From Methanotrichaceae archaeon (GTDB lineage Archaea > Halobacteriota > Methanosarcinia > Methanotrichales > Methanotrichaceae), in contig CAWEXU010000030.1 in the NCBI GenBank assembly GCA_963813075.1, positions 352,001 to 416,000 on the forward strand: a stretch of DNA of 64,000 nt. Direction: 5' to 3'. Positions 1-64,000 of this stretch are shown piece by piece (within the stretch, counting starts at the first letter, position 1; every line of letters begins with the position of its first letter). The position numbers and the translations under genes were made by a program. The notes under the pieces were generated by a model, which saw only the letters and a list, made by a program, of their open reading frames with translations, searched no databases and was not told where the DNA came from.

Positions 1-106
1 AGATGAGAGTATCGGAAATCTCCTGCAGGACTTCAATTTGGGTCATTTATCTAACACATCCCATCAGCCCTTGGATAAAGGGATAAATATAACTGTCCAT
101 CCAGAG

Positions 107-814
107 TCAAATAGCGCACCCCGCTGCAAGCTGCGGGGTATTCATTTTAAAATAAATTGACAGAGCGATCAGGATCCCAAGCAGTACGACCAAGGCCCAG
201 ACCCGGCGATCGGCATCGAAGACCTTCTTGCCGTCCAGGGGTCCGAAGGGGAGCATATTAAAGGCCGCCAGGATCAGGTTGATGAATATGGCAAATCCCA
301 CCACGTCCACCCAGAGGCCGCTCCCCGCCAGACCGCTCGAGCCCAGAATGAAGAATATCACCGCCAAGACGATGTTGGTCAGGGGGCCGGCTAAAGATAT
401 GAGGAGCATCTCTCGCTTCAGTTGGCGGGCCAGCTCCTCCTGCTGGAAGGGATCGGGAACGGCAGAGCCGTCCATGCTATCTTGGATATACGCCTGGGCC
501 GGGAGCCGGGAACGGCTTATCATCACCGCTCCTGGAGCGGCGATAAGAAAGCCGGCGAAGGCGGAGACCACCGCCAAACCCAGGCCCGCGAGATTTGCCC
601 GGTATTCGGCCAGATAGCCAAAATGCATGGCAGTGAACTTATGAGCCAGCTCATGTAAGAGAAAGCCGCTGGCAACGCCAAGGGTGGAGATGAGGATCAT
701 ATCCGTATCCAGTTGCCTCCCTCCGAAGAGCACCGAGAAGGCGATGATCAGAGCAATCAATGATATGACCAGATCCCTAAATTCAACCGCTTTTATGCCC
801 AACATCATGCTCAT
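107..814 (-). CDS. M50-family (site-2) membrane zinc metalloprotease
   Basis: HELAH zinc motif, NMLPFGPLDG motif, several transmembrane segments. Confidence 0.85.
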   Translation of the reverse strand: MSMMLGIKAVEFRDLVISLIALIIAFSVLFGGRQLDTDMILISTLGVASGFLLHELAHKFTAMHFGYLAEYRANLAGLGLAVVSAFAGFLIAAPGAVMISRSRLPAQAYIQDSMDGSAVPDPFQQEELARQLKREMLLISLAGPLTNIVLAVIFFILGSSGLAGSGLWVDVVGFAIFINLILAAFNMLPFGPLDGKKVFDADRRVWALVVLLGILIALSIYFKMNTPQLAAGCAI

Positions 815-865
815 GACCTGTTGCCCCTCAGAGCTTTTGCTTTGCTTCCTTGTATTGATTGCAGT

Positions 866-1120
866 CTAATGGAGATCATCCTTGAATTTCTCTAGGATCT
901 TCTCTTTCAGGCGAAGTTCATCCTCTGCGGTCAGCGGGCGCTTTGCGGACATGGCGCACCTTTTGGGCATGGGAATAAGCTCCGCCTCCAATAGATCGTA
1001 GTAGGCCTCATCAAGGTCGATCTCCCCCCTGGCATATCTAAATAGAATGGCGCTGATCCCTTCACAGCCTGGGCTTTCCTTCTTGATACTATCCAGGGCT
1101 ACAACTATCTGCTCATACAC
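866..1120 (-). CDS. small hypothetical protein
   Basis: 84-aa ORF with natural composition, co-oriented with the M50 gene; no motif recognised. Confidence 0.6.
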   Translation of the reverse strand: MYEQIVVALDSIKKESPGCEGISAILFRYARGEIDLDEAYYDLLEAELIPMPKRCAMSAKRPLTAEDELRLKEKILEKFKDDLH

Positions 1121-1197
1121 GACATAGAGGTGGGTCCGGTTGATATTTATCTCTTATCAAGAAAACGATTTATACCTGGAGCCTGATCTCCCGCCTC

Positions 1198-2292
1198 ATG
1201 GGAAAAGTATTCGTGAGCCCTCTGAACTGGGGTTTGGGCCACTCCACCAGGGATATTCCCATAATTGAGGAGCTCTTCCGAAGGGGCCACGAGGTCACCA
1301 TAGGCACCAGCGGCAATGCCCTGACCCTCCTGAAGAGGGAATGCCCGGAATGCGATTTCATTACATTCAAGGACTACCCTGCTCCCTACAGCTCCACCCG
1401 ATTCTTCCTGCCCAAGTTTGCCGCCAGCATTCCCATCCTCCTGCGCGCCCTGGCCAGGGAGAGAAAAAAGCTGGACCAGATCGTGGCCGAAAATAAGTTC
1501 GACCTGATAATCAGCGACAACCGCATGGGGGTCTACAGTCACGACATTCCCAGCTACTTCATCACTCACCAGCTCCGCTTCAGCCTGCCCCAGTACCTCT
1601 ATCCCTTTGAGATGCTCACCATTCCCGCAAACAGCTTCTTTCATATCAAGTTCGACGGGGTCATAGTGCCGGATATCTATCCCTGGGGCGGCCAGCCCAA
1701 CCTGAGCGGCAAGCTCAGCCGCTCCCGGCTGGATGCCACCAACAAAAGAGCCTATTTCGCCGGAATCCTCACCAGCACCAGGAAGATGAATCTGGATGAG
1801 GATCTGGATTATCTGATCATTGTCTCCGGCCCTGAGCCCCAGAGGACCAAGCTGGAGGAGATCATCTTCCGTCAGGTGCAAAAGCTCCCCGGGGAGAAGG
1901 TGGTGCTCCTGGGAAGTCCCCAGAAGGAGAGGCATGAGAAGATAGATGAGCACACAACAGTTCACTCCTACCTGTCCACGGAAGAGAAAGTGGAGCTGAT
2001 GAACCGGGCACGCTTTCTGATTGGCAGGTCCGGCTACACCACCATGATGGAGATGGCAGAGCTGGACAAAAAGCATGGCCTGTTCACCCCCACCCCCGGC
2101 CAGACGGAGCAGGAGTATCTCTCCCGCTACTATGCCCAACAGGGATGGTTCCTCTCCCGCAGCCAGTACAAGCTCCGCCTTCCCCAGGATGTGCAGGAGG
2201 CGATGAGCTACCAGGGCTTCCCGGAGATGACCAAGACTGCAGAGAACGTGAAAAGGCTCTATGATGAGGTCTTCAAGCAGCATCTGAGCTGA
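1198..2292 (+). CDS. glycosyltransferase (GT-B fold, GT28-like C-terminus)
   Basis: N-terminal WGLGHSTR motif; C-terminal GRSGYTTMME and PTPGQTEQ motifs. Confidence 0.8.
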   Translation: MGKVFVSPLNWGLGHSTRDIPIIEELFRRGHEVTIGTSGNALTLLKRECPECDFITFKDYPAPYSSTRFFLPKFAASIPILLRALARERKKLDQIVAENKFDLIISDNRMGVYSHDIPSYFITHQLRFSLPQYLYPFEMLTIPANSFFHIKFDGVIVPDIYPWGGQPNLSGKLSRSRLDATNKRAYFAGILTSTRKMNLDEDLDYLIIVSGPEPQRTKLEEIIFRQVQKLPGEKVVLLGSPQKERHEKIDEHTTVHSYLSTEEKVELMNRARFLIGRSGYTTMMEMAELDKKHGLFTPTPGQTEQEYLSRYYAQQGWFLSRSQYKLRLPQDVQEAMSYQGFPEMTKTAENVKRLYDEVFKQHLS

Positions 2293-2326
2293 GATATGAT
2301 TTAACTATTTTACAGCATATAGAATA

Positions 2327-2938
2327 CTACCAGTAATTGCGGAGCGTCTCATGCACCCGTTCCACCTGTTCCGTGACCTCCGGGGCAAAAAGCTCCGCAG
2401 GCAATGTGTCGATCATCTGCTCAAGATACCTGGCCTTCCTCTCCATCAGCCGCCGGGCGGAGAAGGAATCAATATCCTCCATCATCTCCCCTGCCAGGCG
2501 GCTGGAGGAGTGAATGCAATTCTCAAGGCGCATCCGGGCAAAATCGGGGCGACAGTTCAGTCCCCACGTATCCAGATAAATCGCTCTTCCCAATTCGCTG
2601 AAGGCCTCGATGAACAGGCTGAAAGACGACTGATCGGAATCACAGCGCCCGTGAGTGGCGGCATAGCCGCAACCCTGGCAGCTTCGGCTCTGGCCAAACT
2701 TGACGCAGAAAGGGCAGGTACCGGGCCGGGTGGGCAGGTGGCCAAGAATGGTGAGAGCGAGGGCGCGGGCGAACTTGTGCAGCTCAGATGGCTCAACCCT
2801 CTCTAATTTGCCGGAGAAGAGATCCAACCAGTGGATCAGCTCCTGGCAGCCGGTGATAACCGCCCTCCGGGCCACTTCAAGAGATGCTGCATCGATCGAT
2901 GCCGCAGCCTCCTCCAGTTCCTTCGCTCTATCGGTCAT
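2327..2938 (-). CDS. hypothetical protein with Cys cluster
   Basis: TCPFC...CQGC...HGRC putative metal site; co-oriented downstream of the deacetylase. Confidence 0.65.
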   Translation of the reverse strand: MTDRAKELEEAAASIDAASLEVARRAVITGCQELIHWLDLFSGKLERVEPSELHKFARALALTILGHLPTRPGTCPFCVKFGQSRSCQGCGYAATHGRCDSDQSSFSLFIEAFSELGRAIYLDTWGLNCRPDFARMRLENCIHSSSRLAGEMMEDIDSFSARRLMERKARYLEQMIDTLPAELFAPEVTEQVERVHETLRNYW

Positions 2939-3027
2939 ACCAGTGGCAGTCAGGAGAATTCATCCGAAAGAATCAGAGGAAAGGGTAGAACAAGAAAAGG
3001 GCCATGAGGGGGCCGATCCATTGCCCC

Positions 3028-4392
3028 TCAGTACCCCTTCTGGGTATGGGTCATATTGTTGCAGAACTTGAACTTGTCCCGGTCCTTGTCCTGCAGATAG
3101 ACATACCCTATCCTACGATCCTCCAGATGCTCCTCATACTCCTCTTTTGCATCCTCCCGGCAGGACGGGCAGGCCCCGCGAGGGATGGATACGCAGAAAG
3201 CATTATTCAGGGTGCCATATCCCCTCTGAGCGGAGCTATTGATAGTCATGTAGCCCGGGCAGTGCGGACAGAGCCGGACCGACTCCTCCTGGTTCTCATT
3301 GATCATGTCCGTATCGTAAAAGACCCTCTTTTTCCGGCGGTAGAAGTCGCCTAAACTCTCCCGGGCCATCTGGACCATCTCCTCCCTATTCGACCAGACC
3401 TCATTCACCTGCTCCACCGTCTTTTTGATCTCCCGCCACATGGCATCGGTCTGCACAAAGGCTCCGGGCACATAATCCGGCTCGCGAACGTGAGAGTAGT
3501 CAAGGCCGGCCATGGCCTGGATGATACCGGTGTTCACATAGGGCAGGGCGCTCTCCACCGCATAGCCGCCCTCCAGGACGCAGATATCAGGAGCAAGCTT
3601 CTCGTTGAGCCGGGCATAGCCATTGGCTGAGAAGCGCATGTTGGCCAGGGGATCGGTGTAATGGTTGTCCTGGCCGGCGGAGTTTAAGACCAGATCGGGC
3701 TTGAACTCCTCCAGGATGGGCAGGATGAGATTGTCCAGGACATAATGGATCCCCTCATCGGTGGTGCCCGGTGGCAGGGGGACGTTCAGGGTGCGCGCCA
3801 GTGCCTGGGGCCCACCGATCTCGTTGGTGAAACCGGATCCAGGATAGAGGGTATGCCCATCCTGGTGGAAGGATATGCACAGGACTTCAGGATCATGCCA
3901 GAAGATCTCCTGGGTGCCGTCGCCGTGATGCACATCCGTATCGATAACCGCCAGTCTCTTGTGCCCGTACCTGGTCCTCAGGTACTCCACCAGTATGGCC
4001 ATGTTATTGATATTGCAAAATCCCCGGTTGCCGTGCACCACCCGCATGCTGTGGTGGCCTGGCGGGCGCACCAGGGCAAAACCGTTTCTGATCTCCCCCT
4101 TCTCCAGGGCATCGGCCAGGGTGAGGGTGCTCCCGGCGGCAATGAGATGGGCCTCAGTCACCTGGCTTTCCACATCCGGAACGCAGAAATGAGCGCGAGC
4201 GATGTCCTTGTTCTCCGCCAACCGGGGCTTGTACTCCTCGATCTGGGGTAGGTCCATCAGCCCCTCCTCGAAAATCTGGTCACGGGTGTAAAGCAGCCTC
4301 TCCTCCCTCTCCGGGTGGGTGGGCGATATGGCCCAGTCAAAAGCGGGGAAGAATATCAGGCCGGTCTTTCCAGCTACTGGTTTTGTGGCCAT
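3028..4392 (-). CDS. histone deacetylase-family (acetylpolyamine/acetoin-utilisation-like) hydrolase
   Basis: HPE, RPPGHH, GFC, DTDVHHGDGTQ, SAGQD and LEGGY motifs. Confidence 0.9.
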   Translation of the reverse strand: MATKPVAGKTGLIFFPAFDWAISPTHPEREERLLYTRDQIFEEGLMDLPQIEEYKPRLAENKDIARAHFCVPDVESQVTEAHLIAAGSTLTLADALEKGEIRNGFALVRPPGHHSMRVVHGNRGFCNINNMAILVEYLRTRYGHKRLAVIDTDVHHGDGTQEIFWHDPEVLCISFHQDGHTLYPGSGFTNEIGGPQALARTLNVPLPPGTTDEGIHYVLDNLILPILEEFKPDLVLNSAGQDNHYTDPLANMRFSANGYARLNEKLAPDICVLEGGYAVESALPYVNTGIIQAMAGLDYSHVREPDYVPGAFVQTDAMWREIKKTVEQVNEVWSNREEMVQMARESLGDFYRRKKRVFYDTDMINENQEESVRLCPHCPGYMTINSSAQRGYGTLNNAFCVSIPRGACPSCREDAKEEYEEHLEDRRIGYVYLQDKDRDKFKFCNNMTHTQKGY

Positions 4393-6069
4393 TTACCGGC
4401 ACCTCCAGGAGGGGAGCAGGCCAGCGGGAATCTCCATTCTGATATCCATCAGCTTTCCTACCGTCGACCATCCCCGAATCATATTGAATACCTCACTGCG
4501 AGTTATCTCTGCTTCTCCGGCATACTCCTCAACCCCCAGGCGAGCTGCCCTCTCCGCCAGAAGCTTCCTGGCCAGCTCTTCGGCCTGAGCCAGGGACATC
4601 TGCCTATCATTCACCTTGCCCATGATCCCATCCTCTGCAGTCACATACTCACCCCTCTCGGTATCGATGTGAAGGTTTAGGGTGATGGTGGGCCGGGCAA
4701 CGGCAGCGCCAATGGCATTGGCAACCGCAGCATACTCAGGCACAATTGAGGCCACCTTCAATCGGGAGGCAACAAGAGGCACCAGGGCCACTGACCCTCC
4801 CCCTACCCCAACCACATTCTGCGCCTGGAGCTTCTCCTTTTTCATGATCTCCCAGATGCGGTAAGCAGGCTCCCCTTCCCACTCCTGGAACATCTCATTG
4901 ATCTCGGAGGCGATCTTCTCCACCACCGAATCGACCACCATCTCTGCTGCTTTCTCAATGGAGCAATTCAGTTTGTCTGCCACCCCTGCCATCGCCTCCC
5001 TGGCCTTCTCCAGGTCGCCGACATTCAACTTCTCAAGGACGCGCAGAGCATCGGTGGGAGTGGGGCCCGTGCCCCCCAGACAGAAGGGCGAGCCGTTTCT
5101 CTCTGGGCCCACTTGCAGGCAGTCGCCGGCAACATTCACTGCGCTGTCCCCGCCAATGGCCAGGGACTTTACAGCAAAAGCCCGCACATGAGTGAGCATA
5201 GAATCCACCCGCGCTCCTTTGGAAGAGAGCAGAGGCCTGCCGGATAGGATCAGGGCCAGGTCGGTGGTCGTGCCGCCGATGTCCACTACCACAGAAGTCT
5301 GGCCGGGAGGGGTCAGAGCCATGACCCCCATGATGCTGGCTGCAGGCCCGGAGAAGATGGTCTCCACCGGCATTTCCAGCGATCCCTCCAGGGGCAGTGT
5401 TCCCCCGTCCGCCTTGAGAATATATACCGGAGCGGTGATCCTCCTCTCCTTCAAGGCCCTGGATATGGCTACGGCAAACCTGGCATAGCTCTCTTTGGTG
5501 GCCAGGGTCAGTATTGTAGTGGCTGCTCTCCGGGGGAAATTGAGGTGGCCGGATACCAGATGGCCCATCTCGACCTTCGAATCTGGAAGGGCCTGGGATA
5601 TGATCTGGGATACCTTCTCCTCGTGAGCCGGATTCCTCTGGCAGAACTTTCCCACCACCGCCACCTTAGTGATTCCGCTCTCCTTTATCCTGGCAGCGGC
5701 CTCTTTGATCTGGGACTCATCCAGCCGATCGATCTCCTTGCCCCGGAAATCTATCGCCCCATCGAGAATGATGGACTGGCCCAGGTTGTAATCCCTGGGA
5801 TTGGTCCCGGGGCCGGGGATGAGAACCAGTGCCACGGGATCCGTCTTCTTCTCAGCAATCATATTTGTGATCAGAGTGGTGCTTAAAACCACCCTCTCGA
5901 TCTTGCTGACGTCCACTCCTCTGACCAGCTCATCCAGGGCCTCCAGCAAACATCTCAGCAGATCATTGTGATCTGTAGGCACATAGGCCGTCTTCTCCAC
6001 CCGGCTGCCTTCCACCAAAACAGCATCAGTGGTGGTCCCGCCGACATCTATTCCAACAAGCATTTCCAT
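4393..6069 (-). CDS. hydantoinase/oxoprolinase family protein
   Basis: GIDVGGTTTD, SGPAAS, DIGGTTTD, PTPTDA and ANAIGAA motifs. Confidence 0.9.
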   Translation of the reverse strand: MEMLVGIDVGGTTTDAVLVEGSRVEKTAYVPTDHNDLLRCLLEALDELVRGVDVSKIERVVLSTTLITNMIAEKKTDPVALVLIPGPGTNPRDYNLGQSIILDGAIDFRGKEIDRLDESQIKEAAARIKESGITKVAVVGKFCQRNPAHEEKVSQIISQALPDSKVEMGHLVSGHLNFPRRAATTILTLATKESYARFAVAISRALKERRITAPVYILKADGGTLPLEGSLEMPVETIFSGPAASIMGVMALTPPGQTSVVVDIGGTTTDLALILSGRPLLSSKGARVDSMLTHVRAFAVKSLAIGGDSAVNVAGDCLQVGPERNGSPFCLGGTGPTPTDALRVLEKLNVGDLEKAREAMAGVADKLNCSIEKAAEMVVDSVVEKIASEINEMFQEWEGEPAYRIWEIMKKEKLQAQNVVGVGGGSVALVPLVASRLKVASIVPEYAAVANAIGAAVARPTITLNLHIDTERGEYVTAEDGIMGKVNDRQMSLAQAEELARKLLAERAARLGVEEYAGEAEITRSEVFNMIRGWSTVGKLMDIRMEIPAGLLPSWRCR

Positions 6070-6217
6070 TCGCCTTTCGACAGGCGCTCTAGATCAGGAT
6101 ATATATCGGCTTTGTGGTCTTCCAACCGCCTTCCGGAAACAGTACTTAATTTACTTATTTCAAGTAAGAATCAGAAATTATCAATAGGTTTTATAAATAC
6201 AAAGATGAGTAGACTAT

Positions 6218-6724
6218 ATGCTCAAAATCGTCATCATATTCATGTTATTGACCCTGATCGGCTCTCCCATGAATACCACATCAACTGAAAACACAAGCAT
6301 GAATAAATCGCTTCTTAACAATTCGAGCGTGAATGGTACACAGCAGAGCGACTTGGGCATAGATTTAAACCCCTTTATCTGGTTTCCCAGAAATACAAAG
6401 CCAGATGTTGCCTCAGACCTGAGGCAGACCCTGGAGGATATCAAGCACGATTATCTTAAGAATGCAGTGGACTCATATTCATCAGAAAAATCGATGACCG
6501 AGGAAGAATTCTCCAGGCTCTCCATCCCTCCGGCGATAAATGAGGAACTGGATAGATATAATCCCGAGAGCGACCCGGTACCCATAGACCCGATAGAGTT
6601 CCCGGATGATGAATGGAGTCCATGGCTTCAAGAGCCGCCATGGCCTCAAGAAGAGATGAAGAGGGGATGCTACGAGCCGGTCTGCAACGAAGACGGAATC
6701 TGCTATCAAGAATGCTGGGATTGA
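6218..6724 (+). CDS. putative secreted hypothetical protein
   Basis: hydrophobic N-terminus, acidic Pro/Trp-rich C-terminus ending in four Cys. Confidence 0.55.
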   Translation: MLKIVIIFMLLTLIGSPMNTTSTENTSMNKSLLNNSSVNGTQQSDLGIDLNPFIWFPRNTKPDVASDLRQTLEDIKHDYLKNAVDSYSSEKSMTEEEFSRLSIPPAINEELDRYNPESDPVPIDPIEFPDDEWSPWLQEPPWPQEEMKRGCYEPVCNEDGICYQECWD

Positions 6725-6734
6725 ATAAGGCTAC

Positions 6735-6968
6735 CTAATCCAGGGTTTGGATCAGCGGATTTATCTCATATACGTCCAGTTGCCGCTTTATGGTAAACAG
6801 CTGATTGCCCATCTGATGGCTCTTGAGCAGGGAGTTCCCAACATCTTTTGGCAGATAAAACTCCTCATCTCCCAGCTTCACCCAGAAGAACTTCCTGCTT
6901 TTGCCCAGCTCCATTCCGCTGTACCTGCCTGTGACCTTTTCACCGACCCTAAGAATTCGGGGCTCCAT
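6735..6968 (-). CDS. small hypothetical protein
   Basis: 77-aa ORF with a GAGGTGA ribosome-binding site upstream. Confidence 0.55.
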   Translation of the reverse strand: MEPRILRVGEKVTGRYSGMELGKSRKFFWVKLGDEEFYLPKDVGNSLLKSHQMGNQLFTIKRQLDVYEINPLIQTLD

Positions 6969-7207
6969 ATAGTTTCACCTCATTGATCGTTATATTTAGT
7001 CCTGCTACTACTTCTACCTTCCGATTGGTGGCTGGAGATGGACCCTCCGAGAAGAAGAAAGGTTTTTAAATCAAGCAGCACCACGCTGTCCACAATTGTA
7101 CATCATAGTGCAAAATAGGAGAATGATACTAACATGAATTCGATGCAAAGGGACGCAGATCAGCTTATGCATCTTATCTGTGCTCGATTATTTCGGGGTG
7201 AAGAGAT

Positions 7208-7303
7208 ATGAGCATGCCCTTATCCTACATGCTGCTGCTGATATCTCTAATAGCTATGATCTCCATAACTATATTTATACTTATGAGGACGTACCATGAT
7301 TAA
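7208..7303 (+). CDS. 31-aa single-TM peptide, putative symporter accessory subunit
   Basis: hand translation MSMPLSYMLLLISLIAMISITIFILMRTYHD*, overlapping the SSS start codon at 7296. Confidence 0.55.
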   Translation: MSMPLSYMLLLISLIAMISITIFILMRTYHD

Positions 7304-8714
7304 TCAATTGCTTCTCCTGGCCTATGTCCTGGCTATCATCATCCTTTCATTCAAACTGAGACAGGGGACATTCTCAGGCTTTGTTCTCTCCAACCGCAAC
7401 ATCGCCTATCCTGCGGTCATCGGCATAGCCTATACCGCTGCCTACTTCAGCGCTGCCTCCTTCCTGGGAGGAGGAGGTTACGGCCTTGCTGCCGGCATGC
7501 CCTGGGTGGTCTTCTGCTCCCTATTTCATGTTGGATTTGCCTGCATCGCCTGGATCATGGCGGGGAGAGTATGGGCCATGGCCAAGCAGTATGATGCCAA
7601 GACGGTCCCCCAGCTCCTGGAAAGGAGGTACAACTCCCCTCTGGGAAAGGTCATCTTAGCGGTGATCATGCTCATCCTCTATACCGTCTATCTGGTCCCC
7701 ATCTTCAAGGGATGCGCCACCCTATTTCAGGGGATGATCGGTGTCAGCTACCTCGAGGGCATATTGATCACCGTGGCTATAGTTGCCGTCTACTTTGCCA
7801 TCGGAGGCCTGCCGGCGATAATCTGGATCGGATTCATCCAGGGCGTACTGATGCTGATAGGAGCCATATTCCTTTATGGCGGCCTGTTCTCCGCCGGTGG
7901 TGGCCTGGATATCTGGGAGAGGATTCCCCTTGAGGTCCTCAGCATGGATGGACTGAACATCCCCTGGCAGCAGACATTTGGCCAGGCCTTCGCCATCAGC
8001 CTGGGCCTGCTCGCCCTCCCGGACCTATTGATCATGATATTCTCCGCCCGGGACAGAAGGGTGGTCCGTTTCGCCGGCATTTACGGACCAATATCCATCG
8101 CCATCTATTCAGTATGCATATTCTCCCTTGGAATCCTGGCCTATGGGGCCTTGAACGCGGAAGAGATAGGGCCATTTCTCAAGAATCCCGACGGCCTGGT
8201 GCCATTCATCGCCAGCATGGTTCTTCCTGCGGGCTTTGATGGCATCATTCTCCTGGCGGCGATATCCGCAGCCATGTCCACCATGAGCGCCATAGTGCTG
8301 GTCACGGCTACCTCCCTCACCTCGGACATCCTGCGCTACCTGAATCCGGGAATAGCCGACCGAATGGTCCTCTTTCTCACCCGCATAATCGGGGTTGTGA
8401 TACTGATAATAGCCGGCATCTCGGCGATCAATGTCCCTCAGCAGATCGTGCCTCTGGTGGCAGTGAGCATGGGGGTCATCGCTTGCTGCGTCCTGGTGCC
8501 GCTGTTCTTCGGCATCTTCTGGCAGCGGGGCACTGAGACCGGCTTTATCGCCAGCCTGCTCGCCTCATTCCTCTCGGTGGTGGTCTGGTACTTCTACGGC
8601 CACCCCCTCATCCACCCCGTATTTGTAGGCCTGATCTGCGGTACGGCAGCCTATCTGATCGGCAGCCTGGCGACGAGCCGACCGGAAGGGGCAAAGGTTG
8701 CTGCTCAGACATAA
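7296..8714 (+). CDS. sodium:solute symporter (SSS/SLC5, PutP/PanF-like)
   Basis: many TM segments; SAASFLG, TVPQLLERRY and AISAAMST motifs. Confidence 0.9.
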   Translation: MINQLLLLAYVLAIIILSFKLRQGTFSGFVLSNRNIAYPAVIGIAYTAAYFSAASFLGGGGYGLAAGMPWVVFCSLFHVGFACIAWIMAGRVWAMAKQYDAKTVPQLLERRYNSPLGKVILAVIMLILYTVYLVPIFKGCATLFQGMIGVSYLEGILITVAIVAVYFAIGGLPAIIWIGFIQGVLMLIGAIFLYGGLFSAGGGLDIWERIPLEVLSMDGLNIPWQQTFGQAFAISLGLLALPDLLIMIFSARDRRVVRFAGIYGPISIAIYSVCIFSLGILAYGALNAEEIGPFLKNPDGLVPFIASMVLPAGFDGIILLAAISAAMSTMSAIVLVTATSLTSDILRYLNPGIADRMVLFLTRIIGVVILIIAGISAINVPQQIVPLVAVSMGVIACCVLVPLFFGIFWQRGTETGFIASLLASFLSVVVWYFYGHPLIHPVFVGLICGTAAYLIGSLATSRPEGAKVAAQT

Positions 8715-8721
8715 CGCCCTT

Positions 8722-8772
8722 AATAGGAGGATGAATAGCGCCATTCATCCCTCTATTCGCTAATTTTTTTTT
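8722..8772 (+). terminator. hairpin plus T-tract after the SSS gene
   Basis: ggatgaat/attcatcc inverted repeat followed by a T-run. Confidence 0.55.
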
Positions 8773-8925
8773 GAATATTTACGAAATTGTGGATCACTAT
8801 TGGGAGCGAAAGGCACTGATCCGGCTGCCAGCTCTCGTCTTCAGGGGAGCAATTGAGGGATACTCTTGGATTAAATTAATATACCGAATCGGAGAGCCTT
8901 ATCATAACCAATAGGAGGGAATAGT

Positions 8926-9198
8926 TTGGCTGAGATGAGAAATTTTGCCCTGAGAGACGCCCAGGGAAATGAGATCGGAGTCTTTACTGGAAAATCGCCC
9001 AGGCAAGCGGCACTGAAGGCTGCCAACCGCGGCTACACCGAGATAAAGCTGCGCGAGCGCGGCACCAAGAAGGTCCATGTCTTCTCTGGAGAGAGAGTAC
9101 AGGTGGACAAGCCCAAAGGAGCACCTGCCTGGATGCCGGATAAGATCTGGAAGCCGAAGGTGAAAAAGGAAGGTATTGAGAAGCTGGATGAGGTCTGA
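8926..9198 (+). CDS. non-histone chromosomal protein MC1
   Basis: RNFALRD...FTGKSPRQAALKAANRG...LRERGTKKVHVF...PAWMP signature. Confidence 0.95.
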   Translation: MAEMRNFALRDAQGNEIGVFTGKSPRQAALKAANRGYTEIKLRERGTKKVHVFSGERVQVDKPKGAPAWMPDKIWKPKVKKEGIEKLDEV

Positions 9199-9283
9199 AG
9201 CTACCTAAAATTCGGGTTTTCTATATTTTTAAAATGGAGCAGAATAATTCTCCTGCTCCACCTCCGCCCAGTGCCCTGGATAA

Positions 9284-10588
9284 CTAGGGCACCAGGCGCC
9301 TTCTATCCCTGGGGAAGATAACTGCATCGCGGATATTGTCCAGATTGAGCATGGTCATCACCAGCCGGGAGAGCCCCAGCCCCCAGCCAGCATGAGGCGG
9401 CATACCATAGCGGAATGCTTTGAGATAGAACTCAAAACCATCCGGGTCCAGACCCTTTTCCTTTATCCTCTCCACCAGAAGATTATAGTCGTGCACCCTC
9501 TGTGCCCCGCTGGCCAGCTCCATACGCGGGTGCATGAGATCGAATCCCCGGCAGATCTGGGGCTCGTCCTCATAGGGCAGAGTATAGTAGGGTTTGATGG
9601 ATGAGGGCCAGTCGATCAGGAAGTAATGCTCTCCTATGCTCTCTCCTAAGAATCTCTCTGTCTCGGTATCCAGGTCGTCGCCCCATTGCATCTTGGCACC
9701 CGCCTTCTCTCCCGCCAGATCCAGAGCCTCGGTATAGGTGATCCTCTTGAAAGGAAGCCGTGGCACCTCCAGCTCCAGGCCCAGGACCTCCAGCTGGCGG
9801 CGGCAGTTCTCTCTTACATAGCTATAGGCCCCGGCCACCCCCTCCTCCAGGATCTCCATCACATCCTTATCATCAGCAAAGCTGATCTCAAGGTCTATGG
9901 AGATGGCCTCATTCAGATGGCGCCTGGTATCATGCTCCTCCGCCCGGAAGATGGGGCCGATCTCATAGACCCGGTCCATGCCTGCTGCCATCAGCATCTG
10001 CTTATAAAGCTGAGGGCTCTGGTTCAAGAATGCCTCCTTCTCAAAGTAGCTGATGGGGAAGAGGTCCGTCCCTCCCTCTGTGGCCGCGGCCACTATCTTG
10101 GGAGTGAAGACCTCGACCAATCCTTTCTTAAAAAAATAATCTCGAAGGCTATGCAGGACCGCACTCTCGATCTCGAAGGCCGCCAGGACACAGGGCCTGC
10201 GAATGTCCATGAACCTGGAGTCCAGGCGGGTGTCCAGCTCACACTCCACCTTCTCAGTGGGATCAAGAGGCAATGGGACCTGGGCAGCACTTAGAACCTG
10301 AATCTCCGCGGGAAGGATCTCATACCCTCGCGGCGCCTTTGGCTCCGCCTTCACATTTCCCCGGACCATCACCACGCTCTCCCGGCTGATGGAGCGCGCC
10401 GTCTTGAAAACATCCTTTCCCAGCAGCTTTTTGACCAGGGTGATTTGAGCCATTCCCTCCCTATCCCTGAGCACCAGGAAGGCTATTCCTCCCAGATCCC
10501 TGATCTCATGGGCAAAGCCCGCCAGCGTGACCTCTTTTCCGTCCAGTTCCGCAGATATTTCGCCTGAATAATGAGTTCTGAGGATCAA
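9284..10588 (-). CDS. aspS: aspartyl-tRNA synthetase (archaeal type)
   Basis: OB-fold N-terminus; [30 protein letters not shown] and FPRD motifs. Confidence 0.97.
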
Positions 10589-10652
10589 TTCATCTCACGG
10601 CTGCGAGAATGAATTCCTGATATAAAAGCAGTCTGATCAAAACCGCTTTCAA

Positions 10653-10960
10653 GTCAACTATCGCGTCCTGAAGGGCGCGGCTTGCGACTATGCAAAAAGT
10701 CGTGTCGCGTTTGGCCGGTTGACACAAGACTAGCGAAGTCCCGAGGGATCATAGATTTCCCTCTACCCGGGCGACCTGCTTTGCATGGAGATCTTAACGC
10801 CGTTGTTGCCGAATCTTTCCATTCGGCTCAGATCATTCCCTAACAGGAATCATGCCGAGCAAAGCGATTTGTCTTTCATTCACCGTCTTACTCCGGTAGA
10901 TCCGGAGTGCCCTACCTCATAGAGGCGAAAGACTGTTGCCCGACTTCATCGGGGAACTAA
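10653..10960 (-). ncRNA. putative ~310-nt structured RNA ending in a TnpB omegaRNA-like 3' scaffold
   Basis: no ORF in the track; at least 8 nested stems; TTAAATA box about 25 nt upstream on the minus strand; 3' ~65 nt align with covariation to 30497-30570. Confidence 0.6.
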
Positions 10961-10961
10961 G

Positions 10962-10988
10962 CTTACATAGTATGTGATACTATTTAAG
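10962..10988. promoter_or_regulatory. dyad-symmetric bidirectional promoter/operator
   Basis: CTTACATAGTAT-GTG-ATACTATTTAAG, 11/12 inverted match, each arm TATA-like. Confidence 0.6.
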
Positions 10989-10992
10989 ACTT

Positions 10993-11172
10993 ATGTTCAC
11001 GAACATACAGTTGAAGGTTGAAACGAGGGATCGCCTGAAATCGATAGGTAAGAAGGGAGAAAGCTATGATGCAATCATTAATAGGATCTTGGATGAGGAA
11101 TCTTGCAAGGAGCACGATTCATCCCACCCTGAAGGGCTGGGGTCTTATCTACCCCTTGAGCCCACGAGATAG
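10993..11172 (+). CDS. small ribbon-helix-helix/antitoxin-like DNA-binding protein (59 aa)
   Basis: hand translation MFTNIQLKVETRDRLKSIGKKGESYDAIINRILDEE...; typical archaeal RHH pattern; below the ORF-track cut-off. Confidence 0.7.
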   Translation: MFTNIQLKVETRDRLKSIGKKGESYDAIINRILDEESCKEHDSSHPEGLGSYLPLEPTR

Positions 11173-11286
11173 AGATTCAGCACATATGCCGCCCGTACAG
11201 CCATCTTAAAGTTACATGCAGTAGATATATCTGCTAAGGGAAGGTATATCTGCTAAAGAAATGACAGTCTATCCAGGATTACAGCC

Positions 11287-11493
11287 ATGGCCTCATTCAA
11301 AGACCTCCTCAACCAGAAGGATTTCTGGATTTTCCTTTTCGTCTTAGGGTGGCTGCTGCTCAACTGGCCCCTTTTAGCGCTGGCTGATGGCCGGGTGGTC
11401 CTCAACATGCCTGCGATCCTGATATATATAACAGCCATCTGGATAATTTTCATCCTCCTCATGTACCTGTTCGACCGGGGGAATTCCGAATGA
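11287..11493 (+). CDS. small two-TM membrane protein partnering the SSS fusion
   Basis: 68 aa, hydrophobic, ATGA overlap with the next gene. Confidence 0.75.
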   Translation: MASFKDLLNQKDFWIFLFVLGWLLLNWPLLALADGRVVLNMPAILIYITAIWIIFILLMYLFDRGNSE

Positions 11494-14400
11494 TCGGCCA
11501 GAATACCGCCCTGATAGTCATGGTCCTCTATCTGCTGCTGCTCTTCGCCATCGCCAGGTTCTCCGACAAAAGAAAGCTCCTGGGCAAGAGCATAGTCAGC
11601 AATCCCTATGTTTATGCCCTCTCCATTTCCGTCTATGTCTCCGCCTGGACCTTTTTCGGCTCCATAGGGAGAGCGGCATCTACCGGTCTCGAGTTTTTGC
11701 CCATCTATGTGGGTCCAATACTGGCCATGACCCTGGGCTGGGTGGTCATACGAAAGATGATTCGCGTCTCCAAGGAGCACAGGCTCACCTCCATCAGCGA
11801 CTTTTTGAGCTTTCGCTACGGGAGAAGCTATGCCATAGGCGCTGTTGTGGCCCTGGCCAGCCTGATCATGGTCACTCCCTATGTCGCCCTGCAGCTCATC
11901 GCCATCTCCACCTCCCTGGAAATCCTGGCCGGATCCCATACCCTATTGAGCTTCTCCTGGGAGAGCACCCTTGTGATCGCCCTCCTCCTGGGGATCTTCG
12001 CCGTCATCTTCGGAGCACGCCAGCTAGACCCCATGGAACGCCATGAGGGACTGATCGCCGTGGTGGCCTTTGAATCCCTGGTCAAGCTGATAGCATTCCT
12101 GCTGGTGGGAATTTATGTCGCTTATGGCGTATTTGGAGGGTATGGAGAAATCCTCAGCCAGATGGTAGACCAAGCCCAGCACAACCCTGCCTATGCAGAC
12201 CTCATGAATGTGGAGTACCCCCTCTGGTTCTCTTTGACGATTATATCCTTCTTCGCCATCCTATTTTTGCCCAGGCAGTTCCATGTCATGGTGGTGGAGA
12301 ACTCAGATGAAAAGCACCTCAGAAGAGCGATGTGGCTCTTTCCCCTCTATCTTTTGCTTATCAACCTGTTCGTTCCCGCCATAGCCTGGGGAGGACTGCT
12401 CCTCGGTACTCCTGGGGCTAAGGACTCCTTTATATTAAACATACCTTATAGCCGCAATCATGACCTTCTATCCCTGTTGGTCTTCATCGGAGGGGCATCG
12501 GCTGCCATTGCCATGATCCTGGTTGAATCGGTAGCTGTAGGAACTATGCTGCTCAACGACCTCGAGCTGCCTTATATATTACGTCGTATAAAAAAGCAAA
12601 AAAGCCTGGCCAATGCGCTCCTCAATACCAGGAGGCTGAATATATTTCTGGTGGTCCTCCTGGGATATCTTTACTCTCAGGTTGCTGCTTATCAAATACT
12701 GGCGGATATCGGCATCGTCTCATTTCTCGCCGCCAGCCAGCTGGCGCCTGCGGCCCTCGGAGGCCTTTACTGGAAGAAGGGAAACAGGAAAGGAGCTATG
12801 GCAGGACTGGTATCAGGATTTCTGCTCTGGTCTTATACCGCACTCATACCCACGATCAGCGGAGAGGACAGCATGCTCTCCAGCCTGGTAAGGGACGGAG
12901 CCCTTGGCCTGGCATTCCTCAGGCCCAAAGACCTCTTCGGCCTGGGCCTGGACCCGTGGACCAACTCCGTCTTCTGGACCCTCCTGGTCAACACCAGCCT
13001 GTACATCCTGGTATCCCTCCTCACAAAGCCCAGTGCAGAGGAGGCTGTAATTGCCAAATCGTTCATAAATGCCGGGAAAAAAGGGATCATAGAGGGCCAG
13101 GAGCTTTCAACTGAGCCGCAAACCCTGCTCTACGGGACAATTGATGAGCTCCAGACCACCCTGGCCAAGTACATTGGCGAAGAGAGAGCGAATAAGCAGG
13201 TCGACTTATATCTGAAAGAGATGGGGGCAACGCGGGAAACGATAAGCACCGAACAGCTTCAGGAGCTATGGGAGCAGTTCGAGAAGACACTGACCAGCTC
13301 AGTTGGTCCCTCCGCCACCAGGATGATCGTCGAGGACCAGGTGCCGGTAAAGCCGGTAGTGGAAGAGAGCAAGGAGACCATTCCTGCATTTGACCTGTCC
13401 ATGGGAAGAATATATATCGTCCCTGATATCGCTTATGAGGTCTTCACCGACCAGATCACCCATGGAGTGGAGGGGCTGTGCATCACCCATTCCGCACCGG
13501 AGGAGGTAAGGCTCCGCTGGGGATTCAAGGAGACGCCCATCATCAAATTGAGCGATGAGAAAGGAAGCGATCGATACATATCGCCCCGAAATCTGCCGCT
13601 TCTTTTCATGACCATAAAATCCTTCGTCGACTCCAGCCGGAATAGCATTGTGCTCGTGGACAGCATAGAGCAGCTGGTAGAGGAGAATAAGGGCAGGGTG
13701 CCGGAGAGGGAGATCTTGGACTTCGTCTACCAGATGGAGCTATTGGGCAGGAGGACTCATCTGATCCTGGCGGAGAGAAAGGAGTTCGTCCATATGGAGC
13801 TGAAGTCCGGCATCAATGAGGCAAAAGAGCTCCTTTTCATACTCGGTCCGCTATCTGCATACCTATTCCGGGTCTTCTCGGATGTCATGCTATCCTCATT
13901 GAGCGAGGGGGTGAGAAGAGATGCGGTCACAAAGGCCAATGAATTGATAGCAGCAGGCGGATTCTTCGAGACTGCCTCACGGAAGGGCCAGCCCTCTGAC
14001 GAAGCTGGTGCGGCCTGTGAGCCGGATATGCATGATGCTCTGGCCACCATTCCCACCCTTAACATCAGGCAGGACCTGGTGCTTACCAGGCACAGCTTCT
14101 TCCTTGCTCTGAGGAGGCTGGACAGGGTGATCAGGAGCTACGATCCCTCCTTCGACATAACTGTGGCATTGGCTGAGATCATGAAAAGCTATGGGAGAAG
14201 CCATTATGAGGTCTCGCTTATCCCGGGAACCACGTATATAATCGAAGAGGAGAAGCCCAAAAAGAGCCTGGAGGTATTCAGCGAGCTGGTGGCTCATGGC
14301 ATGGAAGGGCTGTGCCTCAGCCGCTATAATCCCGAGAACCTGCTTGAGAGGTACAGCATTCCTCCGGAGACGGTCATCTGGCTGACCCAGAAGAGCGAGC

Positions 14401-14675
14401 CGGGATTCAGGACGGTAGACCCAACGAACTTCCCCCGGCTGAGCAGCATGATCTCAGATTTCCTTGACCGGGCCAACTATCCGGTTATTCTCCTGGAGGG
14501 GATGGGCTATCTCATCACCCAGAGCAACTACGAGACCGTGCTGCGGTTCGTTCAATTCCAGAGAGACGAGATCGCCTTGAAGAACGCGATAATGCTGATC
14601 CATATCGATCCGTTATCTTTGGACACAAAGGAATTGCACCGCCTGGCAAGCGAGATGGAGCCGTTTAAAGTCTGA
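11490..14675 (+). CDS. SLC5/SSS-domain sensor fused to a STAC-like linker and two DUF835-like domains
   Basis: CbrA/CrbS-type SLC5 motifs (YALSISVY.SAWTFFGS.G, LPRQFHV.VVEN); helical linker; two GLC.(T/S)..P...I.L...NP/SP..L repeats; no His-kinase domain. Confidence 0.8.
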   Translation: MIGQNTALIVMVLYLLLLFAIARFSDKRKLLGKSIVSNPYVYALSISVYVSAWTFFGSIGRAASTGLEFLPIYVGPILAMTLGWVVIRKMIRVSKEHRLTSISDFLSFRYGRSYAIGAVVALASLIMVTPYVALQLIAISTSLEILAGSHTLLSFSWESTLVIALLLGIFAVIFGARQLDPMERHEGLIAVVAFESLVKLIAFLLVGIYVAYGVFGGYGEILSQMVDQAQHNPAYADLMNVEYPLWFSLTIISFFAILFLPRQFHVMVVENSDEKHLRRAMWLFPLYLLLINLFVPAIAWGGLLLGTPGAKDSFILNIPYSRNHDLLSLLVFIGGASAAIAMILVESVAVGTMLLNDLELPYILRRIKKQKSLANALLNTRRLNIFLVVLLGYLYSQVAAYQILADIGIVSFLAASQLAPAALGGLYWKKGNRKGAMAGLVSGFLLWSYTALIPTISGEDSMLSSLVRDGALGLAFLRPKDLFGLGLDPWTNSVFWTLLVNTSLYILVSLLTKPSAEEAVIAKSFINAGKKGIIEGQELSTEPQTLLYGTIDELQTTLAKYIGEERANKQVDLYLKEMGATRETISTEQLQELWEQFEKTLTSSVGPSATRMIVEDQVPVKPVVEESKETIPAFDLSMGRIYIVPDIAYEVFTDQITHGVEGLCITHSAPEEVRLRWGFKETPIIKLSDEKGSDRYISPRNLPLLFMTIKSFVDSSRNSIVLVDSIEQLVEENKGRVPEREILDFVYQMELLGRRTHLILAERKEFVHMELKSGINEAKELLFILGPLSAYLFRVFSDVMLSSLSEGVRRDAVTKANELIAAGGFFETASRKGQPSDEAGAACEPDMHDALATIPTLNIRQDLVLTRHSFFLALRRLDRVIRSYDPSFDITVALAEIMKSYGRSHYEVSLIPGTTYIIEEEKPKKSLEVFSELVAHGMEGLCLSRYNPENLLERYSIPPETVIWLTQKSEPGFRTVDPTNFPRLSSMISDFLDRANYPVILLEGMGYLITQSNYETVLRFVQFQRDEIALKNAIMLIHIDPLSLDTKELHRLASEMEPFKV

Positions 14676-14713
14676 GAGACTTTTTAATAGTTGGCGGACT
14701 CTAATATGCAGTT

Positions 14714-14956
14714 ATGATTGAAGTTGGAATCGTATTACTAGCCATTGTGCTGATATTCGGAGCCTTCCTGTTGCTGAGATCGGTGAAGAATTTCGTCATT
14801 AATGCAATCGCCGGGCTTTTCATTCTCTTTCTTGCCAACCAATTCATCAGCCCGGATATAGGCTATAGCTGGCTGGTCATTCTGATCTGCGGAATCGGCG
14901 GAGCGGTGGGAGCGGTGCTATTGCTGGCCCTGCATTTCATTGGGCTTGGGATATAA
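14714..14956 (+). CDS. BofA-like small membrane protein
   Basis: INAIAGL..L..AN and GIGG..G pattern, three TM segments. Confidence 0.65.
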   Translation: MIEVGIVLLAIVLIFGAFLLLRSVKNFVINAIAGLFILFLANQFISPDIGYSWLVILICGIGGAVGAVLLLALHFIGLGI

Positions 14957-14973
14957 TATTTTAAATGTATAAA

Positions 14974-15014
14974 ATAATATATTGGATATATAAGATAATA
15001 TATTGGATATAAAG
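14974..15014. repeat. two-copy 21-bp AT-rich tandem repeat
   Basis: ataatatattggatatataag followed by ataatatattggatataaag, between convergent genes. Confidence 0.7.
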
Positions 15015-15015
15015 T

Positions 15016-16248
15016 TTATCCCAGGCCCAGGCGGGCCTGCTGGGGAACACTGACATTGGCCAGAACCTTCAGCCGGTAGTCCTGCTGCAATACCGCTTTG
15101 AGCTTGCCGGAGTAAACGCTCAATGTGATCTCTTTGGTCCGGCCGTATCTGCCCTTGCTGATTACAATGGTATGCAGAATGCCCAGCATATCCAGCTCAG
15201 CAATGAGATCTGTGATCCGGCGGTGGGTGAGAAAATCAGCTTCAACCAGAGGGCACAACTGCTTGTACATATTATAGACCGCACTGGTGGTGATGTTTCT
15301 TGTTCCCTGCTCCTCTAAGAGAATAATGCCGTAGAGCACCAGCTTGGACTGAGTGGGCAGGGTCTTGATCACCTCTTCCACTCTATCCTGCTCGATCTTC
15401 TCCCTTGCCTGGCGGACATGAGCCTCTGTGACCACGGCGGATCGGGCCCTTTCCGCCAGCTCGCCTGATATGCGCAAAAGGTCCAGTGCCCGGCGGGCGT
15501 CTCCATGTTCCTGGGCAGCAAATGCGGCACAGAGAGGTATCACGCTCTCCTGCAGAGTTCCGGGACAGAATGCCACCTTTGCCCTCTGTTCCAGGATCTC
15601 TCTGATCTGCTCGGCGTCGTATGGCGGAAAGATGATCTCATCCTCGCCCAAAGAGCTCTTCACTCTGGGATCGAGAAACTCGGTGAACTTGAGGTCGTTG
15701 GAGATACCGATTATGCTCACCCGGGAGCGGAGGAGGTCGGAGTTCACTCGTGATAGGTTGTAGAGAACGTCATCTCCCTTCCTCACCAGTTTATCAACCT
15801 CGTCGAGCATAATTACCACTACTTGTTTCTCTTCATCCAGGGCATTTCTGAACTCCGCATAAACCTGATCTGTGGGCCAGCCAGTCATGGGGATATCTTT
15901 ATCGAAATGCCTTGCCAGATGGGCCAGAATCCTGTACTGAGTATCGACCACCTCGCAGTTGATGTATATCACAGCGCATTTCATATCTCCAAAGCCAGCT
16001 TCTTCCAGCTCTTTGCCCACGTATTTGGCTACCGCTGTCTTTCCGGTTCCAGTCTTTCCATAGATCAAGACGTTAGAAGGCGTTTCTCCTCTCAGAGCTG
16101 GAACCAGGACCGATGCCAGGTTATTGATCTGCTCTTCTCTATGGGGCAGTTCAGTTGGTGTATAGGTAGGGCGCAGGACGTCTCTGGTTTGAAATATTCC
16201 CCCTTGCGCCAATAAATCAGCAAATAGCCCTCTGGATGTAGGTACCAA
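15016..16248 (-). CDS. cdc6: Orc1/Cdc6 replication initiator
   Basis: LPHREEQI, GKTGTGKT Walker A, LDEVD Walker B, GDARRALDLL, winged-helix GRYGRTK. Confidence 0.97.
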   Translation of the reverse strand: MVPTSRGLFADLLAQGGIFQTRDVLRPTYTPTELPHREEQINNLASVLVPALRGETPSNVLIYGKTGTGKTAVAKYVGKELEEAGFGDMKCAVIYINCEVVDTQYRILAHLARHFDKDIPMTGWPTDQVYAEFRNALDEEKQVVVIMLDEVDKLVRKGDDVLYNLSRVNSDLLRSRVSIIGISNDLKFTEFLDPRVKSSLGEDEIIFPPYDAEQIREILEQRAKVAFCPGTLQESVIPLCAAFAAQEHGDARRALDLLRISGELAERARSAVVTEAHVRQAREKIEQDRVEEVIKTLPTQSKLVLYGIILLEEQGTRNITTSAVYNMYKQLCPLVEADFLTHRRITDLIAELDMLGILHTIVISKGRYGRTKEITLSVYSGKLKAVLQQDYRLKVLANVSVPQQARLGLG

Positions 16249-16275
16249 GATAATTCCCCTTGAACATTTTTCAAA

Positions 16276-16970
16276 TCACCCTGTGGGATATTAAGAGTTA
16301 TGGTTAACTCCCCTTCGTTTCCTGTGGAAATACTACTCCCCTACCCTATGATTTCCTGTGGAAAAGAAATAAAATTACCATGCACGCTCTTGATAGATAG
16401 TGAAATAAAATTAGCCGGTTGTAACTTTCTTTTTTATGCTATATATAGTTTCCTATTCAAGATAAAAAGTACGTCGAATTATTATATGGGGTATAATATC
16501 CTTGAGTTATGGTTATTTGATATAGGAAGCTCATTAAAAAATGACATTTTCTGTATCTAATATCGGAGGATACCGATGATCTATATCGCGATACCAGCAA
16601 AAAATTTGTTGTCTGATTGCTAAAGCGGTTAGGGGACCAAACTGACCTGATAAAGGTAGAAAAGATTTCTAAGATAAGTCAGAGCCATGCAGACCAGCTT
16701 ATAAAGCCGTTAAGGTTTTCTAAGGCAAGTCAGAGGCCTATATAAGACTGCTTTTAAGGAGGCTAAGTTTCTCTAAGGCAATTGAGAACTATACAGGCCT
16801 GCTTTTAGGGCCACATAGATTCCAAGACCAGTCAGAGGATCATAGAGGCCTGCACATAAGGCTGCATAGATCAGCAGATCTCACCTCCATTATGGTGCCT
16901 GACCCGGTGGGCAGAGGGAATGATGTTCCCAGAGAGACTCAGGTTCCAGTGGAAACCATACGGTCTCTCT
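16276..16970. promoter_or_regulatory. replication origin (oriC) with ORB elements and AT-rich unwinding region
   Basis: ORB TTCCACAGGAAACGAAGGGG on minus (16310-16329), second TTCCACAGGAAA (16352-16363), GTTCCAGTGGAAAC on plus (16943-16956), AT-rich 16380-16560, immediately upstream of cdc6. Confidence 0.85.
16664..16870. repeat. four degenerate ~51-bp tandem repeats inside the origin region
   Basis: C(T/C)AAG..(A/C)AGTCAGAG...GCCTGCTTTTAAGG units anchored at 16669, 16720, 16773 and 16822. Confidence 0.7.
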
Positions 16971-17014
16971 CAGGAGACTTGAAAGCAAATCGGCCTTTCT
17001 ACCAAAAGAGGAGT

Positions 17015-17290
17015 TCAGGCGACGGGTATGGTCTCAAGCTGGCTGGCAACATTCCAGATCAAGGTTCTGGTATGAAGGGGAATATTGGGGTCATTGCTTA
17101 TCTCATCGAGTATGGAAATAGCAGATGCTGCCTTTATTGCTTCGCTCACGCTCTCGTCCATGAGGATGGTCTTGACGCTCTCTGCAGAGCGCCTGATATT
17201 CCTCGGCACGGCATCATCGCTCATAATACGTTCTAATACTTCAACACATTGCTTAAGGACATTTTCAGCTGTCATAGAACCACCACCCAT
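17015..17290 (-). CDS. UPF0147 family protein
   Basis: VPRNIRR...[23 protein letters not shown] signature. Confidence 0.9.
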
Positions 17291-17386
17291 ATCTATGGGA
17301 AAAAGGTTATGATGTTTATCTGCCTTTAACTCAAGGATGATATATCGTTGTATTTAAACGTATGTGGTAATGCAGGTGATGGATCA

Positions 17387-17824
17387 ATGGACGAGGATGA
17401 GGTTCTCAACAAGATAACCAGGCTTCTGGAAAAGGGATGCACAATGCTGGCCACGCATCATGACTGCGGTGCGCCTCTATTCCGTTGCCAGGGAGAGGTC
17501 GTCTGCCCGGTATGCTCATTTCCGGATGAGCCGGGACAAGGTGAAAAAGCCGTTTTTACGGAATCAAAAAAGGATGAGCCGCATCATGAGCGCGAGCTAA
17601 ATGCAGCGCCTATGGTCGGGGAGAACAGGTCGAAGATAGAGGGTTCACTTAAAGGCAAGGTGACGGATGACGAGGTTGTGGAGGCCAGGTCAAGGCTACG
17701 TGCATCATTGATCGCGCGGCTGGATGAGCTATCGCGGGAAATAAGATCTGAAGGGGATCTGGATCGGCTCAAGAAGCTGCTGGGCTGCGCAGAAGGACTG
17801 CTGCGTGTGCTCGATCTTTTGTGA
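17387..17824 (+). CDS. UPF0148 / autoantigen-p27-like zinc-ribbon protein
   Basis: LLEKGCTMLATHHDCGAPLFR...CPVC; start taken at MDEDE. Confidence 0.8.
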   Translation: MDEDEVLNKITRLLEKGCTMLATHHDCGAPLFRCQGEVVCPVCSFPDEPGQGEKAVFTESKKDEPHHERELNAAPMVGENRSKIEGSLKGKVTDDEVVEARSRLRASLIARLDELSREIRSEGDLDRLKKLLGCAEGLLRVLDLL

Positions 17825-17937
17825 GCAAATCTCCCTCCTTCCATCTCCAAATCCATGTGGGATTGCAGCTGGCCCAGGACGGAAGGGCACAATTCCGGGG
17901 TTTCTCGCTCTCCACTGGAAATCAAGGGGTTGATCAA

Positions 17938-19068
17938 TTGAATTTAAAAAATTTTAGAAAGTGTGGAATAACTCCGCTATTATTTCCGCTTATACTGGCT
18001 TTGTCCTCTATGACCGGCTGCATCGAAGGGGTGCCTCAATCCCTCCATGCCTCATCTATGAATGGTGCTGATCTGCAGTCTGGGGAGTGGTCGGGCCAGC
18101 TGAGAATGGAGATCGACCCTGAGCTGGACAGCGATCTATTCAGCCTGCGAGGAAACGTCATTCTCACAGGCAACGGCACTCTTCCCTATCTCCTGCTCAA
18201 TGCAACCCTTCGCCAGGGGGCGGCTTATGTTGTGAGCACGAAGTACCTTATGATGAATCTTGAGCCGAACAGGGATTACAGCTTTGAGATCGCCAGGAAC
18301 TCGAGGCTCCTGCCGGGCGAGTACATCTGCACCCTGGAGGCATCCGGTCCCAGTGGCTCACTGGCCAGTGAGAGCAGAATGTGCTCTCTGGCTGAGGATC
18401 CGCAGAATTCGCCCTCTTCTGTTATCTCCCCTGAGGGTTACATTTCCTTATCCGACGCCCAGGCCCTCTTCACCGGCCGGGGACTCTATGAGAGGACTGG
18501 TCAAATGGAGAGCACATCCAGGGTGGAAAGAGAGCACGAGAAAGAGAGCGAGATCGAGGCTGAGGAAGAGAGCAATATAAAGGCTGAGGAAGAGAGCAAT
18601 ACAGAGGCTGAGGAAGAGAGCAATACAGAGGCTGAGGAAGAGAGCAATATAGAGGCTGATAAAGAGAGCGGGATAAAGGGTGATGAAGAGAGCGGGATAG
18701 AGGCGCAAAAGGAGCACGAGAAAGAGATGTATGCAGGCGAACCAGAATCTAAGGTGCGGGCAGAGGGAGAAGAGGAGCAGCGAGAGGATGAGAACGACTA
18801 CTTAGATCGATCGGTAGAAAATGGGGACGAAACAAAGGCGGGCACCGCTGGCGACCATGCTTTAGAATCCATTGCTGCTTATGCCGACCATGAGCGGCCA
18901 GATGAAGGGCCTGGCGAATTGCTCGTGGCCAGCAGCACCTCCAAGAAGTACCACCTGCCAGACTGCCGCTATGCTCTGAAGATCAAGCCGGAGAACAGGA
19001 TCTCTTTCCAGAGCGCAGAGGAAGCAAAAAGTCAGGGCTACCTTCCCTGCAAAAGCTGCCACCCATGA
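17938..19068 (+). CDS. putative lipoprotein with acidic repeat linker and C-terminal Ada-type Zn-binding domain
   Basis: signal-like segment ending TGC; KKYHLPDC...F.S.EEA...GY.PCKSCHP; start uncertain (ORF open from 17821). Confidence 0.7.
   Translation: MNLKNFRKCGITPLLFPLILALSSMTGCIEGVPQSLHASSMNGADLQSGEWSGQLRMEIDPELDSDLFSLRGNVILTGNGTLPYLLLNATLRQGAAYVVSTKYLMMNLEPNRDYSFEIARNSRLLPGEYICTLEASGPSGSLASESRMCSLAEDPQNSPSSVISPEGYISLSDAQALFTGRGLYERTGQMESTSRVEREHEKESEIEAEEESNIKAEEESNTEAEEESNTEAEEESNIEADKESGIKGDEESGIEAQKEHEKEMYAGEPESKVRAEGEEEQREDENDYLDRSVENGDETKAGTAGDHALESIAAYADHERPDEGPGELLVASSTSKKYHLPDCRYALKIKPENRISFQSAEEAKSQGYLPCKSCHP
18544..18705 (+). repeat. 24-bp coding tandem repeat (EAEEESNI/T, about 6 copies)
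   Basis: repeated gaggctgaggaagagagcaat units. Confidence 0.85.
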
Positions 19069-19078
19069 GTTCACCTTT

Positions 19079-19651
19079 TCACAGCGGGCTGATGAGAACG
19101 CAGGAGAGGCCCGGGGCATGGGGGGGAGAGGCAGTGCTCCCTCTCATGATCTTTTCCTGGGGATAGCCGAGGTCGACCAGGGCGAAAACGCTTCGCGCGA
19201 GCCCCTGCTCCTCCAGGTACCGGCAGAGCCCCTCCAGATCGGTGCTCTCATCGGTGAGAAGAAAGACGGATTTGTTCCGGTTCAGCTCCGAGGCTATGGC
19301 CTCCGGGTCCATCCTCCGCCCGTGAACGGTGATGGGGACCACATTCAGTTCACTGATCTTCAGACGGGCGCAGGCCACCTGCAGGCTGGAGATGCCCGGG
19401 ATCACCCTGCCCGGCAGATAGCCCAGGCCGGAGAGCATGGGGTCCCCGGTGCTCAGGACCACGGCATCCTCTGGCAGGCTGGAGAGCTTTTTGTAGTCCT
19501 TGATCTCCAGGACCTGGCAGTCCGGGCGGATGCACTCTCGGGCCAGGTCTATTGACCTCTTCGATCCATAGATCAATCCCGCCCGGCCGATGGCCTCCTC
19601 CGCTTCCCTTGTCATCATCCCCGGGCCTATGCCCACTCCCACAATGATCAA
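19079..19651 (-). CDS. cbiE: cobalt-precorrin-7 C5-methyltransferase
   Basis: VGVGIGPG, STGDPMLSG and PGISS motifs; last gene of the cbi operon. Confidence 0.85.
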   Translation of the reverse strand: MIIVGVGIGPGMMTREAEEAIGRAGLIYGSKRSIDLARECIRPDCQVLEIKDYKKLSSLPEDAVVLSTGDPMLSGLGYLPGRVIPGISSLQVACARLKISELNVVPITVHGRRMDPEAIASELNRNKSVFLLTDESTDLEGLCRYLEEQGLARSVFALVDLGYPQEKIMRGSTASPPHAPGLSCVLISPL

Positions 19652-20674
19652 TTTGCCTCCGCTAAAATCTGCCCATTCCGGTGGAGGAGAACGATGCGGG
19701 TGTAGGGCAGCCTTTCTTTGGCCTTTTTCAGTCCCAGGGCGATGTTCTCATGTCCAGGCTCTTTTTCCACCATCTCGGCCACGGTGTTGTAGCCGGTATT
19801 CTCCAGTATCTCCGGCCAGGCCCATTTGAGGATCAGGGCGGGCAGGCCGCACAGAATGCTATCCTGATCGGGACCGAACTCCAGCCGGTCCAGCTGGCTG
19901 CCCATGAGGATCGCTTCGTGATCGGGAAAAAGAATTCGGCTGAGCTTCAGGCCGGTTCTGCCCGTGCTGACCACCACTTTTTTTGCTCCTTTCAGCTCCT
20001 CCGCCCTCTCGCTTTATCAGGTGTTCATTCCAGGGCTCCACAAATCCGGTCGAGCCCAGGATGGATATGCCTCCCACTATCCCCAATTTGGGATTGAGGG
20101 TCTGGCGGGCGATCTGTTCTCCCTGGGGGACCGAGATCCGCACCCGCACATGCTCAAGCCCTGCCTCATTGCACCCTTCGGATATGGCCATCATGATCTG
20201 CGCTTTGGCGGAGGGGCTTATGGCCGGCCGGCCGATATCGTCGCACAGGCCGCCGGCTCCTATCCTTCCTATCCCCTCCCCGGCGAGTAGAACCGTCTCT
20301 CCAGAGGGCTCTGCCCATGCCGATATCTCCAGGCCGGCGGTGACATCGGACTGGTGGTCTCCTCCATCCTTGCGGGCAGTGCATTGGCCCCTCTCCGCTT
20401 TGACGGAGACCAAGACCCGGATTCCGGCTGGCGTCATCACCTCCAGTCTTTCCGTCGCCCGGAGCAGGGATATGACCGCCCCTTTGGCGGCGGCAGCGGC
20501 GGTGGTCCCGGTGGTCAGGCCGCGCTTTAAGAGAAGGCCGTCCGAGAGGATGGTCCATCTGCCCGTCCGGATCTTCTCTTCCGCCAGGGGATCGGGACAG
20601 GACTCGATCCAGGAGAGGGGTATGCTAAATCCAGTGACCGGATCGGCTATCAGCTCAGGTTTTTTCTCTGGCAT
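19648..20674 (-). CDS. cbiD: cobalt-precorrin-5B C1-methyltransferase (frameshift near 20000)
   Basis: GLTTGTTAAAAAK, KDGGD, NPKLGIVGGISILGSTG; C-terminus continues in ORF 19648..19977. Confidence 0.85.
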
Positions 20675-21288
20675 AGGTGTTTATGATCTCGTTTATGGCC
20701 GCAACGGCTATGGGGGTCCCGCCGCGGGTTCCGGCAGTGGATATGGAGGGGACGGATATCTCCCGCAGCCTCTCTTTGCTCTCCAGAGCATTGACAAATC
20801 CCACTGGAACTCCTACTACCAGGTCGGGCAGGACCCGTCCCGGACTGCATGAGCTCGCACAGGGTCAGCAGGGCAGAGGGGGCATTTCCTATCACCACTA
20901 TCGATCCGGAGAGCTTCTCTTGCAGGGCCAATACCCCGGCGGAGGTGCGGGTGATCCCCAGGGATGCCGCCAGCTCATCTCCCCGGTCGATGAAGGCCTC
21001 TATGGGGCTACTGTGGCCTTTCTTTAGCACCCCCGCCTGGACCATCTTGATGTCCACGTAAATGGGAGCGCCCCGTTCCAGGGCTTTCAGACCAGCCTGG
21101 ACAGGGTCATTCTGAAATCTCATGATCTCGGCCACGCTTGGGTCGCCGGTGGCAATGACGCATCTTTGGGTTATTCTGTCCTCCAGGCTCCGGTCCCCAA
21201 TCATGCTGGATATGAGCTCCCGGCTCTTTCTGCTGATCTTCATGGCCTCGGGCGTGCTGGCCCCAATATCGGTATAGTTCTCTATCAT
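20655..21288 (-). CDS. cbiC: precorrin-8X methylmutase (frameshift near 20820)
   Basis: ITRTSAG and IGNAPSAL; GVPVGFVNA and RGGTPIAVAA lie in the adjacent frame. Confidence 0.85.
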
Positions 21289-21299
21289 ATCAATCAGCT

Positions 21300-22730
21300 C
21301 TAGTAGCTGTATTTGGTATCGTATCCCCTTCTGGCGATGATCCTGCCCTCTCTTATTTCCGCCTTCGGGCAGGATACCAGAAGGGTGAACCGGAAGCCTG
21401 ATGGCCTGGTCTGCATCAGTTCTTCCGCTTTCATTATTATCATCTCTTCTCCATTCCGGGCCACGTCCCTGGCCAGGGCCACCGCCCTCTCCGGCTCCAG
21501 GTCCTGGAGGAGTGCCTGCACCTCATGCCCTTTCACATTATAGATCACAACCCCAAAGCCGGCTGCCGCCAGGAGGGATGGCGTTGCCGGATCATCCGGG
21601 CGGGAGAGGAGGGCGAAGTCCCCGGAGAGGGGGGCTCCTGCCCTTGCCGCCACCGATGAAAAGGCGCTCACTCCTGGAGATAAATGAACTGGAAGACGGT
21701 TTCTGGCCAGGTCCATGATTCTCCAGGCGGCGGAGAATATGCTCGGGTCGCCGCCGGTGAGGATGCTCGACTTCTTTCCTGAGCGGGCGAGCTGTTCTGC
21801 CTCCTGGAAGCGGGCGTATGACCTCTCCGGGCAGGGGCCGGTGTGAGTGACCTTCTCCCCTGGATAGTTCCCGACAAGGTCCAGGTAACGCTCTGCTCCC
21901 AGGATTTTTTCAGAGGAGCTGAGGATGGCCTGGGCCTGTGCGGTGAGATTGGCCCGCTCTCCCGGTCCGGTGCCCACCAGGTTGATCGCCGCTTCCCGGG
22001 CCACATCTCCCCGGTAGGTGCCCCTGCCTGGAAGGATGAGGAGCGTGGTCATATCCACCTCTTCCCGCAGGGAAACGCTTTCCATCAGGGCTGGGGCCGT
22101 GGTCCAAAAGAGCCTCTCACCATCTCTACCCACCTCTTTGGCCACCAGAACATCTCTGTTTTCATAGATGTTCAGGGCGCGCAATAGCTGCCAGTCCCTT
22201 TTCCGACTTTTAGGGTTGTAGAGGGCGACGGGCATGCCAAAATCTGCTGCCTGACGCAACCGGCCCTCGATCTCCTCCCAGGGGGTGAGAAGGTCGCTCA
22301 GACTGATTATCGCTATGCATTCCCGGAATAGGAGGCCGGCCCCGCAGGCAGCGGCGGTAAAGGAGGTGACTCCAGGGACCACCTGTACCTCCGCCGGATG
22401 CTCGGCCATCTCCAGCCCCAGGCCGGCCATGCCATAGACATTGGCATCTCCCGAGCTGACCAGGGCCACAGATCCGCGGTCGGCAAGGTCCAGAGCCGCC
22501 CGGACCCTGTCTGTCTCCTTTCCCATGCCGCTGGAGTAGACCTCCTTTCCCGGCAAGAGGTCTTCTATGAGCTTCAGATAGGGCCGGTAGCCGACCACAT
22601 GGTCCGCTCCTTTTATGGCGTCCACTGCCGCCCGGGTACGAAGGGACGCATCCCCCGGCCCGATACCCACGATTGAGAGCCTGTTTGCAGAATGCTTGTC
22701 TTTTAATAGGCTGGCTGCAGAATCATTCAT
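21300..22730 (-). CDS. cbiH: precorrin-3B C17-methyltransferase with a second tetrapyrrole-methylase domain
   Basis: VGIGPG, SSGDANVYGMAG, SLSDLLTPW; second VGTGPG...GGDPSIF...PGVSA domain. Confidence 0.85.
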   Translation of the reverse strand: MNDSAASLLKDKHSANRLSIVGIGPGDASLRTRAAVDAIKGADHVVGYRPYLKLIEDLLPGKEVYSSGMGKETDRVRAALDLADRGSVALVSSGDANVYGMAGLGLEMAEHPAEVQVVPGVTSFTAAACGAGLLFRECIAIISLSDLLTPWEEIEGRLRQAADFGMPVALYNPKSRKRDWQLLRALNIYENRDVLVAKEVGRDGERLFWTTAPALMESVSLREEVDMTTLLILPGRGTYRGDVAREAAINLVGTGPGERANLTAQAQAILSSSEKILGAERYLDLVGNYPGEKVTHTGPCPERSYARFQEAEQLARSGKKSSILTGGDPSIFSAAWRIMDLARNRLPVHLSPGVSAFSSVAARAGAPLSGDFALLSRPDDPATPSLLAAAGFGVVIYNVKGHEVQALLQDLEPERAVALARDVARNGEEMIIMKAEELMQTRPSGFRFTLLVSCPKAEIREGRIIARRGYDTKYSY

Positions 22731-22760
22731 TGAATTCCAATCCCTTTCCCGGCAGTCATT

Positions 22761-23528
22761 TCATTGCTCTCCAATGGCAACGGTCACCCTCCCATAGGCC
22801 TTCTTGGGAAGGACGAGCCTGTCTGCCAGGGCGAGGACTGCGGGCTCGGCAACTCCCGCCAGTCCCAGGTCCTCTGCCCGGGAGGGGGTGGAAGGCTCCT
22901 GGGAGTTGAGTTCATCACGGGAGAGGAAGACGATCTCCCTGTCCAGAGCCTTTGCCGCCTCCAGCAGGCCTTCTTCCTCCTGCTTGAGCCAGGCGGAGGC
23001 CAGGAATGCTATATCCTCTCTCTTCCGGCCGGATTCCGCCAGGGCCAGGTCTATCGCCTGCAGGACCTCCTCAGAGGATACCCCCTTTCTCGCTCCCACC
23101 CCCAGGACCAGCCCCTTTCCCTTGAGCACTGCCACATCCTCATCCACCAGCAGTATCCTGGGCCCCTTCAGCCTCAGTATGGGGACATCTTCATTCAAAA
23201 AGGCGAGGTTGATGGATTTTGAGGCGCTCTTGTTCAGGATATCGGCCTTCAGCCGCCGGGCTACGCTCTCCAGGCAGGGTCGGCCGGAGGAATCGGTGGC
23301 GGTGGTTATGGCCGGATAGACTCCTAGCCTTTCCGCCAGGTGGAGGGCCAGGTCATTGGCCCCGTGGTGGCCTCCCACCACCGGCACAGCGCAAGTGAGG
23401 GCGGAGTCTACGGCCACCACCGGCCGGTCACGCCATTTGTCCTGCAGGTGGCGGCAGAGGCTTCTTGTCACAATCCCCACTGCCATGACCGCTACCAAAA
23501 GGTCGTACTTCTCCAGGATCCTTTTCAT
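22761..23528 (-). CDS. cbiG: cobalt-precorrin-5A hydrolase
   Basis: MAVGIV.R, GGHHGANDLA, ITTATD and GVAEPA motifs. Confidence 0.9.
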   Translation of the reverse strand: MKRILEKYDLLVAVMAVGIVTRSLCRHLQDKWRDRPVVAVDSALTCAVPVVGGHHGANDLALHLAERLGVYPAITTATDSSGRPCLESVARRLKADILNKSASKSINLAFLNEDVPILRLKGPRILLVDEDVAVLKGKGLVLGVGARKGVSSEEVLQAIDLALAESGRKREDIAFLASAWLKQEEEGLLEAAKALDREIVFLSRDELNSQEPSTPSRAEDLGLAGVAEPAVLALADRLVLPKKAYGRVTVAIGEQ

Positions 23529-23639
23529 CCTCTCCTCCTCATAGAGGATCAGAGTAGACTAGATAGCGATCGCTCAAGGCCCGAGCGATCTTTTCGCCCT
23601 TATCTCTATCTCGGGGGAAGACCAGGATGGCTAGCGACT

Positions 23640-24350
23640 TCAGCGGCTCCGGTATAGGTGAGACCTCCCAAAACCCGTTCTCTTCACCACATCGCCCACC
23701 AGTATGAGGGCGCTGCGGTCTATCTTCGCCTCTTCTACCTTGTCGGCGATGTCATCTATTGTTCCGCACAATACCTGCTGGTCCGGCCAGGAGGCATGGT
23801 AGACCACTGCGACAGGGGTTGAGCCCGGCCGGTCCAGGGACTGGACGATATCTCTGATCTTGTCGATCCCTAAAAATATGGCCATGGTTGTCCCCAGGCG
23901 GCCCAGAGCGGGCAGGTCGTCCTTTTCCAGGGTGGTCCCCTTGGGCCTGGTCAGGATCAGAGATTCAGAGACCCCCTTGAGGGTGAGCTGGGTCTTCAGG
24001 GCGGCGGCGGCGGCAAAGAGTGAGGAGACGCCAGGGACCACCTCCACCTCTATTCCCATCTCCTCTAAGGGTTTCATCTGCTCTAATATGGCCCCATAGA
24101 TCGAAGGGTCGCCGCTGTGCAGCCGAACCACCTTCTTTCCCGCTCGCAGGAACTCGACCATCTTTGCCTGGGTCTCTTCTATTGACAGTCCATTGCTGTC
24201 CACCTTGACGGCCTGCAATCCTTCCAGGAGCTGGGGGTTGACCAGAGAGCCGGCGTAGACCACCAGGTCCGCCTCATCCAGCAATCTCCGGCCCTTGACG
24301 GTGATCAGCTCCGGGTCGCCAGGCCCCGCCCCTACGAAATAAACCTTCAT
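23640..24350 (-). CDS. cbiF: cobalt-precorrin-4 C11-methyltransferase
   Basis: [33 protein letters not shown] and ASWPD motifs. Confidence 0.93.
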
Positions 24351-24955
24351 TCTCTCCTCCGGGCCAAAAGGACGCTGAAGTAATCGCTCCTCTCCGGCAT
24401 CTCTCCCCGGAAGATCCTCTCCTCCGGGGTGTAGAGCCTGGTGCCCAGGGTGAAATCAGTATAGCCCTCAGCGCGCAGCTCCTCAGCCAGTTTCCTGGGC
24501 CTGGTGGCTTTTATCCTGATCACCGACTGAACGGGGGATCCGTCCGAGACCAGAAAAGACTTTTCCAGAGGGACACTGAATCTGGAGGCCAGGGCGGGGA
24601 CCACTCCCACTCCGGGAATGGTCTGGATCTCCATTCCCGGATGGATCTCTTCGATCACCCTTTTCAGATGGCTGAAGGTGGAGAAGGTGTTGACGTCGCC
24701 AATGCAGGCAAAGCCCACCTGGCTGGAGCCAGCGTCGCGGGCGATGATCTTTGCGTTTTCCTGCCAGATCCTTTTCAGCTCCAGTTCGTCCTGAATCATG
24801 GGAAAATCCAGGATCTGGGGGGAGGAGTAGGGCCTGGCCAGCTCTGCTGCCATCTCCCCGGGAACGAAGACCCTCTTGCAGCTTTTCAAGGCCGCTGCTG
24901 CCTTGAAGGTCAATAGCTCCGGGTCGCCCGGTCCGAGGCTTATGCCGATTAACAT
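24347..24955 (-). CDS. cbiL: cobalt-factor II C20-methyltransferase
   Basis: starts [21 protein letters not shown]...FSTF, IPGV; the ORF-track N-terminal extension overlaps cbiT. Confidence 0.85.
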
Positions 24956-25461
24956 TTTCCGATCACCATGAATATGGGGTTTATGGGCTTGAAGGCAATG
25001 TCCCCTGCCAGATCGTAGCCCCGATTGATGTGAATCTGCAGGATCTCCCTGAATATGCCCTCCCTTTTCATCAGCTCTGCCACCTTGCTGGCTATGCCCA
25101 TCCTGGCCAGGTCGGCGACGATCATGCAGCCAGGGCTGGCCTTTTCCAGCAGGATGGGAAGGAATCGGTCTATTCCCCGGCTGCCGCCGATAAAGCACCT
25201 GTCCACCGCTGGCAGCCGGGGTATGATCTCCTCTGCCTCGCCCAGGAGGAACTTGCCGCCGGGAACCAAATCTTGGCTGAGATCTACCGCCTCCGGCCGG
25301 CGGTCCAGGCCATAGATCCTGTCCGTGTAGCGAGATGCGGCCAGGGATACCGCCCCTGAGCCGCAGCCGATATCCAGGAACAGGTCGCCAGGCCGGATGG
25401 CCAGCTTTCCCATGGCGATGTGGATGTTCTCCTCTGCTGTCGCCGTGCCCGGAAGCTTCAT
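24949..25461 (-). CDS. cbiT: cobalt-precorrin-6B C15-methyltransferase
   Basis: DIGCGSGAVS SAM motif, FIGGS, NPIF. Confidence 0.85.
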   Translation of the reverse strand: MKLPGTATAEENIHIAMGKLAIRPGDLFLDIGCGSGAVSLAASRYTDRIYGLDRRPEAVDLSQDLVPGGKFLLGEAEEIIPRLPAVDRCFIGGSRGIDRFLPILLEKASPGCMIVADLARMGIASKVAELMKREGIFREILQIHINRGYDLAGDIAFKPINPIFMVIGKC

Positions 25462-25551
25462 GGCCTCTAGGAGAAGTGGGCTGGAATAAAAGGTTAATTG
25501 CTGGCCATCAGATTAGTATAGCCCGCCCGGCAAAGGCAGTCTCGAGAATTC

Positions 25552-26469
25552 ATGGACATTTTCGTTGCCGAGTACGCATCCGCCCTGGGTCTGGGCGGAA
25601 CCCATGAGCTGGAGGGAAGAGCGATGCTCACCGTCCTGGTGGAGAGCTTCCTGTCCAGCGGCCATAATGTGGCCTATCCCACCAGCGGCTCAAGGATTAG
25701 GGCGGGCGAGCCCATAATGCTGGAGGGCGAAGGGGGATTTGAGACTCTTCTAGAATCGATCGATGTAGACGCCGCCCTCCTGATTGCTCCTGATGGCCTG
25801 CAGGCGCAATTTTTGGAGATAATTGAGGGCCGGACGGCCAATCTTGGCAGCAGCCCCGCCGCCGCCCGTCTGGCTGCGGACAAGCTGCTATGCACCCGGG
25901 CGCTCGCGCGCGCCGGCGTTCCGGTGGCCCAGATCGTGGACCGGCCGGACCCGGTGGAGAAGGGCTGCCTGCAGTATGTGGTCAAGCCGCGCACCGGCTC
26001 GGGCTCGGAGGGGGTGAGGATCACATCTTTTGCCCGGGCGGGGCCGGAGGAGATCGTCACCCGTTACCATGAGGGGCTGCACCTCTCCGCCAGCTTCATC
26101 GTGGGGAAAGAGGGTTTTCTGCCCTTAACCCTCAACCGCCAGCTGATCGACTTTGGGGATGGGAAGATTAGCTATCAGGGAAGCCAGGTGCCCTACAACA
26201 CCCCGCGGGCGGAGGAGATCTGGGAGGCGGCGAAAAAAGCAGCAAACGTCTTAGGTTTGCGCGGGTACGCGGGGATCGACTTCGTCCTGGGCGAACGAGC
26301 ATGGGCGGTGGATGTGAACGCCCGGCCGACGACATCCATCATCGGTATTGCCAGGGTGATGAAAGAAGAGATCGGGGAGCTGATCGTCAGGGCCCGGTTC
26401 GGAGGATTGCCGGAGAGGGTGCACCTGGAGGGGGAGTGCATATTCAGGAAAGGGGACCTTGTGGCCTGA
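25552..26469 (+). CDS. ATP-grasp ligase, MfnD-like (methanofuran biosynthesis)
   Basis: EY...EGRAML, IAPD, DK, VVKPR.G.GSEG, GYAGIDF and VNARPTTS motifs. Confidence 0.7.
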   Translation: MDIFVAEYASALGLGGTHELEGRAMLTVLVESFLSSGHNVAYPTSGSRIRAGEPIMLEGEGGFETLLESIDVDAALLIAPDGLQAQFLEIIEGRTANLGSSPAAARLAADKLLCTRALARAGVPVAQIVDRPDPVEKGCLQYVVKPRTGSGSEGVRITSFARAGPEEIVTRYHEGLHLSASFIVGKEGFLPLTLNRQLIDFGDGKISYQGSQVPYNTPRAEEIWEAAKKAANVLGLRGYAGIDFVLGERAWAVDVNARPTTSIIGIARVMKEEIGELIVRARFGGLPERVHLEGECIFRKGDLVA

Positions 26470-26606
26470 GCATAATGAGGGTGGGCCCTCCCCAAGGCCC
26501 TGCCGGCACCTCATCGCCCTCCTGGTCGAAGCAGGCTCTAGCCCCAGGACGCCGTCCCCCAATCTCAAGTTCCAGGTGGACGCGAGTATTGCTCAGGTTC
26601 CCGAAA

Positions 26607-27588
26607 TCACGCCTCCAGAAACTCCGCCGTCTTCATGAACTCGACCACATCCTCTGTCGCTGGGCAGGTCGGTGCTCGCTCCCGGGGTGAGGATGTTCAG
26701 GGCGGCCACTGCAGAGGCGAACTTGACTGCCTCTTCATTCGAGTACCCCTGGTATTTGGCATGGATGAATCCGGCGGTGAAGCTATCCCCCCCACCGGTG
26801 GTGTCCACCACTTCGACCTTGTAGGAGGGCACCCGGAAGGTCCGTTCATCATCCAAAACCAGCGCACCTTTGACATCCAGGGTGACGATCACCGTCTCTG
26901 CACCGTACTCCTTCAGCTTCTTTATGGCGGAATCGACATCCTTCTCCCCGGTTATCAGCATTGACTCCTTGCCGTTCATGATTATCACCTGGCTGTTATG
27001 CATGGCATGCTTCAGCTCCTCCGGCCGGTGGTTGACCATGCTCATGCTGGGATTGGTGATGATGTAGATCCCTCTTTTTTTGGCCTCTTCTATCGCCTTT
27101 TTCATCAGGGCCATATTCTCTTCGCTTATCAGGCTGGTCAGGACCATGGTATCGACTTTATCGAAGACCTCGGGATTTAGGTCCTCTTCACCCAGGAGAG
27201 CATTGGCTCCTCTGCTGGTAAGAACGGTCTTCTCGCCTTTATAGAGAAAGACCAGAGACATCCCGGTCAGGCCCTCCTTTAAGGTGACATACTTGGTGAT
27301 GGCGCCGTGAATCCTCAGGTTTCTCAGATATTCCTCGCCGTGATCGTCCTTGCCCACTGAACCGAGGATGTAAGTGGTTGTGCCAAGCTCTGCCAGGTTG
27401 GTGGCCAGGTTGTGTGCTGAGCCTCCTGTATCCTGGTTGAGCTGATCGAGGGTGATCTTGGAGTCAAAGGGAAAACAGAGATTGTCATCCACCACCTTGA
27501 ACTTCTCAGATCTGGCAATCAGGTCTACGATTATCCCGCCCACTACGAGCACACCCTTTTGGCTGAGCTTGCATTCTTCAAATGGCAT
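26607..27588 (-). CDS. PfkB-family carbohydrate kinase (frameshift near 26652)
   Basis: GGSAHN, VGKDDHG, DTTGGGDSF; natural end EDVVEFMKTAEFLEA* lies in the adjacent frame. Confidence 0.85.
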
Positions 27589-27674
27589 GCCGCTCTGGAT
27601 AGCTCTGCTGATAGATAACCTTGAGGGATCAAATACCAGGCTCCTTCATTTCTTGGCTCATCCGTATTTTATTG

Positions 27675-28436
27675 CTAAAAGAGAGAGAATATCGATCGGC
27701 CATAAGCCAGATAGATCAGGCCAAGCAGCAGCGGCTGATGGATAATATAGATGGCCAGAGAGTTGCGCCCCAAGAATATGAGCCCTCTGGCCAAAGGCCG
27801 GGCGCTGATATCGGGAAGGGGAAAGCGGCGGACGAGATCTCTGTAGAGCAATCCTCCCCCGGCCATGCCCATCAGCACCATCCCAAACCAGGGAAATAGA
27901 GGAACGTAGTCCAGGGAGACGAAATCCCGCGGAGCCAGGCCCAGCCAGATCAGCCAGAGAAAGTCGACCTCCAGCTGCTGGATGTACAGGCCCAGCAGGA
28001 TCGCTGCCAGCCCTAAAAGGAGGTTCATTCTGCCCAGGGGGAGGAGGGGATAGGCTAAGAGTATGGAGATGGCGATGAGGTGAAGGATTCCAAAGACAAT
28101 AAAGCCCCTTCCAATGACGATATAGGTTACCAGGCTGATTCCTGTGGCCAGGCAGAGTATCCACAGGCTCCTTTTCAAAAGTCTGGCCGGGTACTGGCTC
28201 AGCTCGCCAGCTAGCTTCGCCCGGGAATGGCTCAGGGTGAGGGAGATTCCAACCAGCAGGAGAAAGAGGGAGGCGGTTAGGCGGGCCAGATAAAACCAGA
28301 ATCCTCCGGATAGATCAATCTCATAGATCCTGAAGTAGTTCAGGTCGAATGCCAGATGGAAGACGACCATCAATAAAATGGCCAGTCCCCGAAAAAAGTC
28401 CACCTCCCAGAGGCGAGCCGCCTGGCGGTTATTCAT
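27675..28436 (-). CDS. DUF1624 / HGSNAT-like membrane acyltransferase
   Basis: D..RGLAILLM..FH, FGILH, DY.PLFPW and GRNSL.IY.IHQP motifs. Confidence 0.85.
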   Translation of the reverse strand: MNNRQAARLWEVDFFRGLAILLMVVFHLAFDLNYFRIYEIDLSGGFWFYLARLTASLFLLLVGISLTLSHSRAKLAGELSQYPARLLKRSLWILCLATGISLVTYIVIGRGFIVFGILHLIAISILLAYPLLPLGRMNLLLGLAAILLGLYIQQLEVDFLWLIWLGLAPRDFVSLDYVPLFPWFGMVLMGMAGGGLLYRDLVRRFPLPDISARPLARGLIFLGRNSLAIYIIHQPLLLGLIYLAYGRSIFSLF

Positions 28437-28521
28437 AGAGCATGATGTGCGGCCAATGCTTTATAGGTCTGCTCCTGCTATGCCATTTGCGAGACCTGCA
28501 GACCGTGAACGGCCTGGCCTA

Positions 28522-28833
28522 TTACTTCTTCGTTTCTCCTAAAATCATTGAAGCAGATGCGAAGCCTGAACCCAGACGAACAAGTCCTCCTATTGCGGCG
28601 GCTTCGAGCATTTCTTCTCTGGTGGCTCCGGCAGATATTGCTACTTCTTTATGGAACTCGACGCAGTAATCGCATTGAAGTGCCACCACACTCGCCAATG
28701 CAATAAGTGCTTTTTCCTTGGTGGATAGGGCACCATTTTTCATAATTTCTGATCTCAAGTTAACAAAGGCTGAGTTGACACCTGTACCTAAGGCTTCTCC
28801 AAACTTAAAATGTCTGGGCATCTCTTCTGTCAT
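28522..28833 (-). CDS. carboxymuconolactone decarboxylase/AhpD-family protein
   Basis: GALSTKEKALIA...CDYCVEFH...GAT.EE; start taken at MTEEM. Confidence 0.85.
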   Translation of the reverse strand: MTEEMPRHFKFGEALGTGVNSAFVNLRSEIMKNGALSTKEKALIALASVVALQCDYCVEFHKEVAISAGATREEMLEAAAIGGLVRLGSGFASASMILGETKK

Positions 28834-28911
28834 TTCTACGACCTCCTGATTTCTATTAAATATCATATCTTTCATCCTATATAATTTGCCAGTAGATGAG
28901 CGGAACAAGAA

Positions 28912-29328
28912 TTATATAATAACTGCCAGAACAAGCCGGAACATAGCAGCAGTGGACTTTCCCTGTAGAATGTTGAATAGGCCCACTCCAAAAATTATGT
29001 AGACCGTAAACATGCCCAGGGAAAAGGCAACTACCATAGCCAAAATATCCCTTCTGTGGCCTGTACTCGATAGCATCGAGCTTGCCAGAAAAACCAGTAT
29101 GGCCAGGATACAAGGATTGAAGCCCGCCAAAAGGCCTGCTGCAAAGACAGTAGCTACAGAGGATACGAAGAGGTCCTCGAGAGCACTTTCGGTAGCACAT
29201 TTATCACATGCGTGAGACGTGATTGTGGTTTTCGTAGAGTTATCGCTAGCTAGGGCAAATGATAACATCGTGACTGGTATCACGACAAACAAGATTGCTC
29301 TGATGCAAATTCCAATGCTCGCATCCAT
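28912..29328 (-). pseudogene. truncated CcdA/DsbD-like cytochrome c biogenesis membrane protein
   Basis: AGLLAGFNPC motif, ends after about three TM segments; the IS lies 20 bp upstream. Confidence 0.55.
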
Positions 29329-29348
29329 TTATATGTACCGCAGCTTAT

Positions 29349-30570
29349 CTCGTGGGGTCAAGGGGTAGAGAAGACCCCAGCCCTTCAGGGTGGGGATGAA
29401 TCGTGCCCCTTGCATAACCACCAAAAACTATAAATTTAATAAAATTATTAACTACCCATTAACATGTACCGCACCATCAAAATAAAGCTAGATCGATCAA
29501 ATGAACTCATCCAAACAGCTCGGCTTTGGAACACCGCCTGCCAGGATGTCATAGACTACGGCTTTGCGGCACATGATTACAACAAGACCAGACTTAACAA
29601 AGCTACATACAAAGACCTCCGAGAAAAGTATTCTACATTGCCTTCCGCCCTCATCCAAACAGCAAGGGATCAAGCCAGCGACATGCTCAAGAGGCTCAAA
29701 TTCGAGACTAAGCCTTTCAAGCATCCTTTCGGAGCAGTTCGATTCGACGTTAGGACCATGAAGGTATTCTTGGAATCGGGATACTGCAAGCTCACAACCA
29801 TTTTTGGGAGACTACGATATGACTTCCAGTTAGCAGACTATTACCAGAAATACGCTACATGGAAAGTCATGAATGCTCAACTCAAGATAACTAAGAATGC
29901 TTGCTACCTCAATGTTCAAGTAGAGCAACCCGATCCAGAAACACTTGTTGGAGATAAGAGGATCGGCGTAGATCTTGGGATCAATAACATAGCAGTATGT
30001 AGCGATAATACGTTCTGGCAATCTGGACCAGTTAAAGCTGTGAAAGGCAAATATCAATATTTGAGATCAAACTTCAGTCCAAAGGCACCCGATCAGCTAA
30101 AAGAAAGCTTCAAGAGCTTTCTGGTCGAGAGAGACGGTTTCAGAAGGACGTGAACCATCAAATCGCAAACTGGATACTATCTAAACCATATGACGTAATC
30201 GCTCTGGAAGATCTAACCCACATCAGGAACGGCAAGAAGAATAAGAAACTTGGAAAATGGAGCTTTGCAGAACTACGAAGCATCATAGAATACAAAGCGG
30301 GCGCTATCGGAAAGAAGGTAGTTGCCATAGACCCAAGATATACTTCTCGCACATGCTCCAAATGTGGATTTCAAAAGAAGGAAAACCGTAATGGTAGGAC
30401 CTTCAAATGCAAAAGCTGTGGCTTCCAGATCGATGCAGACTTGAACGCATCCAGGAACATCGCTACCTTCAGTAGAGCTGACCGTAGCAGGCTGCCTGTC
30501 AACCCGCCAATCGTAGCAGGCTAACTAACCACTAGCTACAAGCCCCATCCTTTAGGGTGGGGTAGTTGAC
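29349..30570 (+). mobile_element. IS200/IS605-family tnpB-only (IS1341-like) element
   Basis: TTAT target then LE hairpin ccccagcccttcagggtgggg; RE CAAG-ccccatcctttagggtgggg-TAGTTGAC. Confidence 0.9.
29464..30524 (+). CDS. tnpB: RNA-guided endonuclease TnpB (one A missing in the A-run at 30069-30071)
   Basis: GVDLG, ALEDL, TSRTCSKCG, FKCKSCG, DADLNA; adding one A joins the two ORFs into about 353 aa. Confidence 0.92.
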
Positions 30571-30683
30571 TCCCCTGCTTTGTATGCTTGCGGAAACCCT
30601 CAACTCTTTATACGTTGGTCTCCAAAATATACTATGACTGGCAGGGATAATTGCAGAATAAATTTCATCGGGAGGAAGAATTT

Positions 30684-31145
30684 ATGGAACTCAAAACACC
30701 CCAATCACTAAAAGTGGAACATGAAGAGCTACATGCCCAGCTTGCCAAAGCCATGATATCAGGCGGAGCTACGGGCGAAGCCGCGAAAACAGTGGCCAGG
30801 GTGCTTCACCCTCACTTCTTAAAAGAGGAGGAGTACGCTTTGCCGCCATTGGGATTGCTGCCTATTATCGCGGAAGTAAAAAATTTACCGGAAATGGAGG
30901 CGGCGATAGAGATGACCGACCGCCTGAAGGCAGACTTAAGCCATATGCTCGTTGAGCATAAGCAGATTGTAATAGCTCTCAAGGCACTGACGGAGGCGGC
31001 GAAATTAGAGGGCAAAGAGGAGGTCAGTCACTTTTCTGAAAAGCTGATTTTGCATGCTCAGACTGAAGAAGAGGTCCTGTATCCTGCGTCGACTTTGATT
31101 GGCGAATACCTGAAGCTGAAAATCCTGCAAAAAACTGGGAGATGA
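30684..31145 (+). CDS. hemerythrin-like domain protein
   Basis: EHEELH, HF.KEE, EH and HA..EEEVLYP motifs. Confidence 0.8.
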   Translation: MELKTPQSLKVEHEELHAQLAKAMISGGATGEAAKTVARVLHPHFLKEEEYALPPLGLLPIIAEVKNLPEMEAAIEMTDRLKADLSHMLVEHKQIVIALKALTEAAKLEGKEEVSHFSEKLILHAQTEEEVLYPASTLIGEYLKLKILQKTGR

Positions 31146-31151
31146 TGATCG

Positions 31152-31574
31152 ATGTCAATAGAGGATAACAAAAACATTGTACGTCGCTTTTTCGAGGAAG
31201 GACCATCCAAGGGAGATCTGAGAGCGGCAGATGAGTTGCTGGCCGCAAACTTCTCCCTGCATATACCGCTTCCATCAGCTCCAGGAATTAAGGGGATGAA
31301 CGATGTGATTACCGCATGCAGGTCCGCTTTCGAGCATCTGAATGTTACCGTCGAGGATATGGTGGCAGAGGAAGACAGAGTCGTTGCACGCTTCACAGCT
31401 CGCGGCATACACAAAGGCGCTTTCATGGGCTTACTTCCCACAGGTAAATCAATAACCATGACCGGCATGGAGATCTTTCGGATAGAAAACGGAAAGATTG
31501 CCGAGCTTTGGGGTGAGGCCAATCTTCTTGGGCTGATGCAACAGCTGGGGATCTTGCCGCCCTTGGGGGAATAA
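31152..31574 (+). CDS. SnoaL-like ester cyclase family protein
   Basis: NKNIVRRF, AE.DRV..R....G.H.G.F.G..PTGK and GKIAE.W motifs. Confidence 0.9.
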   Translation: MSIEDNKNIVRRFFEEGPSKGDLRAADELLAANFSLHIPLPSAPGIKGMNDVITACRSAFEHLNVTVEDMVAEEDRVVARFTARGIHKGAFMGLLPTGKSITMTGMEIFRIENGKIAELWGEANLLGLMQQLGILPPLGE

Positions 31575-32013
31575 AGGTAGACGATCCAGCTGGAAGTTCA
31601 TCCTTTCCACGGGAGGGGTTCATGTACCGCTCAGTTGTATGCTAAAGTGGCCATGAATCTCGATTCGCACCCAAAGCTATGAAAACTGATTCAACCTAAA
31701 TGGATGCGGGCAGAGAAGGCTTCCGGAGGTAGCGAGACGATTTTGCTGTAAAATTTCCAGGAATATCCTTAGCAGAAACCGACTTGCTTTTTACGAGATG
31801 ACAGCAAGTTATTTCTACGAGATATTATAATTGGCCCTGTATCCCCAAGTCGCAAAACTCAGGAGGGACACAGAGCCATGAGTATAACTGACTTAGAAGA
31901 TGATTATCTTGTCGATGTCCCGATGCGATCGGGACTCTTTCCCCGTGCGAGAGGGGCGTGTGCTCCACCAGGGCATGGGCTGCCTCGATCTGGTATCCGC
32001 CAAAGATGACAAT

Positions 32014-33243
32014 CTATCTAAATAATTTTATAATATTTTCAGAAAATCTGCTGCCTGCTTCCTCAATATCGCCTAAAGAAAAAGTGGCACTCATCACTCG
32101 AATGTCTCCCCATTTTTCATCTAGAGGCCGCTCCAAATCCACCGGATAAACAAGAATTGCATCCCTGCATCCGTTCGCAATGGCGTAGGATACCACCTGA
32201 TAGATATCGCCATTGGATGGAGCACCAACCTTATACTTGGTGTCCATGATGCATATGCATTTATGATGGGGCTCTTCATAGAGAAGCAAATCAATTGTGA
32301 TTATCCTTTTCTGCCTAGGATCTACAATCTTATTCTTCTGGGCTTCAATTGAGTATCCCTTCATGGGATGCGCTTTGAGCCATTCCGCCACGAATCGCTC
32401 ATAAAGTCGGGACATGTCTACTACGAAGGGGATCATCTCCCTTTTTCCGACTCTAAATTCTGGGCCCAGGTGCTCCAGGAACAATCTGCAAAGGGCATGC
32501 ATCGGCCTGTAGTCGTCATTCAGGCGGTTGTAGTGCCGACCCTGGCAAGCTTCAGGGCCACAAGGCACGGGTTTAGCAAAAGATAACAGCCTTCGATAAG
32601 CTTGAGATACGAAGGGCAGCGAGTGCTCGGTACAGAGTCCGCTGCGAAGCAGCTGCCAAAGTGTCCATGCCAGAATGCGGTTGTCATCAACATCGGATGT
32701 GTGCTCCTCGAAGTGGCATTTGAGATTCACTTCCCAAGGCCTGATACAGGCATTCTTCAGGTCTATTCGTCCTCGAACGCATGAGATATGATCTGATCTG
32801 GGCAAATAGGAGTGATAGAATCCTTGCATGCTCCGATCCAGCACCCTGTGAGCCAGGATATTTGCCATTCGGTCGTAGAAGTCCTCAATAGTATCGCAGT
32901 TTAATAGTGCCTTGTCAGACAACTGGAAGCTAGTGAGGTTGTAAGCATATTCCAGCATCCTGAATAGATCTCTGATTTGAATTCCTGGCTTGGGAAGCAA
33001 TCTCAAACCGATATCAGAGGTCAGGGGAATATACCCCACCCATCCCTGGGATTTTAGCCTCCATTTGGAGCCAGGAAGGAAGGAGGTCTCCTCTACGGTT
33101 ACCTTATCGCCATGTCTCTGCTTGATTAGTTCAGCTGCTTCTATAGGCAGCTCTTCCCGGCTAACCTCTACGGGGATGAATTCTGGGAGTTCGATAACGA
33201 TCCTGGTGTTCATTGGTTTATGCGGTCCATTATGTTTTTCCAT
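32014..33243 (-). CDS. mcrC: McrC-family restriction endonuclease subunit
   Basis: DMSRLYERFV, D...DTKYK, DIYQ..Y motifs; overlaps mcrB. Confidence 0.9.
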   Translation of the reverse strand: MEKHNGPHKPMNTRIVIELPEFIPVEVSREELPIEAAELIKQRHGDKVTVEETSFLPGSKWRLKSQGWVGYIPLTSDIGLRLLPKPGIQIRDLFRMLEYAYNLTSFQLSDKALLNCDTIEDFYDRMANILAHRVLDRSMQGFYHSYLPRSDHISCVRGRIDLKNACIRPWEVNLKCHFEEHTSDVDDNRILAWTLWQLLRSGLCTEHSLPFVSQAYRRLLSFAKPVPCGPEACQGRHYNRLNDDYRPMHALCRLFLEHLGPEFRVGKREMIPFVVDMSRLYERFVAEWLKAHPMKGYSIEAQKNKIVDPRQKRIITIDLLLYEEPHHKCICIMDTKYKVGAPSNGDIYQVVSYAIANGCRDAILVYPVDLERPLDEKWGDIRVMSATFSLGDIEEAGSRFSENIIKLFR

Positions 33244-35600
33244 CTGTAATTGTTCAATTTTTCCTTATCGTGGAAGAAGTACTCTTCAAGATAGGGCTCA
33301 ATCTCCATCTTCCAGATATCTTCCAATTGATCGTCCAAATCCTCATTAATGAAGTAGGAGATACCTACTTCGTACTGTGGATCCCTGATATCTTCGTTCA
33401 AGCCCTTTAAGACCTGAATTAGCCCATCTACGGGAAATCCGGTTCTTTTTTGTTCATGGTACATCCTTAAGATGCCGTACTCCGGCTGCAGGCGCAGGAA
33501 GGCAAATCTTCTGCGCAATGCGTGATCTACCAGAGCAATAGACCTGTCAGCCGTGTTCATTGTGCCGATTATCCTCACATTTTCAGGTATGCTAAAGCCC
33601 TCTCCAGCCGCCAATTGGATCTTTTTCCCTCGGTATTCCAGAAGATACATCAGCTCGCCGAAGACTCGGGCGAGGTTTGCCCGGTTGATCTCATCGATGA
33701 TTAGAACGCACATGCCATTGCAATTGCGGGCTCTATTGCAGAAATTCAAGAACTGTCCGGGGATAATAGAGTATTCAAGATTGCCGTCATCATCTCGGAT
33801 TTTTGGCCTTATTCCCTGGATGAAGTCCTCGTAGGAATATGCAGGGTGAAACTGTATGATGTCTTTGAAGCCATAACCTCCGCCTATGAGGTGTCTTGCT
33901 ATATGGTCTGCAACGAAGGTCTTTCCAGTTCCTGGCGGGCCGTAGATTATGGCTTGACCCTTGCGATGTATTGCTTTGATCCAACTATCAAGGCGATCTT
34001 TATCCAAACCAGTCTCTTTTGAGCATTGCTCCAAGGAATAATCGAGATTTTTGCGCGGAAAGCGGATCAAATCTTTGATAGCTTTTGCCTCTTCGTCGGT
34101 TAAGGCAAAAATGGTTCCTTGTGGTTGGCGCAGGATTTGCATTGATTTAAGTAGAGGATCATTAAGAAGCTCCTGGGGCGAAATTACCTTCTCAAGAATC
34201 CGTTCGATGGAGATGCGAACATCAAAGAACTCATCGCTTTCTTCGCTGAGGATCTTTGCGACTCCAACAATTCCTGCATCTTCTCCTGACTTCCACAGGT
34301 ATACTGTATCGTTTGCATGGATCTTATCACGGTGTTGATCTACTTTCCATGTCATCTCATTTATCTCGTTAATTGACTCATTGATATCGAAAGTATTGGG
34401 ATTAGCCTGGAATATCCAAGAGGAAGATATGCCCAGAAGAGCAAATTCGGGCCATTTTGTCTCTGGCTGATCGGTTTGAATAAACTTCAAAGCTTCTGAA
34501 GTAAGTCGCCAGAGATATCCTTCTTTTACACCGCCGTTAGTGTTCAACGGACCATCCTTAATGGCCAACTCTTGAAGATCTCCGGAGAATTTGCTTAGAG
34601 GAATGGGCGGGATAAGATCGTGATAATCAACCTGAACCATATTGACTTCATCATATCTGCCATATGGCCGATTGGCAGCAACTGCAGAAGCGGTGGCCCG
34701 GCCAACATATAGCAATTTGCCATTCGCATAGTGTAGTATGATATCCTCAGGTACAATTTCTACAAGTCTCTCCCAATGGGAGAAAAAGCGACGGCCTTCG
34801 GATTTTTTAGGAGCACAGAGGACACCATCTTTTTGCTCTTCCTTGATCGAGCTTCCTTGATTAACCCACCAAACATTCTTCACAAGGCGTGGATTTAAAA
34901 GCCTTTCAAGTTCAAGCTCTTTACCATCGAAAATAGCCTCAACCTTTTTATTATAACACACAAAAATAAGGGATTGAATATCCACCATATCTTGAGGTTT
35001 ATATTCTATTAAATCATCCTTGAGTTGATGGGAGATCTCCTTGATATTGAAATAAGTTTCACCAGATGGAGTGGAATTGAATCCCAGATCCTCAACACCT
35101 AGATATTTAAAAAATGCCTTAGTGGCCTTTGGTTTGATGAACATCTCCGTATCAGGATGACACATGAAGAGGAAGTAGGTTGGAAAGGTCCATTTATTAG
35201 GAAGCCCATTATCCTTAACAAATTTTAAGAAACCATCGAGTCTGTCTTGAGATGGACTCGATCCATGGAGGAGCTGAAATATCTGTCTGCAGAATGACTG
35301 CTTGTCCAGCTTATCATCTTCGAGGATTGCTAGATCGCCTGTTGACGGCACATTCGTCCAGAGAAGATTCGTTGCATTCGCGATGCTCTTAAGCCTTGAG
35401 ATGATTTCATCGAATTTATTCTCGTCCAACAATCTGCTCAATTCAGCCTCACTCAATAGCTCTTTTGCTTTTGCTATGGCCTCACGCTTGTAATCGGTCT
35501 CGTCCTCCAAATAGCTCGAATCTGAAAAATTGGTCCATCCAGGGTAGGTCTTTTGCATTAATGAGACTAAATCTTCGATCTTCTGTTTGGCAATTGGCAT
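33210..35600 (-). CDS. mcrB: McrB-family AAA+ GTPase with EVE/PUA-like reader domains
   Basis: GPPGTGKT, QFHPAYSYEDF, IDEINRAN, GTMNTADRS, ALRRRF; WIFQANP EVE-like and WWVNQG modules. Confidence 0.92.
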   Translation of the reverse strand: MPIAKQKIEDLVSLMQKTYPGWTNFSDSSYLEDETDYKREAIAKAKELLSEAELSRLLDENKFDEIISRLKSIANATNLLWTNVPSTGDLAILEDDKLDKQSFCRQIFQLLHGSSPSQDRLDGFLKFVKDNGLPNKWTFPTYFLFMCHPDTEMFIKPKATKAFFKYLGVEDLGFNSTPSGETYFNIKEISHQLKDDLIEYKPQDMVDIQSLIFVCYNKKVEAIFDGKELELERLLNPRLVKNVWWVNQGSSIKEEQKDGVLCAPKKSEGRRFFSHWERLVEIVPEDIILHYANGKLLYVGRATASAVAANRPYGRYDEVNMVQVDYHDLIPPIPLSKFSGDLQELAIKDGPLNTNGGVKEGYLWRLTSEALKFIQTDQPETKWPEFALLGISSSWIFQANPNTFDINESINEINEMTWKVDQHRDKIHANDTVYLWKSGEDAGIVGVAKILSEESDEFFDVRISIERILEKVISPQELLNDPLLKSMQILRQPQGTIFALTDEEAKAIKDLIRFPRKNLDYSLEQCSKETGLDKDRLDSWIKAIHRKGQAIIYGPPGTGKTFVADHIARHLIGGGYGFKDIIQFHPAYSYEDFIQGIRPKIRDDDGNLEYSIIPGQFLNFCNRARNCNGMCVLIIDEINRANLARVFGELMYLLEYRGKKIQLAAGEGFSIPENVRIIGTMNTADRSIALVDHALRRRFAFLRLQPEYGILRMYHEQKRTGFPVDGLIQVLKGLNEDIRDPQYEVGISYFINEDLDDQLEDIWKMEIEPYLEEYFFHDKEKLNNYRWKNIMDRINQ

Positions 35601-35631
35601 TTACTTATCCCCTCGATCCTGCAAAGCCGGC

Positions 35632-37171
35632 TCAAAACTCATAGCGCTTTCCCTCTTCCACCAGCAGCACATTCTCGAAATTACTGGCAAACCACTTCCG
35701 TGCCTCGGTATGAACCGGCACTATGCAATCCGGATCTATCTGCTCGATAGCCCAGGTGATATCCTCGGTCGATGCATGGCCCGAAGCATGATAGCGCTTC
35801 TCAAAGTCCAGATCGCCGTTCTCATCCAGGGAGAAGCCACGGGAATTGATATTAAAGCGCCGCAGCCAGTGCCACAGCCTCTTGAAATCGATCTCCATCT
35901 CCTCACTAAAGGCCTCGCAGGCAGAGTAGATGTAAGTTCCGCTTTCTGGCTTGATGTCCAGCAGGTGCTTCATATCAAAGAAGGAGAAGCACAGGATGTA
36001 ATCCTCTGGGCGCTTTCGGATCGAGGTATGATCAACGTATCGATCAGCATAATGAGTCTCGACAACCTCCTGCTCCCATTTCCTCTTCGATTTATCCATG
36101 ATCTCGCTGTAGATCCGAAGCTCATCGGTGGTACATGATCCGCCGATGCACTGCAGAGTGTGCAGCATATAGATATCCTTGGCCATGGCCACCAGCTCCC
36201 TGCCGCTCTTCCGGGCAATCTCCTGGAAGGACTCCAGCCTCTCGAAGTTCCGGGGGGAGAAGTCGGCTATGACCAGGCCGGAGGAGGATTCAACGCTCTC
36301 CCTGCAGGCCTCACAGACCGATCGCTCAGAGGTCTTCTCCCCCTCAGACGGACCTGCTCGCGTTCCTTCCGTGATCAGAACAGATGCATCTTTTGCCCGG
36401 CTGATGAACTCCCGAGTGGATTGCTCTTTTTTGCCGTGCAGGCGAAAGTCGCCCGTATAGGCCACCGTCGTCTCGCCTCTGAGGATGTAGGCTGTAGCTC
36501 CGAAGATGGAGTGGTCGACGGGATGGGCGGAGATCTGGAAGGGGAAGGCGGCATTATCAAAGCAGCAGCATTTCCCTGGGTCCAGCTTCTTGGCTCTCTT
36601 GCCGTCCTGTCCAGGCTTGCGGGAGAGAAAAGAGGTCAGCGCATCGGATGGCTCCTCGGTGCAGCAGAAGTCCCTGCCCTGGCAGCTCATGCCGGCCGCA
36701 GATGAGAGATAAAGGCCGCCCAGCTTTTCGGATGCTTGGCGAGGAGAGAAATAGGCGGTGTCCGTCTCCAGGGAGGAGACGCCAGGTGTCCTGCATTCCT
36801 TTCATTATGGCAATGCTCTCCGCTGAGGCCACCAGGGGGATGTCCTTTTTCAGCATCCCGATATTGCCACAGTGATCGAGATGGGCGTGGGTGAGGAGGA
36901 CTGCCGTCACCTTGAGGGTGGGGAACTGGCTCATGGAAAGGTCAGAGGGGATGAGGTCCGGTCGGTAGATATTGAGCTTGGGCAGCAGGTCCAGGTGCAT
37001 GAGGTCGTGAATCCCGCGAGTGTCCCGGCTCTTTAAAAAATCCTCGTAGAAGGCCCCGTATTTGCCGAAGTTCTTGCCAAAATCCAGGAAGACCCCCTCT
37101 CCGCTCTGCTCAAGGTAGATCTTGTTTCCCCCGATGCCATGAGCACCATCATAGACCGTTAGCGATATCAT
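35632..37171 (-). CDS. MBL-fold (RNase J/beta-CASP-like) hydrolase (frameshift near 36780-36690)
   Basis: IGGN, THAHLDH, VDHS, YTGDFRLHG, EGT, HASGH and PVHT motifs across two ORFs. Confidence 0.85.
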
Positions 37172-37243
37172 CTATCTCTCCCTCCTATAACCAATGCAGA
37201 GAATGGGAAGGAGAAATATAAGTTTTTTTGAGACAGCTCTTCT

Positions 37244-39796
37244 TCAGGCCTTATTCCTGCCATTGAAGATCTTCAGTGCTTCAAACCATAGAATGCTCCC
37301 TATCCCGGCGGCAAAACAAATGGCTATGTCAATAAAATGCAGATAGGCAAAGCTGAATATCTCTCGAAGGAAGGGGACATATATCGCCATTGCCAGGAAG
37401 ACCAGGGCTCCTCCCACCACCCACCAAAGGGCAGGATTGGGAGTGGTCATTGTCTCCAGGATGGTCCTGGTCCAGGATCTGTTTGCTAAAATCAGGGCCA
37501 GGTTTGCCGCAATGAGCGTGGTATAGGTCAGTGCCCTGGCTTCGGCTTCACCCTGACCACGATAGAGTGAGACGGCATAGATCGCCATCACTATGGCCAG
37601 GACGCTCAAGCCTTGAAGCAGACTGAGTCCCAATGCATGACTGCTAAACAGAGGGGCATTTGGATCTCTGGGCGGCCGGTCCATCACATCTCTCTCCTCC
37701 GGCTCGGCCTCAAAGGCAATTGAGCAGGCAGGATCGATGATAAGCTCCAGGAGGACCACATGAACCGGGAAAAATATCAACGGCCATCCCAGGAGCACGG
37801 GAATAAGCGAAATGCCGGCAATAGGCACATGTATGGCCAGAATGTAGGCCATGGCCTTCTTGATATTATCGAATATCCTGCGGCCTGACTTTACCGCCTT
37901 GACGATGGAGGAGAAGTCGTCGTCCAAGAGCACCAGAGATGCTGACTCGCGGGCCACGTCTGTGCCCCGGCCTCCCATGGCTATTCCGATATCGGCAGCT
38001 TTCAGGGCGGGTGCATCGTTCACCCCGTCGCCGGTCATGGCCACGACCTCTCCATTGGCCTTTAAGGCCGAGACAAGCCTCAGCTTCTGTTCAGGCGCAA
38101 CGCGTGAGAAAATTGACGTTTCCCGGACCTTCTCCTGAAGTTCTTGATCGCTCAGTCCTGACAGTTCGGGACCGGTAATGACCTTATCCGATGGTAGACC
38201 AATTTGCCTGGCTATAGCCTGAGCAGTGCCTGGATAGTCTCCAGTTATCATCACTACTCGAATCCCGGCAGAATAGCATTCCTTAATGGCCTCCGGAACC
38301 CCTGGCCGCACCGGGTCTTCCATACCGATCAAGCCCAGAAATTTGAACTGGAAGTCGTGCTGTCCATCGGGCAGATCAGTCTCCTGGAATGAGGCCTTGG
38401 CTACACCTAAGACCCGCATGCCCTCACGAGCCATGGTCTGGATGTTGTTGGAAAGCTCTTTTTGCTGATCTGGATCGATGTGACACAGTTCTGCAATCGC
38501 TTCCGGTGCACCCTTGGCAGCGATCACAAACTCATTTCCCGAAGTCGATCTCCAGACGCGGGACATGGCCAGCAGCTTTTTGGATAACGGATACTCCCGA
38601 ACCAGCTCCCAGTCCCGGTGGATGTGCTCAGTTCTGGCCAGGTAGTCCTCGCCCAGCTTTTTGAAGGCCTTCTCCATGGGGTCGAAGGGATCGATCTGAC
38701 TGGCCAGAATGGAAAACTCAACCACCTCATGAATGGCCTCTGGCAAATTATCTCTGCCGTCATCCAATTCGACGAATTCACCGCGAGCGAATATCCGTTT
38801 CACCTTCATGCGGTTCAAAGTTAAGGTGCCGGTCTTGTCCGTGCAGAGCACAGTGGCAGAGCCGAGCGTCTCTACCGCCGGAACACGCCGGGTCAAGACG
38901 TTATTCTGAGAGATTCTCCACGCTCCCAGGGCCAGAAATACGGTCAAGACCACCGGGAACTCTTCCGGCAGCACGGCCATGGCGGTGGTTATCCCTGCCA
39001 GGATTCCTTGCAGCCAGTTGCCTCGGGTTATGCCATAGGCAACCACTACCATTAGGCACAGTCCCAAACCGAGCAACGCCAGGTTGCGTACCAGCAGATT
39101 GGTCTCTTTCTGAAGGGCCGTCTCCTCTGACTTGACCTGCTCTAAAGCTCTTCCAATCTTGCCGATCTCCGTGTTCATTCCCGTAGCCCTGGCCACTGCC
39201 ACCCCCTGGCCCTGCACCACCAGGCTTCCAGAGTAGACGAATGGCAGATCATCTCCGCCCGGTCTGGCCATTACAGGCGAGTCGGTCTCAGCGCATACCT
39301 TCCGGACTGAGACCGATTCACCGGTGAGAAGGGATTCATCTGCAGAAAGATTGGTGCAGCTCAGCAAAACGGCATCTGCAGGCACACGGTCGCCTTCTGC
39401 AAGGACGATCAGATCTCCCGGGACCACATCCCTTCCCGCTATCCTTCTTTCCACACCATCCCGGATTACCAGTGCACGGGGGCTGGACATGTCTCGCAAG
39501 GCCTCTAGGGCCCTTTCAGTCTTGCGTTCCTGATAGAAAGTGATGCCCATAACGATCAGGACTGAGCCCATGAGTATCAGGGCCTCTTGAAGATCTCCAA
39601 GCAAAAAATAAACCAGACCGCCTGCTACCAGGAGCAGGAACATAGGCTCTTTGACAACTTCAAAGGCAATGGCAAAGGCGCTGCGGGGTTTGGCTGAGGG
39701 CAGCTCGTTGTAGCCCACTTCTGTTAGCAGTTTTGCCGCCTCGGCTTCGGTGAGGCCTCCAGCGGTTTTTATATCAAAATCCTCCGCCAATAGCAC
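37244..39796 (-). CDS. cation-transporting P-type ATPase (type II)
   Basis: TGES, PEEFP, DKTGTLT, TGD and GDGVNDAPAL motifs; GTG start after an RBS chosen (ORF open to 39955). Confidence 0.93.
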   Translation of the reverse strand: MLLAEDFDIKTAGGLTEAEAAKLLTEVGYNELPSAKPRSAFAIAFEVVKEPMFLLLVAGGLVYFLLGDLQEALILMGSVLIVMGITFYQERKTERALEALRDMSSPRALVIRDGVERRIAGRDVVPGDLIVLAEGDRVPADAVLLSCTNLSADESLLTGESVSVRKVCAETDSPVMARPGGDDLPFVYSGSLVVQGQGVAVARATGMNTEIGKIGRALEQVKSEETALQKETNLLVRNLALLGLGLCLMVVVAYGITRGNWLQGILAGITTAMAVLPEEFPVVLTVFLALGAWRISQNNVLTRRVPAVETLGSATVLCTDKTGTLTLNRMKVKRIFARGEFVELDDGRDNLPEAIHEVVEFSILASQIDPFDPMEKAFKKLGEDYLARTEHIHRDWELVREYPLSKKLLAMSRVWRSTSGNEFVIAAKGAPEAIAELCHIDPDQQKELSNNIQTMAREGMRVLGVAKASFQETDLPDGQHDFQFKFLGLIGMEDPVRPGVPEAIKECYSAGIRVVMITGDYPGTAQAIARQIGLPSDKVITGPELSGLSDQELQEKVRETSIFSRVAPEQKLRLVSALKANGEVVAMTGDGVNDAPALKAADIGIAMGGRGTDVARESASLVLLDDDFSSIVKAVKSGRRIFDNIKKAMAYILAIHVPIAGISLIPVLLGWPLIFFPVHVVLLELIIDPACSIAFEAEPEERDVMDRPPRDPNAPLFSSHALGLSLLQGLSVLAIVMAIYAVSLYRGQGEAEARALTYTTLIAANLALILANRSWTRTILETMTTPNPALWWVVGGALVFLAMAIYVPFLREIFSFAYLHFIDIAICFAAGIGSILWFEALKIFNGRNKA

Positions 39797-40245
39797 TACC
39801 TCTCCCTGTACAATAGTCCGGGTATTTTCGTTGTTAATCCTGGGTGAAGAGATAGATATCAATCCATTGGTCTTCGGTTGAGAGATGATCAGTTGAGGAT
39901 TCGAAGGGCCTTTCAAAGCTCGGGCCATGATTGGTTCACTCCAATTTATCTTCAAGGTTTAAAAATGTAGTAAAATCCAAAATGTGGTTAAATCCAAAGA
40001 TTTTAAGGAACCTCTTAGCATCTCCTTTTTATCCTGGCAGGATGTATCGATTTTCCATGTTCCTGCCTGGAGAGGATTACAGGGAATCCTTTCGCAAAGA
40101 ATGCCAATTCGCTATGGAGAGGAAGGGCAACATATTGGATATCGACGGCAGCGAAGCTGTGGAGGAACTGGCCCGGTCCCTGGAGAAAGTAGGGATAGCA
40201 AAGGTCAAGAAAGATAGCATCAAGTGGAAGCGATGAGGACCGGCC

Positions 40246-41169
40246 ATGGCTTTTGAAACAACTCTCACCACCATGATCATCTTCTTTTTCATCCTGGCGG
40301 TGGGTTTTGTAGCCGGAAAATTAGGAATCATCAAGCAGGAGTTCATGGGGAGCTTCTCGCAGATGATCACGAAGATCTTTCTGCCCGCACTCATCTTCTA
40401 TTCAACCACCAGCAGCACAACGCGCCAGATGGTGTTCGAAAACTATTGGATTCTCATTCTGGCTGCGGGGTTCTATTTCCTGATCGCTGTTGTCACCTGG
40501 TCCTTAGCGCGAATCATGCGCATTCCGCACGACAAAGACCGCATTTTCCAGTTTGCGTTCATTTTCGGTAACACGGCATTTGTGGGTATGCCGTTGCTCG
40601 CAGCGGTATTCCCCGATTATGGGCTGTTTTTCATGTGTCTTTTTTCCATCGTCGATCAGTTGCTGTTTTGGACCTTTGGCATTTGGCTTTCAACAGCGCG
40701 CGACAGGCAAACGGCTCGCTTCAACCCAAAGAAGTTGCTCACACCCAACATCATCGCCATCCTTTTAGCGCTTGCATTTGTTCTGCTGGATATTCTGCTG
40801 CCGAGCATCATCAATAATGCCCTGGGCACCATTAGCAAGGCCACCGGTGCCTTGTGCATGCTCTATCTGGGGGCGATGATTTGCTTTTCCGAATTCGGTA
40901 CTGTGCTCAAGCGTGCCGAGGTGTACGTGGGCATTGCGGTCAAGATGGTTCTGCTGCCCATTGCCGTAGGTCTGCTGCTCATGCAAACGCCGCTGCCCTA
41001 TGAGATGGTCGCCTCCATGACCCTGGTCATGGCCCTTCCAGTCATGACGGTGGTGCCCATGATAGCCTCCGCAAATGGGCACGAAGGAGACTATGCCACG
41101 GGTATTGCCGTGGTGTCGTTTATAGCGTGTGTGGTTACCATTCCGCTGGTTGCCTTTGTGGTTCTCTAG
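40246..41169 (+). CDS. AEC (auxin efflux carrier)-family transporter
   Basis: LPALIF, FGN..F.G.P, P.IIA; about ten TM segments. Confidence 0.88.
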   Translation: MAFETTLTTMIIFFFILAVGFVAGKLGIIKQEFMGSFSQMITKIFLPALIFYSTTSSTTRQMVFENYWILILAAGFYFLIAVVTWSLARIMRIPHDKDRIFQFAFIFGNTAFVGMPLLAAVFPDYGLFFMCLFSIVDQLLFWTFGIWLSTARDRQTARFNPKKLLTPNIIAILLALAFVLLDILLPSIINNALGTISKATGALCMLYLGAMICFSEFGTVLKRAEVYVGIAVKMVLLPIAVGLLLMQTPLPYEMVASMTLVMALPVMTVVPMIASANGHEGDYATGIAVVSFIACVVTIPLVAFVVL

Positions 41170-41416
41170 TGGAATGGGGATCAGTTCAACAGGAGGCCGA
41201 GCAAGAATGGCTGGGCTTTCTGGAACCGCAAAAGAACATTGCCGAGTAATTGAGAAATGGCTCATCAGCCCGATTTTAAAGGCGGACCACATCCCGTAGC
41301 TCCTCCACTCAGCTCCTGGCGATAGTGCGGGGCAAATTCTGTAGACTGGCAAAGCATAATGCTATAGTGCATGATGCACATAGTGCATTTAGGAATTGTA
41401 CTTGGGGGAATTGATT

Positions 41417-41915
41417 ATGCGTTATCAGCTGAAGAACAAACTATTCAGCATCGGCGGCGATGCGATGATCCAGGACGCCAGCGGGCGCGACCTGTTATTT
41501 GTGGATGGAAAAGCCATCAGCCTGGGACGGCGCTTAGAGATCAAGGACTTGCAGGGTAATGTGGCTAGCGACCATCCAGCAGCAGTTGATTGCCCTGACG
41601 CCCACCTTTGAGATTCACCAGCGTGGCGAAGTTCAGCGCCAAAATTTCCATGAAGCTGCTCTCGCTGCGCGACCGGCTGAAGATCGACGTGCCCGGCAAC
41701 GACGACCTGGAAGCGCGCGGCGATATCTTCCACCATGAGTACGGGATCTTCCGCGGCAGTCGCGAGGTGGCGCATATCTCGAAGGCGTGGATTGCCCTGA
41801 GCGACACCTACGGCATCGATATCGACGACGACCAGGACCAGGTGCTCATTCTGGCCTGCGCGGTGGTGATCGACGAAATTCTCGACATGCGCCAGAGCGG
41901 GACATTAGAATTAAA
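41417..41915 (+). pseudogene. LURP-one/scramblase (YxjI-like) copy 1, frameshifted
   Basis: same sequence as copy 2 but split across frames at about 41570-41620. Confidence 0.7.
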
Positions 41916-42220
41916 CGGAAGGCATGTTTTAAAGCCGCTCCGTTTTGTTTTCTTCATGCTGTTCGAGACGAGATTTGCGCTCCTGGCTTTCGGGCATCTC
42001 CATAGGGTTGCTCGCATGGCCGCAGGAACCGCAAAAGAACATTGCCGAGTAATTCAGAAATGGCTCATCAGCCCGATTTTAAAGGCGGACCACATCCCGT
42101 AGCTCCTCCACTCATCTCCTGGCGATAGTGCGGGGCAAATTCTGTAGACTGGCAAAGCATAATGGCTATAGTGCATGATGCATATAGTGCATTTAGGAAC
42201 TGTACTTGGGGGAATTGATT

Positions 42221-42715
42221 ATGCGTTATCAGTTGAAGGACAAATTATTCAGCATCGGCGGCGATGCGATGATCCAGGACGCCAGCGGGCGCGATCTATT
42301 ATTTGTGGATGGAAAAGCTATCAGCCTGGGACGGCGCTTAGAGATCAAGGACTTGGAGGGCAATGTGGTGGCGAGCATACAGCAGCAGTTGATTGCCCTG
42401 ACGCCCACCTTTGAGATTCAGCAGCGTGAAGGATTCAGCGCCAGGATTTCCCTGAAGCTGCTCTCGCTTCGTGACCGGCTGAAGATCGACGTGCCCGGCA
42501 ACGACGACCTGGAAGCGCGCGGCAATATCTTTCAGCATGAATACGGGATCTTTCGCGGCAAGCGCGAGGTGGCACATATCTCGAAGGCGTGGATCTCCCT
42601 GGGCGACACCTACGGCATCGATATCGACGACGACCAGGACCAGGTTCTCATTCTGGCCTGCGCGGTGGTGATCGACGAAATTCTCGATATGCGCCAGAAG
42701 GCGGATTTTGATTAA
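42221..42715 (+). CDS. LURP-one/scramblase (YxjI-like) protein
   Basis: KLFSIG....I.D..G....VDGK; G.IF.HEY.I; VA.ISK.W....DTY.IDI. Confidence 0.85.
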   Translation: MRYQLKDKLFSIGGDAMIQDASGRDLLFVDGKAISLGRRLEIKDLEGNVVASIQQQLIALTPTFEIQQREGFSARISLKLLSLRDRLKIDVPGNDDLEARGNIFQHEYGIFRGKREVAHISKAWISLGDTYGIDIDDDQDQVLILACAVVIDEILDMRQKADFD

Positions 42716-42785
42716 ACGGAAGGCATGTTCCAAAGCCGCTCCTTTTTGTTTTCTTCATGCTGTTCGAGACGAGATTTGCGCTCCT

Positions 42786-42890
42786 GGCTTTCGGGCATCT
42801 TCCATAGGGTTGCCGCATGGCCGCAGGGCGCGGCGGGCGGGCGCTCGCATGCGCGGCGGGGCTGCCATCGGGGGCCAGAGGGCGATGGGA
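42786..42890 (+). repeat. GC-rich palindromic inter-cassette repeat (other copies near 43659, 44654, 45712, 47474; half copy 41985-42026)
   Basis: core GCGCGGGCGGGCGCTCGCATGCACGCGGGGCTGCC in the same orientation five times. Confidence 0.8.
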
Positions 42891-42978
42891 GTGCAAAGGT
42901 TCTTATTCAACACAGCCAAACATATCTGAATGGAGGCGTGATCAGTTGGTTTGCTCAGATAACCTGGAGGTCAAAAAT

Positions 42979-43125
42979 ATGATGTCACCTGTCGTTAATG
43001 CTGTAAAGGCTAACTCTGAGACAGGCAAAGAGTTCATCGAGGGCATCAGAGAGGGCCTGGAGGATTTTGCTGAGGGCCGCTGTAAGGTCTTCAAGGATGC
43101 CGATGAGCATTGGCCTACCTGCTAA
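42979..43125 (+). CDS. small antitoxin-like protein, copy 1
   Basis: EFIEGIREGLEDFAEGR..VFKDADE, GGAGGT RBS; followed by a RelE relic. Confidence 0.6.
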   Translation: MMSPVVNAVKANSETGKEFIEGIREGLEDFAEGRCKVFKDADEHWPTC

Positions 43126-43159
43126 AACCCTGATTTATCGAATTTTGATCCTTTAAGGC

Positions 43160-43400
43160 ATCTAGGCCCCTCCTTCCAAGTCATTTTCATAAGCAATTCA
43201 AGAAGCTGACGAAAAAGGATCTGCTTGGGCAAAGGTTTGGGAAGACAGACCCAGAAACGATATGTGAAAATCCCGAAATAGGCGGACCCAAAAGCCACGG
43301 CTAGAAGGGCCTTCAGAGGCGACCTATGTCAGACCCTGTTGTGACCATTTACGGCGTACTTCGGCATATTTTGCCTACGTGTTTTGAACATAGTCAGATC
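43160..43400 (+). pseudogene. degenerate RelE/ParE-like toxin
   Basis: fragments PSHFHKQFKKLTKKD and ENPEIGGPKSH, with stops and frameshifts. Confidence 0.5.
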
Positions 43401-43883
43401 ATCATACATAAAGGCGTATGCAATGTGCAGTGCATCTAATGAAATAGTCGAAAGCACATTAGACATTGAAGCTCCGAATTGGCCTGCTAGCTAACCACTC
43501 GCAACAGGTAGCGCGTTAGCCCCGAAGCGCCAGCTCGCGGCACCTATGAAGAAATCGAGATGAAATCAGTCGGCTGCTGTCACCTTAACTCGGTCTCTCT
43601 GCAACTGCGATGACATCTAGCTGATGGTCTATCTTTGACAGAGGTTACTCTGACGATTGGATTTCTGGCATCTTCCGCAGGGTTGCCCGCATGGCCGAGG
43701 GCGCGGGCGGGTCGCTCGCATGCACGCGGGGCTGCCATAACCCCGGGCCGGGGGACAAACTATGAGGACATGCCGGATCCGAAACGCATGAAAGGAGCTT
43801 CCAACTTACTGAAATGGCCAGGGCAAAAAACTGGTGGGATTTCTGGCGATAGGAATTGATGCCAAAAGATGAGTTGATCAGTC

Positions 43884-44126
43884 GTGTCGTTCTCTTTGAA
43901 GATGCTGCGCCCGGCCAAGAAAGAACTTGACAAGATGAATAAGACCCGGGCGCAAAAGATCTATAACCACATCGAGCAGCTTAAGAGAGAGCCATTTCGA
44001 CCAAGCCCAGGGATGAACATTGATAAAGTGGCAGGCAAACAGAAGCATCCAGCCTACCGCTTGAAGATCGGACGAATTCGGGTTGAGTATTTCGTAGTAA
44101 GAGGATATACAAGAGGAGACCAATAA
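43884..44126 (+). pseudogene. RelE/ParE toxin copy 1 with a ~60-nt 3' deletion
   Basis: near-identical to 46645..46920 until EYFV, then lacks the last strand and stop codon. Confidence 0.7.
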
Positions 44127-44130
44127 TATT

Positions 44131-44325
44131 ATGATGGCCAGCAGCAAGACCAGATTACCTAAAGACGAATCTCTATCCGAGAGGGATTTCGAAGGCGTGA
44201 TATCCGAAGGCGAAGAGACCGAGTGCGCAGATAAGATTTGGGAGTATTATGAGAGGCATTTGGATGAGCTTGAGGACCTGGATGAATACGCCAAGAAACG
44301 CGGTCTTGTGAAACACGCAATTTAG
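44131..44325 (+). CDS. putative antitoxin (acidic, 64 aa)
   Basis: directly downstream of RelE, AGGAG RBS, duplicated at 46951. Confidence 0.65.
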   Translation: MMASSKTRLPKDESLSERDFEGVISEGEETECADKIWEYYERHLDELEDLDEYAKKRGLVKHAI

Positions 44326-44439
44326 AAATCTCGTAATTTTAGTAATCAAAGAAAATTTTGGAATTCCTTCCTTGGAGACGAGCGCTAATAAGGGCATGAT
44401 CAGTCGGTTTGCTCAGACTAGCCGGAGGTCAAGGATCTG

Positions 44440-44592
44440 ATGACTCCAGTGGTCGAGCCAGCAAAGGCTGACTCTGAGGCAGGTAAGGAGTTCATCGAAG
44501 GGATCCGAGAGGGCCTGGTGGACTTTGCTGAGGGCCGCTTTATGGTCTTCAAGGATGCAGATGAGCTATTGGCCTGTTTGTTGAGCCATTGA
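44440..44592 (+). CDS. small antitoxin-like protein, copy 2
   Basis: hand translation MTPVVEPAKADSEAGKEFIEGIREGLVDFAEGRFMVFKDADELLACLLSH*. Confidence 0.6.
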   Translation: MTPVVEPAKADSEAGKEFIEGIREGLVDFAEGRFMVFKDADELLACLLSH

Positions 44593-44934
44593 TATTTCCT
44601 ATTTTGCTCCCTCGGATCTTCTGTAAGTTTTATCGGTAATAGCTCTTCGAGGTTGGCTTTTGGGCATTCTTCTCCAGCTTGCCCGCAGGCGCGCGCGGGC
44701 GAGCGCTCGCATGCATGCGGGGCAGGCACTGGGGGGCCGGGAGGGCGAATGGACGGGGAAGGGGGCTGGGCCTGGGATCTGTGGCCGGGCGGCAGTGGGA
44801 TGCGGGATGCAGGGGGTAGGAGCGCCAGTGCTCCTATGCCTTCGGGCCTTCCCAGGGTCGCAAGGGCATGAAGGAAATTAGCTCACAGATTCTCATCGAC
44901 AGTTTCATATACAAAAATTGTAAACATAAGTATC

Positions 44935-45162
44935 ATGTCAACTAATGTTTACAGCATCCGGATAGATGATCGTGTTCGCCGGATGATGGATGAGATGAAT
45001 GACGTCAACTGGCAGGTCGAGATCAGACAGTCAGTGGAGAGGATGGTCCGGGAGAAGAAGAAGCAGAAGCTATTGGCGGAGGCAAAAGAGCTATGGGAGG
45101 ACCAGATTCCTAATAAAATTGGGGCGGCAGAGATGATCAGGGAGGATCGAGATGCCAGATAA
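44935..45162 (+). CDS. vapB: VapB-type antitoxin
   Basis: VYSIRID...VNW..EIR...IREDRDAR, overlapping the PIN gene. Confidence 0.8.
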   Translation: MSTNVYSIRIDDRVRRMMDEMNDVNWQVEIRQSVERMVREKKKQKLLAEAKELWEDQIPNKIGAAEMIREDRDAR

Positions 45163-45562
45163 GGTGGTCCTTGATTCAAGTGTAATCGCTGCTATGTTCT
45201 TTAGAGAAGATGCTTCAACGCGGGCATTAGAAGCAGCTGCAAAATCCGACTTGATCACCCTGGATCTTGCTATTGCTGAGGTTGGGAATGTGGCCTGGAA
45301 GCAAGTCGCCTTCTGTGGTGGGGATAAAGACCTGACATTAGCGGCCTATAAGAAATGCCAGAGTTTCATCTCAGAGGCGTGTGAACTCATCCGGGCTGAG
45401 GATCTGACCATGGAGGCATACAATATCTCTTTTGAGACCGGGACTGCTTTCTACGATTCGCTCTTCCTGGCAGCCGCAGAGGCAAGGCAAGTGCCACTCT
45501 TGACTCTGGACAGAAAGCTGTATGAGAAGGCCAAGCCAACCCGGAATGTGCAGCTGATTTAG
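45152..45562 (+). CDS. vapC: VapC PIN-domain toxin
   Basis: VLDSSV, EVGNV.WK, YDSLFLA.A and LLTLD motifs. Confidence 0.9.
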   Translation: MPDKVVLDSSVIAAMFFREDASTRALEAAAKSDLITLDLAIAEVGNVAWKQVAFCGGDKDLTLAAYKKCQSFISEACELIRAEDLTMEAYNISFETGTAFYDSLFLAAAEARQVPLLTLDRKLYEKAKPTRNVQLI

Positions 45563-45854
45563 GAGGCAGAACTGCAGAGTTGCTTCTCTGCAAATTGTTC
45601 AAGGATGCCGGAGTCACCGCGGCCTTTGAACAGACCAAATCGTGAGCGGGCTGTGGAGCTAGCAACTCCTGGCACCCGGACTGCTCTATATTGAGGGGTG
45701 ACAGACGATGCGTGGGCGATTATCCTTCCATGCAGGCGCCTTTGCGCGCGCGGGCGGGCGCTCGCATGCACGCAGGGCTGCCTCGGGGGGGCAGGGCATC
45801 AATTCTAATTCAGAAGGACGTGAATACGACATTGTAGTAGGGCGAAATTCCGCT

Positions 45855-46067
45855 TTAATGCGATGGGCGTTCTTTCTTCGCCCGATCGAAGATCTCTTCA
45901 ATGCTCTGCCCTTCGTATAGCCTTCTGGAGATCTCGACATAGTCGGTGGGCTCACGGTGAAACATACCCAGAAACTTATGTGCTCTGGCCGGCCCAAGGG
46001 CTCGGTAGAGGGCGTCAAGGCCCCTTGCCCTTATCTCAGCGTCGTCCATTTCGCCTACTTCGGACAT
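45855..46067 (-). CDS. small antitoxin-like protein of PIN-associated type
   Basis: EIR..GL.AL...LG....KFL......DY pattern; partial copy at 51960-52160. Confidence 0.6.
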   Translation of the reverse strand: MSEVGEMDDAEIRARGLDALYRALGPARAHKFLGMFHREPTDYVEISRRLYEGQSIEEIFDRAKKERPSH

Positions 46068-46069
46068 TA

Positions 46070-46270
46070 TTTTACCTCACGTCCGATATAGTGTAGTCCG
46101 CCTCAATATAAAAGGCAGACGCAAGGTGCAGTGCATCCTTTGAGGAATGCTGCTAATTGGAAAGCCCGTAGCCTAGACAGATCTCATACGTGATGGATGA
46201 CTCTCGATTGGTTTGACATTATCGACTCGACCATTTATGGAAAAGTCGTGGCTGCATCCAGACATTGGAA
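46070..46270 (-). pseudogene. degenerate PIN-domain toxin
   Basis: DALHLASA readable on the minus strand near 46115-46137; a similar LDALHIAYA relic near 43413-43439. Confidence 0.5.
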
Positions 46271-46644
46271 CTCCTGATTAGTCTGCGCGTAAGCCCCGTA
46301 GCGCCGACTCGCGGCACCCTGGAAGAAAGAGTGGAGATCTAGTCCTCGCCTGAATCGGACGAGTCACATCTGCAGTTGAACGACGTTAGCATATCTTTTG
46401 TTTAGCACAGAAGATCTAACAACGTTTTCGGAGTCCCGCGCGGTTAAACGCGCTGGGGTGACGGGGCCCACTCCAGGCCGTGGCGGCCCCCCTAACCCCG
46501 CGTCCGCGGGGAACAAATTATGAGGACATGCCCTCGATCCCTAAACGCATGAAAGGAGCTTCCAATTACTGAAATGGGCCAGGGCAAAAAACTGGTGGGA
46601 TTTCTGGCGATAGAAATTAATGCTAAAAGATGAGTTGATAAATC

Positions 46645-46920
46645 GTGTCGTTCTCTTTGAAGATGCTGCGCCCGGCCAAGAAAGAACTTGACAAGATGAA
46701 TAAAGAGCAGGCGCAAAAAATCTATAACCACATCGAGCAGCTCAAGAGAGAGCCATTTCGACCAAGCCCAGGGATGAACATTGATAAAGTGGCAGGCAAA
46801 CAGAAGCCTCCAGCCTACCGCTTGAAGATCGGACGAATTCGGGTTGAGTATTTCGTAGATGGGCAAGTGATCGTGATTTTTAATATCTTCATGAAGAAAC
46901 GGAAATCTGATTACAGATAA
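46645..46920 (+). CDS. RelE/ParE-family toxin
   Basis: AKKELDK, L...PF, YRLKIGRIRVEYFV motifs. Confidence 0.85.
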   Translation: MSFSLKMLRPAKKELDKMNKEQAQKIYNHIEQLKREPFRPSPGMNIDKVAGKQKPPAYRLKIGRIRVEYFVDGQVIVIFNIFMKKRKSDYR

Positions 46921-46950
46921 GAGGATATACAAGAGGAGACCAATAATATT

Positions 46951-47145
46951 ATGATGGCCGGCAGCAAGACCAGATTACCTAAAGACGAATCTCTATCTGA
47001 GAGGGATTTCGAAGGCGTGATATCCGAAGGCGAAGAGACCGAGTGCGCGGATAAGATTTGGGAGTATTATGAGAGGCATATGGACGAGCTTGAGGACCTG
47101 GATGAATACGCCAAGAAACGCGGTCTTGTGAAACAGGCAATTTAG
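46951..47145 (+). CDS. putative antitoxin (acidic, 64 aa)
   Basis: downstream of RelE; duplicate of 44131. Confidence 0.65.
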   Translation: MMAGSKTRLPKDESLSERDFEGVISEGEETECADKIWEYYERHMDELEDLDEYAKKRGLVKQAI

Positions 47146-47258
47146 AAATCTCGTAATTTTAGTAATCCAAGAAAATTTTGGAAATCCCTTCCTGGAGACG
47201 AGCGCTAATAGGGGCATAATCAGTCGGTTTGCTTAGACAACCGGAGGTCAAGGATCTG

Positions 47259-47411
47259 ATGTCATCTGTCGTCAAGCCAGCAAAAGTTGACTCTGAGGCA
47301 GTTAAGGAGTTCATCGAGGGCATCCGAGAGGGCCTGGAGGACTTTGCTGAGGGCCGCTGTGTGGTCTTCAAGGATGCCGATGAGCTATTGGCCTGTTTGT
47401 TGAGCCATTGA
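47259..47411 (+). CDS. small antitoxin-like protein, copy 3
   Basis: EFIEGIREGLEDFAEGRCVVFKDADELLA. Confidence 0.6.
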   Translation: MSSVVKPAKVDSEAVKEFIEGIREGLEDFAEGRCVVFKDADELLACLLSH

Positions 47412-47752
47412 TATTTCCTATTTTGCTCCCTCGGATCTTCTGTAAGGTCTATCGGTAATAGCTCTTCGAGGTTGGCTTTTGGGCATTCTCCTCCAGCTTG
47501 CCCGCATGGCTGTGCGCGCGGGCGGGCGCTCACATGCACGCGGGGCAGCCACTCAGAGAGTCGGGAGGGCGAAAGAGGGGGAGGAGAGCCATGTGGTCTG
47601 TGGCCGGGTGGCAGTGGGATGCGCAGATAGAGGGGGCGGTGCAGATGTGGGCGGAGGCTGGCGAGTTTGGCAATGGGATGGTACCTGAGCAGTTGCAGAC
47701 AGGGCATCGGTTTCGATTCGAGATTCCCAAATTCCATGCTTTCACCATAAAG

Positions 47753-48976
47753 CTAAACTACTGTCCTAATTTTCTCTATCGCCCAGTTAAATACGAGCAA
47801 GAACTTCTCCAGAGCCTCTCCATTCAGTGTCGATAATGGAATAGACGGGCCTTTGTCGACGGCGTCAATCGAAAGATTGATTCCTGGGATTTCATTTAAC
47901 CTATTGAGCAATTCTTTGCGCAAATCCTCGCTATCAAATGGCGGTTTAGTTTTGAGGTAATAGAAATAAGTCTCGATTCCTCCTGTTGTCCAGACTGCAA
48001 AAAGATAGTGCGATGCACCCTTGCTCTCTATAATAGGAGTAAAGGAGCCTCGTGTCTTACCATTGCCCCACCATATCCTATCTGTATTTTGCTTCGCCCA
48101 GGCGAGAATTTTTTTTGCCGATTCGATTCCATCGGAGTTAGATCTGGATGCAAGCTCCTGGAAAAATGATGGCTCATCCCATTTGCCAACATTAGAAAGA
48201 GATTTCCTTGCGTTTGCCACAGCAGTCTGGCCTATTACTCTCGGAACCAATGTTTTTGATTTTTCCCCACTATACTGTCTAACCTCTACAGCCAGAACCT
48301 CTGCCGGATTCATCTGTCCATTTAGGAATTCGACGATCTGTTGAAGCTCTTTTGGTATCTCATCTGCCACAAAGAGAAGCCTTATGTGGCCCGCCTGCAG
48401 ATTGATCTTAACCTGGCTCCAAAATTTGTCTACAGGATCTATGTCTTCTGGAGTTGCTTTGATCAGGCTTAAGATCATCTTATTTGGATCTTCTCCAGCT
48501 TCATTGGCCGAAGCTTCAAACACAGCACGGATCGACTCCACAGGCCAATGAGCGACGCAATTGGCTGCATAATCCAGCATCTGCCCGACAACCTTGCGTC
48601 TGGTGTCGTTATTATTGCTCTGCTTCACCTCGACTAATGTAGGTACTGCATCTTGGTCCAGGAATAAGTGATCCAGATACCATCTATCCGATCCGCCATC
48701 GTCTTCTGGCACCCCCATTTCCCTGGACACATGAAGCCATCGTCTGGGATTAGCTTCATCGATTTGATCCCCCGCCAGCAATTCAGGATGCTTTTCCAAG
48801 AGGGACTGAAGGATGTATTCACTCTTGTAGGGTTCCTTATCCATCGATTCAAGTCTGCCATCATCCGATAGTGAATATATTTTATCAGCCGTGTCGCATC
48901 CCCGCCTGTATTGCCCGCAGCAATAAAAGGTTAGCTTGGCATTACTTGAATCTGTTGGGAGAGCCAATAGCTCCAA
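47753..48976 (-). CDS. PD-(D/E)XK (NucS-like) putative endonuclease
   Basis: E..LQ, LDHLFLD...LVEVK and VVGQMLDYAA motifs; true start probably near 48890. Confidence 0.7.
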   Translation of the reverse strand: MELLALPTDSSNAKLTFYCCGQYRRGCDTADKIYSLSDDGRLESMDKEPYKSEYILQSLLEKHPELLAGDQIDEANPRRWLHVSREMGVPEDDGGSDRWYLDHLFLDQDAVPTLVEVKQSNNNDTRRKVVGQMLDYAANCVAHWPVESIRAVFEASANEAGEDPNKMILSLIKATPEDIDPVDKFWSQVKINLQAGHIRLLFVADEIPKELQQIVEFLNGQMNPAEVLAVEVRQYSGEKSKTLVPRVIGQTAVANARKSLSNVGKWDEPSFFQELASRSNSDGIESAKKILAWAKQNTDRIWWGNGKTRGSFTPIIESKGASHYLFAVWTTGGIETYFYYLKTKPPFDSEDLRKELLNRLNEIPGINLSIDAVDKGPSIPLSTLNGEALEKFLLVFNWAIEKIRTVV

Positions 48977-49354
48977 CGTACTTACGCAAGTTATTCGCTC
49001 ATCTTACGAAGTGAGACAGCGGCAGCCCACCCCAAAGGATGAGGTATGCTTCAGGCCGTGCTTCGGTTAGACGGAATCCAGAAACAATCGGGATCGTAGG
49101 TCCACTGGATTTAAAGACCAGATAAAATTGTGAATCTGTATCGTATTGCGAGGAGGACCTGTTAATAACCTTAAGAAAACATGAAAACAGGGCGAGGGTC
49201 GGTTTCCGCTACGGAATATTCCTGCAAATTTTTACAGCAAATCGTCACGCTACCGGAAAATTAGAGCGAAAGAGTAAAAACATTGATGTATTCGTTATGG
49301 GGACCATCAACTTTAAGTTAATCGGAATCCTCCTATGGGAATGGAGGGAATCGA

Positions 49355-49543
49355 GTGGAACGACAACATGTAATTTCCAGTAATATAAAATCAGTAGGAT
49401 ATGATCAAATTTCAAATATTTTAGAAATAGAGTTCGATAATGGGCGTACATATCAATATTTTGATGTGCCCAATCAAATTTATTTGTCCTTAATCGAAGC
49501 AGCTTCAAAAGGAGAATATTTTCATAATATTATAGAAATCTAG
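49355..49543 (+). CDS. KTSC-domain protein
   Basis: V.SSNIKSVGYD...LEIEF..G..YQYF.VP...Y..L..A.SKG.YF signature. Confidence 0.9.
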   Translation: MERQHVISSNIKSVGYDQISNILEIEFDNGRTYQYFDVPNQIYLSLIEAASKGEYFHNIIEI

Positions 49544-49581
49544 ATTTGAATTCAAGCAATTCTTTAAAGGAGGATTGAGTA

Positions 49582-51587
49582 TTGATAATAGAATCTATTT
49601 ATATAAAAAATTACAGATCTGTTTTGGAAGAGACACTTTATTTCGATAATTTAACTGCACTAGTCGGCGCCAATGGCTCTGGAAAGTCTTCTTTCTTACA
49701 TGCCTTAGAGTTGTTCTATGGCCAATCGCCAAAAGTTGAGAGTGAAGATTTCTATAATGAGGATATAACAAAGGATATCATAATTGCCATAACATTCAAA
49801 GAGCTAAAAGAAGAAAAAGAAATATTTTCTAGATATATCCAAGATGATAGATTAAAGGTAGAACGGATCTTTGCTTGGAATAATGGAAAAGTAATAGCCA
49901 AATATCATGGATTTAGTCTCCAAAACCCTCGGTTCAAAGCATTGCGCGAAGCCTTTGAGATCAAGGATAGGGGCAAGAAAGCCAAAGAAGAATATGAATT
50001 CTTGCGTACAGATAGTGATTATATGGATCTGCCTCCTTGGTCATACTTAAAGACGGCTCAAGAGAATATAAAATCGTGGGAAGAAGAAAATCAAAAAAAA
50101 TGCGATCGCCATCGAGATGATGGCCAGTTCTTTGGATTTAATGAAGTCGGATTAGGTTATCTAGGAAAGTTTACTAAGTTCCTGTTTATCCCAGCTATAA
50201 GGGATGCATCTTCTGATTCGGTAGATGGAAAGGGTTCAGTAATTACGTATCTCATGGATTTAGTTGTCCGAAGTGTGTTGGCCCAAAAAGATGGTGTTAA
50301 AGAACTAAAAGAGGAAACACAAAGAAAATACCAAGAAATTATGGATCCGACTAAATTACCAGAGTTAAACCTATTAGCAGAGAGGATGACAGGAACCTTG
50401 AGAACTTTTGTTCCTGATGCCAAAGTGGAGCTCAAATGGCTTAGCTTAGAACAAATTGAAATACCTTCGCCAAAAGCGGAAGTTAAGTTAGTAGAAGACG
50501 GCTATCCTTCTGCCGTAGCAAGAACTGGACATGGCCTGCAGAGAGCATTCATTTTAACTATGCTGCAACATTTGGCACTGGCACAAACAGTCGAAAAGCA
50601 GTCCGAGACAGAAGCGAGTGAAGATAAATCTGAGATGGATAACAAATTACCCAATCTCGTTTTGGCCATAGAAGAGCCTGAGCTTTATCAGCATCCTAAT
50701 AGACAGCGACATTTTGCTAAGATATTAATGCAATTATCTTGCATGAAGATTCCAGGAGTAGCCGAAAGGACTCAAATTATATATGGAACTCATTCTCCAT
50801 TATTCGTAGGGATTGACCGGATTGAACAAATTAGGCTACTGAGAAAAATAGGCATTGCAGATGATAGGCCCAAAATTTCAAAGATATTTAGTACCGACTT
50901 AGACGAAGTAGGTAGAAGAGTTTCGGAGATAGAAGGTAAGCCAACAGCCGAAATGTATACGAAGCAGACGACATTGCCTCGGCTTAAGACCATCATGACT
51001 CCATGGATGAATGAAGGTTTTTTTGCAGATGTTGCGATCCTGGTCGAAGGAGAAGATGACCGAGCAGCCATATTAGGTATAGCCAAAGCAAAGGGCTATG
51101 ATCTTGAAGGTAATGGTTTCTCAGTGATTCCTTGCGGCGGCAAGACAAATATTAGTAGACCATATATTATTTTTAATAATTTAAATATTCCACTATATAT
51201 AATTTGGGATGGAGATTTCGGTAAAGGGGAAACGCAAGGCATATGCAAAGAATGTGGACGTCCACTGGACAAAAAGCCAGATCCAAAGGAAAACCATAAG
51301 CTTCTCAGATTAATGGGTAAGAAAGAAGAGGATTGGCCTGAATATATAGAAGAGAATTTTGCCAGCTTTAAAACAGAATTGGAGAGCACCTTGGAAGACT
51401 GAAATTGGTCATGAAGTTTTTGAGAAATGTCTCGGAAGATGCCAAGTTGAATTTTGTATTGCAAAACGAAAGCATGCAATAAAGATATCCAAGTGTAATC
51501 ACGACGATTTTGAAATATGCTAAAGATGAAGGCAACACCAGTAAGTCTCTGGATGAAATATTGGATAGGATCATGGCATTGAAATAG
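49582..51587 (+). CDS. OLD-family ABC-ATPase/TOPRIM nuclease (frameshifts near 51400-51485)
   Basis: GANGSGKS, GHGLQR, IEEPELYQHP, THSP, LVEGEDD, GGK, D.D motifs; C-terminus continues out of frame. Confidence 0.85.
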
Positions 51588-52192
51588 ATTAAAGGAACAG
51601 GATGCTAAGCTTGCAGGTATTCAGTTGAGGGATAGCTATATAGATGAGTGATCAAGACCTGCTATCTTCAGAAGGCTTTTATGAGTTGTGGATCGGATCG
51701 TAGCATCCCTCTAGCTAAGAGAGTAACAAGGCCCTGAAGATCCTGGATCGCATAGAGCTTAGCTACTAAAGCAAATAACATGAGTTCCTCTGCGGTCAAG
51801 CTATCCAAGTAAGGCAAGCGTATACCTTTAAGAACTCCATAGCTTTATGAAGACTCTTAACTTGATGGGAGGATATTCCTTATGAAAGAGTTGGCGAGCT
51901 ATGAAGGAGGCCACGAGGATGGGTGTTGAGATGAAAGAAGATTTTTATGTTGGCGTCATTTCCTAATTCAGAAGGACTTGAATATGGCATTGCAGGAGGG
52001 CGAAATCCCGCTTCAATGCGATGTGCGTCTTTCTTCGCCCGATCAAAGATCTCTTCAATGCTCTGCTCTTCGTATATCCTTCTGGAGATCTCGACATAGT
52101 CGGCAGGCTCACGGTGAAACATAATCAGAAATTTATGGGCTCTGTTGGACCGGGGCACGGAAATCTCGTGTAATTTCAATCTTTTTAAAATA

Positions 52193-52556
52193 TTAGTATT
52201 CTATGATTTCCTCACCATAAAAATTTTTTCGCACATCCATATGTGTCTTAAATATTTGACATGAATTCTTTATTTCTTGCTCTATTGCAAGGATCCGGTT
52301 AATTAATTCATTCTCAAAGATACAACCTATCATTAGCATTTCCATAGTTATGTTTTGTTCGTGCTTTTCATCTATTTGTATTGAAGACAATATCGATCTT
52401 TTTTAATTTATATTTATTCATTAATTCGGTTTCTTCTTCGGTTAATTCCGCTCTTGCAGACAACGAATACAATATTTGTCTTTTCCACAGAATATTACTT
52501 TCAGATTGATTCTTTATAAGAGATAGCTTCATGCGATCCTCTCTGTATATTTTCAT
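52193..52556 (-). pseudogene. fragmented hypothetical protein
   Basis: two overlapping short AT-rich ORFs downstream of the Mrr-like gene. Confidence 0.35.
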
Positions 52557-52608
52557 TTTATTTTATATAATATTGGTTCCTCAGATTCCAGCCGGGTGTA
52601 AAGGAGAG

Positions 52609-54260
52609 CTATTCTTCAGGCATGATGATTTTAGCCTTGACTCCTACTTGGTCAAGCAAGTAGAGCAGCCCGCCACCATCAATTAGTTCAAGAGGCTTAT
52701 CCTTTGCGAATTCATATGCATCAGGACCGTACCCGCTGGTTGTCACAATAATACCCTTGCTCGCCCCTTCATTCATCATTGTGCCATATAGATCACGCAC
52801 TGCAGAAACACCCACGGTATTTTTATATCTCTTGGCTTGAATTACCACTTTGCCGCCAAGGATAGGGCGAATGTCAAATGCTACTGCATCTACTCCACCA
52901 TCTTTTGATGCGCGGGTCAGCTTACTCTCTAGCCCCATCTTACCAAATAGATTACTTGTCAGATTTTCAAATTCACCGTAGGTTAAATCCATCAGGTTTG
53001 GCCTTGAATCAATGCCGCTTAAAACATCACCTTGTTCGATAAAGCGCTTATCAACCATATCAAATTCGACAACAGGCTTTACAGGCAATTGCTCATCAGG
53101 ACGAGATGACACCTGTGCACCAAGATTACGTAGACATACCAGCTTATCAATCCGACTTAGATTTAATTCATTAAAGCTATCTTTCGTTGTTCTTACAGAA
53201 ATTAAGCAGGGGTGAGCGTCTTTTCCAGTTGCTGGATCAGTCGTTGTGACAAAACCGTTAAACGTGACAACCTGGATGTGATTGCCTTGATCAGCTTCCA
53301 AAATTTCATGGATGGTACGAATGGTAATTGCAGCTACAATATCTTGATACAATGCTTTCATTTCGCTTGGCTTTCTGGCTTTTCCACAACATCGTCTTTT
53401 GATTTGTTGTATTTGTATTCTGCTACATTAGGGATAACATCGATCCACGGTAACTCGTATTCGACTACCATCTCTTTTGATTCCGGCGCATAAGCCAGTC
53501 GGAAACTCTTTGTAAATCCTTCAGGGTATTCAGAGCGTTCAAGTACCATTGTCGTATAGGTCTTTATGGCAGATGGATCTCCAGATTTATATGCAGCCTC
53601 TAGCTCACTTACTTCTTGATCGCGTTGCTGCACCTTTCTCAAAAATGCTTCGTGATTGCTATCGTATTCTGTTTTTAATTGCTCAAGTTTAGACTTCTTC
53701 TCGCATTCAAGTGCGTCATATGCTTTGACTGCATTATCATATTCAGCTTCTGCTGCTTGAGTTTCACGCTGATGTCGGCCTTTCATGCCCAAAGCGTTTT
53801 CAAGGAATCCCATTGATTTAACATTCTTCAAATAATCTTGCTTATCTGGGCGAGGAACTACCATTATTAATTCTTGCGGCGGTGTAAAAGGCGGAAATTC
53901 GTCTTTCACTCTCAAGGAGTCGAATTCAATAGTATCATCAATGTCGAGTGTATGTTCTAAGATTTTGCTTAGCTCTAAAATATAATTAGCATTTGCTTCA
54001 TTTTTCTCTTCAGTTTCTTCGATTCGGCCAGCAACATATTGCTGCTTAGCTTCTTTCTCCAGTTGCTTTCTTTCCTTCTCTGATTGGGCCATCTGGCGTC
54101 TTGCCGCTATCTCAGCTTGTTTCCTTTGCCGTTCTGCTGCCTTGAGCTGAGCTGCTTGTGCTTTTAATAGTCTTTTGCGATTGGTTTCTGCTTCACGACT
54201 AGCCCGAGCCGCCTCACGAGCAACGGCTTTCATCCAATTTGAGGTGAAACTTTTAGCCAT
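52609..54260 (-). CDS. Mrr-family restriction endonuclease with coiled-coil N-terminus (frameshift near 53370)
   Basis: EFE, DGGVD, IQAKRY, VGV.AVR.L.G and LIDG motifs; one extra base joins the two ORFs (KPRKPSEMKALY). Confidence 0.85.
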
Positions 54261-54485
54261 AACTATAGCCCATCCGTCAGTCTATATGAGTTTCTGAGCA
54301 TATCAACGGATTTTCCTCTACGAAATGATGGTGAGATCTATCACACGAAAAAGCTTTCGATATAAATATGAGAATTTTCTCGTATTAACGCTCGCGAGCA
54401 AGACACAACATCTCACATAATTTGACTACTACTTGTGGGGCCGGCTAAAAATATCTAGACTCACCATTCATTCAATAAATAGTCT

Positions 54486-54857
54486 TTATGGAGCTCCAAT
54501 TGGGACTCCTACTATCTGTTCAAATGAAGCCGCGAAGATGATAAATCCTATAATTGTTGTTATGGCCCCCATAGCAGATACCGTGTAATAGATTATGCTC
54601 AAGTAACCTCTCCTATTCTCGCGTTTCCAGTGGTCATTAATGAAAGTAATCCCAAACATAATGAATAATCCAGCAACGACTCTCGCCTCAGGCCCGAGAT
54701 CTCTTACCTGCGACATGATTCCTATCCAGAAAATAGTGATCCATGCCAAAACTATCATTATTAGCTTAAATACTTCAATAACTGCAGTTACAGATTGTGA
54801 AGGAGCTTTGCTCGAATCCGGATCAGAAGATTCTTCCACGATATTCTCATTTGACAT
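54486..54857 (-). CDS. hypothetical membrane protein
   Basis: three TM segments, directly after the tRNA. Confidence 0.55.
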   Translation of the reverse strand: MSNENIVEESSDPDSSKAPSQSVTAVIEVFKLIMIVLAWITIFWIGIMSQVRDLGPEARVVAGLFIMFGITFINDHWKRENRRGYLSIIYYTVSAMGAITTIIGFIIFAASFEQIVGVPIGAP

Positions 54858-54872
54858 GTCTTATAATATCTA

Positions 54873-54955
54873 TGCGGGGGACGGGAGTCGAACCCGCGAA
54901 CACCTTCGTGACAGGGTCCTAAGCCCTGCGCCTTTAACCACTTGGCAACCCCCGC
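54873..54955 (-). tRNA. tRNA-Leu(TAG)
   Basis: GCGGGGG acceptor stem, CAGGG-CTTAGGA-CCCTG anticodon arm, long variable arm, GGTTCGACTCC T-loop. Confidence 0.96.
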
Positions 54956-55197
54956 GCTTGCTATCGACTTTCTGATAATCTCGCCCTTGGTAGTACGGGA
55001 CTTGGCCTTCATTGCTTCGCGGTGGATAAAAACATATCGAAGCCAATGGATTATGGGGCTCTTCGCTATAATTGCGCGGGTAGTGTACTGCAGAAAATAT
55101 TCCTTTGTGCCTTCGTGCCTTTGTGGTGAGGCCTGAGCATCCCGATTTCACCCGAGACAAATAGGCACAAAGAAAAGAAAATAGGGCTCAACGCTAT

Positions 55198-55657
55198 CTA
55201 TCCTTCTGCGATCCCTTCAGGCCCGCCGCCCTTGCGCGCCCTCCTGGCCGCCGCTATCAGCTCTCTCATCTCCCCGGGGGAGAGATCGTGCCTGTGCTTC
55301 TGATCATCCCACTCCCGCCGGAAGGGATAAAAGTACTCATAAAGCTCCAGAATATCCCGGGACCAGAGAACCAATACCCTCTTCTATCACTGCCATCTTG
55401 ATATGCAGCGGCAGGATCTCGAAGATTCTCAGGTCGTACTTCTCGGAACGAAGATGGGAGACGAACTCCCTCCACAGCCCTGCCCTATCCTCTGCCTCCG
55501 GGGCCACCAGGCAGAGGTCTATGTCGCTATCCGGCCCGGCATCGCCCCGCGCCCAGGAGCCGTAGAGCAGCACTCCTAAAACCCTCTTCTCCCAGGAGGG
55601 CTCTGCCAGAAACTGCAGCTCTTTTCCTAGCCGTTCGCTAACGACCTCTCCAGCCAT
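55198..55657 (-). CDS. MNT-type nucleotidyltransferase antitoxin (frameshift near 55370)
   Basis: LYGSWARG....SDIDL; C-terminus LYEYFY.FRR.W.DQ lies in the adjacent frame. Confidence 0.8.
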
Positions 55658-56067
55658 CCCTCCACCTCCTCTCCGAAGGCGACAATCCCGCCCTCCAGAT
55701 CCTTCATGCTCTGCATGGCTACAAGATCGTCTCTCCGATTGTACCTGTGGACCAGATGGTTGCGAAGGCCATTGGCCTCGATGAGAACCTCTCGGGACTG
55801 GGCGGAAAGAGCAGCGAGCCTTTCCAGGTTGCTGTAATCATCCTGAGATGTTATGCCCAGATCCTTGCACATCATCGCCACCAGATCCAGGCTGGCCTCT
55901 ACTGCCTCCTGAAAGGCTTTGTAGACTGCGAGCTTGGTCTTGTCGTCCTCTAAAAAATCGTCCTCGGAGACCTCCGCCAGCCACTCCTGCACCTGTCCCG
56001 CTCTCTTAAAAACCATATCCAGCTTATCTTTGTACCGGCAGGCTCTTTTTGCAGTGATGTGGATCAT
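55627..56067 (-). CDS. HEPN (DUF86/HepT-like) ribonuclease toxin
   Basis: NGLRNHLVHRY R-x4-H motif, paired with MNT. Confidence 0.85.
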   Translation of the reverse strand: MIHITAKRACRYKDKLDMVFKRAGQVQEWLAEVSEDDFLEDDKTKLAVYKAFQEAVEASLDLVAMMCKDLGITSQDDYSNLERLAALSAQSREVLIEANGLRNHLVHRYNRRDDLVAMQSMKDLEGGIVAFGEEVEGWLERSLANG

Positions 56068-56075
56068 GGAACACC

Positions 56076-57000
56076 TCACTTCTCGCACTGCTTCTCTCCC
56101 ATCAGCCAGGCCATCACTGCTTTGCTGGTGTGCATCCGGTTCTCCGCCTCATCGAATACCCGGGACCTGGGCCCGTCCATCACCTCATCGGTGATCTCCT
56201 GCCCCCGGTGGGCGGGCAGACAGTGCAGGGCAATAGCCCCCTCCGCCGCAGCGGCCATGAGTTCGGAGTTGATCTGATACCGTCCGAATACCCGCAGGCG
56301 CTCCGCCTCCTCCGCCTCATCCCCCATGGAGACCCAGGTGTCGGTGACCAAAACGTCCGCACCTCCGGCCGCCTCCTCCGGCTCCTCGACCACCCGCGGG
56401 CTTCCCCCCAGGGCGCGGGCCTCTTCCAGTATCGCAGGCCTGGGCTGGTACCCTGGCGGGGAGGCCACAGTGATCTCCATCCCCAGGATGGCCGAGGCCA
56501 GGATCAGGGAGTTGCAGACGTTGTTCCCATCCCCAACCCAGCCGATCCGCAGGCCATCCAGAGCCTGAAAGTTCTGGCGAATGGTCTGCAGGTCCGCCAA
56601 TATCTGCAGCGGATGCTCCCAGTCGGAGAGGGCATTGACTACGGGACACGGACGCATGCTCCGCCAGCTGGAGCACAGTGCCGTGAGAGTGGACCCGGGC
56701 GGTGATGCCATGCACATATCGGGAGAGAACTCGGGCCGTATCGGCAATGGTCTCCCCCCGGCCCAGCTGCAATTCGTTTGCCGATAGGTATAGCGGATGG
56801 CCGCCCAGCTCCCAGGCTGCCACCTCCAGGCTGACCCGGGTCCTGGTGGAGGGCTTCTCGAAGATCATGGCCAGGCTCTTTCCCTCCAGCGGCTGGCCGT
56901 GCTGGCCGCGCCTGGCCCGGAAGGCCTCAGCGCTCTGGATCAGCTGCAGAATATCCTCTCGGGAGAGGTCGGCTATGGAGATGAGATTCATGCTCTGCAC
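56076..57000 (-). CDS. argF: ornithine carbamoyltransferase (frameshift near 56650)
   Basis: STRTRVS, HPLQ, GDGNNV, WVSMG and HCLP motifs. Confidence 0.93.
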
Positions 57001-57007
57001 CTCACTC

Positions 57008-57395
57008 TTACTCTTTTATCCTCTGCACAATCTCGGACAGTGCAGTCACATTATCCTGAGAGGGTGTGACCGTGGCTGATATACCTTTGAACCCCAGGGC
57101 ACCGTGCCTGCACGGCTCGTCGTCCTCCAGCTGATGGGACCACGGGCTTTCGATCATGAACGCCACGCCCGGATGAGCCTTATCCCCAGACGCCCTGGCC
57201 ACGAGCACCAACTTGCCTCATCTCATTCTCCACGGAAACCCGCGCCCCGTCCTTCACCCCCAGATTTGCCAGGTCCTCCTTGTCCATGAGGATCTGGGCG
57301 CTGAGCTGAAGGCACTCATCGGAGTGCATCCCTTTCCTTTCCGCCTCATACTGGAAGATATCCTCGTAGGTGGCGATCTTAACTTCCACTGCCAT
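57008..57395 (-). CDS. FwdD-like molybdopterin-dinucleotide-binding subunit (frameshifted)
   Basis: M..EDL..LGVKDG.RV.V.N...VV.A...G.AF...SPW; follows the fwdB-like gene. Confidence 0.7.
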
Positions 57396-58646
57396 TTACA
57401 TCGCCTCCATAATCCTGGTCAGAATCTGCTCTTCTGCCAGCCTTTCCGTCTTCATAAATGGCTCTAAGCTCACCTTCATCCCGTCCGTTCGGATGGCCGT
57501 CCCCCCGGCCTCCAGGCCGGAGATGGCGGACGGTATGACCACTAAAGCAGCATCGGAGGTGATAGACCGGCACGAATCTATGGCGATGATGGGCACCTTG
57601 GCCAGAGCCCTGGCCACGCCCACGGGCAGCTCTGCCAGCGGGTCAGAGCCTAAGGCCAGGAGGGCATCAGCCCTCTTCGCCGCCCCGGCGAGGGTGTCCT
57701 CCGAGCGGTGAAGAACCTCCCCTTTGTCATGCTGAAATGACACCCCCTTAACATATCCCGTCCGGTCAAGCAATAGCTGGTTGAACCCGCGGGTGTTGAA
57801 CCCTCCTGCCACTGGAATGGCCTTGAAGGTGGTGACCTCATTCAGCCGGGCCATTAAATCAGAGAATAGCTCCATCTTGCCCTGCAGGGACTGGAGCATA
57901 CTCCTGCCGGGGAAGATCACCCCGTACTCAGTCTTCTTAAGAATGCTCCCCAGCTCGATCATCTTCTTCTTGTCCCCGAACTTGGGAATCTTCCCCTCCA
58001 GCACATTCAGCATCGCCTCCAAAAACTGGAGATCCTCACCCGGACCGATCCGGTAGGTGGTGTCGGGACAGAGTTTGGCAGTGGGAGATTCCCTCACATC
58101 CACCACGATGCAGGTCCTCTCCTCCTCGTAGCTCTTCTGCCTCTTCTCGCCCCTGGGGAAATAGGAGAACCGGGACAGATGGCGGGGCTGGCTGCTGGAG
58201 GGGTCTGAACCCCAGAATATGGACGTGTCGGCATAGTTGCGCACGTCGTCTAAAGTGCAGCTGGGAACCTTTCCCGCCAGGACCATTTCCATGAAGATGC
58301 CCTCGCAATAGGTTGAGGGATCATCAACAGCAGCGCCAATCCTCTCCGCCAGATCCATTCCCGCCGCCTGAGCCTCGGAAGAGGAGTTTGACCAGCCGTA
58401 AATCAGGGGTGACTTGGCATCCTTCAAAATCTCTGCCGCTCGGGCGATGGCCTGGTCCAGGGAGACATCCCGGCCCTCGATCATGGGCTTAGTCCTTTCG
58501 GCAAATAGGCTCTGGTAATGGGCCTGCCCCTTTCGGCAGATGTTTCTTGCCTGGGGGACAGCTTCCTTATCCGGGTAAAGGATATCCTCGCAGATGAGCG
58601 CGCAGCCTGTGCAGCTCTTGTAGTTGTAGTCGGTCATACAAATCAC
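57396..58646 (-). CDS. fwdB: formylmethanofuran dehydrogenase subunit B-like protein
   Basis: C.GC...C.DI, C.KG, PLIYGW, CTL..V.N.AD...WG.DP....PRH.SR and GTA.R.DG motifs. Confidence 0.85.
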   Translation of the reverse strand: MICMTDYNYKSCTGCALICEDILYPDKEAVPQARNICRKGQAHYQSLFAERTKPMIEGRDVSLDQAIARAAEILKDAKSPLIYGWSNSSSEAQAAGMDLAERIGAAVDDPSTYCEGIFMEMVLAGKVPSCTLDDVRNYADTSIFWGSDPSSSQPRHLSRFSYFPRGEKRQKSYEEERTCIVVDVRESPTAKLCPDTTYRIGPGEDLQFLEAMLNVLEGKIPKFGDKKKMIELGSILKKTEYGVIFPGRSMLQSLQGKMELFSDLMARLNEVTTFKAIPVAGGFNTRGFNQLLLDRTGYVKGVSFQHDKGEVLHRSEDTLAGAAKRADALLALGSDPLAELPVGVARALAKVPIIAIDSCRSITSDAALVVIPSAISGLEAGGTAIRTDGMKVSLEPFMKTERLAEEQILTRIMEAM

Positions 58647-58647
58647 C

Positions 58648-59109
58648 TCAGACGAACTCTATGGCCTTGCTCGGGCAGGTGGCAGTACAGGCATTGCAGA
58701 GAATTTTATTGGGCCCGAATCGGCGGCACTCCTCAAGATTGAAGGCCTTCACCACGCCATCCTCCACCCGCAAGATGACCTTCTCGCTCTCCGGACCGAG
58801 GCCCGCGCCGCACCTGGTGGGCTCAGCCGCCACATTGACCGGACAGGCGATAACGCAGTTGCCGCAGCCAAAACACTTCTCCGGATGAATGACCAGGCCG
58901 GTATCCGAGGCGCTCTCCAGCGGAGCCACAATCTCCCTCAGCTTGGCGAGCTTGGCCTCGTACTTCTTCTCTTCAATTAGTGGAGTGCACTCATCCAGCT
59001 TCTTCTCCCGGCCCAGAAGGCCCACGGCAAAAGCCATGCAGGTGGGAAGCCCGCACTTCTTGCAGTTGGTCTTGGGCAATAGCATATAAAGTTCCATGGC
59101 GCTGACCAT
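58648..59109 (-). CDS. Fe-S protein (Fe-S-binding domain plus 2x4Fe-4S, FwdG-like)
   Basis: LPKTNCKKCG.PTC.AFA, C.GCGNC...CP and C.AC...CP motifs. Confidence 0.85.
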   Translation of the reverse strand: MVSAMELYMLLPKTNCKKCGLPTCMAFAVGLLGREKKLDECTPLIEEKKYEAKLAKLREIVAPLESASDTGLVIHPEKCFGCGNCVIACPVNVAAEPTRCGAGLGPESEKVILRVEDGVVKAFNLEECRRFGPNKILCNACTATCPSKAIEFV

Positions 59110-59213
59110 AACCAGATACCTCAGTTTGGGATGGATACAATAGTTGCCTCAATCTCGATCATATTTATTGCCTGCGCAAAGCTTTTCATACTTCTTCAGG
59201 AATTGTCTTTTCA

Positions 59214-60956
59214 ATGCCCTTCAGCAACCCCACCGCCCTCCTGGGCCTCCTCGGAATAATACCTCTGGTGATAATCTACCTCATCCGGCCCCGGCCAAAG
59301 GAGGTCCGCTTCTCTTCCACCCTGTTTTTGCGTGAGGGGGAGGCGAAGCGCACCGCTGTGCTCAGCCGTCTGATAAGCGATCCCCTCTTCTGGGTGCAGC
59401 TTTTGGCCCTGTGCTCTCTCTCCCTGGCTGCCGCCGGGCCCTACATCGAAGAGCAGGGACCGGCAAGCAGCCACCTGGTGGTGGTTCTGGACGGCTCGGC
59501 CAGCATGCAGGCCTCATTTTCCGCTGCCCTGAATCTCATCGATCCAAACCTGGACCGCTATGAGAAAATCAGCATCATCCTGGCCAAGAACATGCCTGAA
59601 ACGGTCCTGGTCGAGGGCAGCCAGGCTGAGGCCCGCGATCTTCTATCGCAGCTTGAGCCGGCCGCAGTCTCCGCCGACCTCTCCAGCGCATTGACCCAGG
59701 CTGGCATACTCCTGGGCGGCAGCGGGGGAGATATCCTGCTGGCCTCGGACTTCGCCAGCTGGACGGGAGACGACCCCGATGTCACCCGCAGGCTCATCGA
59801 GGCCAGCGGCCGGGTGGGAATAGTCTTTGCCGACTCATACCAGGGAAAAGAGAACATCGCCCTGACCGAGGGCTGGAATGTGCCGGGAACGGGATACGTC
59901 AATCACACCGCTCTGGTCCACAACTACGGCCCGGCAAAGACGGTGCCCATCACCATCACCGGTCCGGGAGGCACTACCCGCCAGGCGGCCCAGATCCCTC
60001 AGGGCGGCGATTACTACCTATCCTTCACTGCTTATCCCGGAGTGAATCAGATCTCATTGGAGCTGGAGGACGCCATCTCCTGGGACAACCAGGCCTATGT
60101 ATATGTCCCCAGCCTGGCGAAGAAGAATGTCCTTTATCTGGGCGAGCCAGGGCCAGCGCTAAAAGCCCTCCAGTCCCTGCCCAATGTGGATGTGATGACC
60201 TCGGGCAGATACTCGGACTTCGATCTGATCGTCCTGGCAAAGAATGCCTCCGTGGACGGCGAGCTGAACCGCTACATCGACGGGGGCAGGGTGATCTATA
60301 TCTCTTCGGAGCTGAGCAATCCGGAGTACCTTCCGGCCAGGGTGACGGGAAAGCTATCCGGCCCGGCCAGCCTGTGGGTTAGAAATCCTGGGTTCGCTGA
60401 AGGCCTGCACTTCGATGAGATCGGAATTTATGCTTACCCGGAAGCTGCTCCTCGCCGGGGCTCCACCACCATAGTGGAGGCCAATGGGGTCCCCATCCTC
60501 TCCTACTGGCGGCTGGGCGAGGGAATTGTGGTCTATAACGGCCTGGAGATGGACTCGGACTTCTATCTGCGCCCCGAGTACCCCATATTCTGGTATCAGA
60601 TGGTCAACTGGATGACCGGAGTCCCCGATATTGAGGACTCCAACCGGAAGACCGGCGAAGTCATCGCTTTGGGTGAGCAGGGCCCCATCCAGGCCCCCGG
60701 AGGGAACCTCTTCGCCAGCACCGTAAGCTTAGACCAGGTGGGAGTCTATCGCTTCCTGGGTCGGGCAGTGGCGGCGAACATGTACAACCCCACCGAGTCC
60801 TCCCTTTTCCGCAGCCGGGACTTTGAGGGGGGAGAGTTTTTGGGAGAGGTCGGCAATGCCACCGTAAAGAAGGACCTATCCCTCTGGGTGATAGCCCTGG
60901 CCGCCCTGGCCATCATCCTGGAGCTTTTAATCATGCGCTGGAGGAGAGAGACATGA
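59214..60956 (+). CDS. BatA/vWA-domain membrane protein
   Basis: F.NP..L...P..I.YL.RP, SSTLFL, LDGSASM MIDAS motif, C-terminal TM. Confidence 0.85.
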   Translation: MPFSNPTALLGLLGIIPLVIIYLIRPRPKEVRFSSTLFLREGEAKRTAVLSRLISDPLFWVQLLALCSLSLAAAGPYIEEQGPASSHLVVVLDGSASMQASFSAALNLIDPNLDRYEKISIILAKNMPETVLVEGSQAEARDLLSQLEPAAVSADLSSALTQAGILLGGSGGDILLASDFASWTGDDPDVTRRLIEASGRVGIVFADSYQGKENIALTEGWNVPGTGYVNHTALVHNYGPAKTVPITITGPGGTTRQAAQIPQGGDYYLSFTAYPGVNQISLELEDAISWDNQAYVYVPSLAKKNVLYLGEPGPALKALQSLPNVDVMTSGRYSDFDLIVLAKNASVDGELNRYIDGGRVIYISSELSNPEYLPARVTGKLSGPASLWVRNPGFAEGLHFDEIGIYAYPEAAPRRGSTTIVEANGVPILSYWRLGEGIVVYNGLEMDSDFYLRPEYPIFWYQMVNWMTGVPDIEDSNRKTGEVIALGEQGPIQAPGGNLFASTVSLDQVGVYRFLGRAVAANMYNPTESSLFRSRDFEGGEFLGEVGNATVKKDLSLWVIALAALAIILELLIMRWRRET

Positions 60957-63313
60957 TTCAGGATCTTTATTTTGCCCGGCCGGAGCTTCTCTGGGCCCTG
61001 CCACCATTAGCCGTGCTGGGGCTGGTCTACATCCACCTCCGGGCCAAAAACAAGATATTAGCCCTCTCCAGGCTGCTGATATTCTGCCTGATACTGGCCG
61101 CGGCGGCCAATCCATACTTTGTCCAGACCCAGGTCGTCCAGTCGCAAAAGCCGAGCATCACCGTCCTGGACGATAAGACCGGCTCGATGGCGGTATTCGA
61201 TCCAGATGTGGCGGCCAGAGTTGCCGATCTGACAAGCGCCTCCATCCGCTCCTTCTCCGGCGACTCGACCCCTCTGGGGGACAGGATCCTCCAGCATGCT
61301 CTTCCCGGGAGCACCATCCTCCTGGTGACGGACGGCTACAGCAATAGCGGCCGATCGCTGGCGGACGCCCTGGCCCTGGCCAGAGCCTCCAATACCACGG
61401 TCTTCGCCCTCTCCTTCGATCCGGCCAGAGCAGATGCAGGTGTAGAGATATCCGGTGCCAACACCGCCGTTTTGGGAGGGGACTATCCTTTCCGGGTGAT
61501 GGTCAGGACCTCTCTGAACTACAGCGGCCCCTTATCCGTCTATGCTGATGAGAAGCAGATCTACAGCGACCAGATCCTGGCCAATGGGAGCGATTCCATC
61601 AAGATCTCTCACTCCTTCCTGGAGACGGGAAACCATATCCTGCGAGCGGAGATCGCCCCGGATATGCAGCCTATAAACGATGTCTATCTGAAGTCGATAT
61701 ATGTCGTTCCAAAGCCTGAGGTTCTCTTCCTCTCCCCGGCCGACTCCCCCCTTGCCCAGAACGCGAGAGAGCTCTACAAATTGACTGCGGTCTCCGAGCT
61801 CCCCTCCGATCTGCGGGGCTACAAGTCCATAATCATTGATGATGCTCAATATAGCGCAAGCCTCGACCGGCTGGAGGATTATGTGCGCGAGGGAGGTGGC
61901 CTGGTGGTGGTGGGGGGCAAGGATTCCTTTGATCTGGGAGAATACCGCAACTCCACTCTGGAGAAGTTCCTTCCAGTGCAGTCCTTCCCCAGTCGTTTTG
62001 AGGGGGGCAAGACCCTCATATTCGTCCTGGACATCTCCTTCAGCCTGCTTTCTACCCAAACCAAAGACGGCACCACATTGCTCGACTATGAAAAAGCCCT
62101 GGCAGTGGAGCTACTGAAGTCCCCGCAGTTCCAGGACTATAACGTGGGACTGGTGGTCTTTGGCACCCGGGCCTACAATGTGATCGATCCCGTTCCCCTC
62201 TCCCGGAGCCAGACCGTCCTCGCAGACAGGATCACCACTCTCGCCCCCACGGGAACGGAAAACAGCTACCTGGACTCGGGACTGGAGCTGGCGCATGATA
62301 TGATCCAGGCAAGCGGAGGCGAGGGGGAGATGATCGTCCTTTCGGACGGAAACCTGCAGAACTATGAGGAGGTGGTGGCCCGATCCAAAGAACTGATCCG
62401 GGAGATGAACATCACCACCAGGCTGATTCAGGTCCAGGCCTTCCCCGGCATGACCGGGAGCTTCCCGGATATCGCCAGCAACACTGGCTCTGAGTTCACC
62501 GCTTTTGTCTATCCTGACTCTCTGACCACCATCAGTGCCCCTCTATCTGAGGAGCCCAGCCTGCCGGAGAAAAACCTCTCCACCTATGCCCTGGCCGTGG
62601 TCAATAAGAATCACTATATCACCGCCGACTTGGAGATGAACGCCACTATTACCGGCTTTAATGATGCCACACCCAAACCAGGCTCTTTGAAGCTGGTGGC
62701 ACTGGCCGATGGCAAGCCCGTTCTCACTGTATGGCGCTACGGCCTGGGCAGGGTTGCCGCCCTCACCACGGACAACGGCAACGCCTGGGCCGGTCAGCTC
62801 TACAGCAGTCCCAGCTCTCAGTTGATCTCCTCCGCAGTCAACTGGGCGGTGGGAGACCCCCGGCCGGAGACGGACAGAGTGGAGGCAGAGGATGGCTGGC
62901 AGGACAGCCCCCTGCAGATCACCATTGCCAGCACCTCCCGGCCCAGCCTCCCGGAGGCAGAGGTGGAGAAGATCGGAGACAACAGATACCTGGCGACATT
63001 CACTCCCAACAGCACTGGCATCTATTATATTGGAGATTATGGTGTGGCGGTGAACTATCCTCTGGAGTACAGATATATCGGATTCAATCCGGAGCTTTCG
63101 GGGCTAATCATGGCCAATGGGGGCAAGGTCTTCACTGAGGAGGAGGCGGCAAGGAGTCTGATAGCGGAAGCGGCCCGGACCAGCCAGAGAACTGTGCAGG
63201 AGAGGACATCCAGAAGAGATGCTCTGCTACTTTTTGCTCTCTTGATATTCCTGCTGGAGATAGTATCAAGAAAGATCAATGAGATACGCCGGCAGGGGCG
63301 GACCAAGCGCTGA
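60953..63313 (+). CDS. vWA plus glutamine-amidotransferase-like membrane protein
   Basis: L..YV..GGGL.V.GG..SF, LDIS.S, LSDG and WRYGLGRV motifs. Confidence 0.8.
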   Translation: MIQDLYFARPELLWALPPLAVLGLVYIHLRAKNKILALSRLLIFCLILAAAANPYFVQTQVVQSQKPSITVLDDKTGSMAVFDPDVAARVADLTSASIRSFSGDSTPLGDRILQHALPGSTILLVTDGYSNSGRSLADALALARASNTTVFALSFDPARADAGVEISGANTAVLGGDYPFRVMVRTSLNYSGPLSVYADEKQIYSDQILANGSDSIKISHSFLETGNHILRAEIAPDMQPINDVYLKSIYVVPKPEVLFLSPADSPLAQNARELYKLTAVSELPSDLRGYKSIIIDDAQYSASLDRLEDYVREGGGLVVVGGKDSFDLGEYRNSTLEKFLPVQSFPSRFEGGKTLIFVLDISFSLLSTQTKDGTTLLDYEKALAVELLKSPQFQDYNVGLVVFGTRAYNVIDPVPLSRSQTVLADRITTLAPTGTENSYLDSGLELAHDMIQASGGEGEMIVLSDGNLQNYEEVVARSKELIREMNITTRLIQVQAFPGMTGSFPDIASNTGSEFTAFVYPDSLTTISAPLSEEPSLPEKNLSTYALAVVNKNHYITADLEMNATITGFNDATPKPGSLKLVALADGKPVLTVWRYGLGRVAALTTDNGNAWAGQLYSSPSSQLISSAVNWAVGDPRPETDRVEAEDGWQDSPLQITIASTSRPSLPEAEVEKIGDNRYLATFTPNSTGIYYIGDYGVAVNYPLEYRYIGFNPELSGLIMANGGKVFTEEEAARSLIAEAARTSQRTVQERTSRRDALLLFALLIFLLEIVSRKINEIRRQGRTKR

Positions 63314-63383
63314 TCCTCACCATCAGATTTTAATAGCATAATCCGCTTTATTCAGGTACATTTATGGAGGTAACTGTCACCAA

Positions 63384-63692
63384 ATGAGTTCTCAAATGTG
63401 TGCCGTCTGCGGCCTTCCCCAGGAGCTATGCATCTGCGAGGAGGTTGCCAAGGAGCAGCAAAGGATTGTAGTCAAAGTCCAAAAGCGCAGGTATGGTAAA
63501 GAGGTGACAGTTATTCAGGGCATTGATCCCCATGAGATCGATCTCCAAGAGCTGTGCACCCATCTGAAGTCCAAGCTGGCCTGCGGCGGGACGGTAAAGG
63601 ACAACCTGATCGAGCTTCAGGGCAACCATATCCAGAGGATAAAGGATATCCTGGTCAAGAAGGGATTCGGCGCAGATCAGATAAGCACCTGA
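63384..63692 (+). CDS. translation initiation factor SUI1/aIF1 homolog
   Basis: [28 protein letters not shown] and IELQG.H motifs. Confidence 0.95.
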
Positions 63693-63744
63693 ATTTCATT
63701 ATCTTATTTTTATCGATCTGCAGCGAGATCCTGGTTGCTTATTG

Positions 63745-63892
63745 CATCGGGAGCGTGAAGGGTCACGAATACCCCAACATCTAAGTTGGGGCTGAAGTGA
63801 ACCCTCTCCCGGTTTTCGTATTTCCATAAAACCGAGCGTGAGGGCGTGCGGCCCGAATTATACCCTATCCTTTGGGTGGGGTGGCCACACGC
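63745..63892. mobile_element. putative ~150-bp IS200/IS605-like palindromic miniature element
   Basis: three hairpins; a diverged inverted partial copy at 49021-49108. Confidence 0.55.
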
Positions 63893-64000
63893 AGTTTGAT
63901 TTCTCTTTGCGTTATTATTATGAGTGCGAGCCCAATGCCTGCCTGCCCTCGTCTCCTCGAATGGTCTCAGAAGGAGTCTCCTCTTCAGAGCTCATCACAA

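What the first reader, a model, noticed from the sequence alone, without database searches (positions are those of the whole stretch)
10653..11168. tnpB-less IS605 mini-element carrying a long structured RNA and an RHH regulator
Seen: the 516-bp element has a left end nearly identical to the tnpB element at 29349, and the same CAAG-hairpin-TAGTTGAC right end. Where tnpB should be, there is ~310 nt with no sizeable ORF and nested stems (plus coordinates): 10653-58/10718-23, 10743-48/10758-63, 10778-84/10859-65, 10808-14/10821-27, 10835-39/10846-50, 10871-77/10927-33, 10890-96/10902-08 and 10939-43/10949-53. Its last ~65 nt on minus align to the tnpB right-end region with compensatory changes (GCGAC/GTCGC versus GTAGC/GCTAC). 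The upstream ~245 nt do not read as tnpB coding relic. Established: TnpB omegaRNA derives from the right end, with the guide taken from flanking DNA. Inference: a stand-alone, regulated omegaRNA cassette that borrows TnpA and TnpB (or another effector) in trans and has a purpose-built 5' RNA domain. The predicted guide TTGAAAGCGGTTTTGATCAG is the sequence just upstream of the aspS TATA box.
Basis: partly seen in the sequence, partly recalled or inferred. Interest (0 to 1): 0.88.

Follow-up and report, generated by a model that had tools for sequence, protein, structure and literature searches.

The report
Mobile stand-alone guide-RNA gene with repressor
A 516-bp transposon remnant in a methane-producing archaeon carries no nuclease or transposase gene, only a conserved, folded ~307-nt RNA gene that looks like a transposon guide RNA and a tiny repressor gene, so it is an unusual variant of a known kind of element.

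Summary
Window 10653-11168 (minus strand) is a tnpB-less IS200/IS605-type mini-element. Three copies lie in this genome.

The left end is 94% identical to the broken tnpB element at 29349. The last 72 nt are 93% identical to the right end of a second, intact tnpB family. The interior is not a tnpB relic.

A ~307-nt RNA (10959 to 10653) lies behind a conserved TATA-like box and reads out through the right end. Its structure covaries strongly: 61 of 95 pairs carry compensatory changes in 41 distinct sequences.

Its 181-nt 5' domain was found in 19 of 74 other genomes of one archaeal family and in 0 of 76 from other families of the class. It was always in tnpB-less elements: 0 of 32 genome loci and 0 of 63 metagenome loci had a co-oriented tnpB.

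About 30 of 77 family members also carry an antisense RHH gene (Pfam DUF7557, dN/dS 0.07-0.30). Its repeats overlap both divergent promoters.

Best reading (0.6): a long-lived, self-promoted stand-alone omegaRNA that uses resident TnpA and TnpB in trans, repressed by an Arc-like RHH protein. TnpB binding is untested.

Stand-alone omegaRNAs and IS605 Arc repressors are already published. The combination and the extra 5' domain are new.

The parts
10653..11168 (-). Whole non-autonomous IS200/IS605-type (PATE-like) element, 516 bp
   Evidence: Three copies lie in the genome, two of them with different flanks on both sides. Related elements sit at 32 distinct insertion contexts.
11169..11172 (-). 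Target motif 5' of the LE (CTAT here; TTTAT in most relatives). It would be the TAM under a TnpB model.
   Evidence: In the distinct insertion contexts printed, (T)TTAT lies directly before the LE in nearly all.
11104..11168 (-). Left end with subterminal hairpin (GACCCCAGCCCTTCAGGGTGGG)
   Evidence: 94% identical over 66-69 nt to the LE of the tnpB element at window 29349 and its copies on C9, C5 and C27.
10993..11172 (+). RHH (Arc-like, DUF7557) gene, antisense to the element. The core domain is 10993-11109. The tail is LE-encoded and the stop lies in the target site.
   Evidence: Pfam PF24434, E 1.3e-7, above cut-off. The AF2 model has two helices after an extended N-terminus, pLDDT 77. The top Foldseek rows are RHH proteins, but all have E>1. 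dN/dS is 0.07-0.30 in 16 of 21 pairs; the other 5 are saturated.
10967..10983 (.). Palindrome ATAGTAT-GTG-ATACTAT between the RHH start and the RNA start; candidate RHH operator
   Evidence: Read from the sequence. Inverted or direct repeats sit at the same place in the RHH-bearing relatives and are absent from the RHH-less promoter type. Binding is inferred.
10980..10989 (-). TATA-like box (TCTTAAATAG) about 21-30 nt upstream of the conserved RNA start
   Evidence: An AT-rich box at -30 to -22 is conserved across 49 distinct upstream regions, with AT fraction 0.8-0.9. That archaeal TATA boxes lie near -26 is established knowledge. The TSS has not been mapped.
10963..10972 (+). TATA-like box (TTACATAGTA) about 21-30 nt upstream of the RHH ATG; implies a near-leaderless mRNA
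   Evidence: Read from the sequence. Function is inferred.
10778..10959 (-). 5' domain of the RNA (182 nt: hairpin H1 plus two multi-stem domains H2 and H3). It is specific to these mini-elements.
   Evidence: Covariance model R1. In 58 distinct sequences, 44 of 54 pairs have compensatory changes and 95.6% of cells are paired, against 32-48% when partners are slid. Only 3 hits occur in the own genome even at E<=10, none at tnpB 3' ends.
10653..10777 (-). 3' core of the RNA (125 nt). It comprises helix GGYNG/CNRCC around GTCAAC, two inserted hairpins, hairpin H5, the RE hairpin H6 and the terminal TAGTTGAC. It is omegaRNA-like with a possible pseudoknot.
   Evidence: The last 72 nt are 93% identical to the RE of intact tnpB-2. 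Helices 13, 15, 17 and 18 covary. GTCAAC/GTTGAC are complementary but invariant.
10633..10652 (-). Flank that would serve as the guide (TTGAAAGCGGTTTTGATCAG) if the RNA is an omegaRNA
   Evidence: Position only. RNA-library contigs bridge the RE junction in 4 of 4 runs laid, with strand and single-transcript status unknown.
29349..30575 (+). tnpB-1 element, frameshifted in this copy. It shares the LE type with the mini-element.
   Evidence: Copies on C9 and C5 carry a 357-aa open frame.

Best explanation
This is a long-lived, non-autonomous IS200/IS605 element of the PATE type. Its cargo is a self-promoted guide-RNA gene rather than a protein gene.

Proposed mechanism:
1. A TATA-like promoter inside the element drives a ~307-nt RNA on the minus strand. 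The RNA runs through the right end into the flanking DNA.
2. The RNA's 3' 125 nt form the same core as the omegaRNA-coding right ends of the resident tnpB elements. That core has the helix GGYNG/CNRCC, a possible pseudoknot GUCAAC/GUUGAC next to the guide, and two hairpins.
3. A resident TnpB would therefore load this RNA in trans. The most likely one is the intact 399-aa family, whose right end is 93% identical.
4. Guided by the flank, TnpB would cut the empty TTTAT-plus-flank site left after TnpA excision. Repair would then copy the element back.
5. A resident Y1 TnpA would move the element.
6. In about 30 of 77 members an Arc-like RHH protein, encoded antisense next to the left end, would bind repeats that overlap both divergent TATA boxes. 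That would repress both itself and the RNA.
7. The conserved 181-nt 5' domain is an accessory module of unknown role. My guess is that it provides stability or helps the RNA compete for TnpB.

Shown: the anatomy, mobility, RNA structure, promoter-box conservation, purifying selection on the RHH gene, and presence of the RNA region in RNA libraries.

Inferred: TnpB loading, guide use, homing, RHH repression, and the 5' domain's role.
For: Mobility:
- Three copies lie in the genome with defined ends.
- Relatives occupy 32 distinct insertion contexts, nearly all directly after (T)TTAT.

Trans partners present:
- Six intact Y1 tnpA genes lie in the genome. One IS200-like copy has hairpin loops like those of these ends.
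- TnpB-2 is intact, with Pfam OrfB_IS605 and TNB domains. Its RE is 93% identical to the mini's last 72 nt.

Shared core:
- tnpB 3' ends and the minis share AGGYNG...GTCAAC-CNRCC...TAGTTGAC.
- The GGYNG/CNRCC helix covaries, with CG/UG/UA and CG/UA/AU pair types.
- In ISDra2 the nucleotides next to the guide pair about 100 nt upstream to form the pseudoknot of a 116-nt scaffold (PMC10097598, passages).

RNA reality:
- MAFFT alignment of 41 distinct sequences: 61 of 95 pairs have compensatory changes; 90.9% of cells are paired against 32-45% when partners are slid.
- Model-fitted alignment of 58 distinct sequences: 44 of 54 pairs.

Own promoter: an AT-rich box at -30 to -22 is conserved in 49 distinct upstream regions.

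Stand-alone status:
- 0 of 32 genome loci have a co-oriented tnpB in the same element.
- 0 of the 63 metagenome loci analysed, out of 67 found, do either.

Expression hint: contigs from 4 of 4 RNA libraries (4 studies) bridge the RE junction from the RNA region into the flank.

RHH: Pfam DUF7557; dN/dS 0.07-0.30; repeats over the promoters.

Precedent: stand-alone omegaRNAs work in trans (PMC10691335), and Arc represses IS605 promoters (10.64898/2026.09.24.754181).
Against: - No test of TnpB binding, guide use or cleavage was possible.
- The 181-nt 5' domain has no counterpart in any resident tnpB 3' end. By analogy with ISDra2, sequence 5' of the core scaffold is dispensable. Its strong conservation is therefore not explained by the TnpB model.
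- The putative pseudoknot strands never vary, so covariation says nothing about them.
- The RNA-library evidence comes from contigs only. There is no strand, no transcript ends, DNA carry-over is possible, and the downstream gene aspS has the same orientation, so read-through is confounded.
- No clean empty site was found. The closest relatives lack 574 nt, namely the element plus 14 + 44 nt of flank.
- The RNA occurs at only 1-3 copies per genome, in 18 of 59 genomes of the genus. TnpB-2-type right ends also occur in genomes without the RNA, for example G029.
- The RHH fold matches are individually non-significant.
Confidence: 0.6

Rival explanations
1. The element is a mobile structured RNA whose function does not depend on TnpB. 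The IS605 ends only provide mobility. The conserved 5' domain, or the whole 307-nt RNA, would serve another partner or act on its own, for example with another effector protein, as a ribozyme or processing element, or as a regulatory RNA.
For: - The 5' domain is the most strongly conserved and covarying part.
- It is absent from all resident tnpB 3' ends.
- It is combined with two different RE module types, tnpB-1-like and tnpB-2-like.
- It has persisted across 6 genera of one family.
- In ISDra2 the RNA 5' of the core is dispensable.
- Other tnpB-less elements in these genomes carry other long RNAs with a related GGGCACU-hairpin-AGAC motif.
Against: - The 5' domain always lies at a fixed 79-126 nt from a right end (53 of 63 metagenome loci).
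- It is continuous with an omegaRNA-like core shared with tnpB elements.
- No Rfam family matched the element, including ribozymes and HEARO.
- No candidate alternative partner gene is linked to it.
Confidence: 0.2
2. The element is a promoter-out or regulatory cassette. Its main effect would be on neighbouring genes, here read-through into aspS. The RHH protein would gate that outward transcription and the RNA structure would be incidental or stabilising.
For: - The element sits 65 nt upstream of the aspS start in the same orientation.
- RNA-library contigs join the RNA region to aspS in 4 of 4 runs.
Against: - Insertion contexts are diverse, with no common neighbour and varied orientations.
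- Strong covariation of 61 of 95 pairs is not expected for an incidental leader.
- aspS keeps its own conserved TATA region, which is also present in relatives without the element.
Confidence: 0.08
3. The element is a recent internal-deletion derivative of a tnpB element, with an interior that is decaying tnpB or other coding sequence and has no function of its own.
For: - The LE and RE are typical of the resident tnpB elements.
- The last codons of tnpB (…ATRLFA*) are still readable inside the RE module.
Against: - tblastn with TnpB-2 finds nothing in the interior at E<1 except that tail.
- The covariance model does not hit any tnpB 3' end.
- The RNA family spans 6 genera, with compensatory changes and its own promoter.
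- 0 of 95 loci have a tnpB in the element.
Confidence: 0.04

Closest known systems
Stand-alone omegaRNAs / PATEs (palindrome-associated transposable elements) of IS200/IS605 that act in trans with TnpB or IscB (Altae-Tran 2021 as summarised in PMC10691335, passages; Meers et al. preprint PMC10055086, passages)
   Same: - It has an LE and RE with subterminal hairpins and no transposase or nuclease gene.
- It is mobilised to many sites after a fixed motif.
- It carries an RNA ending at the RE that shares its core with resident tnpB right ends.
- Its partners are encoded elsewhere in the genome.
   Different: - It is archaeal.
- The RNA has its own conserved TATA-like promoter.
- It has a 181-nt covarying 5' domain with no counterpart in any resident tnpB.
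- The lineage is old and diversified (6 genera) rather than a fresh deletion product.
- About 30 of 77 members carry a repressor gene.
- Trans-activity is not tested here.
Arc (RHH) repressors encoded in IS605-family transposons (Moon, Zedaveinyte, Wiegand, Sternberg; bioRxiv 10.64898/2026.09.24.754181; abstract, section 5 and passages read)
   Same: - It is a small RHH protein inside the transposon.
- It is encoded divergently from the RNA or nuclease side.
- It lies next to an intergenic, apparently bidirectional promoter that carries repeats.
   Different: - The published cases are bacterial elements with tnpA and tnpB, and Arc represses their promoter.
- Here the only other cargo is an RNA gene, and the promoters are archaeal TATA type.
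- The Pfam family here is DUF7557.
- Membership in their Arc clade was not tested, and binding was not tested.
ISDra2 TnpB omegaRNA (Nakagawa et al. 2023, PMC10097598, passages)
   Same: - The guide would follow the transposon right end.
- The nucleotides next to the guide can pair with an upstream segment, giving a pseudoknot.
- The core scaffold is about 116-125 nt with several stems.
   Different: - There is no sequence similarity.
- The span of the long-range pairing is ~60 nt, not ~100 nt.
- The ISDra2 RNA overlaps the tnpB ORF, and its 5' part is dispensable and not conserved as structure.
- Here the 5' part is the best-conserved structure.
HEARO / IscB omegaRNA (Rfam RF02033)
   Same: It is a large (200-300 nt) structured transposon guide RNA.
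   Different: - Rfam gave no match in the element.
- The only hit was a 26.9-bit match (gathering score 83) on the tnpB-1 right end, on the opposite strand.
- IscB RNAs carry the guide at the 5' end.

Membership tests
IS200/IS605 non-autonomous element (PATE) | Subterminal hairpins at both ends instead of terminal inverted repeats; ends related to those of resident IS200/IS605 elements | tested here: met
   The LE is 94% identical to the tnpB-1 LE and the RE 93% to the tnpB-2 RE. Hairpins are visible at both ends.
IS200/IS605 non-autonomous element (PATE) | Insertion 3' of a short conserved motif, without target duplication, at many sites | tested here: met
   (T)TTAT lies before the LE in nearly all of the 32 distinct contexts printed. 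The RE flanks are unrelated and do not repeat the motif.
IS200/IS605 non-autonomous element (PATE) | No transposase gene inside; a Y1 TnpA elsewhere in the genome | tested here: met
   There is no ORF other than the RHH gene. Six intact PF01797 genes lie in the genome. Which TnpA recognises these ends was not tested.
IS200/IS605 non-autonomous element (PATE) | Precise excision leaving an empty donor joint | tested here: inconclusive
   No empty site was found in 59 genomes of the genus. The nearest relatives lack the element plus 58 nt of flank.
TnpB omegaRNA | RNA ends at the RE and is transcribed outward so that the flank becomes the guide | tested here: inconclusive
   Promoter-box position and orientation fit. 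RNA-library contigs bridge the junction in 4 of 4 runs, but without strand or ends.
TnpB omegaRNA | Core scaffold homologous to that encoded at the 3' end of tnpB elements, with a guide-adjacent pseudoknot | tested here: inconclusive
   Sequence homology of the core is met. Helix GGYNG/CNRCC covaries. The pseudoknot strands GTCAAC/GTTGAC are complementary but invariant.
TnpB omegaRNA | Overlaps or directly follows a tnpB gene | tested here: not met
   0 of 32 genome loci and 0 of 63 metagenome loci do so. This places it in the stand-alone class, which is itself a described class.
TnpB omegaRNA | Binds TnpB and directs TAM-dependent DNA cleavage | not testable with these tools
   This needs RIP-seq or an interference assay.
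Arc-like RHH transposon repressor | Ribbon-helix-helix fold | tested here: inconclusive
   Pfam DUF7557 scores above its cut-off and VapB_antitox scores weakly. The profile hits MazE7 at E 0.02 and the PutA RHH domain at E 1. The AF2 model has two helices, pLDDT 77. The Foldseek top rows (SeqA N-terminus, Reg576, NikR, ParD2) reach TM 0.5-0.7 but all have E>1.
Arc-like RHH transposon repressor | Binds repeats in the element's own promoter and represses it | not testable with these tools
   The palindrome at 10967-10983 and equivalent repeats in relatives overlap both TATA-like boxes. Binding is inferred.
Any Rfam family (HEARO, ribozymes, introns, etc.) | Match to a curated covariance model | tested here: not met
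   No match fell inside the element at E<=10. A 20.5-bit snoRNA-model hit at 10573-10660 only touches the RE end. There was also no match in two relatives' loci at E<=1. The resident tnpB right ends have no Rfam match either, so this result says little.

The most novel reading that the evidence does not exclude
The 181-nt 5' domain would be an independent functional RNA module. It might recruit a partner other than TnpB, or be a catalytic or processing RNA that has fused to a minimal omegaRNA core and IS605 ends. That would make these elements a family of autonomous 'RNA-gene transposons' under their own Arc-type control. They would be a hyperparasite of the TnpA/TnpB system and a possible intermediate between transposon guide RNAs and separately encoded, regulated guide loci.
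Probability: 0.2. Interest if true: 0.85.

Novelty: new variant of a known kind. Interest (0 to 1): 0.6.

Why it matters
Stand-alone omegaRNAs are known, but their biology is called unknown in the literature (PMC10691335). This case gives a tractable natural example in which the guide-RNA gene has become its own evolutionary unit.

- It has its own promoter.
- It has its own repressor.
- It has an extra conserved RNA domain.
- It has a lineage spread over a whole archaeal family, always without a nuclease gene.

If TnpB uses it, this shows how a guide RNA can parasitise a transposon's nuclease. It would also show how separate, regulated guide loci, a step towards CRISPR-like organisation, can arise. 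The 5' domain could then show what makes a trans-acting guide competitive or stable.

If TnpB does not use it, the element is a new mobile RNA gene. It would also extend Arc-type control of IS605 elements to archaea and to RNA-only cargo.

Tried and rejected
- **Rfam.** Scans of the element, of two relatives and of both tnpB right ends gave nothing usable.
- **Full-length model.** A 181-position model of the 5' domain was used instead.
- **TnpB relic.** tblastn with TnpB-2 against 23 family members, with word size 2 and E up to 100, found only the C-terminal tail inside the RE module.
- **Loose motif scan.** Only two archaeal records held the RNA.
- **Empty site.** No clean junction was found. 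The closest relatives lack 574 nt, and the 44-nt LE-side flank is unique to this locus.
- **RNA-library coverage.**
  - No contig covered 10952-10998, and the RHH region had only thin contigs.
  - This fits a start near 10959, but a part without cover proves nothing with contigs.
  - Contig depth was not used to rank expression.
- **Helix H4a.** My hand-drawn helix (columns 237-241/257-261 of A8) is not supported, with 48.9% of cells paired. The pairing in that ~30-nt stretch is unresolved.
- **Kissing interaction.** I considered a pairing between the H2b loop (GAUCU) and AGAUC in H3. I dropped it because relatives do not keep it, judged by eye on A8.
- **RHH fold evidence.** Foldseek and sequence matches for the RHH protein are individually non-significant.
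- **Earlier findings.** The earlier-findings index held nothing for this genome or sequence.
- **Literature.** A search for 'DUF7557' found 0 papers. A search for 'Methanothrix' plus 'TnpB' found 2 papers, neither on this element judging by listing and abstract start only.
Full report
**Observation**

On the minus strand, window 11168 to 10653 is a 516-bp element. It has a left end (LE) hairpin, an interior with no long ORF in the element's orientation, and a right end (RE) of the form hairpin-TAGTTGAC.

The genome (31 contigs, 2.71 Mb, 82.8% complete) holds three copies:
- the window copy;
- a 97%-identical full copy on C31 with unrelated flanks on both sides;
- a 92% copy on C4 that lacks the LE.

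Comparing the two full copies fixes the boundaries at (C/T)TAT|CTCGTGGG...TAGTTGAC|.

The first 65 nt are 94% identical to the LE of the tnpB element at window 29349 and its copies on C9, C5 and C27. That family has three copies with an intact 399-aa ORF and carries Pfam OrfB_IS605 and TNB domains. The element therefore combines an LE of one resident family with an RE module of another.

**The interior is a structured RNA, not a coding relic**

BLAST of the element against 60 relatives found related short elements in the same genus. These align from a conserved TAGTTCCC to the RE.

RNAalifold on seven of them gave 87 pairs, 42 of them with compensatory changes.

I built a covariance model of the 5' 181 positions (R1).

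| Search with R1 | Result |
|---|---|
| Own genome, E<=10 | 3 hits, all mini-element copies; none at a tnpB 3' end |
| Genus | 18 of 59 genomes, 1-3 hits each |
| Class sample, same family | 19 of 74 other genomes, in 6 genera |
| Class sample, four other families | 0 of 76 genomes |

A motif scan of metagenome contigs gave 67 further loci, all of which the model confirmed.

Covariation results:
- On the model-fitted alignment of 58 distinct sequences, 95.6% of cells pair, against 77% in shuffles (0 of 500 as high) and 32-48% when partners are slid. 44 of 54 pairs carry changes on both sides.
- On an independent MAFFT alignment of 41 distinct full-length RNAs, with a structure I specified, 90.9% of cells pair against 32-45% slid. 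61 of 95 pairs carry changes on both sides.
- One helix I drew by hand (H4a) failed, with 48.9% of cells paired.

tblastn with TnpB-2 at very permissive settings finds only the last ~11-26 codons of tnpB. These lie inside the shared RE module.

**Always without a nuclease gene**

Among 32 genome loci with ±1.5 kb, none has a co-oriented tnpB in the same element. Three have TnpB-like hits nearby:
- a reversed tnpB element nested downstream in G019;
- a separate tnpB-2 copy ending 1.18 kb upstream on C31;
- a decayed separate element with its own RE in G106.

I analysed 63 of the 67 metagenome loci, dropping four that were cut by contig ends. Only one has a TnpB-like hit, on the opposite strand about 900 nt away. 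In 53 of the 63 an RE follows 79-126 nt after the 5' domain.

Six loci in the viral-contig collection show the same anatomy. Two of them, the same place in two samples, are inserted next to an oppositely oriented tnpB fragment.

Thirty-two distinct insertion contexts were printed, nearly all with (T)TTAT directly before the LE and with unrelated RE flanks. The family is therefore mobile, old and diversified. It is not a fresh deletion product.

**Relation to tnpB right ends**

The resident tnpB families and the minis share AGGYNG...GTCAAC-CNRCC, then hairpin H5, AAGCC, the RE hairpin, and TAGTTGAC.
- The GGYNG/CNRCC helix covaries (helix 13).
- GTCAAC is complementary to the terminal GTTGAC. 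That pairing would form a pseudoknot directly next to the flank. Both strands are invariant, so covariation cannot test it (helix 16).
- In tnpB elements only ~4-7 nt separate GGYNG from GTCAAC. The minis carry ~55 nt with two hairpins there.

In ISDra2 the nucleotides next to the guide pair ~100 nt upstream to form the pseudoknot of a 116-nt scaffold, and RNA further 5' is dispensable (PMC10097598, passages).

By that analogy the 3' ~125 nt here (10777-10653) would be the omegaRNA core. The covarying 181-nt 5' domain (10959-10778) would be an extra module with no counterpart in tnpB elements.

Rfam has no match for the element. It has none for the tnpB right ends either, apart from a 26.9-bit HEARO hit on the wrong strand, so that negative result says little.

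**Promoter and RHH gene**

In 49 distinct upstream regions an AT-rich box sits at -30 to -22 from the conserved RNA start. Examples are TTAAATAG, TTGATATAG and ATATAT. This is where an archaeal TATA box is expected, by established knowledge. The TSS has not been mapped.

The ORF at 10993-11172(+) is antisense to the element.
- It matches Pfam DUF7557 at E 1.3e-7, 31.3 bits against a cut-off of 25.
- A profile of 16 relatives hits the RHH antitoxin MazE7 (E 0.02) and the PutA RHH domain (E 1).
- The AF2 model has an extended N-terminus and two helices, pLDDT 77.
- The best Foldseek rows are RHH proteins (SeqA N-terminus, Reg576, NikR, ParD2), with TM 0.5-0.7 but E>1.
- dN/dS over the 38-codon core is 0.07-0.30 in 16 of 21 pairs, the other 5 being saturated. 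It is therefore a real gene.

Its tail is LE sequence. In this copy a 1-nt deletion in the LE hairpin extends the frame to a stop in the target site.

An RHH core is present in about 30 of 77 members that have at least 200 nt of upstream sequence, by my reading of the hit table. About 7 more hold only a truncated remnant.

The same RHH type also sits in tnpB-less elements with a different RNA and a different RE (...GGAGTTCAC) in four genomes. More distant homologues sit beside unrelated mobile genes.

Between the RHH start and the RNA start lies the palindrome ATAGTAT-GTG-ATACTAT (10967-10983). It overlaps both TATA-like boxes. RHH-bearing relatives have inverted or direct repeats at the same place, and the RHH-less promoter type lacks them.

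**Expression**

Metatranscriptome runs hold the stretch. In 4 of 4 runs laid, from four studies, contigs bridge the RE junction with more than 31 nt on both sides: 10358-10799, 10200-10836, 10200-10768 and 10454-10943.

These are contigs. They show no strand, no ends and no single transcript. DNA carry-over is possible. aspS lies downstream in the same orientation.

**Trans partners**

Six intact Y1 tnpA genes are present. An IS200-like copy on C4 has hairpin loops like those of these ends. Which TnpA and which TnpB serve the element is inferred, not tested.

**Empty site**

The aspS upstream region is conserved in 56 of 59 genus genomes. The closest relatives (92-94% identity) join ...GTCTGATC directly to TACATGCAG.... 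They therefore lack 574 nt, namely the element plus 14 nt on the RE side and 44 nt on the LE side. The 44-mer is unique to this locus. The predicted clean junction was not found, and I cannot say whether the 58 nt were lineage-specific target DNA.

**Comparison with what is known**

- Stand-alone, mobilised omegaRNAs without effector or transposase, functional in trans, are described, and their role is called unknown (PMC10691335, passages).
- PATEs 'often encode omegaRNAs' that need TnpB in trans (PMC10055086, passages).
- Arc RHH proteins inside bacterial IS605 elements bind the bidirectional promoter and repress tnpA and tnpB (bioRxiv 10.64898/2026.09.24.754181; abstract, section 5 and passages). 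Its supplements were not seen.

I found no paper on DUF7557 and none on this element in Methanothrix (listing only). The genus name rests on the titles of two public records that carry the same RNA.

**Verdict**

The kind of element is known.

What is new is the combination:
- an archaeal, family-wide, self-promoted guide-type RNA gene that never travels with a nuclease;
- an Arc-like repressor in about 30 of 77 members;
- a strongly covarying 181-nt 5' domain that the TnpB model does not explain.

Scores: interest 0.6; novelty, new variant of a known kind.

Noticed in passing
G000:C6:~63104-63500 and G000:C5:~147125-147520 (outside the window; loci L011, L012); relative in L028: A second class of ~390-bp tnpB-less elements. 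It has a different LE, a tnpB-2-like RE and a different long interior. That interior shares a GGTTGGGCACT-hairpin-ACAGACA motif with the RNA studied here, but model R1 does not hit it.
   Followed up: partly
Loci L084, L085, L086, L088 (genomes G074, G024, G035, G080): A third class of mini-elements: LE, the same RHH type with a repeat-bearing divergent promoter, a different ~350-nt interior, and an RE ending GGAGTTCAC. RHH plus long RNA therefore recurs with another end type.
   Followed up: partly
window 10639-10652 and 11169-11212: Relative to the closest species-level relatives, the window carries 574 extra nt: the element plus 14 + 44 nt of flank. The 44-mer occurs nowhere else in the genome or in the fetched loci.
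   Followed up: yes
G000:C31:61940-63174 and 64355-64871: An intact tnpB-2 copy ends only 1.18 kb upstream of the second full mini-element copy, in the same orientation.
   Followed up: no
window 29349-30575: The tnpB-1 copy in the window is frameshifted, giving two tblastn pieces, while the C9 and C5 copies keep a 357-aa frame. Its RE gives a weak, wrong-strand HEARO hit of 26.9 bits against a gathering score of 83.
   Followed up: partly
G000:C4:312300-313200: An IS200-like element with tnpA only, 152-aa frame. Its end hairpins have the loop CCCCATCCTTTAGGGTGGGG, like the LE and RE hairpins of the tnpB-1 and mini elements. It is a candidate trans-mobiliser.
   Followed up: partly
window 10573-10660 (-): A weak Rfam C/D-box snoRNA model hit (sn2903, 20.5 bits against a gathering score of 50, E 0.29). 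It spans the RE end, the flank and the aspS start, and is probably chance.
   Followed up: no
L104 (G002:C95) and L087 (G009:C382): More distant homologues of the RHH protein (62-65% identity) lie outside IS605 ends. They sit divergent from other genes; the one in G002:C95 looked by eye like an HNH/AP2-type endonuclease. Repeats again lie in the intergenic region.
   Followed up: no
L326/L328 (viral-contig collection): One family member is inserted directly beside an oppositely oriented tnpB fragment, after TTTAC rather than TTTAT. This looks like nested insertion into another element.
   Followed up: no
L046/L063 (G019:C1:~967580-967990): This copy of the RNA lost its 3' core to the insertion of a reversed tnpB element. 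It also lacks a recognisable LE and promoter, so it is a dead copy.
   Followed up: partly
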